Assembly (NCBI GenBank): GCA_038147155.1
Contig: JAYQTA010000002.1
Location: 195,595 to 259,594 of the forward strand
Direction of reading: 5' to 3'
Length of the DNA: 64,000 nt
Source of the DNA: Candidatus Australimonas brisbanensis
GTDB lineage: Bacteria; Chloroflexota; Dehalococcoidia; Lucifugimonadales; Australimonadaceae
In this document: piece by piece, positions 1 to 64,000 of the stretch
How positions within the stretch are numbered: the first letter of the stretch is position 1
Layout of the letters: every line of letters starts with the position of its first letter
Made by a program: the position numbers and the translations under genes
Notes under the pieces: model-generated
The model's input: the letters and a program-made list of their open reading frames with translations, nothing else
Told to the model about the DNA's origin: nothing
Database searches by the model: none

Positions 1-530
1 CCACCTTCACGGGGCGCTACTACCGGCTGGAGGGGGCGGACATGCTGCCCAAGCCCGCCGCCGGGCGCCCACACCTGCTCATCGGCGGCTCGGGGCCCAA
101 GCGCACCCTGCGCCTGGCGGCCCAGCACGCCGACGAGTGGAACTCCGTCAACGCTCCGCCCGAGGTCATCGCCGAGCGGGTGGACATCCTAAAGGCGCAC
201 TGCGAGTCCGTTGACCGCGACCCGGCCACCATCCGCAAGGGCGTGATGGTCTTCGCCGCCGTGGGCCGCACCCGCAAGGATGTGGAGGCGGCCGCGGATG
301 GTATCCGCCGGCTCACCTTCCGGGGCGAGGCCCTCACCCCGGCGCAGACCATCGCTCAAGCCCGCGAGCGAGGCATGCTGGTGGGCACGTTGGACGAGGT
401 GATGGAGCGGCTGCGCGGTTATGCGGCGGCGGGCATCGACGAGGTGCAGTTCCAGCACATGAACTTCGATGACGACGCGCTGCCGGAGTGGCTCGCCGCC
501 GAGGTCGCCCCCGCCGCGCGCTCGCTCTAG
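1..530 (+). CDS. LLM-class (luciferase-like) F420-dependent oxidoreductase, C-terminal part; 5' end outside window
   Basis: The frame of ORF 42..530 stays open to the window edge (TFTGRYYRLEGADMLPKP...). The tail ...GTLDEVMERLRGYAAAGIDEVQF is typical of luciferase-like monooxygenase/F420 oxidoreductases. Confidence 0.8.
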   Translation, partial: TFTGRYYRLEGADMLPKPAAGRPHLLIGGSGPKRTLRLAAQHADEWNSVNAPPEVIAERVDILKAHCESVDRDPATIRKGVMVFAAVGRTRKDVEAAADGIRRLTFRGEALTPAQTIAQARERGMLVGTLDEVMERLRGYAAAGIDEVQFQHMNFDDDALPEWLAAEVAPAARSL

Positions 531-540
531 CCCTCGCTGC

Positions 541-569
541 TTGACCCTCCGCACGCGCGTGCGTACGCT
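541..569 (+). promoter_or_regulatory. candidate sigma70-type promoter for the 597-3268 operon
   Basis: TTGACC (541-546), 17 nt spacer, TACGCT (564-569), about 27 nt upstream of ATG 597. Hexamers matched by eye only. Confidence 0.3.
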
Positions 570-596
570 GCGCGCACCTTCCGCAGGAGCAGCCCC

Positions 597-1349
597 ATGG
601 CCCGCGTCTGGGACGCCTATCTCACCGAGCAGGATCGCGCGCACGTCCAGCGCGCAGGGCATGGCCCGCGGGGATGGGGCCAGCGCCCCGCGCTGCTGCT
701 GGTGGATCTGTACCGATGGGTGTTCGGAGATGAGCCGCAGCCCCTGCTGGAGGCCGTGGAGCTCTGGCCCGCATCGTGCGGGCTCGCCGGCTGGGAGGCG
801 CTCCCCCACATTCAGCGCCTACTGGCCGCCGCGCGTGAGGCCGGCGTGCCGGTGGTGCACGCCACGGGACTGCACGAGTCCGAATCCGGGCTGGTGGGCT
901 GGAGCGATAACCCCCGCTCTCGAGCGGCGAAGTCCGGCTACATGGGCGGAGCGTCCGAGCGTGATGCACGCATCTACGACATCATGCCCCAGGTGGCGCC
1001 CGTAGCGGGCGAGGCGCTGGTGCGCAAGGCCTCGCCCAGCCCCTTCTTCGGCACGCCGCTGGTGGGGCACCTGACGGGGTTGGGCGTGGACACGCTCATC
1101 ATCGCGGGCGAAACGACCTCCGGGTGCATCCGGGCATCGGTGGTGGACGCGTGCACCCACCGCTACAGCGTGGTGGTGCCGGAGGAGTGCGTGTTCGACC
1201 GCCACGAGGCCGCCCACGCCATCAACCTGTTCGACATGCACCACAAGTACGCCGACGTGCTCCCCCTGACCGAGGTGCTGGCCTGGGTGGACGCCTGGCA
1301 GGCCCCGCAGGGGTACGGCACCAAGGAGGCAGCCCATGGGCAGGCTTGA
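597..1349 (+). CDS. isochorismatase-family cysteine hydrolase (N-carbamoylsarcosine/maleamate amidase-like)
   Basis: AGGAG lies 7 nt before the ATG. D-K-C triad context is present: ALLLVDL, VRKASPSPFFGT, IIAGETTSGCIRASVVDA. Confidence 0.85.
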   Translation: MARVWDAYLTEQDRAHVQRAGHGPRGWGQRPALLLVDLYRWVFGDEPQPLLEAVELWPASCGLAGWEALPHIQRLLAAAREAGVPVVHATGLHESESGLVGWSDNPRSRAAKSGYMGGASERDARIYDIMPQVAPVAGEALVRKASPSPFFGTPLVGHLTGLGVDTLIIAGETTSGCIRASVVDACTHRYSVVVPEECVFDRHEAAHAINLFDMHHKYADVLPLTEVLAWVDAWQAPQGYGTKEAAHGQA

Positions 1350-2094
1350 GGGACGGGCCATCGTCGTCACGGGAGGCGCCGCCGGTATCGGCCGCGCCTT
1401 CGCCGAGGCGTATGTGCGCGAGGGCGCGCATGTCCTCATCGCCGACATCAACGGGCCCGAGGCCGAACGCACGGCGGCGGCCTTCGGCGAGCAGGGCGGG
1501 GACGTGTTGGCGGTGGCCACGGACGTCTCGTCCGTCGCCGACACCGAGGCCATGGCCGCCGCCGCCATGGAACGGTGGGGGCGCATCGACGGGCTGGTGA
1601 ACAACGCCGCCATCGCCATCCGGGTCAAGCACTCCGTGCAGCCCATGGAGGAGATAGACCCTGCGGAGTGGGACCGCATCATCAACGTGAACCTGCGCGG
1701 CGTGTTCCTCTGCTCGCGCGCCGTGGTGCCCCACATGAAGGCCGCCCGTTACGGCAAGATCATCAACATCGCCTCGGGCACCGCGTTCAATGGGCGCCCG
1801 TTCCTCTCGCACTACGTCGCCTCCAAGGGTGGCGTGCTCACCTTCACCCGCTCCCTGGCGCGGGAGGTGGGCGATTGGAACATCACCGTCAACTCCATCG
1901 CGCCGGGCCTCACGGCCTCGGAGACGGAGGAGACGCCCATGTCCCGCTACGAGGCACGCGTGCCCGATAGGGCCATCAAGCGGGTTGAGACCCCTGCCGA
2001 CCTAGTGGGCGCTGGGATATTCTTCATCTCGTCTGAGTCCGACTTCATCACCGGCCAGTCGCTCATCGTCGATGGCGGCGTGGCGATGAACTAG
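1336..2094 (+). CDS. SDR-family oxidoreductase
   Basis: AGGAGG RBS. TGGAAGIG Rossmann motif, NNAA, and YxxxK context (SHYVASKGG). Overlaps the upstream gene by 14 nt. Confidence 0.9.
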   Translation: MGRLEGRAIVVTGGAAGIGRAFAEAYVREGAHVLIADINGPEAERTAAAFGEQGGDVLAVATDVSSVADTEAMAAAAMERWGRIDGLVNNAAIAIRVKHSVQPMEEIDPAEWDRIINVNLRGVFLCSRAVVPHMKAARYGKIINIASGTAFNGRPFLSHYVASKGGVLTFTRSLAREVGDWNITVNSIAPGLTASETEETPMSRYEARVPDRAIKRVETPADLVGAGIFFISSESDFITGQSLIVDGGVAMN

Positions 2095-2131
2095 TCCGTC
2101 AACAGCCAACTTCACGCAGAGGTTCCGCCCC

Positions 2132-3268
2132 ATGGGAGAGGTCGTCTTCGCCGCAGCCACCGTCCACGCCCCGCAGCTGCTCACGCGCCCGCCGCAGGAG
2201 GACCCAGCCCAGCTGGACGCCGACATCGCGGCCATGAACGCGCTGGGCGCGCTTCTGGACGAGACCACGCCCGACGTGCTGCTGCTCATCGGCATCGACC
2301 ATGTGGAGACGTTCTGGCTCACGGCGGTGCCGCAGTTCGCCATCATCACCGGCGCGCGTGCCACGGCCGAGTACGCCGGGCACACCTACGCCCCGTCCAT
2401 CCACCAGCCCTTCGCCCGCGGGCTGCTGGAGGGGCTGGTGGAGCGGGGGATAGACCTCTCCTACGCCCAGGACGCCCTGCTGGGACACGCCTTCGCCGTC
2501 CCGCTGGAGTACGTCCATGAGGGCCGGGGGATCCCGGTGGTGCCCCTGTTCGTCAACGCCTACCTGCCCCCGCTGCCCACGACGCAGCGATGCGTGGAGG
2601 TGGGCCAGGCCATCGGGCAGGTCATCGCCTCGCGCCCTGAGCGCGTGGCCATCCTGGCCTCCGGCGGCATGTCCCACTACCCCGGTACGTGGAAGTACTA
2701 CCACCCCGAGTACGGCTTCGACCACTGGGCCATCCAGGAGATCGAGGAGGGGCGCTTCTCCTCCCTGGTGGAGCTGACCGGCGAGCAGTTGGACGAGGTG
2801 GGCAACACCGAACTGCTCCCGTGGCTCATCATGCAGGGCGCCACGGGCGTCCAGCGGGGCGAGCTGCTCACCTACCAGCCCACCTCGCATCACGGCCACG
2901 CGGTGATGCGCTTCATCCCCGACCGGGGTGGGCGCGGCCAGGAGCACCAGGACATGCTCCCCTACGGGGGGTTCGAGTTCGCGGGGAAGGGGTACGAGTT
3001 CTACAAGTACCCCACGCCGGAGGAGTTCCCCCTCAACAACGCCCTCTACCTGCTGCGTACCGACCACACGCACCTGGAGCGCTTCCTGGACAGACCCGAC
3101 GCCTACTGCGAGGAGCGCGGGCTCTCGGCGGCCCAGGCCAAGGCGCTCAAGCAGATGACCACCGACGCGGTGGTGGCGGAGGGGGCGCACGGCATCCTGG
3201 CCATCACGGCCATGCTGGTGATCCAGCGCGCCAAGCGCGAGCGCGACGCCCAAAAGGCCGCTCGCTAG
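2132..3268 (+). CDS. class III extradiol ring-cleavage dioxygenase, single-chain LigB-domain + LigA-like C-terminal domain
   Basis: The N-terminal ~280 aa has LigB hallmarks (AATVHAPQL, LIGIDHVETF, SGGMSHYPG). The C-terminal ~90 aa (PLNNALYLLRTDHTHLERFLDRPDAYCEERGLSAAQAKAL...) resembles the LigA small subunit. Confidence 0.8.
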   Translation: MGEVVFAAATVHAPQLLTRPPQEDPAQLDADIAAMNALGALLDETTPDVLLLIGIDHVETFWLTAVPQFAIITGARATAEYAGHTYAPSIHQPFARGLLEGLVERGIDLSYAQDALLGHAFAVPLEYVHEGRGIPVVPLFVNAYLPPLPTTQRCVEVGQAIGQVIASRPERVAILASGGMSHYPGTWKYYHPEYGFDHWAIQEIEEGRFSSLVELTGEQLDEVGNTELLPWLIMQGATGVQRGELLTYQPTSHHGHAVMRFIPDRGGRGQEHQDMLPYGGFEFAGKGYEFYKYPTPEEFPLNNALYLLRTDHTHLERFLDRPDAYCEERGLSAAQAKALKQMTTDAVVAEGAHGILAITAMLVIQRAKRERDAQKAAR

Positions 3269-4263
3269 GGTAGCCTCGCCAGCGCGAGGCAGAAGCGCTC
3301 GTCCGCAGGCTCGTGGACGAACAGCTCGTCCAGGCGCAATCCCGCCGCCGCCAGCGCGGCGCGGGCCGAGTCCGGCGTGAACTTGTAAGAACTCTCCGTC
3401 CAGATGGACTCGCCCGCCGCCAGGTGGACGGTCATGTCCAGCGCCGGGATGAGCACCGTCTGCGCAACGCGCGCCACAAGGTGCATCTCGATACGCGAGG
3501 CCTCCCGGTTGAAGAAGGCCCGGTGCTCGAACGCCTCCGGGTCAAACGTGGCGCCCAGCTCGCGGTTCAGCACCCGCAGCACGTTGCGGTTGAACGCCGC
3601 CGTCACCCCCGCCGCATCGTCGTAGGCGGCCTCGATGACCGACTGCTCCTTCACCATGTCCATGCCCACCAGCAGGTGATCCCCCGGCTCCAGCAGGCCG
3701 CTCACGTCCCGCAGGAAGCGGGTGCGCTCCTCCGGGGAGAGATTGCCGATGGTCCCCCCCAGGAACAGCACCAGCCGTCCGCCCTGACTGGGAGGCACCT
3801 GGTCCAGGTGACGCTCGAAGTCCCCCACCACCCCGTGCACCTGCAGGAAGGGGAACTGGGCCAGGAGCGCGAGGGATGAATCCCGGATGATGGTGGGGCT
3901 CACGTCGAAGGGGACGTAGCGACGCAGGTGCTCCGGCGCGCTGGGCGCGCTCAGCAGCACGCGGGTCTTGGAGGCCGAGCCGGAGCCCAGTTCCACGATC
4001 TCCGCCGGGCACAGCTGTGCCATCAATCCCGCTGCGATGCGCTCCAGCAGCGCGCGCTCGGCGCGGGTTGGGTAGTACTCCGGCAGCTCGGTGATGCGCT
4101 CGAACAGCGCGGAGCCATTGGCGTCGTAGAAGTACTTGGGGGGCAGTTGCTTCGGGCTGAACGTGAGGCCGCGGTGCACGTCCTCGGCCAGGGTGGCGCC
4201 GAAGTCCGTCCCGTCCAGATGGTCGTCGAGGGTGAAGCGAGAGCCGGTGGTGGTGTGCGTCAT
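3265..4263 (-). CDS. egtD: L-histidine N-alpha-methyltransferase (ergothioneine biosynthesis EgtD)
   Basis: Starts at the internal ATG (4261-4263) of ORF 3265..4629. LPPKYFYDANGSALFERITELPEYYPTRAE...ELGSGSASKTR...AYDDAAGVTAAFNRNVL matches mycobacterial EgtD along its whole length. The upstream 122 codons of the ORF are Arg/Gly/Pro junk. Confidence 0.9.
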   Translation of the reverse strand: MTHTTTGSRFTLDDHLDGTDFGATLAEDVHRGLTFSPKQLPPKYFYDANGSALFERITELPEYYPTRAERALLERIAAGLMAQLCPAEIVELGSGSASKTRVLLSAPSAPEHLRRYVPFDVSPTIIRDSSLALLAQFPFLQVHGVVGDFERHLDQVPPSQGGRLVLFLGGTIGNLSPEERTRFLRDVSGLLEPGDHLLVGMDMVKEQSVIEAAYDDAAGVTAAFNRNVLRVLNRELGATFDPEAFEHRAFFNREASRIEMHLVARVAQTVLIPALDMTVHLAAGESIWTESSYKFTPDSARAALAAAGLRLDELFVHEPADERFCLALARLP

Positions 4264-4343
4264 GGGGCCTCGGCGCAACCCTACCAGGCGGCGCGAGCGG
4301 TGTCGAAGGGTCAGATGCAGCCAGGGGCCCCGGCGGTGCAGGC

Positions 4344-4808
4344 TCAGCCCAACCCGCGCTCCACCAGCAGGCGTAGCACGTCGGACAGCAGGAAGATGGC
4401 CAGGCCCAGCACCAGCGTCATCTGCACGTGGCCCAGGGCGTTGGCCGCCGTGCGCATTCGCCCACGGGGCGCGTCGGAGCCGGGGCGCCCCCGCCTGCCC
4501 ACCACCAGGAAGAACATCCAGGCAGAGAGGGCGATCTTCACGCCCAGCACCGCCCCGTAGGCCGCAGTGGAGGTGTCCTCGGACAGGCGGCTCACCGCCA
4601 GGATGCCGCCGGTGATGGCCAGCGTCCACATGGCCATGCCCACCAGCTGGCCGAACTCAGCCCCGGCGAATCGGGCCAGGGCCGGGGGGGCGATCCCGGC
4701 GCGCACGGCGGGACGCACCACCACCCAGTAGAAGATGCCGCCGCCCACCCACGCCACGGCGGCGATGGCATGGAGCCAGCGGATCAGCAGCAGCAGCGCA
4801 TCAGGCAT
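4344..4808 (-). CDS. CopD-like integral membrane protein (about 4 TM)
   Basis: RWLHAIAAVAWVGGGIFYWVV plus three more hydrophobic spans. High GC3. No clear RBS. Confidence 0.6.
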   Translation of the reverse strand: MPDALLLLIRWLHAIAAVAWVGGGIFYWVVVRPAVRAGIAPPALARFAGAEFGQLVGMAMWTLAITGGILAVSRLSEDTSTAAYGAVLGVKIALSAWMFFLVVGRRGRPGSDAPRGRMRTAANALGHVQMTLVLGLAIFLLSDVLRLLVERGLG

Positions 4809-4883
4809 GGGGGGATGCTAGCGCACGGAACGGGCAAGCCCAAGGGGGAGCCCCCTGGAACGAGCACGCGAAACGAGCGGGCA

Positions 4884-4912
4884 ACGACAAGCCCGGCCCT
4901 GGCGGGTACAAT
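4884..4912 (+). promoter_or_regulatory. candidate promoter of the ArsC-like gene
   Basis: ACGACA (4884-4889), 17 nt spacer, TACAAT (4907-4912), about 45 nt upstream of ATG 4957. Confidence 0.35.
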
Positions 4913-4956
4913 CGCCGCGACCACGCCGGGACCGCCCGGTGAACGTGAGGTGAGCG

Positions 4957-5307
4957 ATGGCTACCACGGTGAGGTTCTACTGGTACCCCAAGTGAACCAC
5001 CTGCCAGAAGGCGAGGGCGTGGCTCTCGCAGGAGGTGGTACCTTTCGAGGAACGTGACTACTTCAAGCAGCCCTTCAGCCGCGATGAGCTGGTGGCGCTG
5101 CTGGACGGGGCCTCGCCCCGCACGGTGTTCAACGCCAAGTCCGTCGCGTTCAAGAAGACCGGATTGAACGCGGACGAATTGCCCGATGCACGGTTGCTGG
5201 ACATGCTGCTGGAGGAGCCGCGCTACTTCAAGCGCCCGCTGGTGGTTGCCGATGGGCGGCTGCTGGTGGGACTCAACGCCCAGAAACTGGCAGAGGCGCT
5301 GGGCTGA
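4957..5307 (+). CDS. ArsC/Spx/YffB-family redox protein with in-frame TGA (4993-4995) at the first position of a U-x-x-C motif; candidate selenoprotein
   Basis: GAGG lies 6 nt before ATG 4957. Translation gives MATTVRFYWYPK-TGA-TTCQKARAWLSQEVVPFEERDYF..., which runs in frame into track ORF 5035..5307. The full 116-aa product aligns with the family layout (beta1 strand, CxxC-K-A-x-x-W-L, ...YFKRPL...). Confidence 0.6.
4996..5039 (+). other. SECIS-like stem-loop immediately 3' of the in-frame TGA
   Basis: ACCACCTGC (4996-5004) can pair with GCAGGAGGTGGT (5028-5039), giving 9 bp with a 3-nt bulge. An inner helix GAG (5013-5015)/CTC (5023-5025) caps a G/U-containing loop GGCGTGG. Confidence 0.4.
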
Positions 5308-5360
5308 TTTGGCGTAAGGTGAGGACTGGCTAACCAGTTCGATAACGACAGGAGAGACGG

Positions 5361-7109
5361 ATGCCCATCCGAGTCCTGCCGCCGGAGGTCGCTGCTGGCA
5401 TCGCCGCGGGTGAGGTCATCGAGCGGCCCGCCTCGGTGGTGAAGGAACTGGTGGACAACGCGCTGGACGCCGGCGCGCGCTCCCTCAGCGTGGAACTGGA
5501 GCAGGGAGGGCTGGCCCGCATCCGGGTGACCGACGATGGGTGCGGCATCCCGCAGGACGAGCTGCCCCTGGCCTTCACGCGCCACGCCACGTCCAAGATC
5601 GCCGCGCTGAAGGACCTCGACTCGCTCTCCACCATGGGCTTTCGTGGCGAGGCTCTGGCCTCCATCGCCGCCGCTTCGCGGGTGCGCCTGGCCTCTCGCC
5701 CGTCGCAGGCAGCAGGAGCGGCGTACCTGGAGATGGCAGGGGTGAGCGCGGGGGCATCCGGCACCGAGGCCGCCGCACCCGGCACCACCGTCACCGTGGA
5801 ATCGCTCTTCGCCTCCATCCCGGCACGCCTGAAGTTCCTGCGCTCGGTGTCTGCGGAGACGGCGCGGGTGCGGGCGGTGGTCGAGCACGCGGCCATGGCC
5901 TTCCCCGGCGTGCGCATGCGCCTGCGGGCTGACGGGCGCACCCTCTTCGAGAGTTCCGGCAACGGTGAGCTGCGTGAGGTGCTGGCCCAGGTGTTCGACG
6001 CCCGCACCGCTGCGGCGCTGCTTCCCGCGGTTCCCTCATCGCGCGCGCCGTACCCCGCGTACGGGTTCGTCTCGCCGCCCTCGGTGAGCCGGGCCAACCG
6101 CACGGGGATGCACCTGTTCGTCAACGGGCGCTGGATCACCAGCCGCACTCTCTCGGTGGCGGTTGAAGAAGCCTACCGGGGCCTGCTGATGGAGGGGCGC
6201 TACCCCCTCGCGGTGCTGTTCCTCCAGGTACCGCCGGCCGAGGTGGACGTGAACGTCCATCCCAACAAGCGGGAGGTGCGCTTCGTCCGCGACGCCGACG
6301 CCTTCTCCTCGGTGCAGCGCGCCGTTCGCGAGGTACTGCTGGAGGCCGAGCCGGTGCCCGAGGCGCCGGGGTTGCTGTCCAGCCCGATCCCGGACGCGCC
6401 TGCGCCCCTGGGCCTGCTCATGAGCGGTCTGACCGCACCGGCCCCGCCCGGCCCGCTGCCGGAGCCCGCCTTCCACGGAGTGGCCGAGCCTGCGGCAGCC
6501 TACGCGCCCACCGCACCGGCTCCGCAGGCAGGCCTGCCGCACCTGCGGGTGCTGGGGCAGGTGGCCTCTGCGTACATCGTGGCCGAGGGGCCCGACGGCC
6601 TCTACCTGGTGGACCAGCACGCCGCCCACGAGTCGGTGCTCTACTACCGGCTGCTGGCCGCATGGGAGGCGGGGCAGGGGCCTGCCGTGCAACCGCTGCT
6701 GGAGCCGCTGCCGTTGGACCTGAGCCACGCGGAGCAGGAGGCGGCGGAGGACGCCCGTGCGGAGCTGAGCCGCTACGGTGTGTCCCTAGAGCCCTTCGGG
6801 GCCGAGACGTGGCTGCTGCGCTCGCTCCCGGCTCTCGCCCGGCGGGTGGACCCGCGCCGCCTGGTGGCCGAGGTGCTGGAGGCGCACCGCCATCCCGGCG
6901 CCTACCCCGCCACTCACCAGGCCGTGGCTGCGTCCATCGCCTGCCACAGCGCCGTGCGCGCGGGCCAGGCGCTCAGCACCGAGGAGATGGAGGCGCTGGG
7001 CCGCGCGCTGGTGGAGGAGGCGAACCCCCAGCACTGCCCCCACGGGCGCCCCACCACGGTGCGGGTGTCCACGGCGGCGCTGGCCCGCGAATTCGGGAGG
7101 ACGGGATGA
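5361..7109 (+). CDS. mutL: DNA mismatch repair protein MutL
   Basis: N-terminal GHKL ATPase motifs (IAAGEVIERPASVVKELVDNALDAGA, VTDDGCGI, GFRGEALASI). C-terminal endonuclease-type domain (DQHAAHE, QHCPHGRPT). Confidence 0.95.
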   Translation: MPIRVLPPEVAAGIAAGEVIERPASVVKELVDNALDAGARSLSVELEQGGLARIRVTDDGCGIPQDELPLAFTRHATSKIAALKDLDSLSTMGFRGEALASIAAASRVRLASRPSQAAGAAYLEMAGVSAGASGTEAAAPGTTVTVESLFASIPARLKFLRSVSAETARVRAVVEHAAMAFPGVRMRLRADGRTLFESSGNGELREVLAQVFDARTAAALLPAVPSSRAPYPAYGFVSPPSVSRANRTGMHLFVNGRWITSRTLSVAVEEAYRGLLMEGRYPLAVLFLQVPPAEVDVNVHPNKREVRFVRDADAFSSVQRAVREVLLEAEPVPEAPGLLSSPIPDAPAPLGLLMSGLTAPAPPGPLPEPAFHGVAEPAAAYAPTAPAPQAGLPHLRVLGQVASAYIVAEGPDGLYLVDQHAAHESVLYYRLLAAWEAGQGPAVQPLLEPLPLDLSHAEQEAAEDARAELSRYGVSLEPFGAETWLLRSLPALARRVDPRRLVAEVLEAHRHPGAYPATHQAVAASIACHSAVRAGQALSTEEMEALGRALVEEANPQHCPHGRPTTVRVSTAALAREFGRTG

Positions 7110-7732
7110 GCGCCGCGCTGCGCGTACTCCTGGCCACGGCCAACCCCGCCAAGGCGGAGCACCTCGCCTGGCTGTGCGCGGGGCTGCGCGTCGAACCGGT
7201 GCATCCGGGCCCCGGTGGGGGGCCGCAGGTGGCCGAGGATGCGGCGAGCCACCTGGGCAATGCGGTGCGCAAGGCGGTGGCCTGGTCGGCGAGGCAGGGC
7301 GGCGTCGCGCTGGCCTCCGACGGGGGGCTGGTGGTGCCCGCGCTGGAGGGGGAGTGGAGTTCCCTCACCACCCGCCGGGCCACGGGCACCGGCCTGGAGA
7401 CGGACGAGGAGCGCGCCGGGCGGCTGCTGCGCCACATGGCGCGTTTGGCGGACGCGGAGCGCGCGGCCCACTGGGTGGAGGCCGTCGCCATCGCGCGTGA
7501 TGGCCGGTTGGTGGGCGCCTGGCAGGCCCAGGGCCTCGCCGGAGTCATCGCCCAGACCTATGCACCCCAGCCGGGCGCGGCGGACGGCTTCTGGGTCAGC
7601 GGGCTGTGGGCCGATGCGACCACCGGGCAGCGGCTGTGGGAGCTGGACGAGGCCGCCCGCGAGCGCCTCGCCGACCCGTGGCTGACCCTGGCCCTGCCCG
7701 CCCGCGACCTGCTGGCTCGCTTGGCAGGCTAG
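7106..7732 (+). CDS. divergent Ham1/RdgB-like (non-canonical NTP pyrophosphatase fold) protein
   Basis: Its ATG overlaps the mutL stop (ATGA). LLATANPAKAEHL, ASDGGLVVPALEG and GFWVSGLW align with RdgB ATGNxGK, DDSGL and FGYDP, but several catalytic positions are substituted. Confidence 0.6.
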   Translation: MSAALRVLLATANPAKAEHLAWLCAGLRVEPVHPGPGGGPQVAEDAASHLGNAVRKAVAWSARQGGVALASDGGLVVPALEGEWSSLTTRRATGTGLETDEERAGRLLRHMARLADAERAAHWVEAVAIARDGRLVGAWQAQGLAGVIAQTYAPQPGAADGFWVSGLWADATTGQRLWELDEAARERLADPWLTLALPARDLLARLAG

Positions 7733-8649
7733 GGCAGGCGCACGCCCTCCGGGCCCACGGCCACCAGGCCATCGGCCACCAACCGCCCCACCAGCCCCGT
7801 CAGCCACGCCCCATGCTCAGCGGGCTCGTACCCCTCACGCACCAGCGGGCCCAGAGTCTCCAGCGAGAGCGCAGCGCCGGGGGGCAGCGTCCGCAGCGCG
7901 GCGATGACGCGGCCCCGGTGCTGGCGCGTGGAGCCTGCGAAACGTCCCTGCTTGGGCACGTGGGGCACCGATGCCTCGGCGAGGGCCCGGCCGCCCTCAC
8001 CCGCAAGGGCCGGTGCGGCGGCGCACAGCGCCTGCAGGGGGCACCCCTCGCAGGAGGGGCGGGCGGCGGTGCAGATGCTCGCGCCGATATCCATCAGCGC
8101 CTGGTGCCACGCCGAAGCGTTCAGCGGCGCCTCGGGGCCCGGCACCAGCGCGGCCACCAGCGGGTCCAGGGCCGCGCGGGCAGGGGCCTGCGCGCCGTGG
8201 TGCACGCGCGAGAGCACCCGGTACACGTTGGTGTCGGCAACCGGCACCGCGGCCCCGAAGGCGAAGCAGGCCACGGCGGCGGCGGTGTAGGGGCCGATGC
8301 CCGGCAGCGCTAGCAGTGCCTCGACGGAGGCGGGCAGGACGCCCGCGCGCTCGCGCATCAGCGTCTGGGCTAGGCGGTGCAGTCGCACGGCCCGACCGTT
8401 GTACCCCATGCCCGCCCACACGCGGATCACGTCCCCCGGCGCGGCTGCGGCCAGCGCCTCCAGCGTGGGGAACGCCTCCAGGAACTCACGGTACTTGGGC
8501 ACCACGCGCTCCACCTGGGTCTGCTGGAGCATCACCTCGGAGACCAGGATGGCGTAGGGGTCGGCGGTGTGCCGCCACGGCAGATCGCGCGCCTGCGTGG
8601 CCCAGAAGGCGGCGACGGCTGCGTGCAGGGCGGCGGGGGCCGGGCTCAC
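7729..8649 (-). CDS. mutY: A/G-specific adenine glycosylase, short (actinobacterial-type) MutY
   Basis: Its GTG start overlaps the tlpA-like stop (GTGA). SEVMLQQTQV, HhH LPGIGPYTAAAV, catalytic VADTNVYRV, and a 4Fe-4S loop CTAARPSCEGCPLQALC. The short C-terminal FAGSTRQHRGRVIAAL region replaces the long NUDIX-like domain. Confidence 0.8.
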   Translation of the reverse strand: MSPAPAALHAAVAAFWATQARDLPWRHTADPYAILVSEVMLQQTQVERVVPKYREFLEAFPTLEALAAAAPGDVIRVWAGMGYNGRAVRLHRLAQTLMRERAGVLPASVEALLALPGIGPYTAAAVACFAFGAAVPVADTNVYRVLSRVHHGAQAPARAALDPLVAALVPGPEAPLNASAWHQALMDIGASICTAARPSCEGCPLQALCAAAPALAGEGGRALAEASVPHVPKQGRFAGSTRQHRGRVIAALRTLPPGAALSLETLGPLVREGYEPAEHGAWLTGLVGRLVADGLVAVGPEGVRLP

Positions 8650-9245
8650 GAGGCCAGCAGCGCGTCCAGCGCCGCGCGCAGCGCTTCCGGCGAGAGGGGG
8701 CCGATGATCTTGCGGACGATGCGGCCCTGCCGGTCCAGGAAGAACTTCTCCGGCACCCCGCGCACGCCGAAGGACACGCCCAGGCGTCCCTCGGCATCCA
8801 GCAGGTTGGGGTACCCCACGCCGTAGCGCTCGATGTGCCGCAGGCTCGCCCCCGCCTCGTCCCAGATGGCGATACCCACGAACTCCACGCCCCGGCCCGC
8901 GTACTCGCCGTACACGGCGGCGAGGCTCTCCGCCTCCAGGCGACAGGCGACGCACCAGGAGGACCAGAAGTCCACCAGTACGACCTTGCCGGCCAGCGAG
9001 GCGTTGTTCACCACGCCCGCGCCGGAGATGTCGAACCCGGAGAAGCTGGGGGTGCGCTGGAGGGTGACCGGCTGCTCGGCGGTCTCGTTGAACTCGGCCA
9101 GCCCCCCGGGGGCGCCGCCGGTGGCAACCAGCCCCCAGGCCAGCAGCCCCATCAGGGCCAGCACCGGGGACATGGCCAGTGCGAAGAGCGCGACCCGGCG
9201 GCGGGTCCAGCCGGTGGGAGTAGAGGAGGGGTCGCTCATGGGCAC
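8646..9245 (-). CDS. membrane-anchored TlpA/ResA-like thiol:disulfide oxidoreductase
   Basis: One N-terminal TM, then a thioredoxin fold with VLVDFWSSWCVACRLE (CxxC). The start may be ATG 9239 rather than GTG 9245. Confidence 0.85.
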   Translation of the reverse strand: MPMSDPSSTPTGWTRRRVALFALAMSPVLALMGLLAWGLVATGGAPGGLAEFNETAEQPVTLQRTPSFSGFDISGAGVVNNASLAGKVVLVDFWSSWCVACRLEAESLAAVYGEYAGRGVEFVGIAIWDEAGASLRHIERYGVGYPNLLDAEGRLGVSFGVRGVPEKFFLDRQGRIVRKIIGPLSPEALRAALDALLAS

Positions 9246-9266
9246 ACACTCGCGGGGGATAGCACG

Positions 9267-9290
9267 GGAGAGGGCCGTTCGGCCCTCTCC
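9267..9290 (-). terminator. hairpin downstream of the 68-aa gene
   Basis: GGAGAGGGCC-GTTC-GGCCCTCTCC, a perfect 10-bp stem. No clear U-tract on the minus strand. Confidence 0.4.
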
Positions 9291-9320
9291 TCAGTTTACG
9301 CGCTGGAAGAGCCGGAGGCC

Positions 9321-9527
9321 TTAGCCAGCCCCGGACAGTTCGTGGGCGGCGATGGACGCCTCACCCAGGGTGACGTAGGTCTCCTTGGCGCTGCCGCAGA
9401 CCACCTCATAGACGGAGGAAGCCACGCCGGAGGTGGCTGTGGTCACGGAGCCACTCTCGGCAACCTCATACACCTCAGCCTTGCCCTTGGGGCCTTCGAT
9501 TGTTGCGATGAGCGAGCGGTCTGCCAT
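9321..9527 (-). CDS. small hypothetical protein (68 aa) with an internal VYEV duplication
   Basis: GGAGG lies 5 nt before the ATG (9525-9527). High GC3. Sequence: MADRSLIATIEGPKGKAEVYEVAESGS...ASSVYEVVCGSAKETYVTLGEASIAAHELSGAG. No family recognised. Confidence 0.6.
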   Translation of the reverse strand: MADRSLIATIEGPKGKAEVYEVAESGSVTTATSGVASSVYEVVCGSAKETYVTLGEASIAAHELSGAG

Positions 9528-9605
9528 GACGTTGCCTCCGGATGTGGTAGAGCGGCGGCGCCTGTTTGCAAACGGAAAGGCGTGCCGTTGTGGGAATGGA
9601 GCGGC

Positions 9606-9655
9606 GGAATCATAGCACCGGGCGTACGGGTGAAACCCGTACGCCCGGTGATTCC
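9606..9655 (-). terminator. strong hairpin after the amidohydrolase gene
   Basis: CACCGGGCGTACGGGT-GAA-ACCCGTACGCCCGGTG (9616-9650) is a perfect 16-bp stem, extended by GGAAT/ATTCC. It lies 24 nt past stop 9674. Confidence 0.55.
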
Positions 9656-9673
9656 GTCTCTTACAGCCGCTGC

Positions 9674-10714
9674 TTACTTGCCAGAGGGCAGCTTCAGGCG
9701 GGGGAAGACCTTCTTCGCGTTGTCCTCGAAGATGTTCTTCTTGTCCTGGTCGGTCAGCCAGTCGATGGACTCGATGACCGGCTTGGTGTCGTCCATCCAC
9801 TTGCCGTTGGCGGGGTCGATGGCGGTACCGGAACCGGGCTTCTCGGTGCCGAACATGCACCGGTCGGTGCCGCAGATCTTGAACAGGAGGTCCAGGGACT
9901 CCTTGTTGTAGAGCACGGCGTCGTAGTACAAGCGGCGGATCGAGGCGTCGAAGTCCTCAAGCTTGGCGTTGGCCTTCATGTCGTTGAACCGGCGCACGCG
10001 CCAGCGGCCGATCTGGAACGGCACGGAACCGCCGCCGTGGGCGACGATGATCTTCAGCTTGGGGAAGTCGGCGAAGACGGTGGACTGCGGCTTGGCCAGG
10101 TTCAGCACCACCTGGGACTCGGTGGTGATGAAGTGGGCGGAGTAGGACTCGCGAGGGTCCTTGCAGGCCGCGGAGTGGATGTGGATCGGGATGTCCAGCG
10201 CCACGCACTTCTCGTACAGGGGGTACCAGTACTTGTCGGACATGGGAGGCGTGTAGTGGGCATCGCCGGGCTGGGAGCCGAGGCCCTCGCCGGGGTCAGG
10301 GTTGATCATCACACCGATGAAGCCCAGCTCGTTGATGGCCCGGTCGACCTCTTCCAGCACGTGCTTGGAGTCAGGCTCACCGGAGTGCTGGGGGAGGGCC
10401 GCCACGCCGGCGAACCGATCGGGGTGGTTCTTGACCTGCTTGGCGATGACGTCGTTGTTGACCTGGCACCACCAGTCCACGATGGCCGTGGGCTTCTCAG
10501 AGTGCATCATCTGGAACGGGCGGGGCGAGAGGAACTGCATGTCCGTGCCCACGCTGTCCATGATTTCGATGTTCTGCTTGGCGAACTGCTCCACCCGCTC
10601 GTCGGAGAGGCTCAGGGCACCCTTGCCGTGGTATCCGCCCCCGGCCATCAGCAGTGCGCGCCAGGCGTACAGCTCCGGCGGCGCCACCGTGTGGGCGTGC
10701 ATGTCAAGAATCAT
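9674..10714 (-). CDS. amidohydrolase_2-family enzyme, 4-oxalomesaconate hydratase (LigJ)-like
   Basis: AGGAGG RBS. DMHAHT metal motif, FAGVAALPQ, ELGFIGVMINPDPG, YWYPLYEKCVALDIPIHIH, FADFPKLKIIVAHGGGSVP. From memory this matches LigJ better than ACMSD-type decarboxylases; not verified. Confidence 0.75.
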   Translation of the reverse strand: MILDMHAHTVAPPELYAWRALLMAGGGYHGKGALSLSDERVEQFAKQNIEIMDSVGTDMQFLSPRPFQMMHSEKPTAIVDWWCQVNNDVIAKQVKNHPDRFAGVAALPQHSGEPDSKHVLEEVDRAINELGFIGVMINPDPGEGLGSQPGDAHYTPPMSDKYWYPLYEKCVALDIPIHIHSAACKDPRESYSAHFITTESQVVLNLAKPQSTVFADFPKLKIIVAHGGGSVPFQIGRWRVRRFNDMKANAKLEDFDASIRRLYYDAVLYNKESLDLLFKICGTDRCMFGTEKPGSGTAIDPANGKWMDDTKPVIESIDWLTDQDKKNIFEDNAKKVFPRLKLPSGK

Positions 10715-10728
10715 TACCCGACCTCCTT

Positions 10729-10752
10729 GTAGTTGCAGGCTGGTAGTTGCAG
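10729..10752. promoter_or_regulatory. 10-bp direct repeat abutting the RBS of the LigJ-like gene
   Basis: GTAGTTGCAG occurs at 10729-10738 and 10743-10752 (CTGCAACTAC x2 on the coding strand), immediately 5' of AAGGAGG. Confidence 0.3.
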
Positions 10753-10999
10753 CCGTGCCTGGGTTGCGGGACGCGAGTTGCGCCGGAGCACCTGCCTACG
10801 GCGCGCGCGCCGGGGCGGTCTCCGCACTCCCCCCGACGGCACGCCGTTTCTACATGTCCCCTCAGGGGATGTCAAGAGAGGGTGAGGCCTGGGCTTGGGC
10901 GCAGACGCGTGCCGGTGTAGACTGGCCGGGCACGATTCTCCGGTACGCCCGCTCCGCGCCCGCGCGGGCGGGTTCTCAACCTTCCACAAGGAGGCCACC

Positions 11000-12076
11000 A
11001 TGGCTGACATCGTTCTGGGCATCGGCACCTCACACAGCCCCATGCTCGCCCTCAATGGAGAGCAGTGGAACCGTTACCGCGCCGTGGACTACAAGTCCGA
11101 GGCGCTGGTCTTCCCACCCGGGGGCATCTCCATGTCCTACGAGCAGGGCCTCAAGCACGTCCCCACGGCCATCCGTGAGAAGCCGCTCACCCTCGAGGTG
11201 TTCGAGGAGCAGTCGGCCGCCTGCCAGCGGGGCATCGCGGAACTGGCCAAGACCTTCGCCGAGGTCAACCCCGACGTCACGGTCATCATCTCGGACGACC
11301 AGGACGAGTGGTTCTTCGACAACCTGATGCCCGCGTTCACCATCTTCTGGGGCAAGTCCGTGCCCATCATCCCGCGCGTGGCCCGCGGCCCGCACGATGC
11401 GGACATCGCCGAGGCCATCGCCAAGGGCTACGGCGACGTGGCCATGGACGTGCCGGTGCAGCAGGAGCTGGGCCGCCACGTCATCAACTACATGATCGAG
11501 CACGAGTTCGACGTCTCGCACTTCACGGACGTGCGCAAGGCCTACGGCGGCTCGGTGGTGCGCCGCTACCCCACCGCGGACGGGGAGTCCGACGCGGTGC
11601 GCGTCACCGACCCGGTGGACCAGGGGCTGCCCCACGGCTTCGCCTTCGTGGTCAAACGCATCATGGGCAACAAGCCCCGGACCATCCTGCCCATCTTCGA
11701 GAACACCTGTTACCCGCCCAACCAGCCCACGGCCAAGCGTTCCTACAAGTTCGGCCAGGCCGTGGCCGATGCTATCCGCGCCTGGGACTCCAACGCCCGG
11801 GTGTGCATCGTCGGTTCCGGCGGCCTCTCGCACTTCGTGACCGATGAGGTGCTGGACCGCGCGTGCCTCACGGCCCTGGAGAAGAAGGACGCCCAGGGGC
11901 TCATGTCCCTGCCTCGCGAGCGGCTCTACTCCGCCGCCTCCGAGACCCAGAACTGGGTGGCGCTGGGCGGGGCCATGGCGGACACGGCCCTGAACATGGA
12001 GCTGATCGAGTACGTCCCGGTGTACCGCACCGAGGCGGGCACCGGCGGCGGCTGGGCCTTCGCTCGCTGGCAGTAG
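11000..12076 (+). CDS. LigB-superfamily class III extradiol dioxygenase (gallate/protocatechuate-4,5-type)
   Basis: AAGGAGG precedes ATG 11000, which is internal to ORF 10895... GIGTSHSPML, IISDDQDEW, VGSGGLSHFV, WVALGGAM. Confidence 0.8.
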   Translation: MADIVLGIGTSHSPMLALNGEQWNRYRAVDYKSEALVFPPGGISMSYEQGLKHVPTAIREKPLTLEVFEEQSAACQRGIAELAKTFAEVNPDVTVIISDDQDEWFFDNLMPAFTIFWGKSVPIIPRVARGPHDADIAEAIAKGYGDVAMDVPVQQELGRHVINYMIEHEFDVSHFTDVRKAYGGSVVRRYPTADGESDAVRVTDPVDQGLPHGFAFVVKRIMGNKPRTILPIFENTCYPPNQPTAKRSYKFGQAVADAIRAWDSNARVCIVGSGGLSHFVTDEVLDRACLTALEKKDAQGLMSLPRERLYSAASETQNWVALGGAMADTALNMELIEYVPVYRTEAGTGGGWAFARWQ

Positions 12077-12099
12077 ACCTGCTCGCACCGCTGATCGCA

Positions 12100-12134
12100 G
12101 AACGGCCCGCCCCACGGCGGGCCGTTCGCTTTCG
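12100..12134 (+). terminator. intrinsic terminator
   Basis: GAACGGCCCGCC-CCAC-GGCGGGCCGTTC is a perfect 12-bp stem followed by GCTTTCG. It lies 24 nt after stop 12076. Confidence 0.6.
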
Positions 12135-12224
12135 CGAGCAGCGGCTGGCGCGACGGGGAGCGGGGCGCTAGGATGCCGACGCTCGCCGCCGGGCGGGCCG
12201 TTCGAGTGCGGTGAAGGAGGCGCG

Positions 12225-13124
12225 ATGCATATCGGTATCGGCATCCCCACGGTGGTGCCCCAGGGCAGGCCAGAGTTGCTGGTGGAGTGGGCTCGGCGCG
12301 CTGACGCTGCGGGCTTCTCCAGCCTGAGCGTGCTGGACCGGTTGGTGTACGAGAACCCGGAGCCCCTGGTGACCCTGGCCATGGTGGCAGGCGTGACCAC
12401 GCGCATCCGCCTGCTCACCTCGGTGCTGCTGGCCCCGCTGCGGCCCGCCGGGCTGCTGGCCAAGGAGGCGGCTACGCTGGACATGCTCTCCGGCGGCCGG
12501 CTCACCCTGGGCCTGGGCGTGGGCAACCGGGAGGACGACTTCACGGCATCCCCCGCCACCTACCGCAACCGTGGCGCGTTCTTCGAGGACCAGCTGGCGA
12601 CCATGAAACGCATCTGGGCAGGCGAGGGTGCGGCTGAGGGCACAGGGCCGGTGGGCCCGGCGCCGGCGCGCAAGGGAGGCCCGGAGCTGCTGATCGGTGG
12701 AAGGGCGCCCGCCGCACTGCGCCGATCCGCCCGCTGGGGCGACGGGTACGTGATCGGCTCTGTCTCCAACCCCCAGGCGGCGAGGGAGACGTACGACGTG
12801 GTGGCTCAGGAATGGGCGTCGCTGGGCCGCCCCGGCAAGCCTCGATTCGTGGGTGGGTTGGCCTGCGCCATCGGTGAGGAGGCCGCGCGCATCACCATGG
12901 AGGAGGTGCAGCGCTACTACTCCTACCAGGGTGGGCCGCCGGGCAACGCGCCGGGCCGCCCTGGGCCCTCGGCGGCCGCAGGCGCGCGTCTGCTGCCGCA
13001 CACCCCGGCGGCCATCAAGGAGCAGCTCGCGGCGTGCGAGGCGGCCGGGGTGGACGAGGTGCTGCTGCGCCCCGGCGTCTTCGACCCCGAGCAGGTGGAT
13101 AGGCTCGCTGCCGCTGTCCTCTAG
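12225..13124 (+). CDS. LLM-class F420-dependent oxidoreductase
   Basis: GAAGGAGG RBS. HIGIGIP...FSSLSVLDRLVYENPEPLVTLAMVAGVTTRIRLLTSVLLAP fits a luciferase-like TIM barrel. Confidence 0.85.
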   Translation: MHIGIGIPTVVPQGRPELLVEWARRADAAGFSSLSVLDRLVYENPEPLVTLAMVAGVTTRIRLLTSVLLAPLRPAGLLAKEAATLDMLSGGRLTLGLGVGNREDDFTASPATYRNRGAFFEDQLATMKRIWAGEGAAEGTGPVGPAPARKGGPELLIGGRAPAALRRSARWGDGYVIGSVSNPQAARETYDVVAQEWASLGRPGKPRFVGGLACAIGEEAARITMEEVQRYYSYQGGPPGNAPGRPGPSAAAGARLLPHTPAAIKEQLAACEAAGVDEVLLRPGVFDPEQVDRLAAAVL

Positions 13125-13149
13125 CTGGCAAGGATATTTGCGTGAGAAC

Positions 13150-13185
13150 GCAGGAGGGCGCCGCTGGTGTGCGGCGCCCTCCTGC
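13150..13185. terminator. bidirectional hairpin between convergent genes
   Basis: GCAGGAGGGCGCCGC-TGGTGT-GCGGCGCCCTCCTGC, a perfect 15-bp stem. Confidence 0.6.
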
Positions 13186-13206
13186 TGCGCTGGGATGCTG
13201 CTGCGC

Positions 13207-14547
13207 CTAGTGCTGCTTGCCGTCGGAGAGCCAGGCCCCGCCCTTGCGGGTGCCGGAGGTGTCCTTGCCCCAGACCATGGCCTTGGCGTCCACCTCGGCC
13301 CACTCCGGCAGGCTCACGCCGTCACCGGAGAGAGTGGCCTCCACGTCAGGCTTGCCAGGCTTGTAGTCCTTGAAGGGGCCACCGGTGCCCTCGTAACCGG
13401 GGTAGCTGTAGTACTCACAGGGTAGTTCGATTACGCCCTCGCTCGGGTCGCGGTGGACGTTCATGGGATCGCCGCCGTCGGCGACCATCTGCATCTGCTC
13501 CTCCAGGATGCGCCGGAACATGATGATGCCCACGTCCGTCACACCCAGCCGCTCGGTGGTGCGGTCGGTGATGGGGCCCTGCGCCACCCACGCCAGCGCG
13601 TCCTGCGCGATGACGTAGTCGCGGATCAGCCGGCCCTTCTCGTCGTAGAGCGGGCGCTCCTCGAAAGGGACATCGATGTCCGCCTGCGGCCCCTCACCGG
13701 CATTGAACTGGCGGTAGTTGGTGATCAGGTGCAGCGTGTGGGTATCGTCCACCGGCACCCGGAACTCCAGCCCGTGACCCACCCGAAGGATGTTGGGGAA
13801 CAGGATCGGGTGGCCGATGCGCCAGTGATCCATGTCCTCGGTCTCATCGCCCACTAGCCGGCGCTTGATGATGCCGTAGCCCGTGATCTCGAAGCCGATC
13901 TTCTTGTGCTCAGCGCCGCGGCCGCCCACCCCTGCGTTCCACAGGTCCCGCTGCTCCTTGGGCTTGGTGCGATTCATCCACCAGCCGCCGTAGTAGCGGT
14001 GGAGCCACTGGAAGTGCAGCGGGTCCAGGGAGTTCTCCTGGCACTGGAGCCAGTTGCAGGGAAGCACCACTGACCAGGCGTCGTGGTACCCCTCCCAGGC
14101 CAGCACGTCCCACTTGGGCAGCACCGGAGCGGGCGCGGGGCCCAGGTACGCGAAGACCACCCCGCCCAGCTCCTGGACGGGGTAGGCCAGCATCTTCACC
14201 TTGTCCTTGAAGCGGGAGCCCTCGGGCTCCGACGGCTGGTCCACGCACTCGCCCTTCTCGTTGAAGAGCCAGCCGTGATAGCAGCAGCGCAGCCCGTCCT
14301 TCTCCGGGATGCCGTAGGCCATGGAGGCCTTGCGGTGCGGGCAGCCGGGCTCGATGAGCCCCAGGGTGCCGGAGGCGTCGCGGTAGAGGATCAGGTCCTC
14401 TCCCAGCAGGCGCACCTCCTTGGTGGGGTTCTCCTCGTTTACCTGGGAACTGCCGGCGATGGGGTGCCAGTACCGGCGCATCAACGCGCCCATGGGCGTG
14501 CCCGGCCCCACCTGCGTCAACCGGTCGTTCTGTGCCTTGGTCAGCAC
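13207..14547 (-). CDS. Rieske [2Fe-2S] aromatic-ring-hydroxylating oxygenase, alpha subunit (alpha-only phthalate-family type)
   Basis: GGGAGG lies 7 nt before GTG 14547, which is internal to ORF ..14778. Rieske motif CPHRKASMAYG...LRCCYHGW. A mononuclear-iron region follows (NWLQCQENSLDPLHFQWLH). Confidence 0.85.
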   Translation of the reverse strand: MLTKAQNDRLTQVGPGTPMGALMRRYWHPIAGSSQVNEENPTKEVRLLGEDLILYRDASGTLGLIEPGCPHRKASMAYGIPEKDGLRCCYHGWLFNEKGECVDQPSEPEGSRFKDKVKMLAYPVQELGGVVFAYLGPAPAPVLPKWDVLAWEGYHDAWSVVLPCNWLQCQENSLDPLHFQWLHRYYGGWWMNRTKPKEQRDLWNAGVGGRGAEHKKIGFEITGYGIIKRRLVGDETEDMDHWRIGHPILFPNILRVGHGLEFRVPVDDTHTLHLITNYRQFNAGEGPQADIDVPFEERPLYDEKGRLIRDYVIAQDALAWVAQGPITDRTTERLGVTDVGIIMFRRILEEQMQMVADGGDPMNVHRDPSEGVIELPCEYYSYPGYEGTGGPFKDYKPGKPDVEATLSGDGVSLPEWAEVDAKAMVWGKDTSGTRKGGAWLSDGKQH

Positions 14548-14590
14548 GGCATACCCTCCCGTTCGGTACGGCTGCGGTTGCGACAACCCT

Positions 14591-14635
14591 AGAAGAAAGC
14601 GCGTGGCGGGCGCGTGAATGTTCGCGCCCGCCACG
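14591..14635 (-). terminator. intrinsic terminator after bicupin A
   Basis: CGTGGCGGGCGCG-8 nt-CGCGCCCGCCACG (14602-14635) is followed on the minus strand by GCTTTCTTCT. Confidence 0.6.
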
Positions 14636-14657
14636 TGTGAGGTGTGTGAAGACCTGC

Positions 14658-15779
14658 CTAGGAAGCGGCGGTCTTGCCCGGCTTGAAGACGTAGTCCGGA
14701 TTGGTGTAGCACTCGTCGGGCATCGCGGTCTTGAGACCCTTCTCCGCCAGCTTCTCCTCGAAGAGTTGCCGGATCCACGGATCCTCGTCCACGTACTCGA
14801 TGTTATTGTCCTTGGCATCGCCCCCGTCGTCATCGTCCTTGCCGATGAACTGCACCGGCGGGTGCAGGGCGAAGTAGCGCGCGGGGATCTCGCCGGTGTT
14901 GAAGTGCTGGTGGAACCACTGGTCAGGAGGGGTGATGGCCGCGCCCTCGATCCAGGGGTAGACGGTCTTCTCGCCGCCCTCCTTCCACATGATGGAGTAG
15001 CCCTCACCGCCGGGGATCACGATCAGGCGCCCTGGGCCGTGCCGGTGGCCCTTCTTGTAGGTGCCGGGCGGGAAGACGGACATGTGGGCAGAGAGCTCGG
15101 AGTTCGGCACGTACATGGCGATGGACGAGCCGCCCGCTCCGCGCGAGGAGAGGGAGACTAGCTTGTCCCAGGCCAGCAGGTCCGGCCAGAAATTGCCGCG
15201 CCAGACCTTCCCGCCGATGCGGCCCCAGGCGGAGCCGAAGTCCTTCACCACGTCCTTGGCGTCGGAGAAGAAGTCCTGCGAGGCATCGTCGATGGGGCCG
15301 GTGTTCACCTGCTTGTTGTTGAAGAAGAAGTCCGGGTCGTTGATCACCGACATCGCCAGCGGCAGGTAGTTGAAGAACAGCAGCCGTACGGGGTTGGAGC
15401 CGTCCATGTTCTTCAGTTCGCACCAGGCGTTGCGGGGGACGACGAAGGCCGAGCGCGGGCCCCATTCGAAGTCGCGACGGGTGTTGGACACCTCGCCCCA
15501 GACGGAGGAGAAGCCGCGGCCGGAGAGGACGTAGACCAACTCGTCCACGCCCAGCTTGAACGGCTTGAGGCTCCCGCCGGGAGGGATCTCCTGCACGCGG
15601 GCCTCGGTGACGCCGCCCATGTCCGTGAACCGGATCAGCGCCGCGTCGCACCCGCGCAGGTCCCAGTGCCCCAGCTTGAGCGTGCGCAGGTCCGCCACGT
15701 AGTGGTCCTCGTACAGCGGTACGCCCTTCTCCGCCTGCTCATGGAGCCAGTTGTCGTGAAGAAAATAGCTCTTGGCCAT
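14658..15779 (-). CDS. bicupin protein, paralog A (gentisate-dioxygenase-like architecture, function unknown)
   Basis: AGGAGGAGG RBS. Two cupin barrels, with the HxH...H signature only in barrel 2 (KKGHRHGPG...WFHQHFN). Conserved tail YVDEDPWIRQLFEEKLAEKGLKTAMPDECYT. Confidence 0.8.
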   Translation of the reverse strand: MAKSYFLHDNWLHEQAEKGVPLYEDHYVADLRTLKLGHWDLRGCDAALIRFTDMGGVTEARVQEIPPGGSLKPFKLGVDELVYVLSGRGFSSVWGEVSNTRRDFEWGPRSAFVVPRNAWCELKNMDGSNPVRLLFFNYLPLAMSVINDPDFFFNNKQVNTGPIDDASQDFFSDAKDVVKDFGSAWGRIGGKVWRGNFWPDLLAWDKLVSLSSRGAGGSSIAMYVPNSELSAHMSVFPPGTYKKGHRHGPGRLIVIPGGEGYSIMWKEGGEKTVYPWIEGAAITPPDQWFHQHFNTGEIPARYFALHPPVQFIGKDDDDGGDAKDNNIEYVDEDPWIRQLFEEKLAEKGLKTAMPDECYTNPDYVFKPGKTAAS

Positions 15780-15987
15780 CGGCCCTCCTCCTGATGAGAT
15801 CGCGGCCGGGGCCGCTCGGTTCGGCGGAGTGTATCAAAAACCCCTCGCGCGCGGGCTTGCACGCATCCCGCGTGCGTGCGCGCCCTCAGTACCTTGCTAC
15901 GATGCTCCCTCGATTGGTGCGGTGTACGGTGGAAGGGCAGCCTTGGGGAGGGCGGTTCACGCCGCCCCGACCGGGTGAGGGAGGCCC

Positions 15988-16824
15988 GTGAACCTGTACC
16001 TGGCTCTGCCGCTGGTGGCGCTGGCCGTGAATGGCGTGCTAGCCGTGGTCGCGTTCCGCGGCGGCTGGCAGGCCACAGGGCGGCGTCCCTTCGCCCTCTT
16101 CCTCGCGGGCATGGCCTCCTGGGGTGGGCTGCTCTACCTGATGCGCTCCTCCACCTCCTTGGACGAGGCGCGCTGGTGGGACGAACTGGTGGTGATGAAC
16201 TTCGCCTTCATCACCACCCTCTACCTGCACTTCACCTACCCCCTCTCCGGCCGCCGCCCCCGGCGCTACCTGCTGCCGGGCGCCTACGCGCTGTTGGCGG
16301 TGTTCGCCGGAGTCACCCTGGGCGGGTTCACCATCAGCGGGATGCAGCTCAAGCCCTACGGCTTCGCCCCTGTCCCCGGCCCCGGCTTCATCCCGCTCCT
16401 GGCGTTCACCTATGGGGCCATAGGCCTGGGCATGGTGAACGTGCACCGGGCCCTGCGCCACGGCTACACGCCCGACCTGCGCAACCGTGCGTCCTACCTG
16501 ATGGCGGGCACGGGCCTCTCGCTGCTCGGTACCGTCTCCGACATCCTCCCGGTGCTCGGCGTGCCCATCTACCCGCTGGGCATCGTCTCCGCCGCCTCTC
16601 GCAGCGCCTTGGCCAACGGCAGACGGGACAGGTTGAACTCCTCCCGCCCCTCGTCCACATCCCGCTGGGCGAGCCAGGAGAAGGGTGCGAGGTTGGTGTA
16701 CCAGGGCCAGCGGGTCTCGTGGGAGTGGCAGTCGAAACAGGCGCGCATCGCCAGCTCCCGCGTCCGTGGGCTGTCCATTGCGGGCTCGGCAAACACCGGC
16801 GGGTTGGTATGGGCTCGCCCGTAG
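15988..16824 (+). CDS. histidine-kinase-type N-terminal 7TM sensor domain ORF, truncated (six TM helices, no output domain)
   Basis: GAGGGAGG RBS plus GTG start. Six clear TM helices. The recognisable sequence ends at ...PIYPLGIV (about 16580). The remaining reading frame is simply antisense to the convergent gene 16569..16889. Confidence 0.5.
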
Positions 16825-16889
16825 GGCACCGCCTGGATCAGCGCCACCAGCGCCAGCGGGGCCAACTTCACCATGCGCTTCAGACCCAT
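16569..16889 (-). CDS. haem-binding-domain protein (secreted, 106 aa)
   Basis: GGAGG lies 6 nt before ATG 16889. Signal peptide [45 protein letters not shown]...GREEFNLS matches the Haem_bd-type motif. Confidence 0.75.
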
Positions 16890-17046
16890 GCTGCCCCTCC
16901 CTTTCACATGTACGCCGAAGAGCGTCCCGCTCGCGCGTGGTGTACCGATGCAGGGGAACGGGTGCAGAGTGAACATTGCGTGAGGGCTGTCACCCCTGCG
17001 GCCCCGGCGCTATCCTCCGGCACACCAGCGCATGAGGTGTTCGGCC

Positions 17047-17808
17047 ATGAACAGTCCCGTCAACGCCCCTGACTTCTCCGGCAAGGTGGCTATCGTCACC
17101 GGCGCCAGCCGTGGCATCGGCCGTCAGTTGGCGCTGGCATTGGCCCGCCAGGGCGCCACGGTGGTGGGCACCGCCCGCAACCTCGACGCCTCGCCCGGTC
17201 AGGGCGGCACGCTGGCCTCCATGGTGGCGGAGGCGCAGGAGCGAGGCTGGCGGGCGGAGGGCATCGCCGCGCAGATCACCGACCCCGCCGATGCGCAACG
17301 CCTGGTGGAGGAGGTCATCACCCGGCACGGACGCGTGGACATCCTGTGCAACAACGCGGGGCACCTGGTGGACAAGACCCTCCAGGGGCACACCAATGAG
17401 GAGATCTACCAGACCTATCTGGTGAACGTGTTCGCGCCCCTCTCCCTGATGCGCGCGGTGCTGCCGAGCATGCGGGCCCAGGGCTCGGGCAACATCTTCA
17501 ACGTCACCTCTGGCTCCGGGGTGGGCTCCCCGCGCCCCGGACAGACCGTCTACTCCTCCACCAAGGCAGCGCTGGACCGCGCCACCTGGGTGCTGGCCCA
17601 CGAGGTGCGTGCGGAGGGTGTTGCCATCAACTCTTGGTGGCCCGGCGTCATCGCCACGGACATGACCGCCGGCCGCCTGCAGGGCGACCCGCTGGAGGTG
17701 GTGGAGGCGTCGGCCCTGTGGGTCATGTCTCAGACCGCCGCCATCTTCACGGCGCGCACCGTGCGCCGGGGCGAGTTCGGCACCGTCTACGGCCCGGGAC
17801 TCGACTAG
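17047..17808 (+). CDS. SDR-family oxidoreductase
   Basis: VAIVTGASRGIGRQLA, NNAG, YSSTKAAL. ATG 17047 (GAGG upstream) is preferred over ATG 17032. Confidence 0.85.
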   Translation: MNSPVNAPDFSGKVAIVTGASRGIGRQLALALARQGATVVGTARNLDASPGQGGTLASMVAEAQERGWRAEGIAAQITDPADAQRLVEEVITRHGRVDILCNNAGHLVDKTLQGHTNEEIYQTYLVNVFAPLSLMRAVLPSMRAQGSGNIFNVTSGSGVGSPRPGQTVYSSTKAALDRATWVLAHEVRAEGVAINSWWPGVIATDMTAGRLQGDPLEVVEASALWVMSQTAAIFTARTVRRGEFGTVYGPGLD

Positions 17809-17939
17809 CGTCATGCAACAGCTGCTGAGCAGGTTCGCGCCGGAGGGTGTGGACGGATGAACTGAGCCCGCTCCCCCCTTGAAGACGGAAAACAACAGCA
17901 GGACAATGAAGGCACCCTCGTTCAGGAAGGCACGACTCG

Positions 17940-18167
17940 ATGACGCAGACGGCCCTGGTGGGTGGAGTGGCGACGGTGACGGTGGCGGTGGTGGGGGTTC
18001 TGCTGGACACGTGGGCGCTGGCCGCCCCCTTGGACATGCTCTTCGGGGTCGAGGACTTCTCGGGCGGTGTCATCGGCCGCTCGCTGCTGGCCGCCGCCGC
18101 CGGTGCGGTGCTCCTGGTGGCGGGCTACTTCCTCGGCCGCCGCACGGGCTACATCGCCCTGCGCTAG
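17940..18167 (+). CDS. small two-TM membrane protein (75 aa), hypothetical
   Basis: High GC3, AGGAAGG upstream, two hydrophobic helices. Confidence 0.35.
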   Translation: MTQTALVGGVATVTVAVVGVLLDTWALAAPLDMLFGVEDFSGGVIGRSLLAAAAGAVLLVAGYFLGRRTGYIALR

Positions 18168-18391
18168 AACCGCTCGCCGCTCAAAGGCCCAGCGGTGACC
18201 ACCAGCCCCAGTTCATCGTTGGGCCGCTTGCGCAGCAGCCGCACCCGTGCGGTGTGCGGGTAGTTTGCCGTGCCGCCGCGCCCGGTGAGGCGCAGACTGG
18301 TCTGACCCGTCGCCATGGCCGCCAGCAGCATGATGGCCATCACCGCCGTGGCCGCGTAGAGCGGAAGTAGGACCCGCAGACCCGTTCCCAT
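18164..18391 (-). CDS. small hypothetical protein with N-terminal TM/signal (75 aa)
   Basis: High GC3, GGGGGTGA upstream. Its stop overlaps the convergent ORF by 4 nt. Confidence 0.3.
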   Translation of the reverse strand: MGTGLRVLLPLYAATAVMAIMLLAAMATGQTSLRLTGRGGTANYPHTARVRLLRKRPNDELGLVVTAGPLSGERF

Positions 18392-18512
18392 CGCTCACCC
18401 CCTGTGTGCTTTTTCGCTGCGGCAAGATCAGCATCTCGCACCGGTGTTACGCCGGTGTGACGGGCGGGTTATCGCTCTGTTACGGTTCGGCTCCATCCGA
18501 TGGAGGTGGCGC

Positions 18513-19349
18513 ATGGCAGAGCGCATGCTCGAGGGGAAGGTCGCGCTGGTGACGGGAGCGGGGAGCCCGCGCGGGTTGGGGCGGGCCATGGCGCTGGCGC
18601 TGGCGGGAGCAGGGGCGCGCGTCGCCATAGCCGACGTGGACGAGGCCGCTGCGCGCGCCGTGGCCACGGAAGCCGACACCCGGGGCGGGAAGGGCTGCGC
18701 CCTCCTGGTGCGGGTGGACACCTCCGACGCTGCGCAGGCCAGCGCCGCCGTCAGCACCACCATCGCCGAGCTGGGCGGGCTGCATGTGCTGGTGAACTGC
18801 GCGGGCATCAACCCCCACACCGTGCATGGGGCTAACGAGCCCCTCTCCTTCTGGAAGGACTCACCGCAGGTGTGGGAGCGGGTGCTCGCCGTGAACCTCA
18901 ACGGCTACTTCCACATGGCCCGCGCCGCAACGCCCCACCTGCTTGCCCAGGGGTGGGGGCGCATCATCTCTGTCACCACCAGCTTCGACACCATGATCCG
19001 GGGGCAGACGGCCCCCTACGGGCCGTCCAAGGCCGGGTGCGAGGCGCTGGCTTCGGTGATGGCGGCGGACCTGGAGGGAACGGGGGTGACCTCCAACGTG
19101 CTGGTGCCGGGCGGGGCCACGGATACCAACATGATCACCGCGCCAGACGGGTTCGAGCGGTCCCGGATGCTGCGCCCGGAGGTGATGGCAGAGCCGGTGG
19201 TCTGGCTCGCGTCCAGTGAGGCTGACGGGTTCAACGGTCAGCGCATCATCGGCTCGGCGTGGGACGGCACGCTGGGCCTGGAGGCGCGTCTGGCACGCGC
19301 AGCCGCACCGGTGGCGTGGCCGCAGTTGGGGCGCCCGAACCGGCGCTAG
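18513..19349 (+). CDS. SDR-family oxidoreductase
   Basis: GGAGGTGG precedes ATG 18513, which is internal to ORF 18444... VALVTGAGSPRGLGRAMA, NCAG, YGPSKAG. Confidence 0.85.
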   Translation: MAERMLEGKVALVTGAGSPRGLGRAMALALAGAGARVAIADVDEAAARAVATEADTRGGKGCALLVRVDTSDAAQASAAVSTTIAELGGLHVLVNCAGINPHTVHGANEPLSFWKDSPQVWERVLAVNLNGYFHMARAATPHLLAQGWGRIISVTTSFDTMIRGQTAPYGPSKAGCEALASVMAADLEGTGVTSNVLVPGGATDTNMITAPDGFERSRMLRPEVMAEPVVWLASSEADGFNGQRIIGSAWDGTLGLEARLARAAAPVAWPQLGRPNRR

Positions 19350-19369
19350 AGCGAACCGGGGGGAAGGGG

Positions 19370-19444
19370 TGGAGCGGGAGACCGGATTTGAACCGGCGAC
19401 ATTCTGCTTGGAAGGCAGACGCTCTGCCGCTGAGCTACTCCCGC
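19370..19444 (-). tRNA. tRNA-Gly (anticodon UCC), CCA encoded
   Basis: The reverse complement GCGGGAGTAGCTCAGCGGCAGAGCGTCTGCCTTCCAAGCAGAATGTCGCCGGTTCAAATCCGGTCTCCCGCTCCA folds as a cloverleaf. Anticodon loop is CTTCCAA. Confidence 0.9.
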
Positions 19445-19460
19445 TGGCGGCGATGCGCGT

Positions 19461-19919
19461 TCAGCGCACCTCGAACACGGCGTCGATGGACACGGTGCCG
19501 TCGAAGGGGTTGCGCGCCACGCCCATGGACGAGCGCGCGTGCCGGCCAGCATCGCCGTACAGCTCCATGAGCAGGTCCGAGCAGCCGTTGACCACCTTGG
19601 CGAAGTCGTTGAAGTCCGGGGTGGACTGCACCATGCCGAAGACCTTGACCACGTGTACCACGTTGTCCAGGTCACCAATCACGGTCTTGAGGTTGGAGAG
19701 CATGCGCAGGCAGGCGCGCCGCCCGGCCTCGTAGCCCTCCTCCAGCGTGCCGCCTCCCCCCATGACCACGGTGATGTTGGAATCGGCGGTGCGTGGGCCT
19801 ACGGCGCTGGTGAACACCAGGTCACCGGCGCGATAGCCCACCAGGTAGGAGCCCGCAGGGGGCACGGGGTCGGGCAGCTTGAGGCCCAGGCTCGCCAGCT
19901 TCTCTTCAACGCGGGACAT
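19461..19919 (-). CDS. RidA/YjgF/RutC-family protein
   Basis: GGAGGAG RBS. Starts at the internal ATG of ORF ..20048. MSRVEEKLASLGLKLPDP...GRHARSSMGVARNPFDGTVSIDAVFEV. Confidence 0.85.
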   Translation of the reverse strand: MSRVEEKLASLGLKLPDPVPPAGSYLVGYRAGDLVFTSAVGPRTADSNITVVMGGGGTLEEGYEAGRRACLRMLSNLKTVIGDLDNVVHVVKVFGMVQSTPDFNDFAKVVNGCSDLLMELYGDAGRHARSSMGVARNPFDGTVSIDAVFEVR

Positions 19920-21255
19920 CGCTCTCCTCCGGTGCGTGCTTCCCGGGCTCCCCCGCCGTTGGAGACAGTATAGCGCCAGACCCACCCCCACCTGGGCCGG
20001 GGCTGGCAGGGGCAGGCACGGGCCCGCCGCGCCTGCCGGTTTCCACACCGAACAGGGCGACGATGAGCGTTGCCGCCACCAGCACCAGGGCGACGATCCA
20101 GAAGGCGGTGGCGAAGCCGAGCCAGTCGGCGATCCCGCCCACCACCAGGGGCCCGGTGATCTGACCGATGTTGGTGAACAACTGCCAGACGCCCAGGAAC
20201 GCCCCGCGCATGTGGTCAGGCGCCTGGTCCATGGCGTAGACCTGGATCGTGCCGGTGCCCATGGCCTCGGCGGTGCCGAAGACGATGACGGCGATGGCTG
20301 CCGAGGCGAAACCGGTGGTCCCAGCCATGAGCCAGACGCTCACCGCCGTCAGCGCCAGACTCGCCAGGAGCAGTTTCTTGCGCCCGTACCGGTCGGTGGC
20401 CAGGCCGGCGGGCATGGACGCCAGCAGCGCCAGGAGGCCGGCTACGGCGATGAGGTTGCCCACCGCGGTGGCATCGAGCCCCGCCACAACGCGGGTTTGC
20501 ACCGGGAAGAGGGTGCGGAACACCCCGGTGCCACCCACCACCAGCCCCAGACCCACCGTCCCCACCGCCAGGGCGAAGAAGGCGCGGGTGCGGAACATGG
20601 ACAGGTCCGAACGCCACCAGGGTTGGCCGGACCGGGGCCTGCGCGCGCTGCGCTTGGCCGATTCCCTGATGAGGAGCACCGTGACGATGACCACGGCCAC
20701 CTTGGTGGCGGCGATGAACAGGAACACCCACCGCAACCCGAAGAGCGTGGCGATGAGCCCGCCCACCACGGGCCCGGTGAGCAGGCCGATGCGTGAACTG
20801 GACTCGCGCAGCGCGACGGCGCGCCCGCGCGTCTCCACCACGGTGGAGTCCGCCAGCAGCGCCGCGGCGCTGGTCATCCACACGGCGATGCCGGTGCCCG
20901 CCAGTATCTCCAGCAGGAAGAAGGCGAGGTAGTGGTGGACGAAGAAGTCGGAGGTGAGGGCGATGATGTGGAGCACCGCACCCAGGATGATGAACGGCTT
21001 GCGACCGAATCGGTCGGCGAGCCATCCGGTGACGGGCCCGGTGATGACCCGCGGCGCGGCGCTCACCGAGGAGACCAGCGCCACCAGCAGGAACGAATCG
21101 CCCAGGTCGTAGGCGAAGAGCGGGCGTACCAGCCACAGACCGCCCGTGCCGAATCCCCAGAAGAAGAACATAAGGAAGACGGGCAGCGTCTTGGGGCTGA
21201 GCAGTGCCCAGAACGACGGCTTCTCGGTGGTTGAGGCGCCAGGGTTGCGTGCCAA
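19906..21255 (-). CDS. MFS transporter
   Basis: About 12 TM helices. GWLADRFGRKPFIILG loop motif. Overlaps the RidA start by 14 nt. Confidence 0.85.
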   Translation of the reverse strand: MARNPGASTTEKPSFWALLSPKTLPVFLMFFFWGFGTGGLWLVRPLFAYDLGDSFLLVALVSSVSAAPRVITGPVTGWLADRFGRKPFIILGAVLHIIALTSDFFVHHYLAFFLLEILAGTGIAVWMTSAAALLADSTVVETRGRAVALRESSSRIGLLTGPVVGGLIATLFGLRWVFLFIAATKVAVVIVTVLLIRESAKRSARRPRSGQPWWRSDLSMFRTRAFFALAVGTVGLGLVVGGTGVFRTLFPVQTRVVAGLDATAVGNLIAVAGLLALLASMPAGLATDRYGRKKLLLASLALTAVSVWLMAGTTGFASAAIAVIVFGTAEAMGTGTIQVYAMDQAPDHMRGAFLGVWQLFTNIGQITGPLVVGGIADWLGFATAFWIVALVLVAATLIVALFGVETGRRGGPVPAPASPGPGGGGSGAILSPTAGEPGKHAPEESDVPR

Positions 21256-21304
21256 GGTGGCGTGATGCTACCACGCGTCGGAATGGCTTGCGCTATGGAG
21301 CGCC

Positions 21305-22114
21305 ATGGATATGATGCTTGCGCGTACAACTTCCAAGGAGGCTCCGGTGCTGCACCTCGTCTGGGAACGCTTCGACCCGGCTCGCGTCCTGGGCCACCGT
21401 GCGTACGGCTACGATGCCCTCGCTTCCACCCAGGATGCGGCGTGGGCGCTGGTGGACGCTGACGCGTCACACGGCGTGGCGGTGCAGGCGGGCACGCAGG
21501 CCCAGGGCAGGGGGCGCTTTGCCCGCCGCTGGGAGGCGGGGCCCGGCGATGCGCTGCTGCTCTCGGTGCTGGTGCGCCCACCTCTGGCTGTGGTGCCGCT
21601 GCTCACCATCGCCACCACCCTTGCGATCCAGGACGCTACGCGCACCCTCGCGGGCGTGGATGCGGCCGTGAAGTGGCCCAACGACGTGCACGTGGGCGGC
21701 CGCAAGCTGGCCGGCGTACTGGTGGAGGGGCGCACTGACACGGCAGGGATAACCACCTGCGTAATCGGCATCGGCCTCAACCTGGACCTGGATCCGTCTG
21801 CCCACCCCGCCATCGCTGAGGTTGCCACCAGCCTGCGGGTGCTCTCCGGCGGCCACTTCGATGCAACCCACGCCGGAGCAGTGGTGCTGGCGGCGCTGGA
21901 CGCCCAGTACGCCGCCGCCGAGGCGGGCGAGGACCTGCTGGGGCGCTGGCGCTCGGCGTTGGACACTCTGGGCAGGCGCATCCGGGTGGGCGTGGTGGGC
22001 GGCGCGCTCACAGGGGTGGCGGAGGACGTGGACTCCTCAGGGCAACTGCTGCTGCGCACCGACGATGGGCGATTGCACACGCTCGCCGCGGGCGATGTGA
22101 CGCTCTCCCCCTAG
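21305..22114 (+). CDS. birA: biotin--[acetyl-CoA-carboxylase] ligase (class I, no HTH)
   Basis: GRGRFARRWEAGPGDALLLSVL, VKWPNDVHVGGRKLAGVLVE. Exact start uncertain. Confidence 0.85.
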   Translation: MDMMLARTTSKEAPVLHLVWERFDPARVLGHRAYGYDALASTQDAAWALVDADASHGVAVQAGTQAQGRGRFARRWEAGPGDALLLSVLVRPPLAVVPLLTIATTLAIQDATRTLAGVDAAVKWPNDVHVGGRKLAGVLVEGRTDTAGITTCVIGIGLNLDLDPSAHPAIAEVATSLRVLSGGHFDATHAGAVVLAALDAQYAAAEAGEDLLGRWRSALDTLGRRIRVGVVGGALTGVAEDVDSSGQLLLRTDDGRLHTLAAGDVTLSP

Positions 22115-22142
22115 AAGCACCCTGCGCCCGATGACGGTGCGT

Positions 22143-22172
22143 TTGCTGGCCCTCCGGTCCTTCCCGTACAAT
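22143..22172 (+). promoter_or_regulatory. candidate promoter of the his operon
   Basis: TTGCTG (22143-22148), 18 nt spacer, TACAAT (22167-22172), about 50 nt upstream of GTG 22223. Confidence 0.3.
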
Positions 22173-22222
22173 GGGCTCCCTCGCGTGCGTACCCACGCCT
22201 CGACCGGCCACAAGGAGACCCC

Positions 22223-23629
22223 GTGCAGCCCGTCCGTGACTACGCGCCCGCCGCCTGGCGGCGCATGGTGACCATCCGCCAGCGCCTCGAGCGTTTCCTC
22301 GACCGGCGCGGCTATGCCGTGGTCGCCACCCCCGTGCTGGAGAGCACCGATCTGTTCCTGCGCAAGTCGGGCGGGGAACTGGCCTCGCGCATGTACTCCT
22401 TCACCGACCCCTCCGGCCACTGGCAGTCGCTGCGTCCAGAATTCACCTCCTCGGTGGTGCGGGCGTTCATCGAGGGCTCGCTCTCCGGCCACGCGCCGCA
22501 GCGCTGGCAGTACTGCGGCCCGGTGTTCCGGTACGAGGGGCCTGGAGAGGGCGGGCTGGAGTTCCAGCAGTTGGGCGCCGAGCTGCTCTCTGCGGGCGGC
22601 CCCGCCGCCGACGCAGAGGTGGTGGCCCTGGCCGCGCAGGGACTCACGGCCCTGGGTGTGAAGGGGCACCGGGTGCGGGTGGGCCACGTGGGGGTGGTGA
22701 GCGCGATGCTGGCGGGCCTGGGCTTGCCGGAGCGGGCTCGCGTGTTCGTGCTGGGGAGCCTGGGCGCGCTGCGCTCGGGGCCCGACGGCATGAAGCAGGT
22801 GCGCGCCCGCGCCGCCGAGCTGGGACTGCTGGATGAAGGCCGCCGGCGGGCCATCACCCGCATCGCCCGCTCCATGGCGCCCGCCGACGCGGAGGGCATG
22901 GTGAAGGGGTTCCTGGCGGCGGGCGTGGACGGGCACACCGGCCAGCGCACGCCGGAGGAGATCTTCACCCGCTACCTGAAGAAGTTGCAGGAGGCCTCGG
23001 TGCCCGAGGTGATGGAGCGCGCTCTGCGCCTTTCCGCGGAGTTGGTGGAGACCACCGGCCCCGCAGCGCGCACCCGCTCGCGCCTGGGCAAGCTGGTGTC
23101 CTCCTATGGCCTTGACGAGTCGGTCCTGGAGCCGCTGGACGCGCTACTGGAATCGCTCGGTCACTACGACCTGAAGGGCGTGCCGGTGCAGCTCGACCTG
23201 GGCTTGGCGCGCGGCATCGCCTACTACACGGGCGTCGTCTTCAACCTGGACCACCCGCGCGTGTCCGGCGCCCCGGGTCTGGGCGGCGGCGGGCGCTACG
23301 ACGGGTTGGTGACGGCCCTTGGCGGCGCGAAGGACGCTCCGGCGCTGGGCTTCGCCTACAGCCTGGAGCGCGTCTCGGCGCTGCTCCCGGCGGACTTCGG
23401 GCTGGACGAGGATGACGGAGCGATGCGGGTGCTGGTGGTGGCGCTGGAAGGCTCACAGGATGAGGCCGTGGCCACCGCCGAACGACTGCGCGCCCAGGGC
23501 ATCGCGGCGGAACTGGACCTGGGCGGGCTGCGCACCGACGTGGAGACGGCCCGCTACGCCAAGGCCAGGGGCATCGCCACGGTGATGCGCGTGGGGAGGG
23601 ATGGCGATGTCGCCGAAACGCGCCTCTAG
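22223..23629 (+). CDS. histidyl-tRNA-synthetase-like protein (HisZ-type regulatory subunit or second HisRS)
   Basis: AAGGAGA RBS. Class-II HisRS core (LRPEFTSSVVRAF, FRYEGPGEGGLEFQQLG, RGIAYYTG, GGGGRYDGL) plus an anticodon-binding-like C-terminal domain. Motif 2 deviates from the canonical FRYERPQxGRxRQF. Confidence 0.75.
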   Translation: MQPVRDYAPAAWRRMVTIRQRLERFLDRRGYAVVATPVLESTDLFLRKSGGELASRMYSFTDPSGHWQSLRPEFTSSVVRAFIEGSLSGHAPQRWQYCGPVFRYEGPGEGGLEFQQLGAELLSAGGPAADAEVVALAAQGLTALGVKGHRVRVGHVGVVSAMLAGLGLPERARVFVLGSLGALRSGPDGMKQVRARAAELGLLDEGRRRAITRIARSMAPADAEGMVKGFLAAGVDGHTGQRTPEEIFTRYLKKLQEASVPEVMERALRLSAELVETTGPAARTRSRLGKLVSSYGLDESVLEPLDALLESLGHYDLKGVPVQLDLGLARGIAYYTGVVFNLDHPRVSGAPGLGGGGRYDGLVTALGGAKDAPALGFAYSLERVSALLPADFGLDEDDGAMRVLVVALEGSQDEAVATAERLRAQGIAAELDLGGLRTDVETARYAKARGIATVMRVGRDGDVAETRL

Positions 23630-24644
23630 CCGCAGCACCAAGGAGCCGTTGCGCCTGGCCATCCCCTCGGATGGGGAGATGCGCGACCCCACGCTGGCGT
23701 TCCTGGCGGCCTGCGGGCTCAAGGTGAACCGCCCGTCGGCGCGCCGCTATACCGCCTCCATCCCGATGGTGCAGGGGTTGGAGGTGGTCTTCCAGCGCAC
23801 CGCGGACATCACCGCGCGCGTGGAGGACGGCAACGCGGACCTTGGTCTGGTGGGGCTCGACCGCTATCAGGAGTCACGCGTCGAGGGCGGCGACGGGCTG
23901 GTCATCATGCCGGCGCTGGGCTTCGGCCAGTGCGAGCTGGTGGTGGCCGTACCGGAATCGTGGGTGGACGTGGAATCCATGGCGGACCTGGCGGATCTGG
24001 CCGTGGAGTTCCGTGAGTCCGGTCGCGAGCTGCGCATCGCCACCAAGTACCCGCGCATGGTGCAGCGCTTCTTTTTCGGCCACGGGGTCAACTACTTCTC
24101 CATCGCATCGGTCTCGGGCACCATCGAGGCCACGCCCGCCATGGGCTACGCCGATATCATCGTGGACCTGACCGCCTCGGGCGTGACGCTGCGGGAGAAC
24201 CACCTCAAGCGTCTGGACGACGGCACCGTGCTGTCGTCCGAGGGCGCGCTGGTGGGCAATGGGCGGCTGTTGCGTGAGCACCCGGAGCGGCTGGAGCCCG
24301 CGCGTGAGCTCATCGAGCGCATCGAGGCACACCACGCCTCCGGCGCCTTCCAGCGGGTGAGCGCCAACGTGGCCGGTGAGTCCGAAGAGACCGTGGCCAA
24401 GCGCGTGCTGGAGAAGCCGGAGGCTGCCGGGCTCCAGGGCCCCACAGTCTCGCGGGTCTACAGCCCCAGCGGCAAGCCGCTCTTCGCCGTCACCACCGTG
24501 GTGCGGCGCGAGCACCTCACGCGGGTGGTGGACCACCTACGCGCCATTGGCGGCTCATCGGTGACGGTCTCAGGGGTGGACTACGTCTTCGGCCCCGCCT
24601 CCTCCGTCTACCGCGACCTGCGCTCCGCACTGGGCCTGGGCTGA
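23607..24644 (+). CDS. hisG: ATP phosphoribosyltransferase, long form with C-terminal regulatory domain
   Basis: GGAGG lies 7 nt before ATG 23607 (alternative ATG at 23601). LRLAIPSDGEM, DLGLVGLDR, TKYPRMV, DLTASGVTLREN, then a HisG_C-like tail of about 95 aa. Confidence 0.9.
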   Translation: MSPKRASSRSTKEPLRLAIPSDGEMRDPTLAFLAACGLKVNRPSARRYTASIPMVQGLEVVFQRTADITARVEDGNADLGLVGLDRYQESRVEGGDGLVIMPALGFGQCELVVAVPESWVDVESMADLADLAVEFRESGRELRIATKYPRMVQRFFFGHGVNYFSIASVSGTIEATPAMGYADIIVDLTASGVTLRENHLKRLDDGTVLSSEGALVGNGRLLREHPERLEPARELIERIEAHHASGAFQRVSANVAGESEETVAKRVLEKPEAAGLQGPTVSRVYSPSGKPLFAVTTVVRREHLTRVVDHLRAIGGSSVTVSGVDYVFGPASSVYRDLRSALGLG

Positions 24645-25987
24645 TGCGCACCGTCACCGGCTACCAGCAGGGGCTGGCCGCGCTGGCGCGCACACCCGGC
24701 TACGCCGAACCGCACCTCTCGCCCGCCGCCGCCGAGCGCATGACGGGCCTGTTCGGCGAACCCGTGGGCGCGAGCGAGGCGGTGCGCCGCATCGTGGCCG
24801 ACGTGCGCGAGCACGGGGACGATGCCCTGCGCCGCTGGGCCAAGCGCCTCGACGGCGCCGACCTGGACGCCATCGAGGTGGAACCGGCGCGCTGGGCAAG
24901 CGCCCTCAAGACGCTGCCGGAGCCCATGGTGGAGGCGCTCCTGGCCGCCGCTGCGCGGGTGCGTGCCTACCACCAACGGGCCATGCCTCAGGGGTGGGAC
25001 GACCCCGGCGCCGGGTACGGGCAGCGCATCGTTCCCCTGGAGCGCGTGGGCCTGTACGTCCCCGGCGGGACGGCCGCCTACCCCTCCACGGTGCTCATGA
25101 CGGCTATACCTGCCAGGGTCGCCGGGGTGGAGCAGGTGGTGCTGTGCACGCCCAACCCCAGCCAGGAGACCCTGGCCGCCGCGCACATCGCCGGGGTGGA
25201 CCGGGTGTTCGCCGTGGGCGGCGCTCAGGCCATCGCCGCCATGGCCTTCGGCACCGGCATCGTCCCCAAGGTGGACAAGATCTGCGGGCCGGGCGGGGCC
25301 TTCGTGGCCCTGGCCAAGCGCGAGGTGTACGGCCACGTGGACATCGACGGCCTCTACGGGCCCACGGAGACCGTGGTGCTGGCGGATGAGAGCGCGGACC
25401 CAGAGATGGCCGCCGCAGACCTGCTGGCCCAGGCCGAGCACGACGAGCTGGCCTCCCCCGTGCTGATCACCACCTCGGCCGACCAGGCCCGGGCCGTGGG
25501 CACGGCGCTGGAGCGTCAACTGGCCGGGCTAGAGCGCCGGGCCGTCGCCGCCGCCGCCGTGGAGCGCCAGGGCATCGCCGTGGTGGTGGAGAGCGTTGAA
25601 GAGGGGATAGCCCTGGCCAACGCCTTCGCCCCGGAGCACCTGTGCCTGCTGGTGCGCGAGCCCGCATCCCACGTGGGGCTGGTGCGCAACGCGGGAGGCA
25701 TCTTCGTGGGTGAGGACTCCCCGGAGGTGGCGGGCGACTACGTGGCCGGCCCCTCCCACACCATGCCCACGGGCGGCACGGCGCGCTACGCCTCCTCCCT
25801 GGGGGTGCAGACCTTCCTCAAGCACGTGCCGGTGATCGCCCTGCGCCCGCAGCACCTGCGGGAGGTGGGCCCGGCCGCTGCGGCCATCGCCCGTGCCGAG
25901 GGGCTCACCGGCCACGCCCGCGCCATGGAACGGCGGCTGGAGGGGGCGGGCGGGCCTGACAAGGACTTCTTCCCGGAGGAGTGCTGA
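24644..25987 (+). CDS. hisD: histidinol dehydrogenase
   Basis: TGATG overlap with his[52 protein letters not shown]. Confidence 0.95.
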
Positions 25988-27087
25988 TGGCGCGCCGTCG
26001 CGTGATGGATCTGGTGCAACCGCACCTGCTGGGGCTGGACTCCTATGAGGCGGTGGACCCGCCGGAGGCGCTGGCCGCGCGTGCGGGCATTTCGGAGTCC
26101 GAGGTGGTCAAGCTCAACGCCAACGAGAACCCCTACGGCCCCTCGCCCAAGGTGGCGGGGGCGCTGGCGGACATGCGCCGCATCCATCTCTACCCCGACC
26201 CCGCGCAGGTGGCCGCCCGTGCGGCGGTGGCGCGCTACGTGGGCCTGGGCCCCGAGCACGTGGTGGTCGGCAACGGGAGCGATGAGATCATCGACCTGCT
26301 GTTCCGCGTGCTGCTGGCGCCGGGCGAGGCCATCGTCAACGCCGTGCCCACCTTCGGTATGTACGCCTTCAGCGCGCAGGTGTGCGGCGGGCGCACGGTG
26401 CCCGTGGAGCGCGACGCGCGCTTTGCAGTGGACGTGGAGGCCACCGTCGCCGCCTGCAAGCGTCCCGAGGTGAAGGCGCTGATTTTCGCCTCGCCCAACA
26501 ACCCCTCCGGCAACGCCACACCGGTGGAGGACATCGTCCGCCTCCTGGAGGCGGACTGCCTGGTCATCGTGGACGAGGCGTACGTGGAGTTCGACGCGCG
26601 CTCCGTGGCATCCCTGGTGCCGGAGCACCCCAACCTGGTGGTGCTCCGCACCCTCTCCAAGTGGGCGGGGCTGGCCGGGCTGCGGGTGGGGTACGGGCTC
26701 ATGGCCCCGGAGCTGGCCGACCTGCTCATGCGCGCCAAGCCCCCCTACAACATCTCCCAGGCCGCCGAGGCCGCGCTGCTGGCCTCGCTGGCCGACGTGG
26801 ACACGCTGAACGAGCGGGCAGCGCGCATCATCGCCGAGCGCGCCCGGCTGGCGGGGCTGCTGGCTGCGGTGCCGGGGGTCATCCCGCTGCCCTCGGAGGC
26901 CAACTTCATCCTCGCCCGCATGCCCCAGGGACGCGGCAAGGTGGTGTACGAAGGCCTCGCCCGGCGCGGAGTCTTCGTGAGATACTACGCGCGCGGCGTC
27001 CTGGCCGATTACCTGCGGGTATCGGTGGGCACGCCCCAGCAGACGGACCGCCTCATGGCCGCGCTGGCCGAGGCGATGGAGGACTGA
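25987..27087 (+). CDS. hisC: histidinol-phosphate aminotransferase
   Basis: Its ATG overlaps the hisD stop. LNANENPYGPSP, FASPNNPSGN, RTLSKWAGLAGLRVGY. Confidence 0.9.
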   Translation: MARRRVMDLVQPHLLGLDSYEAVDPPEALAARAGISESEVVKLNANENPYGPSPKVAGALADMRRIHLYPDPAQVAARAAVARYVGLGPEHVVVGNGSDEIIDLLFRVLLAPGEAIVNAVPTFGMYAFSAQVCGGRTVPVERDARFAVDVEATVAACKRPEVKALIFASPNNPSGNATPVEDIVRLLEADCLVIVDEAYVEFDARSVASLVPEHPNLVVLRTLSKWAGLAGLRVGYGLMAPELADLLMRAKPPYNISQAAEAALLASLADVDTLNERAARIIAERARLAGLLAAVPGVIPLPSEANFILARMPQGRGKVVYEGLARRGVFVRYYARGVLADYLRVSVGTPQQTDRLMAALAEAMED

Positions 27088-27088
27088 G

Positions 27089-27688
27089 GTGGCCCAGCGC
27101 ACCGGCACCTGCAAGCGGCTGACCGGCGAGACGAACATCGCCGTCACCATCGGCCTCGATGGCCCCGGCCGCACCGAGGTGAGCACCGGCAACGGGATGC
27201 TGGACCACCTGCTTGACCAGCTGGGTCGCCACGGCCTCTTCGACCTGAAGGTGGAGGCCAGGGGCGATGCCGCCCGCACCGGCTGGCACCACACCGTCGA
27301 GGACACGGGCATCGCACTGGGACGGGCCCTCGCCGAGGCGGTGGGTGATGCCAAGGGCATCCGGCGCATGGGGCACGCCATCGTTCCTCTGGATGAGGCG
27401 CTGGCACGCGTGGCGCTGGACATCTCCGGACGGCCCTATGCGGTGGTGGAACTGGGCATCACCGGGGTGACCATCGGGGAGCTACCGGGCGATCTGGTGC
27501 GCCACTTCCTGCACTCCTTCGCCACGGAAGCGCGCATCAGCCTCCACGCCGAGGTGCTCGCAGGCGTGAATGCCCACCACAAGGCGGAGGCTACCTTCAA
27601 GGCGCTGGCGCGCGCGCTGCGCGATGCGGTGGAGCCGGACCCGCGCGCCGGGAAAACCGTGCCCTCCACCAAGGGCACCCTCTCCTAG
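27089..27688 (+). CDS. hisB: imidazoleglycerol-phosphate dehydratase
   Basis: TGETNIAV...GNGMLDHLLDQL...HHTVEDTGIALG...NAHHKAEATFKALARAL. Confidence 0.95.
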   Translation: MAQRTGTCKRLTGETNIAVTIGLDGPGRTEVSTGNGMLDHLLDQLGRHGLFDLKVEARGDAARTGWHHTVEDTGIALGRALAEAVGDAKGIRRMGHAIVPLDEALARVALDISGRPYAVVELGITGVTIGELPGDLVRHFLHSFATEARISLHAEVLAGVNAHHKAEATFKALARALRDAVEPDPRAGKTVPSTKGTLS

Positions 27689-27692
27689 GCCG

Positions 27693-27950
27693 CTAGCCCG
27701 CTGTTGGCTCCACCTCGGCCCGGTAAGACTCGATCACCGGGTTCGCCAGCAACCGGTCGCACATCTCCTCCAGCGCCCTGCGGGCGGCCGCTGCATCGGC
27801 GGCCTCCAGCTGAAGGGTGAGGTACTTGCCCACCCGCACCTCGCTCACAGAGGAGAACCCCAGGGCGTGGAGCCCGTGCTGCACGGCGTTACCCTGGGGG
27901 TCGTTGACCCCGGGCTTGAGCTGGATGTGGACCTGGCCGGTGAAGCGCAT
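27693..27950 (-). CDS. purS: phosphoribosylformylglycinamidine synthase subunit PurS
   Basis: 85 aa. VHIQLKPGVNDPQGNAVQHGLHALGF...GKYLTLQLE...LANPVIE. Confidence 0.9.
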   Translation of the reverse strand: MRFTGQVHIQLKPGVNDPQGNAVQHGLHALGFSSVSEVRVGKYLTLQLEAADAAAARRALEEMCDRLLANPVIESYRAEVEPTAG

Positions 27951-27959
27951 GGGTGCGTC

Positions 27960-29279
27960 CTAGGGGTTGGTGTGGTCGGGCACGACGGGAGTGGGCGTGG
28001 GCACCGCCACCTCCGGCGTCACGCCGCAGTTGGCGTCGAGGAACAGCGGGCCACGGTTGCGGTGGGAGGCGACGAATGCATCCAGCGCCGCCTCATCGAA
28101 TCCGTCGATGGTCTGGGTCCAGCCCCAGGCGGTGAGGACGATGCTCCCCTCACCCACGCCATCGTAGGGCTGTGCGACCAGGCAGCCGGGGTACCCGGCC
28201 TGCCCGGTCAGGTAATCGCTCAGTAGCGCCACCTGCGCCGGGTCGGTGAGGTTGTGGTTCAGCACCACCGCGCCCACCTGCAGGTTCTTCACGATGGCCT
28301 CGTCCGCCTGCTGCTCCGCCAGCACGCCCCACGGCGCAGGGTCGGCGTAGTGCGCCCCGGAGGTGGGCGGCGTGGTGCTGTAGGCGGTGTGCTCCTCACC
28401 CTCCGTCACCTCGACGGCGGCCTGCGTCTCCACCTGGGTGCCAGCGGCGGGCACCGGCGTGGGCGTCGCGTTCTGGCCAGGGTTGGCCAGCGGGACCACC
28501 GACGGCAAGATGATGCCGATGATGAGCAGGCTGGCAATGAACCCGCCACCCAGCGCGATGAGCGTACGGCGGCGGCGGCGCTTGGCCACGGAGCGCTCGC
28601 GGCGCTGGGCGCGCGAGACGGTGCGCTTGGCGGGGCGGCGGCGGCGGGCTGTCTCGGCCCGCGTAGCGGCGCTGGCGGCGGCAACTGGTGCAGCAGCCGC
28701 TGCTCCAGCGGCCGCCTCAACCGGCGCCTCAGCCTCAGTGGCAGGCGCCGCCTCACCAGGCGCTTCCTCCTCAGCGGCAGGTTCCTCAGGTTCACCGGCA
28801 GGCGTCTCCTCAGCCGGAGCCTCGGCCACGGGCGCGTCTGCCTCAGCGGGAGCCTCAGCCTCTAGGGCAGGCGTCTCCTCAGCCGGGGTCTCGGCCACGG
28901 GCGCGGGCGCGTCCGCCTCAGTGGGAGCCTCAGCCTCTATGGCAGGCATCTCCTCAGCCGGGGTCTCGGCCACGGGCGCGGGCGCGTCTGCCTCAGCGGG
29001 AGCCTCAGCCTCTATGGCAGGCGTCTCCTCAGCCGGGGTCTCGGCCACGGGCGCGGGCGCGTCCGCCTCAGTGGGAGCCTCAGCCTCTATGGCAGGCGTC
29101 TCCTCAGCCGGGGTCTCGGCCACGGGCGCGGGCGCGTCTGCCTCAGCGGGAGCCTCAGCCTCTATGGCAGGCGTCTCCTCAGCCGGGGTCTCGGCCACGG
29201 GCGCGGGCTGCTCGGCTTCGGCGGCGGGCGTAGGCTCCTGCTGCTGCTCGTCGTCGTTCGGGCGCTGCTCTTCGCTCAT
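27960..29279 (-). CDS. single-pass membrane protein: acidic 25-aa tandem-repeat N-terminus, basic stretch, TM, DUF3105-like C-terminal domain
   Basis: Five copies of PAPVAETPAEETPAIEAEAP(A/T)EADA. Then RRRRPAKR...KRRRRR, TM LIALGGGFIASLLIIGIIL, and a C-terminal PPTSGAHY...VKNLQVGAVVLNHN domain. Confidence 0.8.
   Translation of the reverse strand: MSEEQRPNDDEQQQEPTPAAEAEQPAPVAETPAEETPAIEAEAPAEADAPAPVAETPAEETPAIEAEAPTEADAPAPVAETPAEETPAIEAEAPAEADAPAPVAETPAEEMPAIEAEAPTEADAPAPVAETPAEETPALEAEAPAEADAPVAEAPAEETPAGEPEEPAAEEEAPGEAAPATEAEAPVEAAAGAAAAAPVAAASAATRAETARRRRPAKRTVSRAQRRERSVAKRRRRRTLIALGGGFIASLLIIGIILPSVVPLANPGQNATPTPVPAAGTQVETQAAVEVTEGEEHTAYSTTPPTSGAHYADPAPWGVLAEQQADEAIVKNLQVGAVVLNHNLTDPAQVALLSDYLTGQAGYPGCLVAQPYDGVGEGSIVLTAWGWTQTIDGFDEAALDAFVASHRNRGPLFLDANCGVTPEVAVPTPTPVVPDHTNP
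28833..29207. repeat. 5 x 75-nt near-identical in-frame tandem repeat (150-nt higher-order alternation)
   Basis: The unit GGCAGGCGTCTCCTCAGCCGGGGTCTCGGCCACGGGCGCGGGCGCGTC(C/T)GCCTCAG(T/C)GGGAGCCTCAGCCTCTAT repeats head to tail. A degenerate partial copy extends to about 28795. Confidence 0.9.
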
Positions 29280-29292
29280 GGGGTGGTCTTCC

Positions 29293-30195
29293 TCACAGTA
29301 GCGGCGTGCCGGTGAGGCGCCGGTACGCCTCCAGGTAACGCTCGCGGGTCCTGCGGACGATGTCTTCGGGCAGGGCGGGGGCGGGAGGGGTCTTGTCCCA
29401 GGGCTGGGTCAGGAGCCAGTCCCGCACGAACTGCTTGTCATAGTTGGGCTGGGAGCGCCCCGGCGCGTACCCCTCGGCGTCCCAGAAGCGGGAGGAGTCG
29501 GGGGTGAGCACCTCGTCGATGAGGATGACCCGCCCGTCGTGGACGCCGAACTCGAACTTGGTGTCCGCCAGGATGATGCCACGCGGGTGTGCGTAGTCGT
29601 GCGCGAACCGAAAGAGGGCGAAGGAGAGCGCCTCCACCTGGGTGGCCAACTCATCGCTGATCTGCGCGCGCACCTGCGCCATGGACAGGGGCTCGTCGTG
29701 TCCGGCCTCGGCCTTGGTGGTGGGCGTGAACAGCAGTTCGGGGAGCTGCGAGCCGTCAACCAGCCCTGCGGGCACCGGGATGCCGAAGATGCTCCCGCTC
29801 TGGCGGTAGTCCACCAGCGCCGAGCCGGTCAGGTAGGCGCGCACCACGCACTCCACGTCGATGCGCTCGGCGCGCTTCACCACCATGGCCTGGCGGGCGA
29901 TGGCTGGGTCGAGCCCCCGGAGAATGGGGTGCTGCGCCACAGGGCCCAGCGCCGCGGGGTCATCGGCCATGCCCACGAAGTGGTTGGGGACGATGCGCCC
30001 GGTCTGCGCGAACCAGAATCGCGACATCTGCGAGAGAATGTAGCCCTTGTCCGGGATGCCATTGGGCATCACCACGTCGAAGGCGCTGATGCGGTCGGTG
30101 GCGACCATGAGCAGCAGCCCGTCGCCCAGGTCATAGGTGTCGCGCACCTTGCCCTTGTGCAGCGGATTCGGCAGGTCGGTGGTGAGGAGCGTCAT
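29293..30195 (-). CDS. purC: phosphoribosylaminoimidazole-succinocarboxamide synthase
   Basis: KGKVRDTYDLGDGLLLMVATDRISAFD, LADTKFEFG. Confidence 0.95.
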   Translation of the reverse strand: MTLLTTDLPNPLHKGKVRDTYDLGDGLLLMVATDRISAFDVVMPNGIPDKGYILSQMSRFWFAQTGRIVPNHFVGMADDPAALGPVAQHPILRGLDPAIARQAMVVKRAERIDVECVVRAYLTGSALVDYRQSGSIFGIPVPAGLVDGSQLPELLFTPTTKAEAGHDEPLSMAQVRAQISDELATQVEALSFALFRFAHDYAHPRGIILADTKFEFGVHDGRVILIDEVLTPDSSRFWDAEGYAPGRSQPNYDKQFVRDWLLTQPWDKTPPAPALPEDIVRRTRERYLEAYRRLTGTPLL

Positions 30196-30200
30196 CGCCT

Positions 30201-31493
30201 CTACTCCAGCCCGGCCCGCGTGAAGATGGCGTCCACGTGCCTGGTGTAGTAGCCGTAGTCGAACAGCTCGTCCAGCTGGGTTTTGGAGAGCTTGGCCTGC
30301 ACCGTGGGATCCTTGCGCACCAGATCCCGGAAGTCCTTGTTCTGTTCCCAGGTGGAGGCCGCGTGGCGCTGGGCAAGGCGGTAGCCCTCCTCTCGGGCCA
30401 TCCCCGCCTCCACCAGCGAGAGCATCACCCGCTGGGAGAAGACCAGCCCGCGGGTGGACTCGATGTTGGTCATCATCCGTTCGGGGAAGACCCGGATGCC
30501 GTTGATGATGTATGTGAACAGATCGAGGATGTAGTCCAGCGCCATAGTGGCGTCGGGCAGGATGATGCGCTCTGCGGAGGAGTGGGAGATGTCCCGCTCA
30601 TGCCAGAGGGCCACGTTCTCCAGGGCCGTCACGGCGTTGCCCCTGATCAGGCGCGCCAGCCCGCACACGCGCTCCGACAGGTCGGGGTTGCGCTTGTGGG
30701 GCATGGCGGACGAGCCCGTCTGCCCCTCGCCGAACGGCTCCTCTACCTCGTGCACCTCGGTGCGCTGGAGGCCCCGAATCTCGGTGGCGAACTTCTCCAG
30801 CGAGGCTGCCACCACGGCCAGGGTGCTCACGAAGTAGGCATGGCGGTCGCGCTGGACGATCTGGTTGGAGATGGGCGCGTAGGGGATGCCCAGCGCCTCA
30901 CACGCGTAGGTCTCCACCTCCAGGGGCACCGTGGCGTGGGTGCCCACGGCGCCCGATATCTTCCCCACGGAGACCTGCGCTGCGGCCTCGGCCAGGCGCG
31001 CGCGGTTGCGGCGCATCTCGTCCCACCACAGCGCCAGCTTGAGTCCGAAGGTGATGGGCTCGGCGTGGACGCCGTGGGTGCGCCCCATCATCAGCGTGGC
31101 CCGGTGCTCTAGCGCCTTGGCCCGCAGCGCCTCGATGAGCCGGTCGACCTCAGCAAGCAGGAGGGCGGACGCGTCGCGCAGCTGGAGGCCCGTGGCGGTG
31201 TCCCACACATCGTTGGAGGTCAGACCCAGATGCACCCAGCGCCCCTCGGGGCCCAGGGAGGAGGTGACGGAGTAGAGGAACGCCGTCACATCGTGCTTGG
31301 TCTGGGCGAACTTCTCGGCGAGCTTGGCCTGATCCCAGGTGGCCCTGCGTATCTTGGCCATGTCCGCCTCGGGCACCACGCCCAGGCGGGTCCACGCCTC
31401 GCAGACGGCCACCTCCACCGCGAGCCACCGGTCGTACTTGCCGGCGTCGGTCCAGATGGCCTTCATCGCCTCACGGGCGTAGCGGTCGATCAC
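30201..31493 (-). CDS. purB: adenylosuccinate lyase
   Basis: GGAGG lies 7 nt before GTG 31493, which is internal to ORF ..31736. IDRYAREAMKAIW, GLTSNDVWDTA, GSSAMPHKRNP. Confidence 0.95.
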   Translation of the reverse strand: MIDRYAREAMKAIWTDAGKYDRWLAVEVAVCEAWTRLGVVPEADMAKIRRATWDQAKLAEKFAQTKHDVTAFLYSVTSSLGPEGRWVHLGLTSNDVWDTATGLQLRDASALLLAEVDRLIEALRAKALEHRATLMMGRTHGVHAEPITFGLKLALWWDEMRRNRARLAEAAAQVSVGKISGAVGTHATVPLEVETYACEALGIPYAPISNQIVQRDRHAYFVSTLAVVAASLEKFATEIRGLQRTEVHEVEEPFGEGQTGSSAMPHKRNPDLSERVCGLARLIRGNAVTALENVALWHERDISHSSAERIILPDATMALDYILDLFTYIINGIRVFPERMMTNIESTRGLVFSQRVMLSLVEAGMAREEGYRLAQRHAASTWEQNKDFRDLVRKDPTVQAKLSKTQLDELFDYGYYTRHVDAIFTRAGLE

Positions 31494-32137
31494 GAGCGGG
31501 CCTCCGTGGGGGCGGTGCGCAGGTAGTCCAGCACCACGTGGAAATCGGTGAGCTCCCGGTGGGGGATGCCCTCGGCTCGGCACACGGACAGCAGGGCGTC
31601 GCGGGCGAAGACGAAGTCGGCCTCGCGGGCGGGGCAGGCATCCGAAGCGCCGTCGCCAGCGTACAGCACCGCATGCCCCGCCTGCCGGTGCGCGCGCACC
31701 GCGCTGCACTTGCAGTTGCCGGGGTACCAATCGCACGCCGGGTCAGCCCAGCGGTAGCGGTAGGCGCCGGACTCCGGTGACCGTTCGGCGGCCTGCACGC
31801 CGACGTTGGCCAACCCGTTCTGGTCCAGCAGTGCCCTGATGTAGTAGTCGAGCCCATGGCTCACCACGCCCAGGCCGATGCCCTCACGCTCACAGTGGAC
31901 GGCCAGTTCTACGAAGCCGGGGCGTAGCGCCGCCGCCTCCCGAACGTGGGCCGCCTGCTGCTCCTGGGGCGCGCGCACACCCTCGAACGCCTGCTCCTGG
32001 TACTCGGCGAGGGATATCTCCCCACGCCGGAACCGGTCCGCCGCAGCGCGCCACCCGCCGGGATGGAAGCGCTCCAAGAGCAGCACCGCCACGTTCTGCG
32101 TGGCGGTGGTGTCGTCGAAGTCGCACAGGATGAACAT
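31490..32137 (-). CDS. HAD-IB phosphatase, MtnX-like
   Basis: MFILCDFDDT (DxDxT). Cys cluster PACDWYPGNCKC. YAGDGASD. Its stop overlaps the purB start (GTGA). Confidence 0.75.
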   Translation of the reverse strand: MFILCDFDDTTATQNVAVLLLERFHPGGWRAAADRFRRGEISLAEYQEQAFEGVRAPQEQQAAHVREAAALRPGFVELAVHCEREGIGLGVVSHGLDYYIRALLDQNGLANVGVQAAERSPESGAYRYRWADPACDWYPGNCKCSAVRAHRQAGHAVLYAGDGASDACPAREADFVFARDALLSVCRAEGIPHRELTDFHVVLDYLRTAPTEARS

Positions 32138-32284
32138 GCGGGAGAAGCACCCTACGGGTGGGCTGGCAGTGCCAGGATAGCCGATGGAGCCGCTGCGCGC
32201 ACCCGCGCGCGCCCTGGCGCATCTGAACCTGGCGAGCGCCCCGCCTCCCGCGCGATACTGGGCGTGCCCTTCGAGAGGACGCTG

Positions 32285-33552
32285 ATGACCACCGCTGCCA
32301 CAGGCCCGCAAGCCCTGATCGCCGCCTACACCCAGGTGCGGGCCGCGACCGAGGCGCTGTGTTCGACGCTGGAGACGGAGGACTACGTCATCCAGGCCAT
32401 GCCGGACGTGAGCCCCGCCAAGTGGCACCTTGCTCACGTCTCCTGGTTCTTCGAAACGTTCCTGTTGCGCCCGCACCTGCCGGGCTACCGGCCCGTGGAC
32501 GAGCGCTATGCGGTGCTCTTCAACTCCTACTACAACGCCGTGGGTCCCCAGTTCTCCCGCCCGGAGCGGGGCACCCTCTCCCGCCCCACGGTGGCGCAGG
32601 TGTATGCGTACCGGGCCCACGTGGACGAGGCGATGCTGCAGCTGCTGGAGGGGCTCGCGCCGGAGCAGGCGGCGGCGCTGGGCTCCCTGGTGACACTGGG
32701 CGTGAACCATGAGCAACAGCACCAGGAGCTACTCCTCACCGACCTCAAGTACAACCTGTCCGTTAACCCCCTGCGGCCCGTCTTCCATGACCGGGCCATC
32801 CCCACCGCCCCCGCGGCCCCGCTCTCCTGGCGCGCCATCGCAGGAGGCATTGTGGAGGTGGGGCATGCGGGCGATGGCTTCGCCTTCGATAACGAATCGC
32901 CCCGCCACCGGACGCTGCTGGAGCCCTTCGCCCTGGCATCGCGCCCCGTCACCAACGCCGAGTACCTGGCGTTCATGGAGGACGGCGGCTACGCGACCCC
33001 CACGCTGTGGCTCTCCCAGGGGTGGGCTGCCGTGCAGACGAACGGCTGGGAGGCCCCGCTGCACTGGGAGCGGGTGGATGGACAGTGGCACCACTTCACC
33101 CTCGCTGGCCTGGTGCCCGTGGACAGGGATGCGCCGGTGAGCCACGTCTCCTACGTGGAGGCCGAGGCCTACGCCCACTGGGCGGGCGCGCGCCTGCCCT
33201 CCGAGGAGGAGTGGGAGCACGCGTTGGGCCACCTGCCCATCGAGGGGAACCTGGCCGATTCCGGGCTGCACCAGCCCATCTCCTCAGGGCTCGCGCCGGA
33301 GGCTGGGGGTATGCTTCAGGCCTACGGCGATGTGTGGGAATGGACGCGCTCGGCCTACCTGCCGTACCCCGGCTACCGGCAGGCCGAGGGGGCGGTGGGG
33401 AGTACAACGGCAAGTTCATGCTGGGGCAGATGGTGCTGCGCGGCGGCTCGTGCGCCACGCCCACCAGCCACGTGCGGGGCACCTACCGCAACTTCTTCAA
33501 CCCACCGGACCGTTGGCAGTTCACCGGCCTGCGGTTGGCGAAGGACGCCTAA
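32285..33552 (+). pseudogene. egtB: ergothioneine sulfoxide synthase EgtB, interrupted by a 1-nt frameshift in a G-run (33397-33400)
   Basis: The DinB_2 domain (KWHLAHVSWFFETF, GVNHEQQHQELL) and FGE-sulfatase domain read in the frame of ORF 31946.. up to ...AEGAVG. The conserved C-terminus [21 protein letters not shown]...YRNFF...RLAKD continues in the frame of ORF 33007..33552. Confidence 0.8.
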
Positions 33553-33558
33553 GCCCAA

Positions 33559-34818
33559 CTAACGCGCGAAGGCGGCGATGTCCGTGCGGTGCATCTTGCC
33601 GTCGTAGAAGACCTCGTTGGCGGCTCGGTAGGCGAGGCGGCGCGCCTGCTTGGCGTCCGCGTTCACCCCCACCACCATGAGCACGCGCCCGCCCGCCGTG
33701 ACCACCTGGCCGTCGCGCAGCCCCGTGCCCGCGTGGAAGGTGAGCACGCCTTGAGGCAGCGATTCGAGGTTCCCCACCACCTTGCCCGACTCGAAGGGGC
33801 CGGGGTAGCCCGCCGAGGCGAGCACCACGCCGATGACGGCATCGTCACTCCAGCGCAGGTCCAGCGCATCCAACTGTCCGTCCAGCACCGCGTCCACCAC
33901 GTCCAGCAGATCGTTCTCCAGGCGTGGGAGTATCAGCTGCGTCTCCGGATCGCCGAAGCGCGCATTGAACTCCAGCACCTGAGGGCCGTCGGGGGTGAGG
34001 ATGATGCCGCCGTACAGCACACCGGTGTAGGGCGCGCCGGAGCGGGCCAGCTCCGCCACCACCGGCTCGATGCAGGTCGTGCGGATGCGCTCCTCCAGCG
34101 CCGCATCCCAGAAGGGAGGCGGCGAGTAGCCGCCCATGCCGCCGGTGTTGGGGCCCCTATCGCCGTCGCGCACGCGCTTGTAGTCGCATGCCGCCACCAG
34201 GGGGGAGACGCGGGTGCCGTCGGTGAAGGCGAAGACGCTCACCTCCTGGCCGGTCAGGCACGCCTCGACCACCAGCCGGGCGCCGGCCTCGCCGAAGGCG
34301 CGGTCGGTCATCATGGAGTCAACGGCGGCCAGGGCCTCGTCCTCGCGCTGCGCCACCACCACGCCCTTGCCCGCGGCCAGCCCGTCCACCTTGACCACGA
34401 TGGGCGCACCCTGGGCACGGATGTACGCTTTGGCGGCCTCGGCGTTATCGAAGACGCCGAAGGCGGCAGTGGGAACGCCCGCGCGGGCCATCAGTTCCTT
34501 GGCGAAGGCCTTGGACCACTCGATGCGCGCCGCCTCACGGGTGGGGCCGAAGATGCGCAGCCCCTCGGCGCGGAACCGGTTCACCACCCCGGCCACCAGC
34601 GCGGCCTCCGGGCCCACCACCGTCACGTCGATGGCGTGCTCGCGGGCGGCGGCCAGAAGGGCGTCAACGTCGTCGGGCTTCACGTCCAAGTTGGTGGCGA
34701 TGGACGCCGTGCCCGCGTTGCCCGGCGCGCAGAAGATGCGCGGGGCGCGCGGGCTGCGCGCCAGCTTCCAGCAAAGAGCGTGCTCGCGCCCGCCGCCGCC
34801 GATGACCAGGACGTTCAT
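33559..34818 (-). CDS. purD: phosphoribosylamine--glycine ligase
   Basis: MNVLVIGGGGREHAL, ATP-grasp motifs, FNARFGDPETQ. Confidence 0.95.
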   Translation of the reverse strand: MNVLVIGGGGREHALCWKLARSPRAPRIFCAPGNAGTASIATNLDVKPDDVDALLAAAREHAIDVTVVGPEAALVAGVVNRFRAEGLRIFGPTREAARIEWSKAFAKELMARAGVPTAAFGVFDNAEAAKAYIRAQGAPIVVKVDGLAAGKGVVVAQREDEALAAVDSMMTDRAFGEAGARLVVEACLTGQEVSVFAFTDGTRVSPLVAACDYKRVRDGDRGPNTGGMGGYSPPPFWDAALEERIRTTCIEPVVAELARSGAPYTGVLYGGIILTPDGPQVLEFNARFGDPETQLILPRLENDLLDVVDAVLDGQLDALDLRWSDDAVIGVVLASAGYPGPFESGKVVGNLESLPQGVLTFHAGTGLRDGQVVTAGGRVLMVVGVNADAKQARRLAYRAANEVFYDGKMHRTDIAAFAR

Positions 34819-34839
34819 GCTGCTATTCCCACTCGCCTG

Positions 34840-36516
34840 TCATTCCCACTCGATGGTGCCCGGCGGCTTGGAGGTGATGTCGTACACCACCCGGTTGATG
34901 GCGCTCACCTCGTTGACCACCCGTGAGGAGATGCGCGCCAGCGTCTCGTAGGGCAGGCGCGCCCAGTCCGCCGTCATGGCGTCCTCGCTGGTCACCGCGC
35001 GCAGCGCCAGCACGTGCTGGTAGGTGCGCTGGTCGCCCATCACCCCCACGGTGCGGGTGTCGGTGAGGACCGCGAAGGACTGCCAGAGCTTCTCATACAG
35101 CCCGTCGCGCTTGATCTCGTCCATCACGATCCAGTCAGCGGCGCGCAGGGCGTCCAGCTTCTCGCCGGTCACCTCGCCGATGACCCGTATAGCAAGGCCC
35201 GGCCCGGGGAAGGGTTGGCGGTTCAGTATCTCGCCGGGCAGTCCCAGTTCGGCCCCCGCGAGGCGCACCTCGTCCTTGAACAGGTAGCGCAGCGGCTCCA
35301 CCAGCTTGAGCTTCATCCGCTCCGGCAGGCCGCCCACGTTGTGGTGGGTCTTGATCTTGTGTGCGGCGGTGGACTCCGGCGTCTGTGACTCGATGACGTC
35401 GGGGTACAGCGTCCCCTGGGCCAGGAAGTCCACCTCGCCCAGCGCGCCGGCCTGCTCCTCGAAGATGGCGATGAACTCGTTGCCGATGCGTTTGCGCTTC
35501 AGTTCCGGGTCCGTCACCCCGGCCAGGGCGGACAGGAACCGTTCCGTGGCCTCCACGTACACCAGGTTGAGCCCCAGGTTGCGGGTGAACACCTCGCGCA
35601 CCCGCTCCGGCTCCTCCCGCCGCAGCAGGCCGTTGTTTACGAAGATGCACGTGAGCTGGTCGCCCACCGCCTCGTGGATCAGCTTGGCCGTCACCGCCGA
35701 GTCCACCCCGCCGGAGAGGGCGCAGATTACCTTGCCGCCGCCCACCTGGGCGCGGATGCGCTCCACCGTCTCGCGCACGAAGTTGCCGGGCGTCCATGAG
35801 CCGGACAGGTCGCAGATGCGCGTGGCGAAGTTGCGCAGCATCTGGGTGCCCTGGGGCGTGTGCGCCACCTCCGGGTGGAACTGGATGCCATAGTGGCCCT
35901 CGTCGTCCGCCATGGCGGCCACGGGGGAGTTGTCGGAGTAGGCGATGGAGCGGAAGCCCGGCGGCATCTGCTCGATGCGGTCGCCGTGGCTCATCCACAC
36001 GGGCTGCTCGTCCTCCAGCCCCTCGAACAGGGGGGAGCGCTCGTTGCGGCGCAGGACGGCGAAGCCGTACTCGCGCTCGGTGGAGGAGGCCACCTTGCCC
36101 CCCAGCTGGTGCGCCAGCAACTGCATGCCGTAGCAGATGCCCAGCACCGGCACCCCCGCGGCGAACACCCAGGAGGGCGCCTGGGGCGCGCCCGGCGCAT
36201 ACACGCTGGCGGGCCCGCCGGAGAGGATGATGCCCTTCAGGTTCAATTTGTCCACCGCCTCGCGAGGGGCGTTGGGCGGGAGGATCTCGCAGTAGACGTT
36301 CAGTTCGCGGATGCGCCGGGCGATGAGGCGCGAGTACTGGGAGCCGAAGTCCAGCACCGCGATGGCCTCGGTGGGCGCGGGCGGCTGAGGGCTGTGCTCC
36401 GTGGAGTGGCCCTCACGCTCCTGCGCTATCTCCAGGTAGGTGGAGACCTCCACGTCCCCAGAGGTCTTGACCCGGTGGGTCTGCTCGTCGGGGGAGGCGG
36501 GCGGTTGCTGCGCCAT
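34840..36516 (-). CDS. guaA: GMP synthase (glutamine-hydrolysing)
   Basis: AGGAG precedes ATG 36516. GATase domain (GICYGMQ), ATP-PPase SGGVDS, C-terminal KPPGTIEWE. About 45-aa low-complexity N-terminal extension. Confidence 0.95.
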
Positions 36517-36649
36517 GGGGCTCCTGTGGTGGGACGGGTGAGGGTTGGTTAACGCTACCACCCGCCCGGAAAACGGGTCAACGCGGGCGCACGGGAGGTT
36601 CGTTTGCTATGCTGGCGGCCCGTCCGCAACCCACTCCTGCGAGCACCCC

Positions 36650-37660
36650 ATGCCCCCCGCCGTCGACAACCCGCTGGCCGCCCACCAGGACGCCGTGAAC
36701 GCGGCTATCGCCGCCGCACTGGAGCGGGCGGGCGCCTCGGGACTGGCTCTCTACCGCATGATGTCCTACGCCCTGGGCCTGGCTGACCGCGAGGGCGCAC
36801 CGGAGCGTGCGGCCCCGCCGCAGCGCGTGCTGGGCGCGCTGGCGCTGGAGTCGGGTGGGCAGGGCGCCATCCACGCCGCGGTGGCGGTGGAACTGCTGGC
36901 CGCATCGGTCCAGGTGCACCAGCAGATGCAGACCGGCGCCCAGGGCACCCCTGACCGGCCCGCCGTCTGGTGGGTGTGGGGCCCGGCCCAGGCCATCAAC
37001 GTGGGCGATGCGCTGCACGCCCTCTCGCGCCTGGCGCTGCTGCGCCCGGACGGCGGCGCGCCCCCGGCGCAGGAGACCGCCATCGCTGCGACACATGCGC
37101 TGGACACGGCGGCGCTCACCCACGCGGAGGGGCAGTTCCTGGAACTGACCTACCAGGAGCGCGTGGACGTGACCGTTGCGCAGTTCACGGACATGGCCCG
37201 CAAGCGACGGGGCGGGTTGTTGGGCGGGGCGCTGGCCGTGGGCGCAGCCGCGGGTGGCGCGCAGACGGGCCGGGTGGAGGCGCTGCGGGCCTTCGGCGAG
37301 ACGCTGGGCGTCGCTGCGCAGATGGCCGATGACCTGCGCGCGTTGTGGGGCGAGCCCACGGAGGAAGGACGCGGACGCGCCCTCTCCAAGAGCAAGCTCT
37401 TCCCCGTGGTGGAGGTGCTGGAGCGCGCGGACCTGGCGACCAAGCGCGCGTTGGGCAACGTCTACTTCCAGCGGGTGTTGGAGCCCGCGCACCTGGACAC
37501 CCTGCGCGCAACGCTGGAGCGCGCCGGAGCACGCGAGCGGTGCGTGAGCGCCGCCATCGAAGCCCGCGAGGCGGCGCTGGCGGCGCTGGGCGCGGCGGGC
37601 GAGCCACCGGCACGCTGGGCCGAGGTGGCCGCATCCCTGACACCGATACCCGAGGACTGA
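36650..37660 (+). CDS. polyprenyl-synthetase-fold protein lacking both Asp-rich motifs
   Basis: Aligns to the trans-isoprenyl diphosphate synthase pattern. The first DDxxD position reads VHQQMQT and the second reads ADDLRA. Confidence 0.7.
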   Translation: MPPAVDNPLAAHQDAVNAAIAAALERAGASGLALYRMMSYALGLADREGAPERAAPPQRVLGALALESGGQGAIHAAVAVELLAASVQVHQQMQTGAQGTPDRPAVWWVWGPAQAINVGDALHALSRLALLRPDGGAPPAQETAIAATHALDTAALTHAEGQFLELTYQERVDVTVAQFTDMARKRRGGLLGGALAVGAAAGGAQTGRVEALRAFGETLGVAAQMADDLRALWGEPTEEGRGRALSKSKLFPVVEVLERADLATKRALGNVYFQRVLEPAHLDTLRATLERAGARERCVSAAIEAREAALAALGAAGEPPARWAEVAASLTPIPED

Positions 37661-37663
37661 GGC

Positions 37664-38851
37664 ATGGCCAAGAAGACCGTCCGAGACATCGCATGGGAGG
37701 GAACGCGCGCACTGGTGCGCGTGGACTTCAACGTCCCCTTCGAGCGGGGCACCACCCGCATCTCCGACGACATCCGCATCCGCGAGGCGCTGCCCACCAT
37801 CTCCTACCTGCGCGAGCAGGGGGCACCGGTGGTGCTCTGCACCCACCTGGGCCGCCCCGGCGGGGAGCGCAACCCGGACATGGAGCTGGCCCCCGTGGCC
37901 GAGCGCCTCGCCGAGTTGCTGGGCGCGCCGGTCACCTACGTGCATGATGCGCCAGGCCCGGAGGCGCTCGCCGCCGCGCAGGCGCTGGGCGCAGGCGAGG
38001 TGCTGCTGTTGGAGAATGTCCGCTTCTGGGCGGGCGAGGAGGACAACGACGCGGACTTCGCCCGCTCCCTCGCCGCCCTGGCCGACGCCTACGTAAACGA
38101 CGCCTTTGGCACCGCTCACCGCGCCCACGCCTCCACCGAGGGGGTGGCGCACCACCTGCCCGCCGTGGCGGGGCTGCTGTTGGAGAAGGAGTTGCGCTTC
38201 CTGGGCGGCGCGCTGGATGAGCCCAAGCGTCCGCTCTCCGCGATCATGGGCGGGGCCAAGGTCTCGGACAAGCTCAAGGTGCTCCAGCGCCTGGTGGGCC
38301 ACGCCGAGCACATCTTCGTGGGCGGTGGCATGGCCGCCACCTTCCTGAAGGCCAAGGGGCTGGGCATCGGGGCCTCGCTCCTGGAGGAGCCGATGGTGGA
38401 CGAGTGCGCGAGGCTCCTGGAGCGCGCGGCAGGGGCGGGCACCACCCTCCACCTGCCCACGGACGCGGTCATCGCCCAGCGACTGGACAAGGGCGTCCCC
38501 ACCCAGACGGTGAGCGTGGATGACGTCCCCGACGGCTGGATGATCCTGGACATCGGCCCGGCCACGGCGCGCTCGTTCGCTGGGTTGCTGCGAACGATGG
38601 GCACCATCGTCTGGAACGGGCCGATGGGGGTGTTCGAGGTACCGCCCTTCGATGCGGGCACCCGCATCGTCGCGGACGCGGTGGCGGGCTCCGGCGCGGT
38701 GAGCATCATCGGCGGCGGCTCCACCGCCGAGGTGGTGGGCCACCTGGGGCTGGCGGGGAAGATGACCCACGTCTCCACCGGGGGTGGGGCGAGCCTGGAG
38801 TTCCTGGAGGGGCGCACGCTGCCTGGCGTTGCTGCCCTCAACGAGGCCTAG
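37664..38851 (+). CDS. pgk: phosphoglycerate kinase
   Basis: RVDFNVP, HLGRPGG, GGAKVSDK, GGGDT-equivalent GGGSTAE. Confidence 0.95.
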   Translation: MAKKTVRDIAWEGTRALVRVDFNVPFERGTTRISDDIRIREALPTISYLREQGAPVVLCTHLGRPGGERNPDMELAPVAERLAELLGAPVTYVHDAPGPEALAAAQALGAGEVLLLENVRFWAGEEDNDADFARSLAALADAYVNDAFGTAHRAHASTEGVAHHLPAVAGLLLEKELRFLGGALDEPKRPLSAIMGGAKVSDKLKVLQRLVGHAEHIFVGGGMAATFLKAKGLGIGASLLEEPMVDECARLLERAAGAGTTLHLPTDAVIAQRLDKGVPTQTVSVDDVPDGWMILDIGPATARSFAGLLRTMGTIVWNGPMGVFEVPPFDAGTRIVADAVAGSGAVSIIGGGSTAEVVGHLGLAGKMTHVSTGGGASLEFLEGRTLPGVAALNEA

Positions 38852-38877
38852 CGCCACTGGCGCACGAGGAGAGAGCG

Positions 38878-39645
<768 letters not shown>

Positions 39646-39647
39646 CC

Positions 39648-40574
39648 GTGCCCGCCGCGCGAGCGCCTGTCGTCTTCATCGTGGGGCCCACGGCCTCCGG
39701 GAAGACGGCGGCTGCCATCGCCCTGGCGTGTGCGCTGGCGGGGCACCCGCCCGCGGAGGCGGTGAACGCCGACTCACGCCAGGTGTACCGGGGTATGTCC
39801 ATCGGCACCGCCAAGCCCACCCCCGCCGAGCAGGCCGCGCTCACCCATCACCTGGTGGACATCGCGGACCCCCAGGACGGCTACTCGCTGGCCGCGTTCC
39901 TGGACGCGGCGCGGACGGCCATCGTGGACATCCAGGGCAGGGGGGCGGTGCCCATCGTGGTGGGTGGCACTGGGCAGTACGTGTGGGGGCTGGCCGAGGG
40001 GTGGCAGGTGCCGCGCGTGCCGCCCGACCAGACGCTGCGCGCTCGGCTTGAGGCCCAGGGCCCGGAGGCGCTGCACGCGCGGCTCGCTGACGTCGACCCC
40101 GAAGCAGCCCAGGCCATCGGCCCACACAACACCCGGCGGCTGGTGCGTGCGCTGGAGGTGTGGGAGGCAACCGGGGAGCCCTTCTCCGCCCAGCGCCAGC
40201 GCACCGAACCGACCTTCGAGCCGCTGCTGTTCGGCCTGCTCGTGCCCCGCGCCACGCTCTACCGGCGCATCGACGACCGGGTTGACGCCATGCTGGCGGC
40301 TGGCTGGCTGGAGGAGGTGCGCGGGCTGCTGGACGCGGGTTGCGCGCCAGACCTGCCTGCCTTCTCCAGCGCGGGCTACCGGGACCTCGTGGGGTATATT
40401 TTGAGTGAGATAAGTCTCGATGAAGCCGTGTACAAGGCCAAGATGGCCACGCATCGGCTCGCCCGCTCCCAGGACGGTTGGTTCCGAGCTGAGGACCCGC
40501 GCATCGTCTGGTGCGACGGGCAGGAGGCGCTGGTGGAGGCGGCAGCGGGGGCGGTACGCGAGCTCCTCACTTGA
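39648..40574 (+). CDS. miaA: tRNA dimethylallyltransferase
   Basis: GTG 39648 is internal to ORF 39381... VGPTASGKT P-loop, DSRQVYRGMSIGTAKP, GGTGQY. Confidence 0.9.
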   Translation: MPAARAPVVFIVGPTASGKTAAAIALACALAGHPPAEAVNADSRQVYRGMSIGTAKPTPAEQAALTHHLVDIADPQDGYSLAAFLDAARTAIVDIQGRGAVPIVVGGTGQYVWGLAEGWQVPRVPPDQTLRARLEAQGPEALHARLADVDPEAAQAIGPHNTRRLVRALEVWEATGEPFSAQRQRTEPTFEPLLFGLLVPRATLYRRIDDRVDAMLAAGWLEEVRGLLDAGCAPDLPAFSSAGYRDLVGYILSEISLDEAVYKAKMATHRLARSQDGWFRAEDPRIVWCDGQEALVEAAAGAVRELLT

Positions 40575-40636
40575 CGGAAGGGTGACGCTCAGGCACCCTT
40601 TGGCGAACCCCGCGTACGCGAGAAAAATCGAGGCAG

Positions 40637-41299
40637 GTGAACATGGATCCCATCGTTGAGGCATTCTCCAAGCTGGGCACGACGCCCGTGTCCGACGCCC
40701 TCGACCGGCTTGGCCTGGTCGGGCAGGTGCTGGGCATCAAGCCCATCGACCGCAAGTTCCGTCTGTGCGGGCGCGCCTTCACGGTGCGCACCGAGCCCGT
40801 GACCGCCGGCACCAAGGGCGCCAGCGTGGGCGACTACATCGACGACATCCCCGAGGGCGGCATCGTCGTCCTGGACAACGGCGGCGCGCTGGACGCCACC
40901 GTGTGGGGCGACATCCTGACCATCATGGCCTCCCGCAACAAGCTGGGTGGCACGGTGATCCACGGCGTCTGCCGCGACTCCGACCGCTCCCTGGAGCTGG
41001 GCTACCCCATCTTCGCCCGTGACACCTACATGCGCACGGGCAAGGATCGGGTGAAGGCCGAGGAGTACAACGGCCCCGTCTCCCTGGGCGAGGTGCGCGT
41101 GACCCCCGGTGACATCCTCATCGGCGACGGCGACGGCATCGTGGTCATCTCCAAGGAGCACGAGGAGCAGGTGCTCAAGACGGCCCAGGAGATCGACGCC
41201 ATCGAGGAGCAGATCCGCAACGAGATCCAGAAGGGCGGGCGCCTGGACGAGGCCCGCAAGAAGTTCCGCTACTTCTCCCTCCAGTCCCGCGAGAAGTAG
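40637..41299 (+). CDS. RraA-family protein, 4-carboxy-4-hydroxy-2-oxoadipate aldolase/oxaloacetate decarboxylase (LigK)-like
   Basis: TTPVSDALDRLG, VWGDILT, GTVIHGVCRD, GDGDGIVVI. Start is GTG 40637 or ATG 40643. Confidence 0.8.
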   Translation: MNMDPIVEAFSKLGTTPVSDALDRLGLVGQVLGIKPIDRKFRLCGRAFTVRTEPVTAGTKGASVGDYIDDIPEGGIVVLDNGGALDATVWGDILTIMASRNKLGGTVIHGVCRDSDRSLELGYPIFARDTYMRTGKDRVKAEEYNGPVSLGEVRVTPGDILIGDGDGIVVISKEHEEQVLKTAQEIDAIEEQIRNEIQKGGRLDEARKKFRYFSLQSREK

Positions 41300-41319
41300 C
41301 CCCCTGCCTCATGTCACCA

Positions 41320-41356
41320 GAACGGGGCGCCCGCGGGCGCCCCGTTCGCTTTGTTC
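41320..41356 (+). terminator. intrinsic terminator
   Basis: GAACGGGGCGCC-CGCG-GGCGCCCCGTTC is a perfect 12-bp stem followed by GCTTTGTTCG. Confidence 0.6.
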
Positions 41357-41463
41357 GAGCAGGCCCCGTGGGCCCTGGGCGGCCCTTGACCCCCCACGGG
41401 GGGCGGGTTAGCGTTTGCCCACCGGCGAGCGCTGGGTATCGAGCCATCACGGAGGCGACCTCC

Positions 41464-42576
41464 ATGCAGACCAACATCCCCTGTGTCCTGATGCGCGGTG
41501 GCACGTCCAAGGGCCCCTTCTTCCTGGCCAAGGACCTTCCCGCCGACCCTGACCTGCGCGACCAGGTATTGCTGGCGCTCATGGGCTCCCCCGACGTGCG
41601 CCAGATCGACGGGTTGGGCGGAGCTGACCCCCTCACCTCCAAGGTGGCGGTGGTGAGCGCCCCCTCCACCCGGGAGGACTGCGACGTGGACTACCTGTTC
41701 CTGCAGGTGGTACCCGACAAGCCCGTGGTGGATCTGACCCAGAACTGCGGCAACATGCTGGCCGGTGTGGGCCCCTTCGCCATCGAGCATGGGCTCATCC
41801 CCGCGCAGGACGGCGAGACGCCGGTGCGCATCCACATGGTCAACTCGGGCGATAAGGCCGTCGCCCGCATCCCCACGCCCGGCGGCGAGGTGGAGTACGG
41901 GGGCGACGCGCGCATCGATGGGGTGCCGGGTACCGCCGCGCCCATCTTCATCGACGTGGAGGAGACGGCGGGGAGCATCTGCGGCGCGCTGCTGCCCACG
42001 GGCAACCTGGTGGACGTGATTGACGGCATCGAGTGCACGCTCATGGACAACGGGATGCCCGTGGTGGCCATGCGCGCCGAGGACCTGGGCCGCACCGGCT
42101 ACGAGACGCGCGATGAGCTCAACGCCGACGAGGAGCTCAAGAAGCGCATCGAGGTCATCCGCCTGCAGGCCGGGCCGATGATGAACCTGGGCGACGTGAC
42201 CGATAAGGTCGTGCCCAAGATGTTCCTGTTGGCCAAGCCCAAGGCGGGCGGGGCCATCTCCACCCGTTCCTACATCCCCAAGGTGGCCCACGCCTCCATC
42301 GGCGTGCTGGCCGCCGTCACGGTGGCGACGGCTGCCGTGATGCCCGGCACCACGGCCTACGACCTGGCGGTCCGCCCCGAGGGCGCGCGCAAGGTGCTGG
42401 AGCTGGAGCACCCCACCGGCTTCTTCACCGTGGAGATCGAGACCGAGGGCCCCGAGTCCTCCCTCCACATCAAGCGCTCGGCGCTGCTGCGCACTGCACG
42501 GCGCATCATGGAGGGTCAGGTGAGCATCCCGTCGAGCGTCTGGGACGGCAAGAGCGCCCAGGCAGCCCACGCCTAG
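41464..42576 (+). CDS. PrpF-family isomerase, 4-oxalomesaconate tautomerase (LigU/GalD)-like
   Basis: GGAGG RBS. ATG 41464 is internal to ORF 41311... IPCVLMRGGTSKGPFF, SKVAVVS, QNCGNMLAGVGPFA. Confidence 0.8.
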   Translation: MQTNIPCVLMRGGTSKGPFFLAKDLPADPDLRDQVLLALMGSPDVRQIDGLGGADPLTSKVAVVSAPSTREDCDVDYLFLQVVPDKPVVDLTQNCGNMLAGVGPFAIEHGLIPAQDGETPVRIHMVNSGDKAVARIPTPGGEVEYGGDARIDGVPGTAAPIFIDVEETAGSICGALLPTGNLVDVIDGIECTLMDNGMPVVAMRAEDLGRTGYETRDELNADEELKKRIEVIRLQAGPMMNLGDVTDKVVPKMFLLAKPKAGGAISTRSYIPKVAHASIGVLAAVTVATAAVMPGTTAYDLAVRPEGARKVLELEHPTGFFTVEIETEGPESSLHIKRSALLRTARRIMEGQVSIPSSVWDGKSAQAAHA

Positions 42577-42584
42577 GAGTAGCG

Positions 42585-43463
42585 ATGACCGAGCGTGTAA
42601 TCAAGACCATCCCCGGCCCGCACCACAATCCCTCCAAGCCCGGGCTGGTGCTGCCGGCCAACGCCTGCGATGCCCACTGCCACGTCTTCGGACCGGGCGA
42701 GAAGTTCCCCTATCACCCCAACCGGGCCTACACGCCCCCCGACGCCTCGTGGGAGAAGCTGCGGGCGCTGCACGACCACCTGGGCATCGAGCGCGCGGTC
42801 ATCGTCCACGCCTCCTGCCACGGCCCCTACATGGAGGCGACGCTGGATGCCATCGCCCACTCCGGCGGGCGCTACCGGGGCACCTCCATCGTGGAGCCGG
42901 GCATCACCGACGCCGAGCTGCGCCGCTACCACGAGGGCGGCATCCGCGCGGTGCGCTTCAACTTCGTGAAGCACCTGGAGTCGGTGCCGGACCCCGCCGA
43001 GGTGCGCCGCATGGCCGAGCGCATCGCGCCCATGGGCTGGCACCTGGTGGTGCACCTGGACGCCGTGGACATCGATGAGCTCGCCCCGCTGCTGCTGGGC
43101 CTCCCAGTGCCCTTCGTCATCGACCACATGGCCCGCGTGAAGGCGGGCGACGGGCTGGAGCAGGCGCCCTTCCAGACGCTGCTGCGCCTCATGGCCAACG
43201 AGAAGGCGTGGGTGAAGATCTGCGGCGGGGAGCGCATCTCCTCCGACGGCCCGCCCTTCCACGACGCCGTGCCCTTCGCCCAGGCGCTCATCAAGGCGGC
43301 GCCCGAACGGGTGTTGTGGGGCACGGACTGGCCGCACCCCAACGTGAAGCACATGCCCGACGACGGCGGGCTGGTGGATCTGCTGGGCCTCTACGCGCCC
43401 GATGCCGCCACCCTCAAGCAACTCACGGTGGACAACCCCACCCGGCTCTACTGGGCGGACTGA
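42585..43463 (+). CDS. amidohydrolase, 2-pyrone-4,6-dicarboxylate lactonase (LigI)-like
   Basis: AGGAG RBS. ACDAHCHVFGP, HLVVHLD, VIDHMAR, WGTDWPHP. Confidence 0.8.
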   Translation: MTERVIKTIPGPHHNPSKPGLVLPANACDAHCHVFGPGEKFPYHPNRAYTPPDASWEKLRALHDHLGIERAVIVHASCHGPYMEATLDAIAHSGGRYRGTSIVEPGITDAELRRYHEGGIRAVRFNFVKHLESVPDPAEVRRMAERIAPMGWHLVVHLDAVDIDELAPLLLGLPVPFVIDHMARVKAGDGLEQAPFQTLLRLMANEKAWVKICGGERISSDGPPFHDAVPFAQALIKAAPERVLWGTDWPHPNVKHMPDDGGLVDLLGLYAPDAATLKQLTVDNPTRLYWAD

Positions 43464-43477
43464 CGAAGGGGGGAGAG

Positions 43478-44872
43478 ATGCAGCGCAGTGCCCGCTCCCT
43501 GCGCCTCTCAATCGTGCTGCTGCTGCTGACGGCGGCGACCGCCCTTGTGTGGCCGCCGCCGTCGCGTGCCCAGTCCGGGCCGGTGGTGCTGGAGGTGACC
43601 CTTGACGGGGCCATCGACGCCATCGCCGTCCGTACCCTCAATCGGGCCATCGCTCAGGCGGAGGCCGAGGACGCAGCCGCCCTCCTGGTGCGTCTGGATA
43701 CACCTGGCGGCGAGTTGGAGGCTACCCGCTCCATCGTGACGGCCATCTTCGATGCGCGGGTGCCGGTCATCGTCCACGTCGCGCCGGAGGGCGCACGCGC
43801 GGGCAGCGCGGGGACGTTCATCGCAGCCGCCGCCCACATCGCCGCCATGGCGCCCGCCACCTCTATCGGCGCGGCGAGCCCGGTGCTTGCGGATGGGACG
43901 GACATCCCCGGCGATACGCTGCGAGAGAAGGTCCACCAGGACGCCGCCGCACTGATGCGTGAGATCGCGACGCAGCGAGGACGCGCCGTCGCACCGCTGG
44001 AGGCGACCGTGCTGGAGGCGGTGGCCTACGGCGCCGAGGAGGCGCTGGGCGACGGCGTGGTGGACCTGGTGGCGCGCGATGTCACCACCGTGATTGCGGC
44101 GGTTGACGGACGCACCGTCGAGGTGCGTGGCCAGCCCTTCACCCTGGCCACTGCGGATGCCACGGTGCTGCCGGTGCGTTCGGGGTTGGCGGGCTTCGTG
44201 GACGGGGTGCTGACGGTGCTCGCCAACCCCACCATCGCCTGGCTCCTGGTGGTGCTGGGCTGCCTGGGCCTGCTCTTCGAACTCAGTGCGCCAGGGCTGG
44301 TCATCCCCGGTGTGCTGGGCTTCCTCTTCCTGCTGGCGGGGTACGCGGGCTTCGCCCATCTGCCCATGAACTGGCTCGGCGCGGCGCTGGTCTTCGCGGC
44401 CTTCGTCCTCTTCGCCATCGAACTGAACGTGGATGGCTTCGGTATCTCTGGTATCGCGGGCATCGCCGCCTTCATCGCAGGCAGCGTGCTGCTCTACCTG
44501 AACTTCACCGAGCCCACACCCCTCGGCCCGCCACCCGGCATCAACCTGTGGGTTCTGGTGCCGGTGGGCGCGACGGTGGTCGCCCTGGCGGGGGGAATAA
44601 TTTACGTTGTGGCCCGCGCGCGCCGTGCCGCCAAGGACCTTCCTGAGCCCGTGGGCTGGGGGATGGAGGGCTCCCGGGGACGTGTGGTGGAGCCGCTGAC
44701 CCCCCAGGGGCGGGTGCTGGTGCGGGGGGAGACGTGGAACGCCCGGACCGTGGACGGAGAACACCTGCCAGAAGGCACGGAGGTGCGCGTGGCGCGCGCC
44801 GAGGGCGCGCTGCTGTGGGTGGAGGAGACGGGTGGGACGTCCACAGCGCTGAACCAGACAGAAGGAGCGTGA
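43478..44872 (+). CDS. NfeD-family membrane-bound ClpP-class serine protease
   Basis: Signal peptide. LDTPGGELEATR, AGSAGTFIAAAA, multi-TM core, and a C-terminal OB-like NfeD domain (GRVLVRGETWNAR). Confidence 0.85.
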   Translation: MQRSARSLRLSIVLLLLTAATALVWPPPSRAQSGPVVLEVTLDGAIDAIAVRTLNRAIAQAEAEDAAALLVRLDTPGGELEATRSIVTAIFDARVPVIVHVAPEGARAGSAGTFIAAAAHIAAMAPATSIGAASPVLADGTDIPGDTLREKVHQDAAALMREIATQRGRAVAPLEATVLEAVAYGAEEALGDGVVDLVARDVTTVIAAVDGRTVEVRGQPFTLATADATVLPVRSGLAGFVDGVLTVLANPTIAWLLVVLGCLGLLFELSAPGLVIPGVLGFLFLLAGYAGFAHLPMNWLGAALVFAAFVLFAIELNVDGFGISGIAGIAAFIAGSVLLYLNFTEPTPLGPPPGINLWVLVPVGATVVALAGGIIYVVARARRAAKDLPEPVGWGMEGSRGRVVEPLTPQGRVLVRGETWNARTVDGEHLPEGTEVRVARAEGALLWVEETGGTSTALNQTEGA

Positions 44873-44873
44873 C

Positions 44874-45728
44874 ATGGCACATTGGGGATTGAACGTCGTG
44901 CGACAGTACGAGCGGTTGGTGGTGTTCACTCTCGGCTCGTACTCAGGGACGCGCGGGCCTGGGATGCGATGGGTCTGGCCATTCGTCAACAATGGCTCGG
45001 CGACGGTGGACCTGCGCGAGGTGCCGGTGGGTATTCCGCGCCAGACCGCCATCACGCGCGACAACGCACCTATCGACATCGACTTCTTCGTCTACATGCG
45101 GGTGATGGCGGACCGGCCTGAGGACACCATCCTCAACATCTCCAACTTCGGCATCGCGGCGCAGGCGCTGGCCATGACCACACTGCGCGCCGTGGTGGGC
45201 GAGATGGACCTGGACGACGTGCTCTCCAAGCGCGAGCGCATCAACTCGGCCCTCCAATCGAAGCTGGACGAGGTGACGGTGAACTGGGGCGTCAAGGTGA
45301 CGCGCGTGGAGATCAAGGAGGTGGAGCCGCCGCGCGATGTGCAGGAGGCTATGAACCGCCAGCTCTCCGCCGAACGCACCCGACGTGCCGCCGTCACCGA
45401 GGCCGAGGGGCAGCGCGACGCGGCGGTGAACGTTGCTGACGGTGAGCGTCGCTCTGCGGTGCTGCGGGCGCAGGGCCAGAAGGAGGCGGCGATCCTGGAG
45501 GCCGAGGGTGAGCGGCAAGCAGCGCTCCTCCGTGCCGAGGGCTTCGCGCTGGCGCTCGCGGCCATCAATGAGCAGGCGCGTCAGGTGGACGCGCGCACCA
45601 TGAGCCTCCAGTACTTCGACACGCTCAAGGAGGTGGGAGCCTCGCCCGCCACCAAGTTCGTGCTGCCGCTGGAACTGACCAGCATGGTCAGCCAGTTCGT
45701 GCAGCAGGCGCAGGCGGCGAAGGAATAA
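44874..45728 (+). CDS. SPFH/band-7 (stomatin-like) protein
   Basis: Starts 1 nt after the NfeD stop. VVRQYERLVVFTLG, ITRDNAPIDIDFFVY, coiled-coil EAEGQR repeats. Confidence 0.9.
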   Translation: MAHWGLNVVRQYERLVVFTLGSYSGTRGPGMRWVWPFVNNGSATVDLREVPVGIPRQTAITRDNAPIDIDFFVYMRVMADRPEDTILNISNFGIAAQALAMTTLRAVVGEMDLDDVLSKRERINSALQSKLDEVTVNWGVKVTRVEIKEVEPPRDVQEAMNRQLSAERTRRAAVTEAEGQRDAAVNVADGERRSAVLRAQGQKEAAILEAEGERQAALLRAEGFALALAAINEQARQVDARTMSLQYFDTLKEVGASPATKFVLPLELTSMVSQFVQQAQAAKE

Positions 45729-45737
45729 CGACCGGCG

Positions 45738-47372
45738 CTAGAGGGTGGCCAGCAACCGGAGCAGCCCACCCTCGGCGTCGGCGCCCAGGTGAAGGTATCC
45801 CACCTGGCGCCCGGCCCTGCGCAGCGCGTCAACGTCGCCCACGGCCTGCGCGCGGGCCAGCTGTCCCAGGGTGTATTTCTCGCCGGGGACGGGGATGTCC
45901 TCACCCGTGTCCACCGTCAGCACCAGGAAGCGGCCCGACTCCGGTCCGCCCTTGTGGAGCTGGCCCGTGGAGTGCAGGTAGCGGGGCCCATAGCCCGCGG
46001 TGGTGGCCAGGTGGTGCTGGGCACCCACGCTCTTGCGCAGCGCCGCCAGCGTACCGTCCACTCCCGGTGTGCGCGCCGCGTACACCAGCACCGCCAGGTA
46101 GGTTCCCTTGGGCGCCTCAGCGAGCAGCCCCGCCAGGCTGGGTCCGGGCTCCGGGTCCTCCAGCCCCGCCTTGCGTTGGGTGGCGCGCAGCGCCCGTGCG
46201 GCAGCGTCCTTGGCCGCCTGCACGTCGGGCTGGTCGAAGGGCTGGATGCTCAGCAGCGCCCCGGCGATGGCCGTCGCGACCTCCCAGCGGAAGAACTCGG
46301 CGCTCAGGTCATGCCGGTCCTTCAGGTCGAGGCGCACCAGCGGGTGCTCCAAGGCGGCGATGCGCTCGGCTGCAACGTCCAGCGGGCCATTGGCGTCGCC
46401 CTCCAGCCGCAGATAGACGAACAGCCGATCGCTCCCGTAGGCGCCGGGGTCCAGCAACGGCTCTCCCGCCACGGGCACGATGCCCGTGCCACCCTTGCCG
46501 GTGCTCTCTGCGACCAGCTGCTCAGCCCACAGGCCGAAGGGCTCCAGCCCAGGGGAGGTGATGAGGGTGAGCTTATCGCGCCCCTCCGGTACCCCCGCCG
46601 CCATGAACGCGCCCAGCCACGCGCCGGGGTTGGCCCGTGCCTCTCCCGGCCCGCACAGCCCCGCCATCACCGAGGCGCGGTCCAGCAGCCGTTCCAGGGG
46701 CAGGCCCGCCAGCGCGGCGGGCACCATGCCGAAATGGGAGAGCACCGAGTAGCGCCCGCCGATGTCGGCCTGCGCCTCGAAGACGCGCCGGAAGCCGGCC
46801 TCCGCGCCCAGCCCTGCCAGCGGCGTGCCGGGATCGGTGACGGCGACGAAGTGTGCGCCTGCCGCCTCCTGGCCCACGGCCTCCTCCACCAGTGCCCTGT
46901 AGTGACGATAGAGGGAGAGGGGCTCGATGGTGGTGCCGGACTTAGAGGAGAGGAGGAACAGGGTGTGGGCTGGGTCCAGAGCCGCGTCAACGGCGCGCAC
47001 CTGCTCAGGGACGGTCGAATCGAGCACGGTCAGGCGCGGTGCGCCCTCATTGTGGCCCAGCACGGCACGAAGCGCCTCTAGGCCCAGCGAACTGCCGCCC
47101 ATGCCCAGCAGCACCACCTGGGTGATGTCGTCGGCACGCACGCTTGCTGCGAACTCACGCAGTTCGTCCAGGTGCGTGCGCATCTTGCCGGTGACGTTCA
47201 GCCAGCCGAGGCGGTCGGTGATCTCGGTGGGACGCCGGTTCCACACCGTGTAGTCGCCCGCCCACATGCGGGGGATCGTCCCATCGCGGTCGAGCCGTTC
47301 CAGCGCTTCGTTGACGGCGGGGCCGTACGTCCCCAGCGCCATGACGCTGGGCAGGGCCGTGGCGTCGGTCAA
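45738..47372 (-). CDS. pgi: glucose-6-phosphate isomerase
   Basis: [28 protein letters not shown]. The TTG start overlaps the tkt stop (TTGA); alternative ATG at 47342. Confidence 0.85.
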
Positions 47373-49375
47373 CGCCCACCCCCGGTCAGCAGGGCGCGGG
47401 CTGCGGCGGCAATCGCCTCAGGCGTGAGGCCGAACTCGGTGTAGAGCCGCTGGTAGGGCGCGGAGGCGCCGAAGGTGTCGACGCCGATGGCCGTGCCCGT
47501 CGCACCGATGTGGCGCTCCCAGCCCAGGGTGACGCCGGCCTCCACGGAAACGCGTGCGCTCACGTTGGCCGGCAGCACCTGCTCGCGGTAGGCCTGCGGT
47601 TGGGCGGCGAACAGTTCCCAACTCGGCATGGACACCACGCGGGTCGGAACGCCCTCGCCCTCCAGCGCCTCGGCGGCGGCCAGGGCGATGTGCACCTCGG
47701 ACCCGGTGCCGATGAGCAGCGCGCGGGGGTCTGCCGAGGCCTCGCGGACGACGTACGCGCCCCGGCTCACCTGCTCCGGGCTCGCCGACAGCAGCGGCAC
47801 CCCCTGGCGGGTGAGCACCAGCGCCGTGGGCCCGTTGGTGCGCTCCAGCGCCGCCCTCCAGGCCCCAGCGGTCTCGGTGGCATCGGCCGGACGCACCACG
47901 GCCAGGTTGGGCATGGCGCGCAGGCTCATCAGGTGCTCCACCGGCTGGTGGGTGGGGCCGTCCTCACCCAGGGCGATGGAGTCGTGGGTGAACACGTACA
48001 CCACCCGTTGGCCCATGAGGGCGGCAAGGCGCATGGCGGGGCGCATGTAGTCCGCGAATACCAGGAAGGTGGCGGTGTAGGGGATGAACCCGCCGTGCAG
48101 CGCCATGCCGCCGGCGATGGAACCCATGGCGTGCTCGCGCACACCGAAGTGCAGGTTGTGCGGGCCGCCCTCACCGAAGGCGTGCTCCTTGAGCAGCGTC
48201 TTGGTGGAGGGGGCCAGATCCGCAGAGCCACCGGTGAGCGCATGGACGCGCGTCGCGATGGCGTTCATCACCACGCCGCCCGCCTCGCGGGTGGCCAGCG
48301 CCTTGCCGCCGGGGCCGAACAGCCCCTCCAGCACGGACTCCCAGCCCTCCGGCAACAGGCCCGACAGGTCAGCCGCCAGCTGCTCGGCCTCGACGGGGAA
48401 CGCCTGCTGGTAGGCGGCGAAGCGCTGGTTCCAGTCGGCCTGGGCCTTCTCGCCACGCGTCAGCGACCTGCGCCAGCGCTCCAGCGCCTCCTGGGGCACG
48501 GTGAAGGGCTCGTAGTCCCAGACCAGCGCCTCGCGGGTGCGCTGGGCCTCCTCGGCGCCCAGGGGCTCGCCGTGGACTCCGGGGGTGCCCGCCTTGTTGG
48601 GCGCGCCGTAGCCGATGACCGTCTTGCAGATGATGAGGCTGGGGCGCTCGATCTGGGCGTGCGCCTCGATGATCGCCTCCTCCACCTCACGCACGTCCAG
48701 CCCGTTGATGGGCCCCACCACGTGCCAGCCGTAGGCGGCGAACCGCGCGCCCACGTCCTCGGTGAAGGCCAGGTCCGTCGAGCCCTCGATGGAGATGGAG
48801 TTGGAGTCGTACAAGTAGATGAGCTTGCCCAGCTTCCAGGTGCCGGCCAGGGAGGCGGCCTCGGCGCTCACCCCCTCCATCAGGTCACCGTCGGAGACGA
48901 TGCCGTAGGTGTAGTGGTCGATGATCTCGTGGCTGGGCTTGTTGTAGTGCTCGGCGAGCAGCCGCTCGGCAAGCGCCATACCCACGCCGTGGGCGAAGCC
49001 CTGCCCCAGCGGGCCGGTGGTCACCTCGACGCCCGGCGTGTGCCCGTACTCCGGGTGCCCCGCGGTGTGCGAGCCCCACTGACGGAAGTTGCGCAGTTCC
49101 TCCAGGGGCAGGTCGTAGCCCGACAGGTGCAGCAGCGCGTACAGCAGCATGGAGGCGTGGCCCGCCGAGAGGACGAACCGGTCGCGGTTGGCCCAGGCGG
49201 GGTCCGCCGGGTTGTGCTTGAGGAAGCGGTCCCACAACGCATAGGCCATGGGGGCCATGCCCATGGGCGCGCCGGGGTGGCCGGAGTTGGCCTGCTGCAC
49301 GGCGTCCACGGCCAGGAACCGCACGGCGTTGATGCACAGTTCGTCGAGCCGGGCGGCATCGCTGCGGGTGGTCAT
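47369..49375 (-). CDS. tkt: transketolase
   Basis: [38 protein letters not shown]. Confidence 0.95.
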
Positions 49376-49560
49376 GGGCAGCCTCAGAAAGGGGGATTGG
49401 GGACCCCCCCTAGGCTAGCACCCACCCCCCTCAGGTGCCAGCGCGCCGGGCCAGCGGCCGGGAGAGCGGCGAAATCACCCGCAAGGAGGGCGGGGTCCAT
49501 TCATCAGAGGACCCGGGTTCACCCGTGAGAGTGATTGCACACCAGGGCGAGGAGGCCATA

Positions 49561-49574
49561 ACGGACCGGTCGGT
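49561..49574. promoter_or_regulatory. imperfect palindrome, candidate TetR operator
   Basis: ACGGACCGGTCGGT has core GACCGGTC perfect and 12 of 14 positions symmetric. It lies about 30 nt upstream of the tetR-family start. Confidence 0.25.
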
Positions 49575-49604
49575 CGGTTTAGCGCTGATGCCGGAGTGCC
49601 AACC

Positions 49605-50216
49605 ATGCCAAAGGTGAGTGACGAGCACGTGGCGGAGCGCCGTGAGCACATCCTGCGCGCTGCGACCACCTGCTTCGCGCGCAGCGGCATCCACCGCGCG
49701 ACGGTGGACGACATCTGCGCCGAGGCCGGCATCAGCAAGGGCGCCATTTACGGCTACATCAAGAGCAAGGACGACGTGGTGGCCGCCCTGCAGGTGGAGG
49801 CGGTCCAGGCGGACGCCGCGCTCGTGCGCCGCACCACCCGCCAGACCGACTCCGCCCGTGGTCTGGAGGAGACGCTGCGCGCCGCGTTCGGTGCGCTGAA
49901 CGACCCCGCCGCCACGGAGGGGCTGCGTGTCGAGGTGATGCTGGCCACAGAATCGCTTCTGTCTCAGCGCCTGGCCGACGCTCAGACGCTCGACCTGGAA
50001 CTGTGGACGGATGCGTTGGAGCTGGTGGTCAAGGATCTGCGCCGTACCGCCTCGCACCTGGCCGGGCAGGACCCACGCTCCGTGGCGCTGGCGCTGACGG
50101 CGGCAATCCAGGGCGCGGCGAAGATGAAGGCCGCCATGCCGGAGCTGGACACGGCGTCCATCGCCGGTGCGCTGGCCTGGCTGCGCACGGCGCGCGCGCT
50201 CACCCCCGCTTCCTGA
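49605..50216 (+). CDS. TetR-family transcriptional regulator
   Basis: GGAG lies 8 nt before ATG 49605 (the track ORF starts at GTG 49596). HTH region RATVDDICAEAGISKGAIYGYIKSKDD. Confidence 0.85.
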   Translation: MPKVSDEHVAERREHILRAATTCFARSGIHRATVDDICAEAGISKGAIYGYIKSKDDVVAALQVEAVQADAALVRRTTRQTDSARGLEETLRAAFGALNDPAATEGLRVEVMLATESLLSQRLADAQTLDLELWTDALELVVKDLRRTASHLAGQDPRSVALALTAAIQGAAKMKAAMPELDTASIAGALAWLRTARALTPAS

Positions 50217-50226
50217 CGCTCCCCCG

Positions 50227-50245
50227 GCAGGGGGACACCCCCTGC
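50227..50245 (+). terminator. hairpin after the tetR-family gene
   Basis: GCAGGGGG-ACA-CCCCCTGC lies 10 nt after the stop. No U-tract. Confidence 0.3.
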
Positions 50246-50321
50246 GCCACTTCGTGTCTACCCCCGGCAAGGGGAGTTCCACTCCCCTCTGCACACCCCT
50301 AGGCTCTGATGCACAGGGCGC

Positions 50322-50350
50322 TTGACGGCGTACGCGTGGGCCTCTACCGT
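50322..50350 (+). promoter_or_regulatory. candidate promoter of the aldo/keto reductase gene
   Basis: TTGACG (50322-50327), 17 nt spacer, TACCGT (50345-50350), about 30 nt upstream of ATG 50380. Confidence 0.3.
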
Positions 50351-50379
50351 CCGCCCATCCTCGCGCGGACGGAGGCCTC

Positions 50380-51393
50380 ATGCGCTACCGCAGGCTCGGC
50401 AACACGGACCTTGAGATTTCGGAGATCGGCTTCGGCTGCGGCAACACCGCGGGCCTGATGATCTGGGGCGAGCCCGCCGACCGGGTGCGCGCCGCCGAGC
50501 ACGCCATGGACGCGGGGATCAACTACTTCGACACCGCCGCCACCTACGGACAGGGCAAGTCGGAGGAGAACCTGGGCCCGGTCCTCAAGGCGCTCACCCG
50601 CAAGCCGCTGGTGGGCTCCAAGGTGGCGCTACAGGAGGAGGACCTGGGCGACATCCGGGGGGCGGTGCGCCGGTCCGTGGAGCGCTCGCTCCAGCGCCTG
50701 GGGCTGGAGACCCTCGACATCGTCCATCTACACAACCGCGTCACCCTCAAGCGCGTGCCCGGCATGAAGGTGGCCATCGGTACGCTGCTCACCTATGAGG
50801 AGATGCTGGGCCCCGGCGGCATCCAGGAGACCTTCGAGGAGCTCCGGCGCGAGGGCAAGCTGCGCCACTTCGGCTACTGCGCCTTCGGGGGCGACGCCCC
50901 GCTCTACAACCGCATCGCCGACGAGGGTCGCTTCAACTCCGTCCTGGTGTTCACCAACGTGCTGAACCCCTCCTCAGTGCGCAGGATGCCCCCGGGCTAC
51001 GTGGGCCACGACTACGAGCAGGTCGTCCCACGCGCGGCGGCGAAGGGCATCGGCACCGTCGCCCTCCGGGTGCTGGAGGCCGGCGCGCTGTCCGGTTCAG
51101 CCACGCCCCACGACCTGAACCGGGGCGGGCCCTCCGGCGACCCGGAGTACGTGCGCAACGCCCGCCGCGCGCTGACATTGGACTTCCTGCGCCGCGATGC
51201 GGACGAGACCCTCGCTCAGATGGCCATCCGCTTCGCCCTGCACCAGGAGGGCATCTCCACGGTGCTGGTGGGCTTCTCCGAACTGGCGCAGGTGGACGAT
51301 GCCGTCGCCTGCGTGGGGCAGGAGGGCTTCACCGCGGACCAGCTGGCCCGCCTGGAGAAGCTGTACGAGACGGACTTCGGCCTGACCGATTAG
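50380..51393 (+). CDS. aldo/keto reductase
   Basis: GGAGG RBS. MRYRRLGNTDLEISEIGFG, NYFDTAATYG, DIVHLHN. Confidence 0.9.
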   Translation: MRYRRLGNTDLEISEIGFGCGNTAGLMIWGEPADRVRAAEHAMDAGINYFDTAATYGQGKSEENLGPVLKALTRKPLVGSKVALQEEDLGDIRGAVRRSVERSLQRLGLETLDIVHLHNRVTLKRVPGMKVAIGTLLTYEEMLGPGGIQETFEELRREGKLRHFGYCAFGGDAPLYNRIADEGRFNSVLVFTNVLNPSSVRRMPPGYVGHDYEQVVPRAAAKGIGTVALRVLEAGALSGSATPHDLNRGGPSGDPEYVRNARRALTLDFLRRDADETLAQMAIRFALHQEGISTVLVGFSELAQVDDAVACVGQEGFTADQLARLEKLYETDFGLTD

Positions 51394-51412
51394 ACGCCCC
51401 TGGACACCGTGA

Positions 51413-51451
51413 ACACGCGAGGGCCCCGGCGCATGCCGGGCCCTCGCGTGT
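51413..51451. terminator. bidirectional hairpin between convergent genes
   Basis: ACACGCGAGGGCCCCGGC-GCAT-GCCGGGCCCTCGCGTGT, a 17-bp stem with one bulged C. Confidence 0.5.
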
Positions 51452-51472
51452 TGCCATCGCCGGGACTGGAGC

Positions 51473-52585
51473 CTACTGACCCTTGTAGTCCCACTCATAG
51501 CCGGGGGTGGTGTAGCACTCCGGCGGCATCTGGGACTTGAGCCCGCGCTTAGCGAGTTCCTTCTCGAAGGTCTCGCGGATCCAGGGGTCCTCCTGGTCGT
51601 ACTCGTACTGGTCGTTGGCTATGTCCGCCACCTCCTCGCTGACGCCGGTGAACTGCGGCAGCGGGTGGAAGGCGAAGTAGCGCCCGGGCGTCTCGCCCAC
51701 GTTAAAGTGCTGGTGGAACCAGCGGTTCGGCGGCACGAAGATGGAGCCCTCGTGCCAAGGCACGAAGACCTTCTCCTTATCACCCTGCCACATCACCGAG
51801 TAGCCCTCACCCGCCGGGATGACGATGACGAAGGCGGGGCCGTGCCGGTGACCCTTCTTGTAGGTCTTTGCCGGGAACACGGACATGTGCGCCGTGAGTT
51901 CGGAGCCGGGGAACTGGATGAACACCGTGGTGCCACCCGCGCCGCGCCCCTTGAAGGGCACCAACTTGTCCCAGGCGCGCATGTCCGGGAAAAAGTTGCC
52001 GTACCAGTAGTTGCGCACGCGCCCGGCCGCCGTGTCCGCCTCCACCACCTTGGCGTCGGCGTAGTAGCCCTCACCCGCAACCTCGGAGGCCACCTTGGTG
52101 GGGTTGTCGAAGAAGAGCGCCGGGTCCTTCGCCGTGGACATGGCGATGGGCAGGTTGTTGTAGGCAAGCAGCCGAGCGGGCTCGCCGGCGCTCATGCTGG
52201 AGTACTCCACCCAGTGGTTGCCGGGGATGCGGAAGCAGGAGTGCGCACCCCATTCGAAGGAGTGCTTCTCGCCCCCGTCCACCCACACCGTGGCCACGCC
52301 ACGGCCGGAGAGGACGTAGATGATCTCCTCCAGCGCGAACTTGCGCGGAGGGATGCTCCCACCGGCGGGTACCTCGTCGATGCGGGCCTCGGAGACGCCC
52401 TCCTGCCCGGCGAGCTGAAGGAAGGCGGAGCGGTGGCCCCGGCTCTTCCACTGGCCCAGGTCCACGGTGCGGCCGTCCTCGATGTAGTAGGAGCGGTAGA
52501 TGGGGATGCCCTGCGCCTCCATCCACTTGTCGTACAGGTACGGCTTGCGGATGTAGAGCATCTCTTCAGGGATGTCGTTGGCCAC
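51473..52585 (-). CDS. bicupin protein, paralog B
   Basis: AGGAGG lies 6 nt before GTG 52585. Same layout as paralog A: KKGHRHGPA...WFHQHFN in barrel 2, tail YDQEDPWIRETFEKELAKRGLKSQMPPECYT. Confidence 0.8.
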   Translation of the reverse strand: MANDIPEEMLYIRKPYLYDKWMEAQGIPIYRSYYIEDGRTVDLGQWKSRGHRSAFLQLAGQEGVSEARIDEVPAGGSIPPRKFALEEIIYVLSGRGVATVWVDGGEKHSFEWGAHSCFRIPGNHWVEYSSMSAGEPARLLAYNNLPIAMSTAKDPALFFDNPTKVASEVAGEGYYADAKVVEADTAAGRVRNYWYGNFFPDMRAWDKLVPFKGRGAGGTTVFIQFPGSELTAHMSVFPAKTYKKGHRHGPAFVIVIPAGEGYSVMWQGDKEKVFVPWHEGSIFVPPNRWFHQHFNVGETPGRYFAFHPLPQFTGVSEEVADIANDQYEYDQEDPWIRETFEKELAKRGLKSQMPPECYTTPGYEWDYKGQ

Positions 52586-52701
52586 GAGGGTCCTCCTGTG
52601 CTGCTGTCTGCTGAGGTCGCCGGGAGGCTACCGGCATGCCCGTGGGGTGTCAACGCGCGTGTGCGAGAATGCCGCCACACTGGACGACGACGGAGGACCC
52701 C

Positions 52702-53580
52702 ATGCCCACTGACGCATTCCCCGCCGGGTTCATCGGCCTCGGCCGCATGGGCCTGCCCATGGCACGCCGGCTCCTGGGTGCAGGCTTCGCCGTCCACGTC
52801 GCCTCCCGCAGCCCGGGCCCGGTGCAGGCGCTGGCGAGGGAGGGCGCACAGCCTGCGTCCACCCCGGCGCAGGTGGCCCAGCGCGCGGACATAGTCTGCA
52901 CCTGCCTGCCGGACGAGACCGCGACGGAGGCGGTCTACTTTAGCCCGGACGGTCTGCTGGCCCACGCGCGGGCGGGACAGGGGTTGGTGGAGTGCTCCAC
53001 CATCTCGCCCCGGCTGGCCCGGCACCTCGAGGCCGCTGCGCGCGAGCGCGGCGCCTGGTTCGTGGACGCGCCGGTCTCCGGCGGCGTGGAGCGCGCCGCC
53101 GACGGCACCCTCGCCATCATGGCCGGTGGGGATCCGGGGGCCCTGCGGGTGGTGCGCCAGGCGCTGGAGGCCTTCGGCACGGTGCACCACGTGGGCGGGC
53201 CGGGGCAGGGGTGCGTGGTGAAGCTGGCGAACCAGCTGCTGGTGGGCGTGCATACGGCGGGCGCCACCGAGGCATTTGTGCTGGCGCGCGAAAGCGGGGC
53301 GAGCGTCTCCCAGGTGCTGGAGGTGCTCTCCGGTGCGTGGGCGGCCAGCACCATGCTGGAGCGCACGGGGCCCCTGGTGGCCTCCGGGGAGTACGGCTCA
53401 CGCGCGCCGGTGCGCCTGCTGGCCAAGGACCTTGCGCTGGTGGCACAGGCGTCGGCGGACGTGGGCGTCAGCCTGCCGCTGGCACAGGCCACCCTGGGCG
53501 TGTTCCAGCGTGCCATGGCCGCGGGGTTGGGCGAGACGGACATCGCCGCCGTCGCCACGCTGCTGGGGCCGGGGCGCTAG
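52702..53580 (+). CDS. NAD(P)-dependent 3-hydroxyisobutyrate/6-phosphogluconate dehydrogenase-family oxidoreductase
   Basis: GGAGG RBS. ATG 52702 is internal to ORF 52636... GFIGLGRMGLPMARRL, DAPVSGG, KLANQLL. Confidence 0.85.
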   Translation: MPTDAFPAGFIGLGRMGLPMARRLLGAGFAVHVASRSPGPVQALAREGAQPASTPAQVAQRADIVCTCLPDETATEAVYFSPDGLLAHARAGQGLVECSTISPRLARHLEAAARERGAWFVDAPVSGGVERAADGTLAIMAGGDPGALRVVRQALEAFGTVHHVGGPGQGCVVKLANQLLVGVHTAGATEAFVLARESGASVSQVLEVLSGAWAASTMLERTGPLVASGEYGSRAPVRLLAKDLALVAQASADVGVSLPLAQATLGVFQRAMAAGLGETDIAAVATLLGPGR

Positions 53581-54212
53581 CGCCCCGCACTCACGAGAGC
53601 AGAGGACGGACCCGCCTTGGGCAGAGTGAAGACGACCTCTGCCCCCCGTTCGCGGTCGGCCTGGGCCCAAATGCGCCCGCCGTGGGCCTCCACGATGCCC
53701 CGCGCTATCGCTAGGCCCAGCCCGCCCCCGCCGCTGGAACGGGCACGGGAGCGGTCCGACCGGTAGGAGCGCTCGAACACCCGCTCCAGCTCGTCGTCGG
53801 CGATGCCCTCCCCGGTGTCCGCCACGTACCCCTCCGGCACGGTGACCAGCATCACCCGCCACAGGTCGGAGTAACCCGCCTCGCCGGGGACGTGGTCAAC
53901 CACGTTGTGCTGACCCTGGACGAGCTGCGGGTTGCCCTGGGCGTCGAAACCGGTGATGAACGCCCAGATGGGGGCCGTCGCCACTGCCCCGCCCGATGAC
54001 GGGGAGTTCGTGCCGAAGTCGTAGTACTCCACCGCCTGGCCGCGGTACCACCCGTCCACCAGCGCGAGCGCTGGAGACGGCTCCGGCGTGGGTGTGGCCG
54101 TGGGCCGGGGGGTGGCGGTGGGCTCCGGCCCGGCGCATGCCGCCGCCACCAGTGCGAGGGTCAACGCCACCGCGGCTGCCCCTCCCGTCGCGAAGAACCT
54201 GCCGATTCTCAT
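53577..54212 (-). CDS. chimeric ORF: truncated lipoprotein N-terminal part fused in frame to the last ~70 aa of a histidine-kinase HATPase_c domain
   Basis: Lipobox LVAAACAG plus PT-rich linker plus ...YSDLWRVMLVTVPEGYVA. It then switches to DTGEGIADDELERVFERSYRSDRSRARSSGGGGLGLAIARGIVEAHGGRIW...VVFTLPK, which carries the G1-like and G2 boxes only. Confidence 0.55.
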   Translation of the reverse strand: MRIGRFFATGGAAAVALTLALVAAACAGPEPTATPRPTATPTPEPSPALALVDGWYRGQAVEYYDFGTNSPSSGGAVATAPIWAFITGFDAQGNPQLVQGQHNVVDHVPGEAGYSDLWRVMLVTVPEGYVADTGEGIADDELERVFERSYRSDRSRARSSGGGGLGLAIARGIVEAHGGRIWAQADRERGAEVVFTLPKAGPSSALVSAGR

Positions 54213-54315
54213 CTCGTCTCCTCCTGCCGTGGGACGGGTGTGCCGTCCGTGCTGGGGAAGACGCTAGCGGGCAGTTCTTACAGAACCATTACGGGCATTA
54301 CGGCCCCGTGACGGC

Positions 54316-55284
54316 TCAGGGCACCAGCACCACCTTGCCGGCGGTCTGACGGCCCTCCAGCGCGCGGTGCGCATCGGCGGCCTGGGCCAGCGGCAGTTCC
54401 AGGCCGATGCGCACGGTGAGCTGGCCCGCGCGCATCCAGTCGAACAGCTCCCCGGAGCGCCAGCGCAGCTCCTCCGGGTCGGTGCCGTAGTGGGCCAGGG
54501 TGGGGCGGGTGAGGAAGAGAGAGCCCTTGGCGTTGAGCGTCTGCGGGTCCACGGGGGCGACGCGCCCGGAGCTCTGGCCGAACAGCACCAGGTACCCGCG
54601 CGGGGCCAGGCACTCCAGGGAACGGTCGAAGGTGTCCTTGCCCACGGAGTCGAACACCACGGGCAGCCCCTTGCCTCCGGTGATGCGCTTCACCTCGGGT
54701 AGGAAATCGACCTCGGAGTAGCGGATCACGTGGTCAGCCCCGGCGGCGCGGGAGAGCGCCTCCTTCTCAGCCGTGGAGACGGTGGTGATGACCGTGGCGC
54801 CGCGCATCTTGGCCATCTGCGTGAGCAGCAGGCCCACCCCGCCTGCACCCGCGTGCACCAGGCACGTCTGACCCGCCTGGAGGGGGAAGGTGGAGGTGCA
54901 CAGGTAGTGGGCGGTGAGGCCCTGGAGCAGCGCGGCCACGGCCAGCTTGGTCTCCAGTCCCTCCGGCACGGGCACCAGCTTGCTCGCCGCGACGGCGGCG
55001 TACTCGGCGTAGGCCCCGCCGGTGCCCTGGTAGACCACCCGGTCACCGGGGTTCAACCCGCTCACGCCCGCGCCCACGGCCTCCACCACGCCGCCCGCTT
55101 CACCGCCGGTGGTGAAGGGCAGGGGCACCTTGTAGGCCCCGGAGCGCTCGTAGGTGTCCTTGAAGTTCACGCCCACTGCTTCGTGCCGCACCAGCACCTG
55201 GCCCTCGCCGGGGGTGGGGGTGGGGATGTCCTCGTAGCGGAGCACCTCGGCCCCGCCGTGCTCGTGGAAGCGCACTGCCTTCAT
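54316..55284 (-). CDS. NADPH:quinone oxidoreductase (zinc-type MDR family)
   Basis: MKAVRFHEHGGAEVL, GGEAGGVVEAVG, VHAGAGGVGL. Confidence 0.9.
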   Translation of the reverse strand: MKAVRFHEHGGAEVLRYEDIPTPTPGEGQVLVRHEAVGVNFKDTYERSGAYKVPLPFTTGGEAGGVVEAVGAGVSGLNPGDRVVYQGTGGAYAEYAAVAASKLVPVPEGLETKLAVAALLQGLTAHYLCTSTFPLQAGQTCLVHAGAGGVGLLLTQMAKMRGATVITTVSTAEKEALSRAAGADHVIRYSEVDFLPEVKRITGGKGLPVVFDSVGKDTFDRSLECLAPRGYLVLFGQSSGRVAPVDPQTLNAKGSLFLTRPTLAHYGTDPEELRWRSGELFDWMRAGQLTVRIGLELPLAQAADAHRALEGRQTAGKVVLVP

Positions 55285-55315
55285 GGGTCACCTCGCCGTC
55301 GTTCTGGTGGGCAGT

Positions 55316-55816
55316 CTAGCCGAACAGCAGGTCGTAGATGGGGATGGTGAGCAGGCCGATGGCGATGGACGCGGGGGTGGAGACGATGAGCCGAGCCGCA
55401 GTGAGCGCGCCACCCAAGAACGGTATCTCGAACATCACAGTGCGGGTGATGGGGCTCAGGCTCCAGGCCGACACGAAGGCCGCGATGGCGCCGGGCCCCG
55501 CCCCGGTGTGGTACACGGAGCCGATGAGCGGAACCACCACGTAGGGCCCACCGGGCACGACGGAGCCGACCACGGTGCCGATGAGCACGCCGGTCAGACC
55601 CGACTCGTTGCCCATCCACCGGCTGATGAGCTCGGCGGGCAGCACCACCTGCGCCATGCCCGCCAGCAGCATGCCGATGGCCATGTTGGGTGCAACCACC
55701 TGGAACATCCGCCAAGAGACACCCAGCCCCTGCCGAACGCCCGCCACCCGGTGCTGGCGGTAGGAGATGGTCGTGGCCCCCACGAACAGGGCGGTGAGCA
55801 CCAGGAAGGTGGTCAT
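55316..55816 (-). CDS. half-size permease subunit (166 aa, about 4-5 TM)
   Basis: Its ATG overlaps the upstream gene's stop (ATGA). Paralogous to the upstream gene (GGPYVVVP, FEIPFLGG). Confidence 0.75.
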   Translation of the reverse strand: MTTFLVLTALFVGATTISYRQHRVAGVRQGLGVSWRMFQVVAPNMAIGMLLAGMAQVVLPAELISRWMGNESGLTGVLIGTVVGSVVPGGPYVVVPLIGSVYHTGAGPGAIAAFVSAWSLSPITRTVMFEIPFLGGALTAARLIVSTPASIAIGLLTIPIYDLLFG

Positions 55817-56373
55817 GACCCGCCCTCCCGCTTCCTCCCGGTGATGACCGAGCCTCCAGTGAGCCGAGTCAGGTCGCGGGAGCGTTCGGGCATCATGCGG
55901 AAGACCAGGGGCACCAGCACCGCCGCGACGATGGGGAACCAGAGGCTGGCGATGATGCGTGCGAGAGTGAGGGGCACCCCCAGGAAGGGGATCTCCCACA
56001 CGAAGGTGCGGTTGGCGGTGATGAGGTTGCGGGCCGCCAGGAACCCGGAGAGGGGCGCGACGCCCGCTCCCGATGCCAGCAGCGAGGCCGCCACCGGGTA
56101 GACCACGTAGGGTCCGCCGGGGGAGAGCATCCCCACCACCATGCCCACGGCCAGGCCCACCATGCCCGCATCGTCGCCCATCCACCTGCCCACCATGGCG
56201 GGCGGGAACAGCACGGTGAGCATCCCCGCCAGGAGCATGCCCATGGACAGGAACGGGACGGCGCCCAGCACCAGGTGCCAGGCGTTGTCCACGCCCTGAA
56301 GCAGGCCGTCCGTGCCTTGCTGGACGTAGGCCAAGGCGCTCACGCCGACCAGCAGCGTCAGGGTGATGAGCAT
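55813..56373 (-). CDS. half-size permease subunit (about 186 aa)
   Basis: MLITLTLLVG...SPGGPYVVYP...WEIPFLGVPLT. The start could lie further upstream, up to about 56440. Confidence 0.7.
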   Translation of the reverse strand: MLITLTLLVGVSALAYVQQGTDGLLQGVDNAWHLVLGAVPFLSMGMLLAGMLTVLFPPAMVGRWMGDDAGMVGLAVGMVVGMLSPGGPYVVYPVAASLLASGAGVAPLSGFLAARNLITANRTFVWEIPFLGVPLTLARIIASLWFPIVAAVLVPLVFRMMPERSRDLTRLTGGSVITGRKREGGS

Positions 56374-56500
56374 GCTGATGCTGGGCCGCCACCGGCGCGA
56401 GCGACGGGGCGCGGCGGAGCGCGCTGTGGGCTGGTGGGACACGGGCCAACCATCCAGAAGTGGTGAGGCCAGTATCGCGCGCCGCCGGGGCGCTGTCACG

Positions 56501-57382
56501 CTACGGCAGGGTGTAGTCCACCACCAGCGTGGGCCACCCGGCCGGGGCGCCCTCCCTGCTCCCAAAGCGCTTGGCGGTGCGGGTGCCGCTGGAAGCGTCG
56601 GGCTTGACCAGCCAGCCGTGATTCAGAGACGGGCTGACCAACCACGCCTGCACATCCGCCATCAGCCCCGCACCCTCCCAGGAGGCGGCGCCGGAACGGT
56701 CCACATTGGCTGAGCCGGAGGAGGTTGCCTCGAAGTCCCCGCCCGGCGCACCCCAGGTGGTGGTGAGTGAGGCGCGGGTCCAGGTGGCGCCGGAGGGGTT
56801 GGGCGCACCCCGGCCCTCCTCGCCTCCCGCGTTCTCCACGCCCTCCGACCAGGAGGTGCTCACGCGGTGCAGCCCGAAGGGGAGGGGCCCCGCCTGGGTG
56901 CGGTCAACGCTGAACGTGAGGCGCACGCCGGTGATGGTGGCGCCCTGGGGGATGGAGGAGAGGTCGAACCGCACCAGCGCGTGCCTTTCGTTGCCCTGGT
57001 TGGTGAAGCCCGAGAACAGGTGCTCCCCGGCCCCGTTCCCCAGGTTGCCGGACTCCCCGTAGAGCGTGACATCGGCCACGGGAGCAAGCGTCACGCTGAG
57101 GCTGGTGGGGGTGGGCGAGGGCGTTGCGGTGGGCGCGAGCGCCTGGGTGACGGTGGGTGTGGGAGTGGGGGCGGGCAGCGGCATTGCGGTCGCGGTTGGC
57201 GCCCCGCTGGGCGTGGATGCGGGCGAGGAGGTGGGCGTGGCCGTCGCTGTGGGGGCTGCGCCAGGGACGGGCGTCGTCGTGGGGGCAGGCGCCGGCGTGG
57301 CGGTGGGCGTGGGCTCAGGCCCAGCGCACGCGGCCAGGGCCAGGGTGGTGGCGAGCAGAAGGGCGGCGGCGCTCAGACGCAT
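56501..57382 (-). CDS. secreted lipoprotein with PT-rich linker and DNRLRE-type domain
   Basis: GGAGG lies 6 nt before ATG 57382. Lipobox LALAACAG. ADVTLYGESGNLGNGAGEHLF...RHALVRFDLSSIPQGATITGVRLTF. Confidence 0.75.
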   Translation of the reverse strand: MRLSAAALLLATTLALAACAGPEPTPTATPAPAPTTTPVPGAAPTATATPTSSPASTPSGAPTATAMPLPAPTPTPTVTQALAPTATPSPTPTSLSVTLAPVADVTLYGESGNLGNGAGEHLFSGFTNQGNERHALVRFDLSSIPQGATITGVRLTFSVDRTQAGPLPFGLHRVSTSWSEGVENAGGEEGRGAPNPSGATWTRASLTTTWGAPGGDFEATSSGSANVDRSGAASWEGAGLMADVQAWLVSPSLNHGWLVKPDASSGTRTAKRFGSREGAPAGWPTLVVDYTLP

Positions 57383-57443
57383 GGGGAACCTCCGTGAGTG
57401 CATGCATTCAGACGCCTGAGGCCGCCGATCGGATGCACCCGCT

Positions 57444-58361
57444 CTAGACGAACAGTTCCTCGACGGTCCACAGGCGCTGGGTGAGCCCCTGCTCGTACAG
57501 GTAGGTGGCGATGGCGCGCACCGACGCTGCGTGGGTGCCCAGGCCGTGCTTGCGCGGGAAGATGCCGAGGCGGCGCATGGCGCCCACGTTCAGCCCCTGG
57601 TGCTCGCCAGAGTCCGGCTCCTCAGCGTCGTAGATCGCGCGGGCCTTCTCGCTGGCCGCCACCACCGCCTCGGCTAGGCCGGGGTTCGCGGCGTGCGACT
57701 CCTCCTTCATCACCAGCAGCGTGTTGATGGGCATGGCGCCGGTGCGCTTGAAGTAGTCGTCGATGAGTGGGTTGGCTTCCTCGGTGAGCCGTTGGACGGT
57801 TGGGGCCAGTTCCGCGTTGCCGCCCGCCACCACCAGCGCGTCGATCTCACCCGCGGCCAGCAGATCCTCCAGCTTGGCGCGCTTCTCGGAGGTGAACCGC
57901 TTGGAGCGCGGGTAGTTGATGTCCCGCAGCGAGTCAGCCTCGCCCTCCACCCAGGTAATGCACTCGGCCGAGACGTCAAATTGGTGCACCAGGATGCCGC
58001 GCAGCCACGCCGCGGGGTTGGAGGCGAAACCCAGGGGCACGCCGATGCGCTTGTTCGCCAGGTCCTCCGGGCTCTTGATGCCCGCGTTCTTGTTCACCGT
58101 CACGCCGGTGAGCGGGTAGAATAGGTTGGGAAAGACCGGGAGGCCGATGAGCTGCACCCCGTTGTCCTTAGCCACGATGTAGTTGGTGATGGTCAATTCA
58201 CCCACATCGTACGGGCGCGTGGTGACCATGCTGGGGAAGATGGGTGCGGGGGCGAAGCCGGGGGAGGAGACCACCACCTCGAACCCCTCCACTTTCACCC
58301 GGCCCTCCACCAGGTGCTTGGTCTCCAGCCGGGTGCCCACCGCCATCTTCAGTGCTGCCAT
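57444..58361 (-). CDS. 4,5-dihydroxyphthalate-decarboxylase (PhtD)-like, cytoplasmic SBP-fold protein
   Basis: AGGAG RBS, no signal peptide. ...HLVEGRVKVEGFEVVV...YDVGELTITNYIVAK... matches the PhtD/NMT1-like pattern. Confidence 0.7.
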   Translation of the reverse strand: MAALKMAVGTRLETKHLVEGRVKVEGFEVVVSSPGFAPAPIFPSMVTTRPYDVGELTITNYIVAKDNGVQLIGLPVFPNLFYPLTGVTVNKNAGIKSPEDLANKRIGVPLGFASNPAAWLRGILVHQFDVSAECITWVEGEADSLRDINYPRSKRFTSEKRAKLEDLLAAGEIDALVVAGGNAELAPTVQRLTEEANPLIDDYFKRTGAMPINTLLVMKEESHAANPGLAEAVVAASEKARAIYDAEEPDSGEHQGLNVGAMRRLGIFPRKHGLGTHAASVRAIATYLYEQGLTQRLWTVEELFV

Positions 58362-58444
58362 CGGGGTCTCCTTGGTGTTCAGTCAGGTTCCATGGGGCTG
58401 TTTAAACCGCGAGCGGCACAGATGCCGCCTTGTCTGAGCATCCA

Positions 58445-59029
58445 CTACGCCGGGCGCGGTGCGGTGGCAGCCTTGAAGGTGTAGGACGTCCCTGTCTCGG
58501 GGTTGTAGTAGCGGCGCTTCACCTTTTCCAGGTCCATGGAGGTGACGCGCACGTACACCGTCTCCTCCTCGGAGGAGCCCTTGGTGGAATGGATCTCGCC
58601 GGGCAGGAAGTAGGCCACGTGCCCCGGCGCCTGGTAGTCGGCCCGGGTCACCTCCAGCGTGGGGCGCGCCGAGGGGTCATCGGCGTAGCGCCAGGCCATG
58701 CGGGTCTGCACGTTGGAACCGCGCTCCACGCCGTAGACCACGAAGGCTGGGCCGTGGTCGTGCGGGGCGGGCTTGGTGTCGGGACGCAGGGCGGGCTGAC
58801 GGTACGCCAGCACCATGAAGCCGGGGTCAGGGTGGCCGGTGGACTCGTCGGCGTGCATCACGTACATGCCGTTGTCCGGGCCGAACTTCTCGGAGGTCTC
58901 CGGCCAGCCGGTCGCGATGATGCGTCGCATGCACTCGGCGATGGTCTGCGCCTGCTCGCGCGGGTCGTCGGTGCCGTTGAAGGCACCACGGATGTCCTCG
59001 ATGAACTGCTCTTCCGTGTAGTTCGCCAC
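58445..59029 (-). CDS. cysteine-dioxygenase-type single cupin protein
   Basis: The AGGAGGAAGG RBS overlaps the upstream stop. GTG start. PHDHGPAFVVYGVERG...GEIHST metal-ligand pattern. Confidence 0.7.
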   Translation of the reverse strand: MANYTEEQFIEDIRGAFNGTDDPREQAQTIAECMRRIIATGWPETSEKFGPDNGMYVMHADESTGHPDPGFMVLAYRQPALRPDTKPAPHDHGPAFVVYGVERGSNVQTRMAWRYADDPSARPTLEVTRADYQAPGHVAYFLPGEIHSTKGSSEEETVYVRVTSMDLEKVKRRYYNPETGTSYTFKAATAPRPA

Positions 59030-59039
59030 AGCCTTCCTC

Positions 59040-60104
59040 CTAGAGCTTCACGCCGTACTCAGCCGCCAGGGCCTGGAAGTCCGGCTCCTTCAGCAGGCTG
59101 AGCGACCCGTTCTCGAACATCGTGCGTTCCCCGTTCAGCACCACCGTCTGGTCGGAGATGTAGGCCGAGAGGGTGTTGGCCAGGCGGCCGATGTGCACGT
59201 GCATCGTCTTGGGTTCCGACAACTGACCAGGGCGCTTCTCGGCGCGCGGGTGCATGCCGCCGTGCCAGGAGTCCACGATGAACGTCTTCTCGTGCCCCAC
59301 CTTCGCCTCGTTGGCGGCCAGCAGGCCCTCGAACTGCTCCTTGCTCCACACGGTCTGGGTGTCGCCGTCCTTCACCTCGGAGGGCGCGGCACCGGCCCAC
59401 TCCAGCCCCGTGAGCATGTTGTTCTCAATGGAGAGCAGCAGGGGCGATGGGAAGGGCTCCTTGGAGGCGAGGCCCGGGTGGTCGAAGGCGATGGTGCCCT
59501 GGGCCTCGCCGGAGCCGACGGGCGCGTACACCTCGCCGGGGAACACCCGCTCGGTGCGGGAGAGCTCGGCGTCCTGAGCGAAGAAGGAGTCCGCCACCTC
59601 GGTGGGGCCCACCACCCGGCCGGACAGGTCCGTGCCCGCGGGGGTGGTGATGCGGTAGGAGCGCGCCTGAGCGGTGATCTCCTCAACGCGGCCGGCGAGA
59701 GCCATCACCAGTCGCCAGTCGAAGCGCGCGTGCTCCGAGGCCATGCGCTCCGGGGTGCGCATCCGGTTGTTGATGCGCACGTGGGCGGCCTGGCCGTTGG
59801 CCTTCAGGTGCTCCAGCAGCGCCACCCGGTTCACGTTGGCGTTCATCACCAGCTTGTCGGTGGCCAGCACCGCCGCGCCCACCACGGGCGGCAGCTCCCT
59901 GCTGCCCCGCGCCAGCGGGTCTATCCACAGGGAGTAGGCCTTGGCGCCCACGGAGGCGAGGACCTCCTCCATCAGCGTGACCAGGCCCGCGTCCACGCCA
60001 CCGTGCTCGTTGAGCAGCAGGACCGACTCGCCGGGCGCGGCGTTCAGGCAGTGCCGCACCAGGTTCTCGACCCCCGCCCGCACCGCCGCTGCGTCTGCCG
60101 CCAT
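59040..60104 (-). CDS. M29 aminopeptidase-T-fold protein, 2,5-dihydroxypyridine 5,6-dioxygenase (NicX)-like
   Basis: GGGAGG RBS, 354 aa. The layout ...VLLLNEHGGVD...TPAGTDLSG...GTIAFDHPG...DSWHGGMHP...HVHIG fits the NicX/aminopeptidase-T family. Assignment is from memory of the family. Confidence 0.65.
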   Translation of the reverse strand: MAADAAAVRAGVENLVRHCLNAAPGESVLLLNEHGGVDAGLVTLMEEVLASVGAKAYSLWIDPLARGSRELPPVVGAAVLATDKLVMNANVNRVALLEHLKANGQAAHVRINNRMRTPERMASEHARFDWRLVMALAGRVEEITAQARSYRITTPAGTDLSGRVVGPTEVADSFFAQDAELSRTERVFPGEVYAPVGSGEAQGTIAFDHPGLASKEPFPSPLLLSIENNMLTGLEWAGAAPSEVKDGDTQTVWSKEQFEGLLAANEAKVGHEKTFIVDSWHGGMHPRAEKRPGQLSEPKTMHVHIGRLANTLSAYISDQTVVLNGERTMFENGSLSLLKEPDFQALAAEYGVKL

Positions 60105-60231
60105 GGCGCACCTCCCGTACCGGCTGCGGCGATTCTAGGCCGCACCTGGCCCGCGCGCCACCCGCTCGCGCCGTTCACCATGGGGGAGCCCGTGCTATGC
60201 TCGCGCCCACATCTCGTCACAGGAGGCCGCC

Positions 60232-61470
60232 GTGGTCACGCCCAAGGCAGAACTGTTCGACTGGAACGAACCGAAGGGCACCAACCGAGCCGGGTTCGGC
60301 AAGTGGAAGTCGCCCAAGTCGCCCTACGACAACTTCATGGAGGCGCAGGGCATCCCGATCCACCGCGCCGTGGGCGTCCACAAGGTGCAGGACCTGCCCC
60401 TCTCCGACTGGAAGCGCCTGGGCGGGCGGGGCACCGGCATCCAACTCCTGGGCACCGAGCACCTGTGGGGCATGTACGTGGTGGAGGTGCCCGCGGGCGG
60501 TGCCCTCAACCCGGAGAAGCACCTGTACGAGGAGATCTACTACGTGGTGGAGGGGCGGGGGAGCACCGAGGTGTGGCAGGACGGGGATTCCCGCAAACTC
60601 ACCTTCGAGTGGGGCAAGGGCTCCCTCTTCGGCATCCCACTGAACGCCATGCACCGGCTGGTGAACGCCACCAACTCCCCGGCGCTGCTGCTGGCCGCGA
60701 CCACCGCGCCAAACATGCTCAACCTGGTGCGTGACCCGGACTTCGTCCTCAACTGCCCGTACCCCTTCACGGAGCGCTTCGACCCTGATGCCGAGGACTA
60801 CTTCAAGCCGGTGGAGGACATCTACGCCGACCCGGTGCGCGGCCTGGCCATGCGGCGCACCAATGTCATCCCGGACATCATCAACACCCACTTGCCGCGG
60901 GACAACCGCCGCTCGTTCTCCTACCGGCGGGTCGAGCCGCACATGGCGGGCGCCAACTTCTACATGAAGATCGGCGAGTACGAGACCGGCCAGTACTCCA
61001 AGGCCCACAAGCACGCCTCCGGCGCCATCCTGGTGTGCATCCGGGGCAAGGGCTACTCATACACCTGGCCTTCCACCCTCGGGCAGCACCCCTGGGAGGG
61101 CGGGAACGGCGACCAGGTCAAGCGCCAGGACTACGAGGAGGTGGGGATGATCTCCGCCGCCCCCATGTCCGGCGACTGGTTCCACCAGCACTTCGGCACC
61201 TCGCCGGATGGCATCCGCTTCCTCATCTTCGACGGCCCCTACGGGCCGGGCTTCCGCTCCGGCCGCAAGCCGGGCGACGATGCCATGGACGCGGGCGCCA
61301 TCAACACCCGTGAGGGCGGCAACGCCATCTCCTACCCCGACGAGGACCCCGCCGTGCGCAAGGAGTACGAGCGCATGCTGGGCATGGAGGGACTCAAGAG
61401 CGGGATGCCCGAGTGGGCCTACACCCACCACACGCCCCCGCCGGGTGCGGCGGAGATCGGCGGCGTCTAG
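60232..61470 (+). CDS. bicupin protein, paralog C (412 aa)
   Basis: AGGAGG lies 6 nt before GTG. SKAHKHASG...WFHQHFG in barrel 2. Tail YPDEDPAVRKEYERMLGMEGLKSGMPEWAYT. Confidence 0.8.
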   Translation: MVTPKAELFDWNEPKGTNRAGFGKWKSPKSPYDNFMEAQGIPIHRAVGVHKVQDLPLSDWKRLGGRGTGIQLLGTEHLWGMYVVEVPAGGALNPEKHLYEEIYYVVEGRGSTEVWQDGDSRKLTFEWGKGSLFGIPLNAMHRLVNATNSPALLLAATTAPNMLNLVRDPDFVLNCPYPFTERFDPDAEDYFKPVEDIYADPVRGLAMRRTNVIPDIINTHLPRDNRRSFSYRRVEPHMAGANFYMKIGEYETGQYSKAHKHASGAILVCIRGKGYSYTWPSTLGQHPWEGGNGDQVKRQDYEEVGMISAAPMSGDWFHQHFGTSPDGIRFLIFDGPYGPGFRSGRKPGDDAMDAGAINTREGGNAISYPDEDPAVRKEYERMLGMEGLKSGMPEWAYTHHTPPPGAAEIGGV

Positions 61471-61524
61471 TGAATAGGGGAGGTCGGGCCGCACGGCCCG
61501 ACCACCGTTCGCAAGGAGGTTCCG

Positions 61525-61830
61525 ATGGCCATCGTCGTGCGACGGACGCTCTTCGAGACGGTGGGCCAGGGCGGGCCGCTGGTGGAGCTGGTGAAGGAGA
61601 TGGAGTCGTTCTTCAACAAGGGCGGCATCAGCACCAAGACGCGGGTGCTGTCCGACTTCTACTCGGGACGCACCGACCGCGTCGTCCACGAGGCAGAGGT
61701 GGACTCGTGGGCCGACTACCAGCGCATCGGGGGCGTGATCAACGCGGACCCGGCCGCGTTCAAGGCCTGGTTCGCCAGGCCCAGCGGCCTGATAGACGGC
61801 GCCGAGGTGGAGGCCTGGCAGGTCCACTAG
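61525..61830 (+). CDS. NIPSNAP/Dabb-like small alpha+beta protein (101 aa)
   Basis: AAGGAGG RBS, high GC3. Weak family resemblance only. Confidence 0.55.
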   Translation: MAIVVRRTLFETVGQGGPLVELVKEMESFFNKGGISTKTRVLSDFYSGRTDRVVHEAEVDSWADYQRIGGVINADPAAFKAWFARPSGLIDGAEVEAWQVH

Positions 61831-61851
61831 GCTCGCTCCCGCGCCGTCTGC

Positions 61852-62691
61852 TCAGCGCGCCAGGCGGCGCAGCAGGCCGGTGAGGGTGTCCACCGCCGTT
61901 ACCAGCAGGAGGTACCAGGCGAGCACCAGAGCCACGTGGGTCATGTCGAACCGGCTCATGGCGAGGCGCAGCTCCAGGCCCAGCCCCCCCGCGCCCACCA
62001 ACCCCACCACCACGCTGGCGCGCACCGCCACCTCCCACCGGTAGAGGGCGAAGGTGAGCAGGCGAGGCAGCAGCCCCGGCACGATGGCGTAGGCCAACAC
62101 CTGAGCCCGGCCCGCACCCGCCGTTCGCAGCGCACGCACAGGGCCGGGGTCCGCGTCCTCCGCAAGCTCTGCGCCGATCTTGCCCAGCACCCCGCCGTTG
62201 TGCAGGCCCAGGGCGATGGCCCCCGGCACGATGCCCGGAGCGAAGACGAACACCGCAACCAGGGCCCACACCAACTCCGGCACCCCGCGCAGCAGCACCA
62301 GCACCGCGCGGGCCAGGCCGAAGAGCGCCCATCCCCCCACACGGGCGCGCCCTGCCTGCGTGCCCGGCGTGACTGTGCGCGCCGCCAGGGGCACCAGGGC
62401 CAACGCCAACGCAGACGCGATCCCCATGGCGAGGATGCTCATGGCCAGCGTGTCCAGCGCGATGCGCCCGGTGCGCGCCCAAGACTCCACGCTAGAGAAG
62501 GCGGCGGGCCCCACCGCATCGAACCCCGCCAGGTCCGCCAGGAATGCACCCAGCCTGCGGAGCGTCTCTGCGGAGGCGAAGGGGTGCGCCGGGGCCTGCC
62601 CGGAGAAGGCCACGCCGCTCCACGCGGCGAGTGTCAGCACCGGGAGGGCCGCCAGCGAGACCTGCACGATGCCGAGGCGCGGGCGGCTCAT
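61852..62691 (-). CDS. phnE: phosphonate ABC transporter permease
   Basis: Its ATG overlaps the upstream stop (ATGA). ALRTAGAGRAQVLAYAIVPGLLP...YRWEVAVRASVVVGLVGAGGLG. Confidence 0.85.
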   Translation of the reverse strand: MSRPRLGIVQVSLAALPVLTLAAWSGVAFSGQAPAHPFASAETLRRLGAFLADLAGFDAVGPAAFSSVESWARTGRIALDTLAMSILAMGIASALALALVPLAARTVTPGTQAGRARVGGWALFGLARAVLVLLRGVPELVWALVAVFVFAPGIVPGAIALGLHNGGVLGKIGAELAEDADPGPVRALRTAGAGRAQVLAYAIVPGLLPRLLTFALYRWEVAVRASVVVGLVGAGGLGLELRLAMSRFDMTHVALVLAWYLLLVTAVDTLTGLLRRLAR

Positions 62692-63506
62692 GGGGCCAGC
62701 CCCCGGCGCACCGCGCTGCTCCAGGCGTCCACCGCAACCATGAGCAGCGCCATCGCCCACACGAAGGTCCAGGCACGGGCGAAGTCGAGGTCAGCGAGGG
62801 CGGTCTGGATGTGGAAGCCCAGCCCCCCCAACCCCACGAAGGAAAGAACAGCCGCCGAGCGTATCCCGCACTCCAGCCGGTAGAAGATGTAGCCCACCGC
62901 GTCGGCGGCGATGAGGGGGAGGCGCCCGTGAGCCAGCACCTGTGCCTCCGAGGCCCCGGCACGGCGCAGCGCCTCCAACGGCGCTTCGTCCGCATCCTGG
63001 AGCAGCTCGGCCAGCACCCGGCCCAGTATCCCCGCGTAGGGCAACGCCAAGGCCAGCACCCCCGCCCAGGGCGAGAGACCCACGGCGGCCACCAGCAGCC
63101 ACGCCCACACCAACTCATGCACCGCCCGCAGCACGCCCAGCAGCCCCCTTGCTCCCCCCACGCTGCACCAGCGGGCCCAGCGTGTCCGGGCCAGCACGCC
63201 GGAGGCGACGACGCCCAGCGGCACGCCCAGCACCAGAGCCAGACTGAGGCCAGCGAGGGCATAGGCCAGCGTGCGCCACGCCGCCGTCACCACCGTGCCC
63301 GCCAGCGCCCAGGAGAGTTCCGGGCGCAGCGCGGCCAGGGCTATCTCTCCCGCGGCGCGAAGCCCGCCGCCGTGCAGTAGCCCCTCGCGCCAGGGCACCG
63401 CCAGCAGGCTCAGCGCCAGCATCCCGGTGAGCGCCAGCGTCAGGGCGCGCCGCCCCTCCACCCGCGCGCGCAGCGTGCTGGGGAGCGCACCGGCGCGGCT
63501 AAGCAT
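62688..63506 (-). CDS. phnE: phosphonate ABC transporter permease (second copy)
   Basis: ALRRAGASEAQVLAHGRLPLI...YRLECGIRSAAVLSFVGLGGLG. Confidence 0.85.
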   Translation of the reverse strand: MLSRAGALPSTLRARVEGRRALTLALTGMLALSLLAVPWREGLLHGGGLRAAGEIALAALRPELSWALAGTVVTAAWRTLAYALAGLSLALVLGVPLGVVASGVLARTRWARWCSVGGARGLLGVLRAVHELVWAWLLVAAVGLSPWAGVLALALPYAGILGRVLAELLQDADEAPLEALRRAGASEAQVLAHGRLPLIAADAVGYIFYRLECGIRSAAVLSFVGLGGLGFHIQTALADLDFARAWTFVWAMALLMVAVDAWSSAVRRGLAP

Positions 63507-64000
63507 CCGGTTCCTCCAGGGTGTAGAGCGCCGCCACCTGCGCGTCGGTCACCTGCTCCGCTGGCAGGTCGAAGAGCGCCTGCCCGGCGCGCAGGCCGAT
63601 CAGCCGGTCGAAGCGCGCCCGCGCGGCGCCCACGTCGTGGAGCGAGGCGACCAGCGCTCGGCCGCGCTCGCGGGCGATGCCGGTGAGCAGGGCCAGCACG
63701 TCATAGCCCCGCGCGGGGTCCAGCGAGGCCACGGGCTCGTCGGCCAGCAGCAGGGCGGGCTGCTGCACCAGCAGCCGGGCGATGGCCACCCGTTGACGCT
63801 CCCCGCCCGACAGGCGGCTGGTGCGCTCGCCGCCGCGCCCCGCCAGGCCCACGCGGGCCAGCTCATACTCAGCCGCAGGGCGGCCCTGGGGCACTAGGAA
63901 GGACAGGAGGGAGCGGGCCAGGCTCCAGCGGCCGAGGTTGCCCGCCAAAACGTTCTGCAGGGCCGAGAGAGTGGGTACCAGGTCGAGACCCTGGGCCAGC
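63499..64000 (-). CDS. phnC: phosphonate ABC transporter ATP-binding protein; 5' end outside window
   Basis: The frame stays open to the window edge (LAQGLDLVPTLSALQNVLAGNLGR...). LSGGERQRVAIARLL, LLLADEPVASLD. Overlaps the phnE start by 8 nt. Confidence 0.9.
   Translation of the reverse strand, partial: LAQGLDLVPTLSALQNVLAGNLGRWSLARSLLSFLVPQGRPAAEYELARVGLAGRGGERTSRLSGGERQRVAIARLLVQQPALLLADEPVASLDPARGYDVLALLTGIARERGRALVASLHDVGAARARFDRLIGLRAGQALFDLPAEQVTDAQVAALYTLEEPDA

Follow-up and report, generated by a model that had tools for sequence, protein, structure and literature searches.

At positions 4957-5307 of the window (the whole 64-kb stretch of DNA analysed here), we identified a putative selenoprotein gene in which an in-frame TGA interrupts the coding sequence, followed on the same strand by mutL (Table 1). 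The gene runs from an ATG to a TGA stop codon at 5305-5307 and, with the internal TGA at 4993-4995 read as selenocysteine (Sec), would encode 116 amino acids with Sec at codon 13. Before the internal TGA the frame gives MATTVRFYWYPK, and after it TTCQKARAWLSQEVVPFEERDYF. The listed open reading frame, 5035-5307 (90 aa, GTG start), is in the same frame as the reading from the upstream ATG. An earlier sequence-only reading had described a GAGG motif, a 6-nt spacer and an ATG at 4957, with the TGA in frame with the 5035 open reading frame, and all of these sequence statements were borne out. GGAGG or GGAG also precedes the start codons of orthologues. The promoter-like element further upstream is the sole sigma-70-like match in 4750-5450 (chance expectation 0.1), and its TACAAT block, GGGTACAATCGCCGCGACCAC, is kept in a close relative (L001).

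Table 1. Features at the putative selenoprotein locus (coordinates of the window).
Feature	Position	Strand	Basis or remark
egtD-like gene	3265-4290		
CopD-like gene	4344-4808	-	Pfam 29.8 bits, under the 32.1 cutoff
Promoter-like ACGACA-17 nt-TACAAT	4884-4912	+	45 nt 5' of the start codon; consensus match only
Shine-Dalgarno-like GAGG	4947-4950	+	6 nt ahead of ATG 4957; sequence reading
Full coding sequence, predicted ArsC/Spx-superfamily selenoprotein	4957-5307	+	translation, profile scores, 65 in-frame orthologues
Predicted UGA Sec codon, U13 of U-T-T-C	4993-4995	+	orthologue codons; alignment to Spx Cys10
Lower stem, 5' arm, lineage-specific	4996-5005	+	pairs with 5031-5039 in the MFE fold
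TGC codon, predicted resolving Cys16 of UxxC	5002-5004	+	invariant column; aligns with Spx Cys13
Candidate SECIS core hairpin	5011-5029	+	arms 5011-5017/5023-5029; loop 5018-5022 (CGUGG)
Lower stem, 3' arm, lineage-specific	5031-5039	+	MFE fold; not a conserved element
mutL	5361-7109	+	Pfam MutL_C, DNA_mis_repair, HATPase_c

The gap between the selenoprotein gene and mutL is 53 nt, and no terminator-like site was detected in 4750-5450. We found mutL on the same strand, ~0.4-1.8 kb downstream, in 59 of the 59 TGA loci with enough downstream sequence, and this linkage persists where the selenoproteins have diverged to ~35-45% identity. Because no terminator lies between the two genes and the synteny holds at every such locus, mutL is probably co-transcribed with the selenoprotein gene. 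The MutL protein of the window has a C-P-H-G-R-P motif, and mutS lies directly upstream of the selenoprotein gene in most Dehalococcoidia/SAR202 loci. In the window itself, the CopD-like gene starts 148 nt upstream of ATG 4957 and the egtD-like gene lies ~670 nt from the selenoprotein gene; the '80 nt-scale' distance that the sequence-only reading had given for both was imprecise. One subclade has a conserved block upstream, which we rejected as a separate element since it consists of minus-strand sequence, namely rpmB and the rpe 3' end, and corresponds to no Rfam family.

Chloroflexota-type orthologues are 34-90% identical to the protein predicted here; closed Dehalococcoidia chromosomes with an orthologue include OZ244811.1, OZ242009.1 and OY730415.1. 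The proposed orthologue comparison was carried out and gave a clean division of codons: TGA occupies the Sec-codon position in 65 of 65 Chloroflexota-type orthologues, and TGT or TGC occupies it in 23 of 23 Bacillota homologues. The start codon lies 12 codons 5' of the TGA (11 in one orthologue), and the N-terminal strand that it opens is conserved. The flank around Sec reads F-Y-W-[WY]-P-[KR]-U-[ST]-[ST]-C. Coding is conserved on both sides of the TGA (the N-terminal strand before it, S-S-C-R-K downstream), with 65 of 65 orthologues in frame and synonymous sites varying. The Cys16 column is invariant among all Sec- and Cys-type sequences. One Logan contig (L090) is a TGC variant that falls within the Sec clade and still has the downstream hairpin. 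The TGA had been proposed to sit at the first Cys of a CxxC motif, and alignment of Sec13 with Cys10 of Spx agrees with this. A selenoprotein reading is thus strongly supported by cross-genome comparison, and TGA 4993-4995 almost certainly encodes Sec in a small redox protein of the Spx/ArsC family.

The hairpin downstream of the UGA resembles a bacterial SECIS (bSECIS) element. RNAalifold on 54 sequences predicts exactly the helix 5011-5017/5023-5029; in this lineage C5018 and G5022 can form an eighth pair, which leaves a GUG loop. Across orthologues 98.9% of the cells of the core hairpin are paired, compared with 32-64% in slid controls. Compensatory changes occur at three pairs (CG/UA/UG, AU/CG and AU/GC), the loop G and U are invariant, and the covariation score was reached by 0 of 500 shuffles. 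The AU-to-CG change is seen in 18 sequences and may have arisen just once, within one subclade. Synonymous entropy is close to zero at codons +8 to +10, within the hairpin, and codon choice in the loop and 3' arm is fixed (GAG, 54/54; UUG, 49/50; CUC, 57/58). In the remainder of the gene, the entropy of Glu and Leu codons is 0.9-1.8. The hairpin codes for a conserved helix, so its nucleotide conservation is partly protein-driven. Cys homologues retain just 1-4 of the seven hairpin pairs.

Published bSECIS criteria (PMC13188914) specify a loop of 3-9 nt with G in the first two loop positions, an upper stem of 4-16 bp, a distance of 16-37 nt from the UGA and a minimum free energy (MFE) of -7.5 kcal/mol or lower. 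The hairpin agrees with all four, having a stem of 7-8 bp, a CGUGG or GUG loop, a position 22-23 nt from the UGA and an MFE of -11.9 (core) to -25.1 kcal/mol. Covariation and the bSECIS model, the two checks suggested at the outset for this element, therefore both favour it. The sequence-only reading had placed a larger stem-loop at 4996-5039, immediately after the TGA. The full predicted fold is as described (4996-5002/5033-5039, 5004-5005/5031-5032 and 5011-5018/5022-5029, with apical loop GUG) and its upper hairpin is conserved, but the lower stem is not: 49% of its cells are paired, the same as in slid controls, and we rejected 4996-5005/5031-5039 as a conserved element. As a single sequence, the stem-loop folds marginally above chance for DNA of 70% GC (MFE -25.6 kcal/mol, z = -1.95); among 200 shuffles, 7 reach a fold at least as stable. 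Searches of Rfam at gathering thresholds, and with 4900-5120 at E <= 10, gave no match to SECIS or any other family apart from a chance one to gut-2 on the opposite strand.

Reading the TGA as Cys raises the Pfam ArsC (PF03960) score from 42.8 to 61.3 bits, against a gathering threshold of 24, and the match covers profile positions 1-77 of 79. Against TIGR01617 (Spx/MgsR), the protein scores 75.4 bits with a cutoff of 75.05, and other clade members score 66.1, 69.0 and 70.6. A true glutaredoxin-coupled arsenate reductase (ArsC) was considered and rejected: the protein falls below both relevant cutoffs (TIGR00014, 48.4 bits with a cutoff of 106; NF007456, 30.8 bits with a cutoff of 242), and its motif is UxxC rather than UxxS. 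Structures of R773 ArsC match at just E = 8e-7.

The best match among solved structures is Spx (E = 2e-19, residues 5-111, by sequence alignment). This alignment places Sec13-x-x-Cys16 where Spx has C10-x-x-C13, at the start of helix alpha-1. It also places Ser at the position of Spx Gly52, where the clade has Gly, Ser or Ala. The protein stops ~15 residues before Spx does, at residue 116, and has no Spx C-terminal tail. In Spx, Gly52 lies at the interface with the RNA polymerase alpha-CTD, and the C-terminal tail serves control by ClpXP/YjbH. The missing tail and the Ser at the Gly52 position make an Spx-type RNA-polymerase-binding regulator less likely, while the TIGR01617 cutoff, being marginally reached, leaves some room for a regulatory role. 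Sec is typically found in the catalytic sites of selenoproteins. This general pattern of Sec usage, together with homology, suggests that the protein most likely functions as a thiol-disulfide oxidoreductase or reductase, an assignment made with moderate to low confidence.

Chloroflexi/Chloroflexota are documented as Sec-decoding (PMC1794560, PMC5389517, PMC13582414). Searches by tblastn with E. coli SelA, SelB and SelD detected no selA, selB or selD in the 64-kb window and ~1.3 Mb of orthologous flanks, and ARAGORN, run on the window and 54 orthologous loci, detected no tRNA-Sec. We therefore weighed the possibility that the UGA is recoded to Cys or another residue by a tRNA with a UCA anticodon, perhaps with the hairpin and a SelB-like factor involved, so that the product is a selenium-free CxxC protein. 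Besides the Sec-synthesis genes not seen in these regions, this account can draw on the tolerance of Cys at the position (Bacillota homologues and L090) and on the unusual tRNASec structures described in Chloroflexi (PMC5389517). A tRNA-Sec with an 8/4 acceptor/T-stem is reported for this group. We consider it very unlikely, as a single TGA-to-TGY change would end the need for recoding to Cys, yet no orthologue among the 65 has made it, and the costly hairpin constraint is maintained alongside the TGA. Moreover, TGA serves as a regular stop in the rest of the window, ending 11 of 34 confident long open reading frames, and it also ends the selenoprotein gene itself; a UGA-reassigned genetic code was rejected for this reason.

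We also looked for a second selenoprotein. A GC3-based scan of the window returned the known site only, besides non-candidates. These consisted of off-frame artefacts and one ordinary stop (34842, minus strand) with purD next in that frame. A comparison of 8,308 TGA-spanning peptides with all Chloroflexota flanks, in which arsC(U) was recovered 34 times as a positive control, produced no other credible candidate.

Gene callers all annotate the locus as though the TGA were a true stop, with products of 89-102 aa. Translation would then begin at a downstream start (GTG 5035), the first 12 codons would form a leader open reading frame, and the hairpin would be a regulatory element or attenuator, a view with which the modest significance of the single-sequence fold is compatible. 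The downstream start, however, is not conserved: the callers vary among MLLQ..., MQKG..., MEERD..., MRELLLQ... and MSCRK..., and no orthologue begins at the position corresponding to 5035. Protein-level conservation extends over the stretch from the TGA to the called starts and takes in the invariant resolving Cys. The supposed leader is always in frame, is 11-12 codons long and corresponds to beta-strand 1 as aligned with Spx and the Bacillota homologues. The sequence-only reading had argued that a start at 5035 would delete the active site and beta-strand 1, and this holds; the truncated product would lose both. Cys-type homologues read straight through the position. A true stop is accordingly highly improbable.

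The last alternative, a pseudogene or a TGC or TGT turned into TGA by faulty sequencing or assembly, has next to no standing: TGA and TGC are one base apart and L090 has TGC, but the TGA recurs in 65 independent assemblies from differing projects and technologies, closed long-read chromosomes among them, which excludes an assembly error, and both halves of the gene are conserved as protein with synonymous sites freely varying.

The reading that we favour, and regard as very probable on this comparative evidence, is that 4957-5307 is a single gene for a 116-residue ArsC/Spx thioredoxin-fold selenoprotein whose UGA is read as Sec. We propose that the hairpin at 5011-5029 would still be folded when the ribosome meets the UGA, and that it would recruit SelB-GTP-Sec-tRNASec. 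This complex would out-compete release factor 2 at the UGA, so that selenium would be inserted. The resulting Sec13/Cys16 centre may cycle between selenol/thiol and selenenylsulfide states. Its gene and mutL would probably share one transcript.

The linkage of the selenoprotein gene to mutL and mutS provides a lead. A functional coupling of the selenoprotein to DNA mismatch repair in Chloroflexota is conceivable, although we think it doubtful. For example, a selenol redox factor might hold the MutL endonuclease's Cys-rich metal site in a reduced state; alternatively, mismatch repair or mutation rate might be tuned to oxidative stress. In the literature searched, nothing bore on a connection between ArsC-family proteins and mutS or mutL.

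The clade profile has at least 1,802 hits among database proteins. Nearly all of the top-ranking hits are calls of 94-102 aa truncated at the N-terminus, a clear and widespread systematic mis-annotation of the clade. A few database entries carry Trp at the UGA position. A dedicated model or read-through rule would restore the active site in hundreds of Chloroflexota, Dehalococcoidia and SAR202 genomes. Conservation of the Sec form across a phylum with high abundance in the deep ocean and subsurface suggests a dependence on selenium for at least this selenoprotein, which bears on trace-element ecology. The 54-sequence alignment provides a well-supported example of a co-varying bacterial SECIS element and, as Rfam detects nothing here, could seed a covariance model. 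Knowledge of Sec decoding itself is unchanged by the finding.

Among proteins of solved structure, Spx of Bacillus subtilis (PDB 1Z3E, 6GHB and 3GFK) offers the closest structural comparison. Its C10-T-S-C13-R-K-A-R-A-W-L segment aligns with U-T-T-C-Q-K-A-R-A-W-L, and its R-R-P motif (R91/R92/P93) is also present in the protein of the window. The two proteins differ in the first redox residue (Cys in Spx, Sec here), in length (131 and 116 aa) and in phylum (Bacillota and Chloroflexota), and Spx Arg60 is replaced by Lys.

The closest full-length Cys homologues in cultured organisms are gcvH-linked ArsC-family proteins of Bacillota (26-38% identity), which we take to be of the B. subtilis YusI type. 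The genera represented are Listeria, Niallia, Bacillus, Enterococcus and Vagococcus. Their motif, F-Y-W-Y-P-K-C-[ST]-T-C-[RQK]-K-A-[KR]-x-W-L, is very similar to F-Y-W-Y-P-K-U-T-T-C-Q-K-A-R-A-W-L in the window. In contrast to the Chloroflexota type, the Bacillota proteins have Cys instead of Sec, lack the hairpin and score clearly above the TIGR01617 cutoff (105-110 bits). Their gene context also differs: gcvH follows in 23 of 23 loci and a thioredoxin-like gene follows in 19 of 23, with no mutS or mutL nearby.

The hairpin loop C-G-U-G-G fits the bSECISearch model N1-G-[G|U]-N-N2, in which N1 and N2 pair (PMC13188914, Fig. 2). It shares with this model an apical loop of 3-5 nt and a G followed by U within the first two loop positions. 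The E. coli fdhF and fdnG elements have no sequence similarity to the hairpin.

The sequence-only reading was correct that ArsC-like selenoproteins had been reported from metagenomes (PMC1794560, PMC2398784). A family named 'Arsenate reductase 2 (UxxC; cd03032 ArsC_Spx)' was described among Global Ocean Sampling (GOS) selenoproteins (Zhang & Gladyshev 2008, PMC2398784) and recurs in subsequent reviews under the name 'Arsenate reductase-like protein, UxxC' (PMC9312934, PMC13188914). The catalogued Sec forms of 'Arsenate reductase 1' (TIGR00014), by comparison, carry UxxS (PMC2398784). Like the protein of the window, GOS UxxC members have an ArsC/Spx fold, ~110-120 aa and Sec as the first residue of an N-terminal UxxC, and by this motif and its homology to listed members the protein fits the published family. 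A minority of the GOS reads can clearly be assigned to the clade of the window's protein (JCVI_READ_1318105, 1121231 and 1095390070075). For read 1318105, identity to that protein is 37% (E = 1e-25) and the probability of a match to the clade profile is 99.9%; its NCBIfam score pattern is that of the clade. Most GOS UxxC members belong to another subfamily, with the motif WYY-x-R-G-G-U-T-T-C ... N-[LM]-R-A-P-T; a typical one scores 116 bits to NF041106 and is 24% identical to the protein of the window. The GOS UxxC family as published is thus heterogeneous. Its entries are anonymous marine reads for which neither taxon nor gene context nor SECIS covariation was given.

NF041106, 'ArsC family (seleno)protein' (ArsC_rel_Se_1), with which a 2026 review equates the UxxC family, belongs to the same superfamily and has a similar length and the same UxxC Sec position. 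Membership of the Chloroflexota clade in NF041106 was rejected: the protein of the window scores 32.4 bits and clade members 32.1-37.5, far under the curated cutoff of 85, which sets the clade apart as a distinct subfamily. This explains why the genes go unrescued by annotation pipelines. Catalogues have listed UxxC ArsC-like selenoproteins since 2006-2008, and the gene described here is a further member. What is new is that NF041106 misses the clade, that database entries for the clade are truncated and that the gene immediately precedes mutL at every one of the 59 informative loci.

The listed 90-aa ORF with a GTG start extends upstream as the sequence-only reading had claimed. GAGG stands 6 nt before an ATG, from which 12 codons (MATTVRFYWYPK) lead to an in-frame TGA followed by TTCQKARAWLSQEVVPFEERDYF, in the same frame as the listed ORF, whose own terminator is TGA. 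Taking the internal TGA as Cys lifts the Pfam ArsC score from 42.8 to 61.3 bits and carries the alignment to profile position 1. We conclude that the gene very probably encodes selenocysteine (Sec) at this codon.

We identified 215 relatives in a scan of a species-representative genome collection and retained the best 80, comprising 57 Chloroflexota MAGs (mainly Dehalococcoidia, including SAR202) and 23 Bacillota sequences; the closest of these 80 is MAG JAYNIL01 (90% identity). Orthologous codons, to which the sequence-only reading had looked for a decision, are TGA in all Chloroflexota-type sequences (65/65) and TGT or TGC in all Bacillota sequences (23/23). The TGA lies 12 codons from the start in every sequence except one with 11. 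DNA around seven close relatives has TGA at the equivalent codon, a Shine-Dalgarno sequence with an upstream start, and the N-terminal strand. Orthologues outside the window's own lineage share only 34-49% identity with its protein, and the TGA has thus been kept through long divergence.

Directly 5' of the UGA (columns 1-3 of A2, the nucleotide alignment around the UGA), all 55 orthologues with Arg encode it as CGT and show no synonymous change; elsewhere in the gene Arg is spelled with 4-5 different codons (entropy 1.6-2.3). In the window lineage this codon is AAG (Lys). The fixed CGT suggests that a nucleotide-level context constraint may act 5' of the Sec codon.

The stem-loop proposed downstream of the TGA is present as a predicted fold (MFE -25.6 kcal/mol; z = -1.95), and 7 of 200 shuffles were as stable; the sequence being 70% GC, this single-sequence prediction would be weak evidence taken alone. 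From an ungapped alignment of 54 unique sequences (starting 3 nt upstream of the UGA and running to 63 nt downstream), RNAalifold identified one helix only (columns 22-28/34-40), with standard pairs in 98.9% of cells and compensatory double changes in three of seven pairs (CG/UA/UG, AU/CG and AU/GC). Out of 500 shuffles, not one equalled its pairing or covariation score, and pairing fell to 32-64% when the 3' partner was shifted by 1-3 columns. Most sequences have AGUUG as the apical loop and the window lineage has CGUGG; the loop G and U are invariant across the alignment. The upper helix of the proposed stem-loop is the conserved part. The lower stem is lineage-specific, as only 49% of orthologue cells pair and slid controls are equally good.

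Because the hairpin overlaps codons of a conserved protein helix, we measured synonymous variation. Codons +8, +9 and +10 are practically fixed (GAG 54/54, UUG 49/50, CUC 57/58) while Glu, Leu and Arg positions of like conservation in the rest of the gene vary freely among synonymous codons (entropy 0.9-2.3), which argues that the constraint acts on the RNA and not on the protein alone. Cys-type Bacillota genes keep just 1-4 of the 7 hairpin pairs. The window hairpin agrees with all four published bSECIS criteria (PMC13188914 Fig. 2); its upper stem is 7-8 bp, its loop is 3-5 nt with G then U first (C-G-U-G-G fits N1-G-[G|U]-N-N2), the UGA-to-loop distance is 22-23 nt, and the predicted minimum free energies are -11.9 kcal/mol (core) and -25.1 kcal/mol (4993-5045).

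TGA conservation among orthologues and the co-varying hairpin thus support the selenoprotein interpretation. The small remaining confidence is shared among non-Sec recoding of the codon, a true stop and an error. A reassigned genetic code is excluded, since TGA is an ordinary stop in the source genome, ending 11 of 34 confident long ORFs of the window, mutL and the selenoprotein gene among them. Neither selA, selB, selD nor tRNA-Sec was found within the 64-kb window or ~1.3 Mb of orthologous flanks, and two scans (window; Chloroflexota flanks) detected no second selenoprotein gene. Support for Sec decoding in the phylum comes from the literature only: Chloroflexi possess the Sec trait (PMC1794560) and have unusual tRNASec structures (PMC5389517).

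The best solved-structure match of the window protein is Bacillus subtilis Spx (E = 2e-19, residues 5-111), with U13-T-T-C16 aligned to C10-T-S-C13; YffB (4e-11) and R773 ArsC (8e-7) are remoter. Curated models rule out an arsenate reductase (TIGR00014, 48 against a cutoff of 106). Nor is the protein a typical Spx: it lacks the C-terminal tail, and Ser stands where Spx has Gly52. With the TGA taken as Cys, it barely attains the Spx/MgsR model TIGR01617 (75.4 bits; cutoff 75.05), and other clade members score under the cutoff. The active-site motif is near-identical to that of the Bacillota Cys-type homologues. We infer that the product is probably an oxidoreductase, cycling between selenol/thiol and selenenylsulfide and co-expressed with mutL.

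In all 59 Chloroflexota loci that extend far enough downstream, the UxxC gene lies immediately 5' of mutL and shares its strand. Most Dehalococcoidia/SAR202 loci have mutS directly upstream of it and a 145-aa weakly HAD-like gene between it and mutL. Bacillota Cys-type genes, in contrast, are followed by gcvH (23/23 loci) and by a thioredoxin-like gene (19/23). A literature search found no mention of an ArsC-family link to mutS/mutL. In the window, a 53-nt gap with no terminator-like site separates the selenoprotein gene from mutL, and there is a sole promoter-like match nearby. The selenoprotein gene is surrounded by genes for an egtD-like methyltransferase and a CopD-like membrane protein (Pfam 29.8 bits, under the 32.1-bit cutoff) and, downstream, by a run of DNA-repair and damage-control genes: mutL, a Ham1-family pyrophosphatase for non-canonical NTPs and, on the opposite strand, an HhH-GPD glycosylase.

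Several side observations concern the surrounding DNA. An AhpC/TSA peroxiredoxin gene comes after the repair-gene run in a syntenic relative. The egtD-like gene abuts an extradiol dioxygenase gene on the opposite strand, and no adjacent egtB-like gene was present among the ORFs examined. A permuted 'tmRNA*' called by ARAGORN is probably a spurious prediction in GC-rich DNA, since Rfam tmRNA has no match in the window at gathering thresholds.

Positions of the features discussed (window numbering unless another locus is named)
Feature	Locus	Position	Strand
Promoter-like match	window	4884-4912	
GAGG	window	4947-4950	
UxxC gene (ATG 4957)	window	4957-5307	+
Codon 5' of UGA	window	4990-4992	
In-frame TGA	window	4993-4995	
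Stem-loop	window	4996-5039	
Conserved upper helix	window	5011-5017/5023-5029	
Lower stem	window	4996-5005/5031-5039	
Listed ORF	window	5035-5307	+
UxxC gene and mutL	window	4957-7109	
UxxC gene and mutL	L002	7069-12814	
UxxC gene and mutL	L009-L065	around 10001	
DNA-repair/damage-control run: mutL, Ham1-family non-canonical NTP pyrophosphatase, HhH-GPD glycosylase (opposite strand)	window	5361-8700	
Run in syntenic relative	L001	2228-6106	
egtD-like histidine methyltransferase (Methyltransf_33, 362 bits)	window	3265-4290	-
LigB-type extradiol dioxygenase	window	2132-3268	+
'tmRNA*' (600 nt, tag peptide ATPTCRSACAGWRA)	window	30556-31156	-
P0016 gene	L090	365-736	

The closest relatives in the initial protein search are all annotated as 89-98 aa and align only with the last 76-81% of the query. 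A profile search identified 1,802 database proteins at E <= 1e-8; the best 120 are nearly all N-terminally truncated calls (94-102 aa), inconsistently named 'arsenate reductase', 'Spx/MgsR family transcriptional regulator' or 'hypothetical protein [SAR202]'. Full-length entries are few and have Trp at the Sec site, where the DNA has TGA translated with the wrong code (as genetic code 4). One protein, P0016, from a single Logan contig (L090), has TGC (Cys) in the DNA itself, with the hairpin (GUAAGGG-AGUUG-CUCUUAC) and the preceding CGT intact. This is either a very recent Sec-to-Cys conversion, the pattern being that of the remnant SECIS described after such conversions (PMC1794560), or a base-call error in that assembly. 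Contig L010 (CATMQD010000066.1), labelled as an uncultured Flavobacteriales MAG, is probably mis-binned: in its UxxC gene and the adjoining mutS, HAD-like and mutL genes it is almost the same as L009, L011 and L012, which are Dehalococcoidia/Chloroflexota contigs.

ArsC-like selenoproteins were reported in 2006 (PMC1794560) and, as the sequence-only reading rightly stated, are on record from metagenomic surveys: the 2008 GOS survey includes 'Arsenate reductase 2, cd03032, UxxC', in which 42 sequences have Sec and 238 have Cys (PMC2398784). That section (supplementary file 3) is a mixed family. Most reads belong to the NF041106-type subfamily (116 bits; 24% identical to the window protein), with which a 2026 review equates the whole UxxC family (PMC13188914); the window protein and its clade, at 32-37.5 bits, fall well short of the NF041106 cutoff of 85. 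The window clade does take in a few of the reads (JCVI_READ_1318105, 1121231 and 1095390070075), the first of which is 37% identical to the window protein (E = 1e-25), reaches 99.9% probability against the clade profile and scores alike on the NCBIfam models. Reads 2161197 and 1093018614276 (...C-T-K-T-U-S-A-C-R-K-A-V-A-L-L...) appear to be a third type. The UxxC ArsC-like kind was therefore already known, even this subtype, as anonymous marine reads. New are the placement of the clade in a taxon (near-universal among sampled genomes of Chloroflexota, Dehalococcoidia and SAR202), its occurrence in a lineage of 70% GC, the support that covariation lends to the SECIS, the annotation gap exposed and the mutS/mutL linkage. 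The outcome, which would not surprise specialists, is a solid annotation correction together with one unexplained side observation, the linkage to mismatch repair.

Follow-up and report, generated by a model that had tools for sequence, protein, structure and literature searches.

A conserved operon of SAR202-type Dehalococcoidia that probably degrades a small (hetero)aromatic compound, and its reduced form in Candidatus Australimonas brisbanensis

Gentisate 1,2-dioxygenases (GDO) are bicupins with the active site in the N-terminal barrel, and the decarboxylase PhtD has the same PBP-type fold as DszB, the 2'-hydroxybiphenyl-2-sulfinate desulfinase. Thiol dioxygenases acting on mercaptosuccinate (MSDO; 8VNI), 3-mercaptopropionate (4TLF, 6XB9) or cysteine display a cupin fold with an N-terminal helical pair and a 3-His iron site (HxH...H), and NicX (Hpo), the 2,5-dihydroxypyridine 5,6-dioxygenase of Pseudomonas putida (7CN3, 7CUP; PMC7910607), has a two-domain M29-like fold. 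Putative distant relatives of GDO, PhtD, the thiol dioxygenases and NicX are encoded side by side in the window, by which we mean the whole 64,000-nucleotide stretch of Candidatus Australimonas brisbanensis DNA that was analysed. The region is a reduced version of a larger operon, nearly confined to uncultured SAR202-type Dehalococcoidia, which probably degrades a small (hetero)aromatic, possibly sulfur-bearing compound.

Gene content of the locus

The sequence bears out the five open reading frames and the positions that the first-pass annotation had listed (Table 1), together with a ribosome-binding site for each: a Shine-Dalgarno motif lies 5-8 nt upstream of every start, and that of B overlaps the TAG stop codon of C. 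Third-position GC is 0.91-0.96 in a genome of about 70% GC, which indicates that the five are real genes. On the minus strand C is the first gene, followed by B after 10 nt and by A after a further 83 nt, and the three form a single tightly packed unit of cytoplasmic enzymes; D and E are 54 nt apart. For genes A-D dN/dS is 0.05-0.13, a sign of strong purifying selection on each of the four. The divergent region between C and D is 84% identical to that of the sister genome (G001) in an alignment and retains two conserved blocks: CGATTCTAGGCCGC is directed toward C (TAGAAT when read on the minus strand), and TTCACC-16 nt-TATGCT, for which the sister has TTGACC, is directed toward D. These boxes may act as promoters.

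Table 1. Features of the locus; positions are counted from the first letter of the window, and dN/dS is relative to the sister species
Feature	Coordinates	Strand	Description	Shine-Dalgarno motif	dN/dS
Gene A	57444..58361	-	305 aa; PhtD-family, signal-less PBP-fold protein, predicted cytoplasmic enzyme	aaggaga	0.11
Gene B	58445..59029	-	194 aa; predicted thiol-dioxygenase-fold cupin, 3-His site	taggaggaagg	0.05
Gene C	59040..60104	-	354 aa; remote NicX/M29-fold superfamily, putative non-haem metal enzyme	gggagg	0.13
C/D intergenic, divergent control region	60105..60231	.	127 bp; promoter-like boxes kept in sister species		
Gene D	60232..61470	+	412 aa; bicupin, putative remote kin of gentisate 1,2-dioxygenase	aggagg	0.06
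Gene E	61525..61830	+	101 aa; small protein of uncharacterised family	aaggagg	

As previously described, no regulator or transporter gene is found inside the unit. The term island is not appropriate, since the region does not stand out from its flanks in GC content and the synteny of the flanking genes is preserved in the sister genome. The neighbors identified within about 5 kb include a DNRLRE lipoprotein, permease halves, a quinone oxidoreductase and PhnE permeases, and NicC/D/E/F, PicA/B, phthalate dioxygenase and dihydrodiol dehydrogenase are absent among them; likewise, no NCBIfam equivalog matches any of the five proteins. LigK/LigU/LigJ-like genes are located 14 kb off in the same window, and the genome encodes six LigB-family dioxygenases, which could take protocatechuate. 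In this 1.9-Mb genome C and B are each single-copy, and with about 20 bicupin and about 12 PhtD-like paralogues some chance adjacency is expected.

Gene E has a third-position GC of 0.96 and a good ribosome-binding site, and 9 of 18 genera carry an intact homologue. Neither E nor four of its homologues match a Pfam family even at E<=10, which gives the NIPSNAP/Dabb-like label of the first-pass annotation no backing. The copy in the sister species is 58% identical and contains three in-frame stops, and no homologue lies beside the cluster genes in four genera (flanks of about 1.5 kb per side). E is a chance neighbor, a pseudogene in the sister species, and not part of the conserved unit, so the five-gene unit of the first-pass annotation does not stand.

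Relation to characterised enzyme families

The folds originally assigned to A-D proved right (match to 9jp7 for A, AlphaFold models and Foldseek for B and C, Cupin_2 and 3bu7 for D). Neither the single sequence of C nor a narrow profile had a Pfam, NCBIfam or PDB sequence match. However, with its AlphaFold model (pLDDT 90.3) Foldseek retrieved NicX (7cn3/7cup) first (E 9e-17, TM about 0.6) and M29 aminopeptidases second (E 1e-9), and a broad profile of the C family matched NicX over its full length (E 1.2e-16) and no M29 peptidase, which makes NicX the closer relative. At the superfamily level, model and profile identify C as a predicted remote NicX-type metalloenzyme with a remodelled histidine-rich site. 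C and NicX have the two-domain fold in common and are 14-15% identical; a histidine of C is found near the position of NicX His265, but in the profile alignment the iron ligands His318 and Asp320 correspond to a variable position and Ser313, the ligand Ser302 to His304, and Leu300 to the superfamily-invariant His302, and two of the four iron ligands of NicX are missing. Likewise, the substrate residues Leu104-His105 are replaced by Asn92-Arg93 and His189 by Val187, with Arg186 alongside, and Glu177 sits in an insertion absent from C. C has a conserved motif of its own, D278-S-W-H281...H302-x-H304, and its clade is limited to Dehalococcoidia, Binatia and similar lineages. Given the loss of ligand and substrate residues, C may perform a different chemistry, including hydrolysis as in the M29 peptidases.

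The first 46 Foldseek matches of the AlphaFold model of B (pLDDT 94) are all thiol dioxygenases (TM up to 0.72; 0.6-0.72 for those compared here), and ergothioneine dioxygenase also appears. By phmmer, B reaches MSDO (8vni) at E 3.7e-4 with all three histidine ligands aligned, the metal site is intact (H90/H92/H147) and a conserved C-terminal arginine aligns to MSDO Arg175. B is thus placed, by alignment and model, at the superfamily level as a putative thiol-dioxygenase-fold cupin with a complete 3-His site; sulfur oxygenation, which the first-pass annotation did not consider, is the most direct implication of this fold. In contrast, identity to the thiol dioxygenases is 12-19%, the outer-sphere His/Tyr pair of CDO, MDO and MSDO (His163/Tyr165 in MSDO) is replaced by Arg161/Thr163, and MSDO Arg66 by His59; a Pfam CDO_I match is absent, and the match of the family profile to MSDO is no better than E 0.029. 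The invariant residues of B itself are His66, Tyr99, Arg161, Arg172 and Tyr175. B is a member of an orphan family that does not extend beyond Chloroflexota and comprises only 39 homologue clusters, all annotated as hypothetical.

Residues 4-304 of A, its full length, align with residues 26-339 of the 4,5-dihydroxyphthalate decarboxylase PhtD (9jp7; E 1.3e-21), and A also matches Pfam NMT1 (E 1.3e-6). A has neither the signal peptide nor the lipobox of the genome's true lipoproteins, and the lack of a signal peptide indicates that it does not serve as the binding protein of a transporter. Like PhtD, A is a cytoplasmic protein of NMT1/PBP type II fold with no obvious need for a cofactor; it is predicted at the superfamily level to be a cofactor-independent PhtD-type lyase, expected to take an acidic group off an activated ring, although the similarity is remote. 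Residues H16, D52, E55, K65, W137 and Y203 are common to A and to A', a second PhtD-like paralogue described below (about 60 sequences). DszB is a mechanistic analogue, but the equivalent of its Cys27 is not conserved in A or A', and DszB is missing from the PDB matches of A at E<=1.

D matches Pfam Cupin_2 in its N-terminal barrel (residues 83-155, E 5e-11) and, as GDO-type bicupins (3BU7), holds two cupin barrels in about 400 aa. GDO is reached by the family profile only (3bu7; E 5.7e-6), an NCBIfam gentisate dioxygenase match being absent, and D is at this level a predicted GDO-related bicupin. Its HxH aligns to the AHRH of GDO; however, the conserved cluster His259/His261/His318/His320 (HxH...HxH), invariant even among the other paralogues of the genome, lies in the C-terminal barrel, in contrast to the N-terminal active site of GDO. 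More than 2000 homologues of 60-79% identity occur across phyla, none of them characterised, and in other phyla D orthologues are found without C or B.

Gene order in SAR202-type relatives

In the relatives D stands divergent to AH1-AH2-C-A'-B-A, in which AH1 and AH2 are Amidohydro_2 genes. The order C-A'-B-A is found in 27 Dehalococcoidia/SAR202 species and D-AH1-AH2-C in 24 (44 related loci), and in 24 species D points away from the operon; the operon genes abut or overlap in Tara and chromosome-level contigs, and an ornithine-cyclodeaminase-family gene usually adjoins the full operon. The genus of the window retains only D and, divergent from it, C-B-A: the genome has no orthologue for AH1, AH2 or the cyclodeaminase-family gene, the three genes having been lost and A' moved elsewhere, and the pathway may consequently be incomplete or repurposed here. 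D comes from a second, separately conserved module (bicupin, Amidohydro_2 and NMT1/PhtD-like genes), joined to the first in SAR202. The initial view of five self-contained genes is therefore to be revised, synteny in relatives being kept for C-B-A and mostly for D, but not for E.

C and B co-occur nearly perfectly over 41 relatives, 12 of which have both, one C only, one B only and 27 neither (Fisher p = 2e-8, a statistic that ignores phylogeny). C is found without the rest of the unit in three genomes, and B without C once. Beside C homologues, one lineage has an isochorismatase-family hydrolase directly upstream and a convergent alpha/beta-hydrolase, families to which NicF and NicD respectively belong; in another, a kynurenine-formamidase-type cyclase is two genes away, and in a third a gene for a xanthine-dehydrogenase-type Mo hydroxylase lies upstream within the same string of genes. 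These neighbors support a role of the C family in N-heterocycle ring cleavage. The locus, unlike the NicX system, is devoid of the maleamate-pathway gene set. C homologues of Binatia and of other Chloroflexota likewise have ornithine-cyclodeaminase/mu-crystallin genes as neighbors. In three lineages a sulfite-oxidase-family gene (Oxidored_molyb and Mo-co_dimer) adjoins C or lies one or two genes away, and even the most divergent B homologue is followed by a PhtD/NMT1-like gene, with a rhodanese gene nearby.

Proposed route and competing readings

We consider it somewhat more probable than not that the locus represents a streamlined SAR202 catabolic operon by which a small anionic (hetero)aromatic compound is broken down in an O2-dependent manner. 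The substrate would be oxygenated by B, a thiol-to-sulfinate conversion at this step being slightly less probable than not; A would then remove an acidic substituent by ipso-protonation, as CO2 or, if B yields a sulfinate, as SO2; the resulting hydroxylated N-heterocycle would be opened by C with O2, as NicX does on 2,5-dihydroxypyridine, and D may work on a second ring or a side branch. With AH1, AH2 and the cyclodeaminase-family gene lost and A' relocated, the genus of the window would keep the core steps only. Decarboxylation by A followed by NicX-like cleavage by C, as first suggested for the locus, is a live possibility. Since the clades of C, B and D and the close relatives of A contain no characterised member, every chemical step is inferred.

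An oxidative desulfurisation of a carboxylated heteroaromatic thiol, for instance an ovothiol- or ergothioneine-like compound or a mercapto-pyridine, is possible but rather unlikely. B would be a true thiol (or thione) dioxygenase making a sulfinate, A and A' cofactor-free desulfinases releasing sulfite by a decarboxylation-like ipso-protonation, as DszB, and C would open the desulfurised ring, a sulfite-oxidase-type enzyme clearing sulfite in lineages that retain one. The structural neighbors of B, its three ligands and the Arg175 equivalent, the PhtD/NMT1-like gene that follows B in the window, in the 27 species and beside the most divergent homologue, the sulfite-oxidase-family genes near C and the fold common to DszB and PhtD all point this way; the missing His/Tyr pair and weak family matches of B, and the absence of the DszB cysteine and of DszB itself from the matches of A, argue against it, and neither sulfite oxidase nor exporter is next to the cluster in the 27-species operon or in the genome of the window (in genome G000 the single sulfite-oxidase-family gene is about 250 kb away). 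We regard as less probable still that C acts as a hydrolase (a peptidase or amidase of M29 type) with a small amide or a cyclic amidine as substrate, in a unit that processes a cyclic amino-acid derivative with a cyclodeaminase/ketimine-reductase-family enzyme. M29 aminopeptidases are the second structural neighbors of C, His304 aligns where M29 enzymes, rather than NicX, are expected to have a histidine (at what we take to be an M29 ligand position), and cyclodeaminase-type genes accompany C homologues; nevertheless, NicX is clearly nearer in both searches, the partners B and D have oxygenase folds, and C persists in this genome while an orthologous cyclodeaminase gene is absent.

That the genes form no functional unit, each serving a different pathway in a paralogue-packed genome, is improbable: the many bicupin and PhtD-like copies, the D orthologues that lack C and B and the solitary occurrences of C or B are consistent with it, but C and B are single-copy and together in 12 of the 14 genomes having either, their order with A is kept over 27 species in abutting or overlapping genes, and B carries its ribosome-binding site on the stop codon of C. 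Hardly any weight is given to a nicotinate/picolinate, phthalate or gentisate pathway in disguise, with C as a NicX orthologue on 2,5-dihydroxypyridine, A feeding protocatechuate and D as a gentisate dioxygenase. C, A and D do resemble NicX, PhtD and GDO in fold, and the Lig-type genes and LigB-family enzymes mentioned above would suit protocatechuate; however, PhtD-like genes (K04102) are expressed by Dehalococcoidia MAGs without phthalate dioxygenase (PMC13200403), A and D are only remotely related to their namesakes, and such a pathway is largely refuted by the lost NicX residues and the absent equivalogs and pathway genes. The first-pass annotation had likewise found no canonical match, a view confirmed by the absence of equivalogs, NicX catalytic residues, NicD/F/E, phthalate dioxygenase and GDO.

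In the picolinate (pic) cluster of Alcaligenes faecalis, one of the closest known systems, the Amidohydro_2 decarboxylase PicC precedes the NicX-type dioxygenase PicD. Unlike pic, the SAR202 cluster has neither PicA/PicB hydroxylases nor a deformylase/amidase/isomerase set, and the genome of the window is without the Amidohydro_2 genes of the cluster; in the canonical SAR202 operon, as in pic, Amidohydro_2 genes are located directly upstream of the NicX-superfamily gene.

Gene content and conservation of the C-B-A unit

The minus-strand genes C (encoding a NicX/M29-fold protein), B (a thiol-dioxygenase-fold cupin) and A (a PhtD-like protein) form a conserved, selected and co-transcribable unit of cytoplasmic enzymes, to which the divergent bicupin gene D is linked in most species. 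They are carried by a genome of 1.87 Mb (18 contigs, 96% complete) that matches to related MAGs assign to the SAR202-type Dehalococcoidia of the Chloroflexota. The first-pass annotation had delimited five open reading frames, A to D and the small gene E that follows D, and all five were confirmed at exactly the same coordinates; their third-position GC content of 0.91-0.96 stands out in a genome of about 70% GC, in which spurious reading frames are abundant on every strand, and each displays a Shine-Dalgarno motif 5-8 nt before its start codon. C and B are spaced by 10 nt, the stop codon of C being overlapped by the Shine-Dalgarno motif of B, ctcTAGgaggaagg, and B and A by 83 nt, and the divergent genes C and D are separated by a spacer of 127 bp. 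Two blocks of this spacer, CGATTCTAGGCCGC (TAGAAT on the minus strand) and GTGCTATGCTC, are identical in the sister species, the latter with TTCACC 16 nt upstream in the window and TTGACC in the sister species, and both blocks are candidate divergent promoters.

The synteny of the unit was assessed in 44 loci encoding a relative of C, taken from species-representative genomes. The order C-A'-B-A, A' being another PhtD-like paralogue with about 26% identity to A, was found in 27 of these loci, and in 24 of the 44 the gene D is divergent and upstream, the two Amidohydro_2 genes AH1 and AH2 separating it from C. The six plus-strand genes of this canonical operon abut or overlap in Tara Oceans and chromosome-level contigs, and the usual flanks are an ornithine-cyclodeaminase/mu-crystallin gene upstream and an acetyl-CoA synthetase gene downstream. 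The short form, D divergent from C-B-A, is restricted to the window and the sister species. The window's genome lacks orthologues of the cyclodeaminase gene and of both Amidohydro_2 genes, AH1 and AH2 (best matches about 30%), and its A' orthologue (59% identical) belongs to a different cluster on another contig. In this genome C and B are single-copy genes, whereas bicupin paralogues number about 20 and PhtD-like ones about 12, and among 41 relatives 12 possess orthologues of both, two of one alone and 27 of neither (Fisher p 2e-8, uncorrected for phylogeny). The dN/dS values relative to the sister species are 0.11 for A, 0.05 for B, 0.13 for C and 0.06 for D, and therefore the reduced gene set is maintained by selection. 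The earlier proposal of a five-gene oxygenase/decarboxylase unit holds in part: the folds assigned to A-D were right, but the unit comprises three to four genes and represents a larger SAR202 operon in reduced form. Its description as a genomic island was rejected, since the GC content equals that of the flanks, the region contains no mobile-element genes, and synteny of the flanking regions is preserved in the sister genome.

The gene left out of the unit is E. In the sister species its copy, 58% identical and still beside D, has three in-frame stop codons (two TAG and one TAA), and intact homologues occur in 9 of 18 genera, none of the four whose flanks were fetched (about 1.5 kb per side) adjoining genes of the cluster; membership of E was rejected on account of this decay and of the location of its homologues away from cluster genes. 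Neither the 101-aa product of E nor four of its homologues gave a Pfam match at E<=10, PF07978 and PF07876 included, E itself is likewise without an NCBIfam match, and the NIPSNAP/Dabb label previously attached to it finds no supporting sequence match. The family is uncharacterized, with proteins of about 100 aa and an SG-TDRV motif that is invariant except for replacement of the G in one of five aligned sequences. Unexpectedly, phmmer matched residues 57-99 of E with PLL lectin blades of Photorhabdus (E 3e-5).

Several further features of the surroundings were recorded (see the table). Outside the window's genome, A is followed by the DNRLRE-domain lipoprotein gene in the sister species alone. 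A 233-aa reading frame located about 3.4 kb past E resembles, when read by eye, a Crp/Fnr-type regulator, and beyond it are an NMT1-like gene and a class II aldolase gene; the Tara contig L025 carries this pair as well, at a distance of about 5 kb from the operon. The RraA-like, PrpF-family and Amidohydro_2 trio corresponds to the family set of LigK/LigU/LigJ (or LigI) of the protocatechuate/gallate 4,5-cleavage lower pathway, and the genome carries six LigB-family extradiol dioxygenase genes, two of them inside the window. Genes for a Rieske oxygenase, a luciferase-like monooxygenase, a GMC oxidoreductase and an aldo-keto reductase are found near the A' trio. The expansion of paralogues is extreme for 1.87 Mb, with about 20 bicupins, about 12 PhtD-like signal-less PBP-fold genes and at least ten Amidohydro_2 genes, and the genome is also rich in SDR and GFO/IDH/MocA oxidoreductases.

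Coordinates of the cluster genes and of the other features discussed (C2 and C5, contigs of the window's genome, the window corresponding to C2:195595-259594; L011, L022, L023, L029 and L033, loci of other genomes)
Feature	Position	Strand	Remark
Gene A, PhtD-like	window 57444-58361	-	
Gene B, thiol-dioxygenase-fold cupin	window 58445-59029	-	
Gene C, NicX/M29-fold protein	window 59040-60104	-	
Gene D, bicupin	window 60232-61470	+	
Gene E, small protein	window 61525-61830	+	
Spacer between C and D	window 60105-60231		
Imperfect 11-nt inverted repeat	window 60120-60149		within the spacer between C and D
DNRLRE-domain lipoprotein gene	window 56501-57403	-	starts 40 nt past A, same strand; without Shine-Dalgarno motif
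Phosphonate-type ABC importer PhnE-PhnE-PhnC-PhnD	window 61852-64000 and C2:259093-261511		complete; converges on D-E
RraA-like aldolase, PrpF-family isomerase, Amidohydro_2 protein	window 40637-43463	+	three adjacent genes
LigB-family extradiol dioxygenase genes	window ~2153-2899 and ~11222-12010		
Three tandem bicupin genes	C2:8967-12352		
A' cluster	C5:121533-124582	-	trio of Amidohydro_2, another PhtD-like paralogue, then A'
E copy of the sister species	L011 923-1213		
Sulfite-oxidase-family gene	L023 4184-5269		
Sulfite-oxidase-family gene	L022/L029 212-1294		
Sulfite-oxidase-family gene	L033 10183-11397		directly after C
Second cyclodeaminase-family gene, upstream of C	L023 6476-7584		called as two reading frames

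Folds and predicted active sites

C is a true but remote homologue of NicX, because a C profile widened with matches from an exhaustive search of representative clusters reaches NicX at E 1.2e-16 in an alignment over the full length. The 354-aa protein matches no named family by sequence in Pfam, NCBIfam or a PDB sequence search, the narrow C profile did not reach NicX, ten distant relatives of C gave no NCBIfam match, and of 1.8 billion representative clusters the exhaustive search retrieved no more than 487 at E<=1e-3. The predicted structure (pLDDT 90) has NicX, 7cn3/7cup, as its first Foldseek matches (E 9e-17 to 7e-16, TM 0.58-0.62) at 14-15% identity, followed by M29 aminopeptidases, and both Foldseek and the profile alignment point to the two-domain M29-like fold of NicX. 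In NicX, Fe(II) is bound by His265, Ser302, His318 and Asp320, and the substrate is positioned by Leu104-His105, Glu177 and His189 (PMC7910607). Neither set is retained in C in the profile alignment: of the iron ligands, Ser302 and Asp320 are aligned with His304 and Ser313, respectively, His318 with Thr311, whose position is variable, and His265 with Ser279, two residues before His281; of the substrate-positioning residues, the Leu104-His105 gate corresponds to Asn92-Arg93, Glu177 lies within an insertion missing from C, and His189 corresponds to Val187, with Arg186 adjacent. Leu300, which has no known role in NicX, aligns with His302 of C, invariant throughout the superfamily. Judged from this alignment, the center of C is predicted to be remodeled relative to NicX, an SWH...HxH signature replacing the His/Ser/His/Asp set.

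For the 194-aa product of B, no Pfam match at E<=10 was obtained, CDO_I included, nor any NCBIfam match, and a sequence search reaches only the mercaptosuccinate dioxygenase (MSDO) 8vni (E 3.7e-4). The AlphaFold model (pLDDT 94) is a cupin with N-terminal helices, nearest to the thiol dioxygenases: the first 46 Foldseek matches in the PDB all belong to this group and include MSDO, 3-mercaptopropionate dioxygenases, cysteine dioxygenases, a plant cysteine oxidase and cysteamine dioxygenase, with 8vni at E 4.9e-12 and TM 0.72, and ergothioneine dioxygenase is also among the structural matches. His90, His92 and His147 of B align with the iron-binding His93, His95 and His149 of MSDO and show little or no variation among 29 homologues, and a 3-His iron site is accordingly predicted from sequence. 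The outer-sphere (Ser/His)-His-Tyr motif is missing, as MSDO His161/His163/Tyr165 become Tyr159/Arg161/Thr163 in B, and the His163/Tyr165 pair of MSDO, MDO and CDO is thus replaced by Arg161/Thr163. The family has invariant residues of its own, His66, Tyr99, Arg161, Arg172 and Tyr175. Homologues form only 39 clusters in 5.8 billion proteins, all from Chloroflexota and all labeled 'hypothetical'; the most divergent (41%) is followed by an NMT1/PhtD-like gene and has a rhodanese gene nearby. Additional distant B-like reading frames (25-30% identical) occur at one to four per genome in G006, G013, G017, G021, G022, G023 and other relatives' genomes, which suggests a wider, unrecognized expansion of thiol-dioxygenase-fold cupins in the SAR202 lineage.

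The 305-aa product of A matches the solved 4,5-dihydroxyphthalate decarboxylase 9jp7 over its full length (E 1.3e-21, residues 4-304 against 26-339) and displays a weak Pfam NMT1 match. Its N-terminus, MAALKMAVGTRLETKH, has neither a signal peptide nor a lipobox, whereas an export signal and a lipobox are present in the PhnD and the DNRLRE lipoprotein of the same genome, and A is consequently, like PhtD, a cytoplasmic PBP-fold protein without an export signal. The vicinity of A in the window, like the canonical operon, contains neither a phthalate 4,5-dioxygenase nor a dihydrodiol dehydrogenase gene, and PhtD-like genes of Dehalococcoidia are highly expressed without phthalate dioxygenase (PMC13200403). 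A and A' have H16, D52, E55, K65, W137 and Y203 in common. A tblastn search of plasmids with A returned only genes about 30% identical, the annotated ones as 'ABC transporter substrate-binding protein'. The reading of A as a desulfinase using a catalytic cysteine in the manner of DszB was dismissed, given that no cysteine is conserved in A or A'.

In the 412-aa bicupin encoded by D, the N-terminal barrel is recognized by Pfam, and the C-terminal barrel carries His259, His261, His318 and His320 (HxH...HxH), invariant also in the two other paralogues of the window. The D-family profile reaches the gentisate 1,2-dioxygenase 3bu7 at E 5.7e-6 over short stretches, and in NCBIfam D matches no gentisate-dioxygenase equivalog, a 5-aminosalicylate dioxygenase match being below threshold (25 bits vs a cutoff of 650). 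More than 2000 homologues at 60-79% identity are spread across phyla, none of them characterized. Since the partners of the D orthologues outside SAR202 are an Amidohydro_2 and an NMT1-like gene, C and B being absent, the SAR202 operon looks like two modules joined.

Gene neighborhoods and the proposed reactions

Around the cluster, no NicC/NicD/NicF/NicE-type genes are found within the window, and the contexts bearing on the function of C come from its relatives. Deeper homologues (36-40% identical, from Binatia and other Chloroflexota) adjoin cyclodeaminase-family genes. In one distant relative only (L033), an isochorismatase-family hydrolase gene directly precedes C and an alpha/beta-hydrolase gene is convergent with it, these being the families of NicF and NicD, respectively; in another lineage a kynurenine-formamidase-type cyclase gene lies two genes from the C homologue, and in a third a xanthine-dehydrogenase-type molybdenum hydroxylase gene heads the gene string containing it. 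These NicF/NicD-family, cyclase and molybdenum-hydroxylase neighbors are hints in favor of a role of the C clade in the ring cleavage of N-heterocycles. In locus L023, the second cyclodeaminase-family gene is called as reading frames of 288 aa and 81 aa with a 4-nt overlap, the shorter matching the C-terminal end of intact homologues, and may be split or frameshifted.

Taken together, we infer that a small anionic (hetero)aromatic compound would be processed by an O2-dependent route: A would remove an acidic substituent by ipso-protonation, C would open a hydroxylated N-heterocycle, and B and D would supply further oxygenation. Because of the fold of B, sulfur oxygenation would be the most direct reading of this protein, and the missing outer-sphere motif is compatible with it because ADO and PCO likewise lack that motif. 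A more specific possibility, a previously unrecognized SAR202 pathway for a heteroaromatic thiol proceeding from thiol to sulfinate, then desulfination and ring opening, is in our opinion unlikely. In such a pathway B, as an atypical thiol dioxygenase without the His/Tyr pair, would make the sulfinate, the PhtD-like PBP-fold proteins A and A' would act as cofactor-free desulfinases, and C, as a histidine-rich, NicX-derived dioxygenase, would then open the ring. The fold of B and its pairing with a PhtD-like gene are consistent with these steps, as are the sulfite-oxidase-family genes (Oxidored_molyb and Mo-co_dimer) that adjoin C or sit one to two genes from it in three lineages. Nevertheless, B lacks the canonical His/Tyr pair and its family profile reaches MSDO only at E 0.029, A and A' lack a DszB-like cysteine, and the canonical operon includes no sulfite-handling gene.

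Significance and comparison with known pathways

The SAR202 Chloroflexota, which are uncultured, count among the most abundant dark-ocean bacteria, and they are thought, mostly on the basis of expanded families of uncharacterized enzymes, to consume recalcitrant dissolved organic matter. For this group the operon constitutes a concrete test case, being lineage-specific and strongly conserved, with a single-copy core (C and B) rather than a swarm of paralogues. It defines three enzyme clades without a studied member, namely a branch of the NicX superfamily in which a His-rich motif apparently takes the place of the known iron site, a thiol-dioxygenase-fold cupin devoid of the canonical outer-sphere residues, and PhtD-like lyases. 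The identity of the substrate would tie a specific marine compound to SAR202 and probably reveal new non-heme iron chemistry; should the thiol-to-sulfinate pathway prove true, three orphan enzyme clades would gain their first function, and a sink would be known for marine aromatic thiols, e.g. ovothiol-type compounds.

The canonical nic, pic, pht and gentisate pathways were rejected on the basis of residues, equivalog models and context, and no pathway of such composition was found in the literature on SAR202 bicupins, the structure and mechanism of PhtD, ergothioneine dioxygenase and thiol-dioxygenase/desulfinase pairs. The cluster is of the oxygenase/decarboxylase catabolic type and is built from uncharacterized clades.
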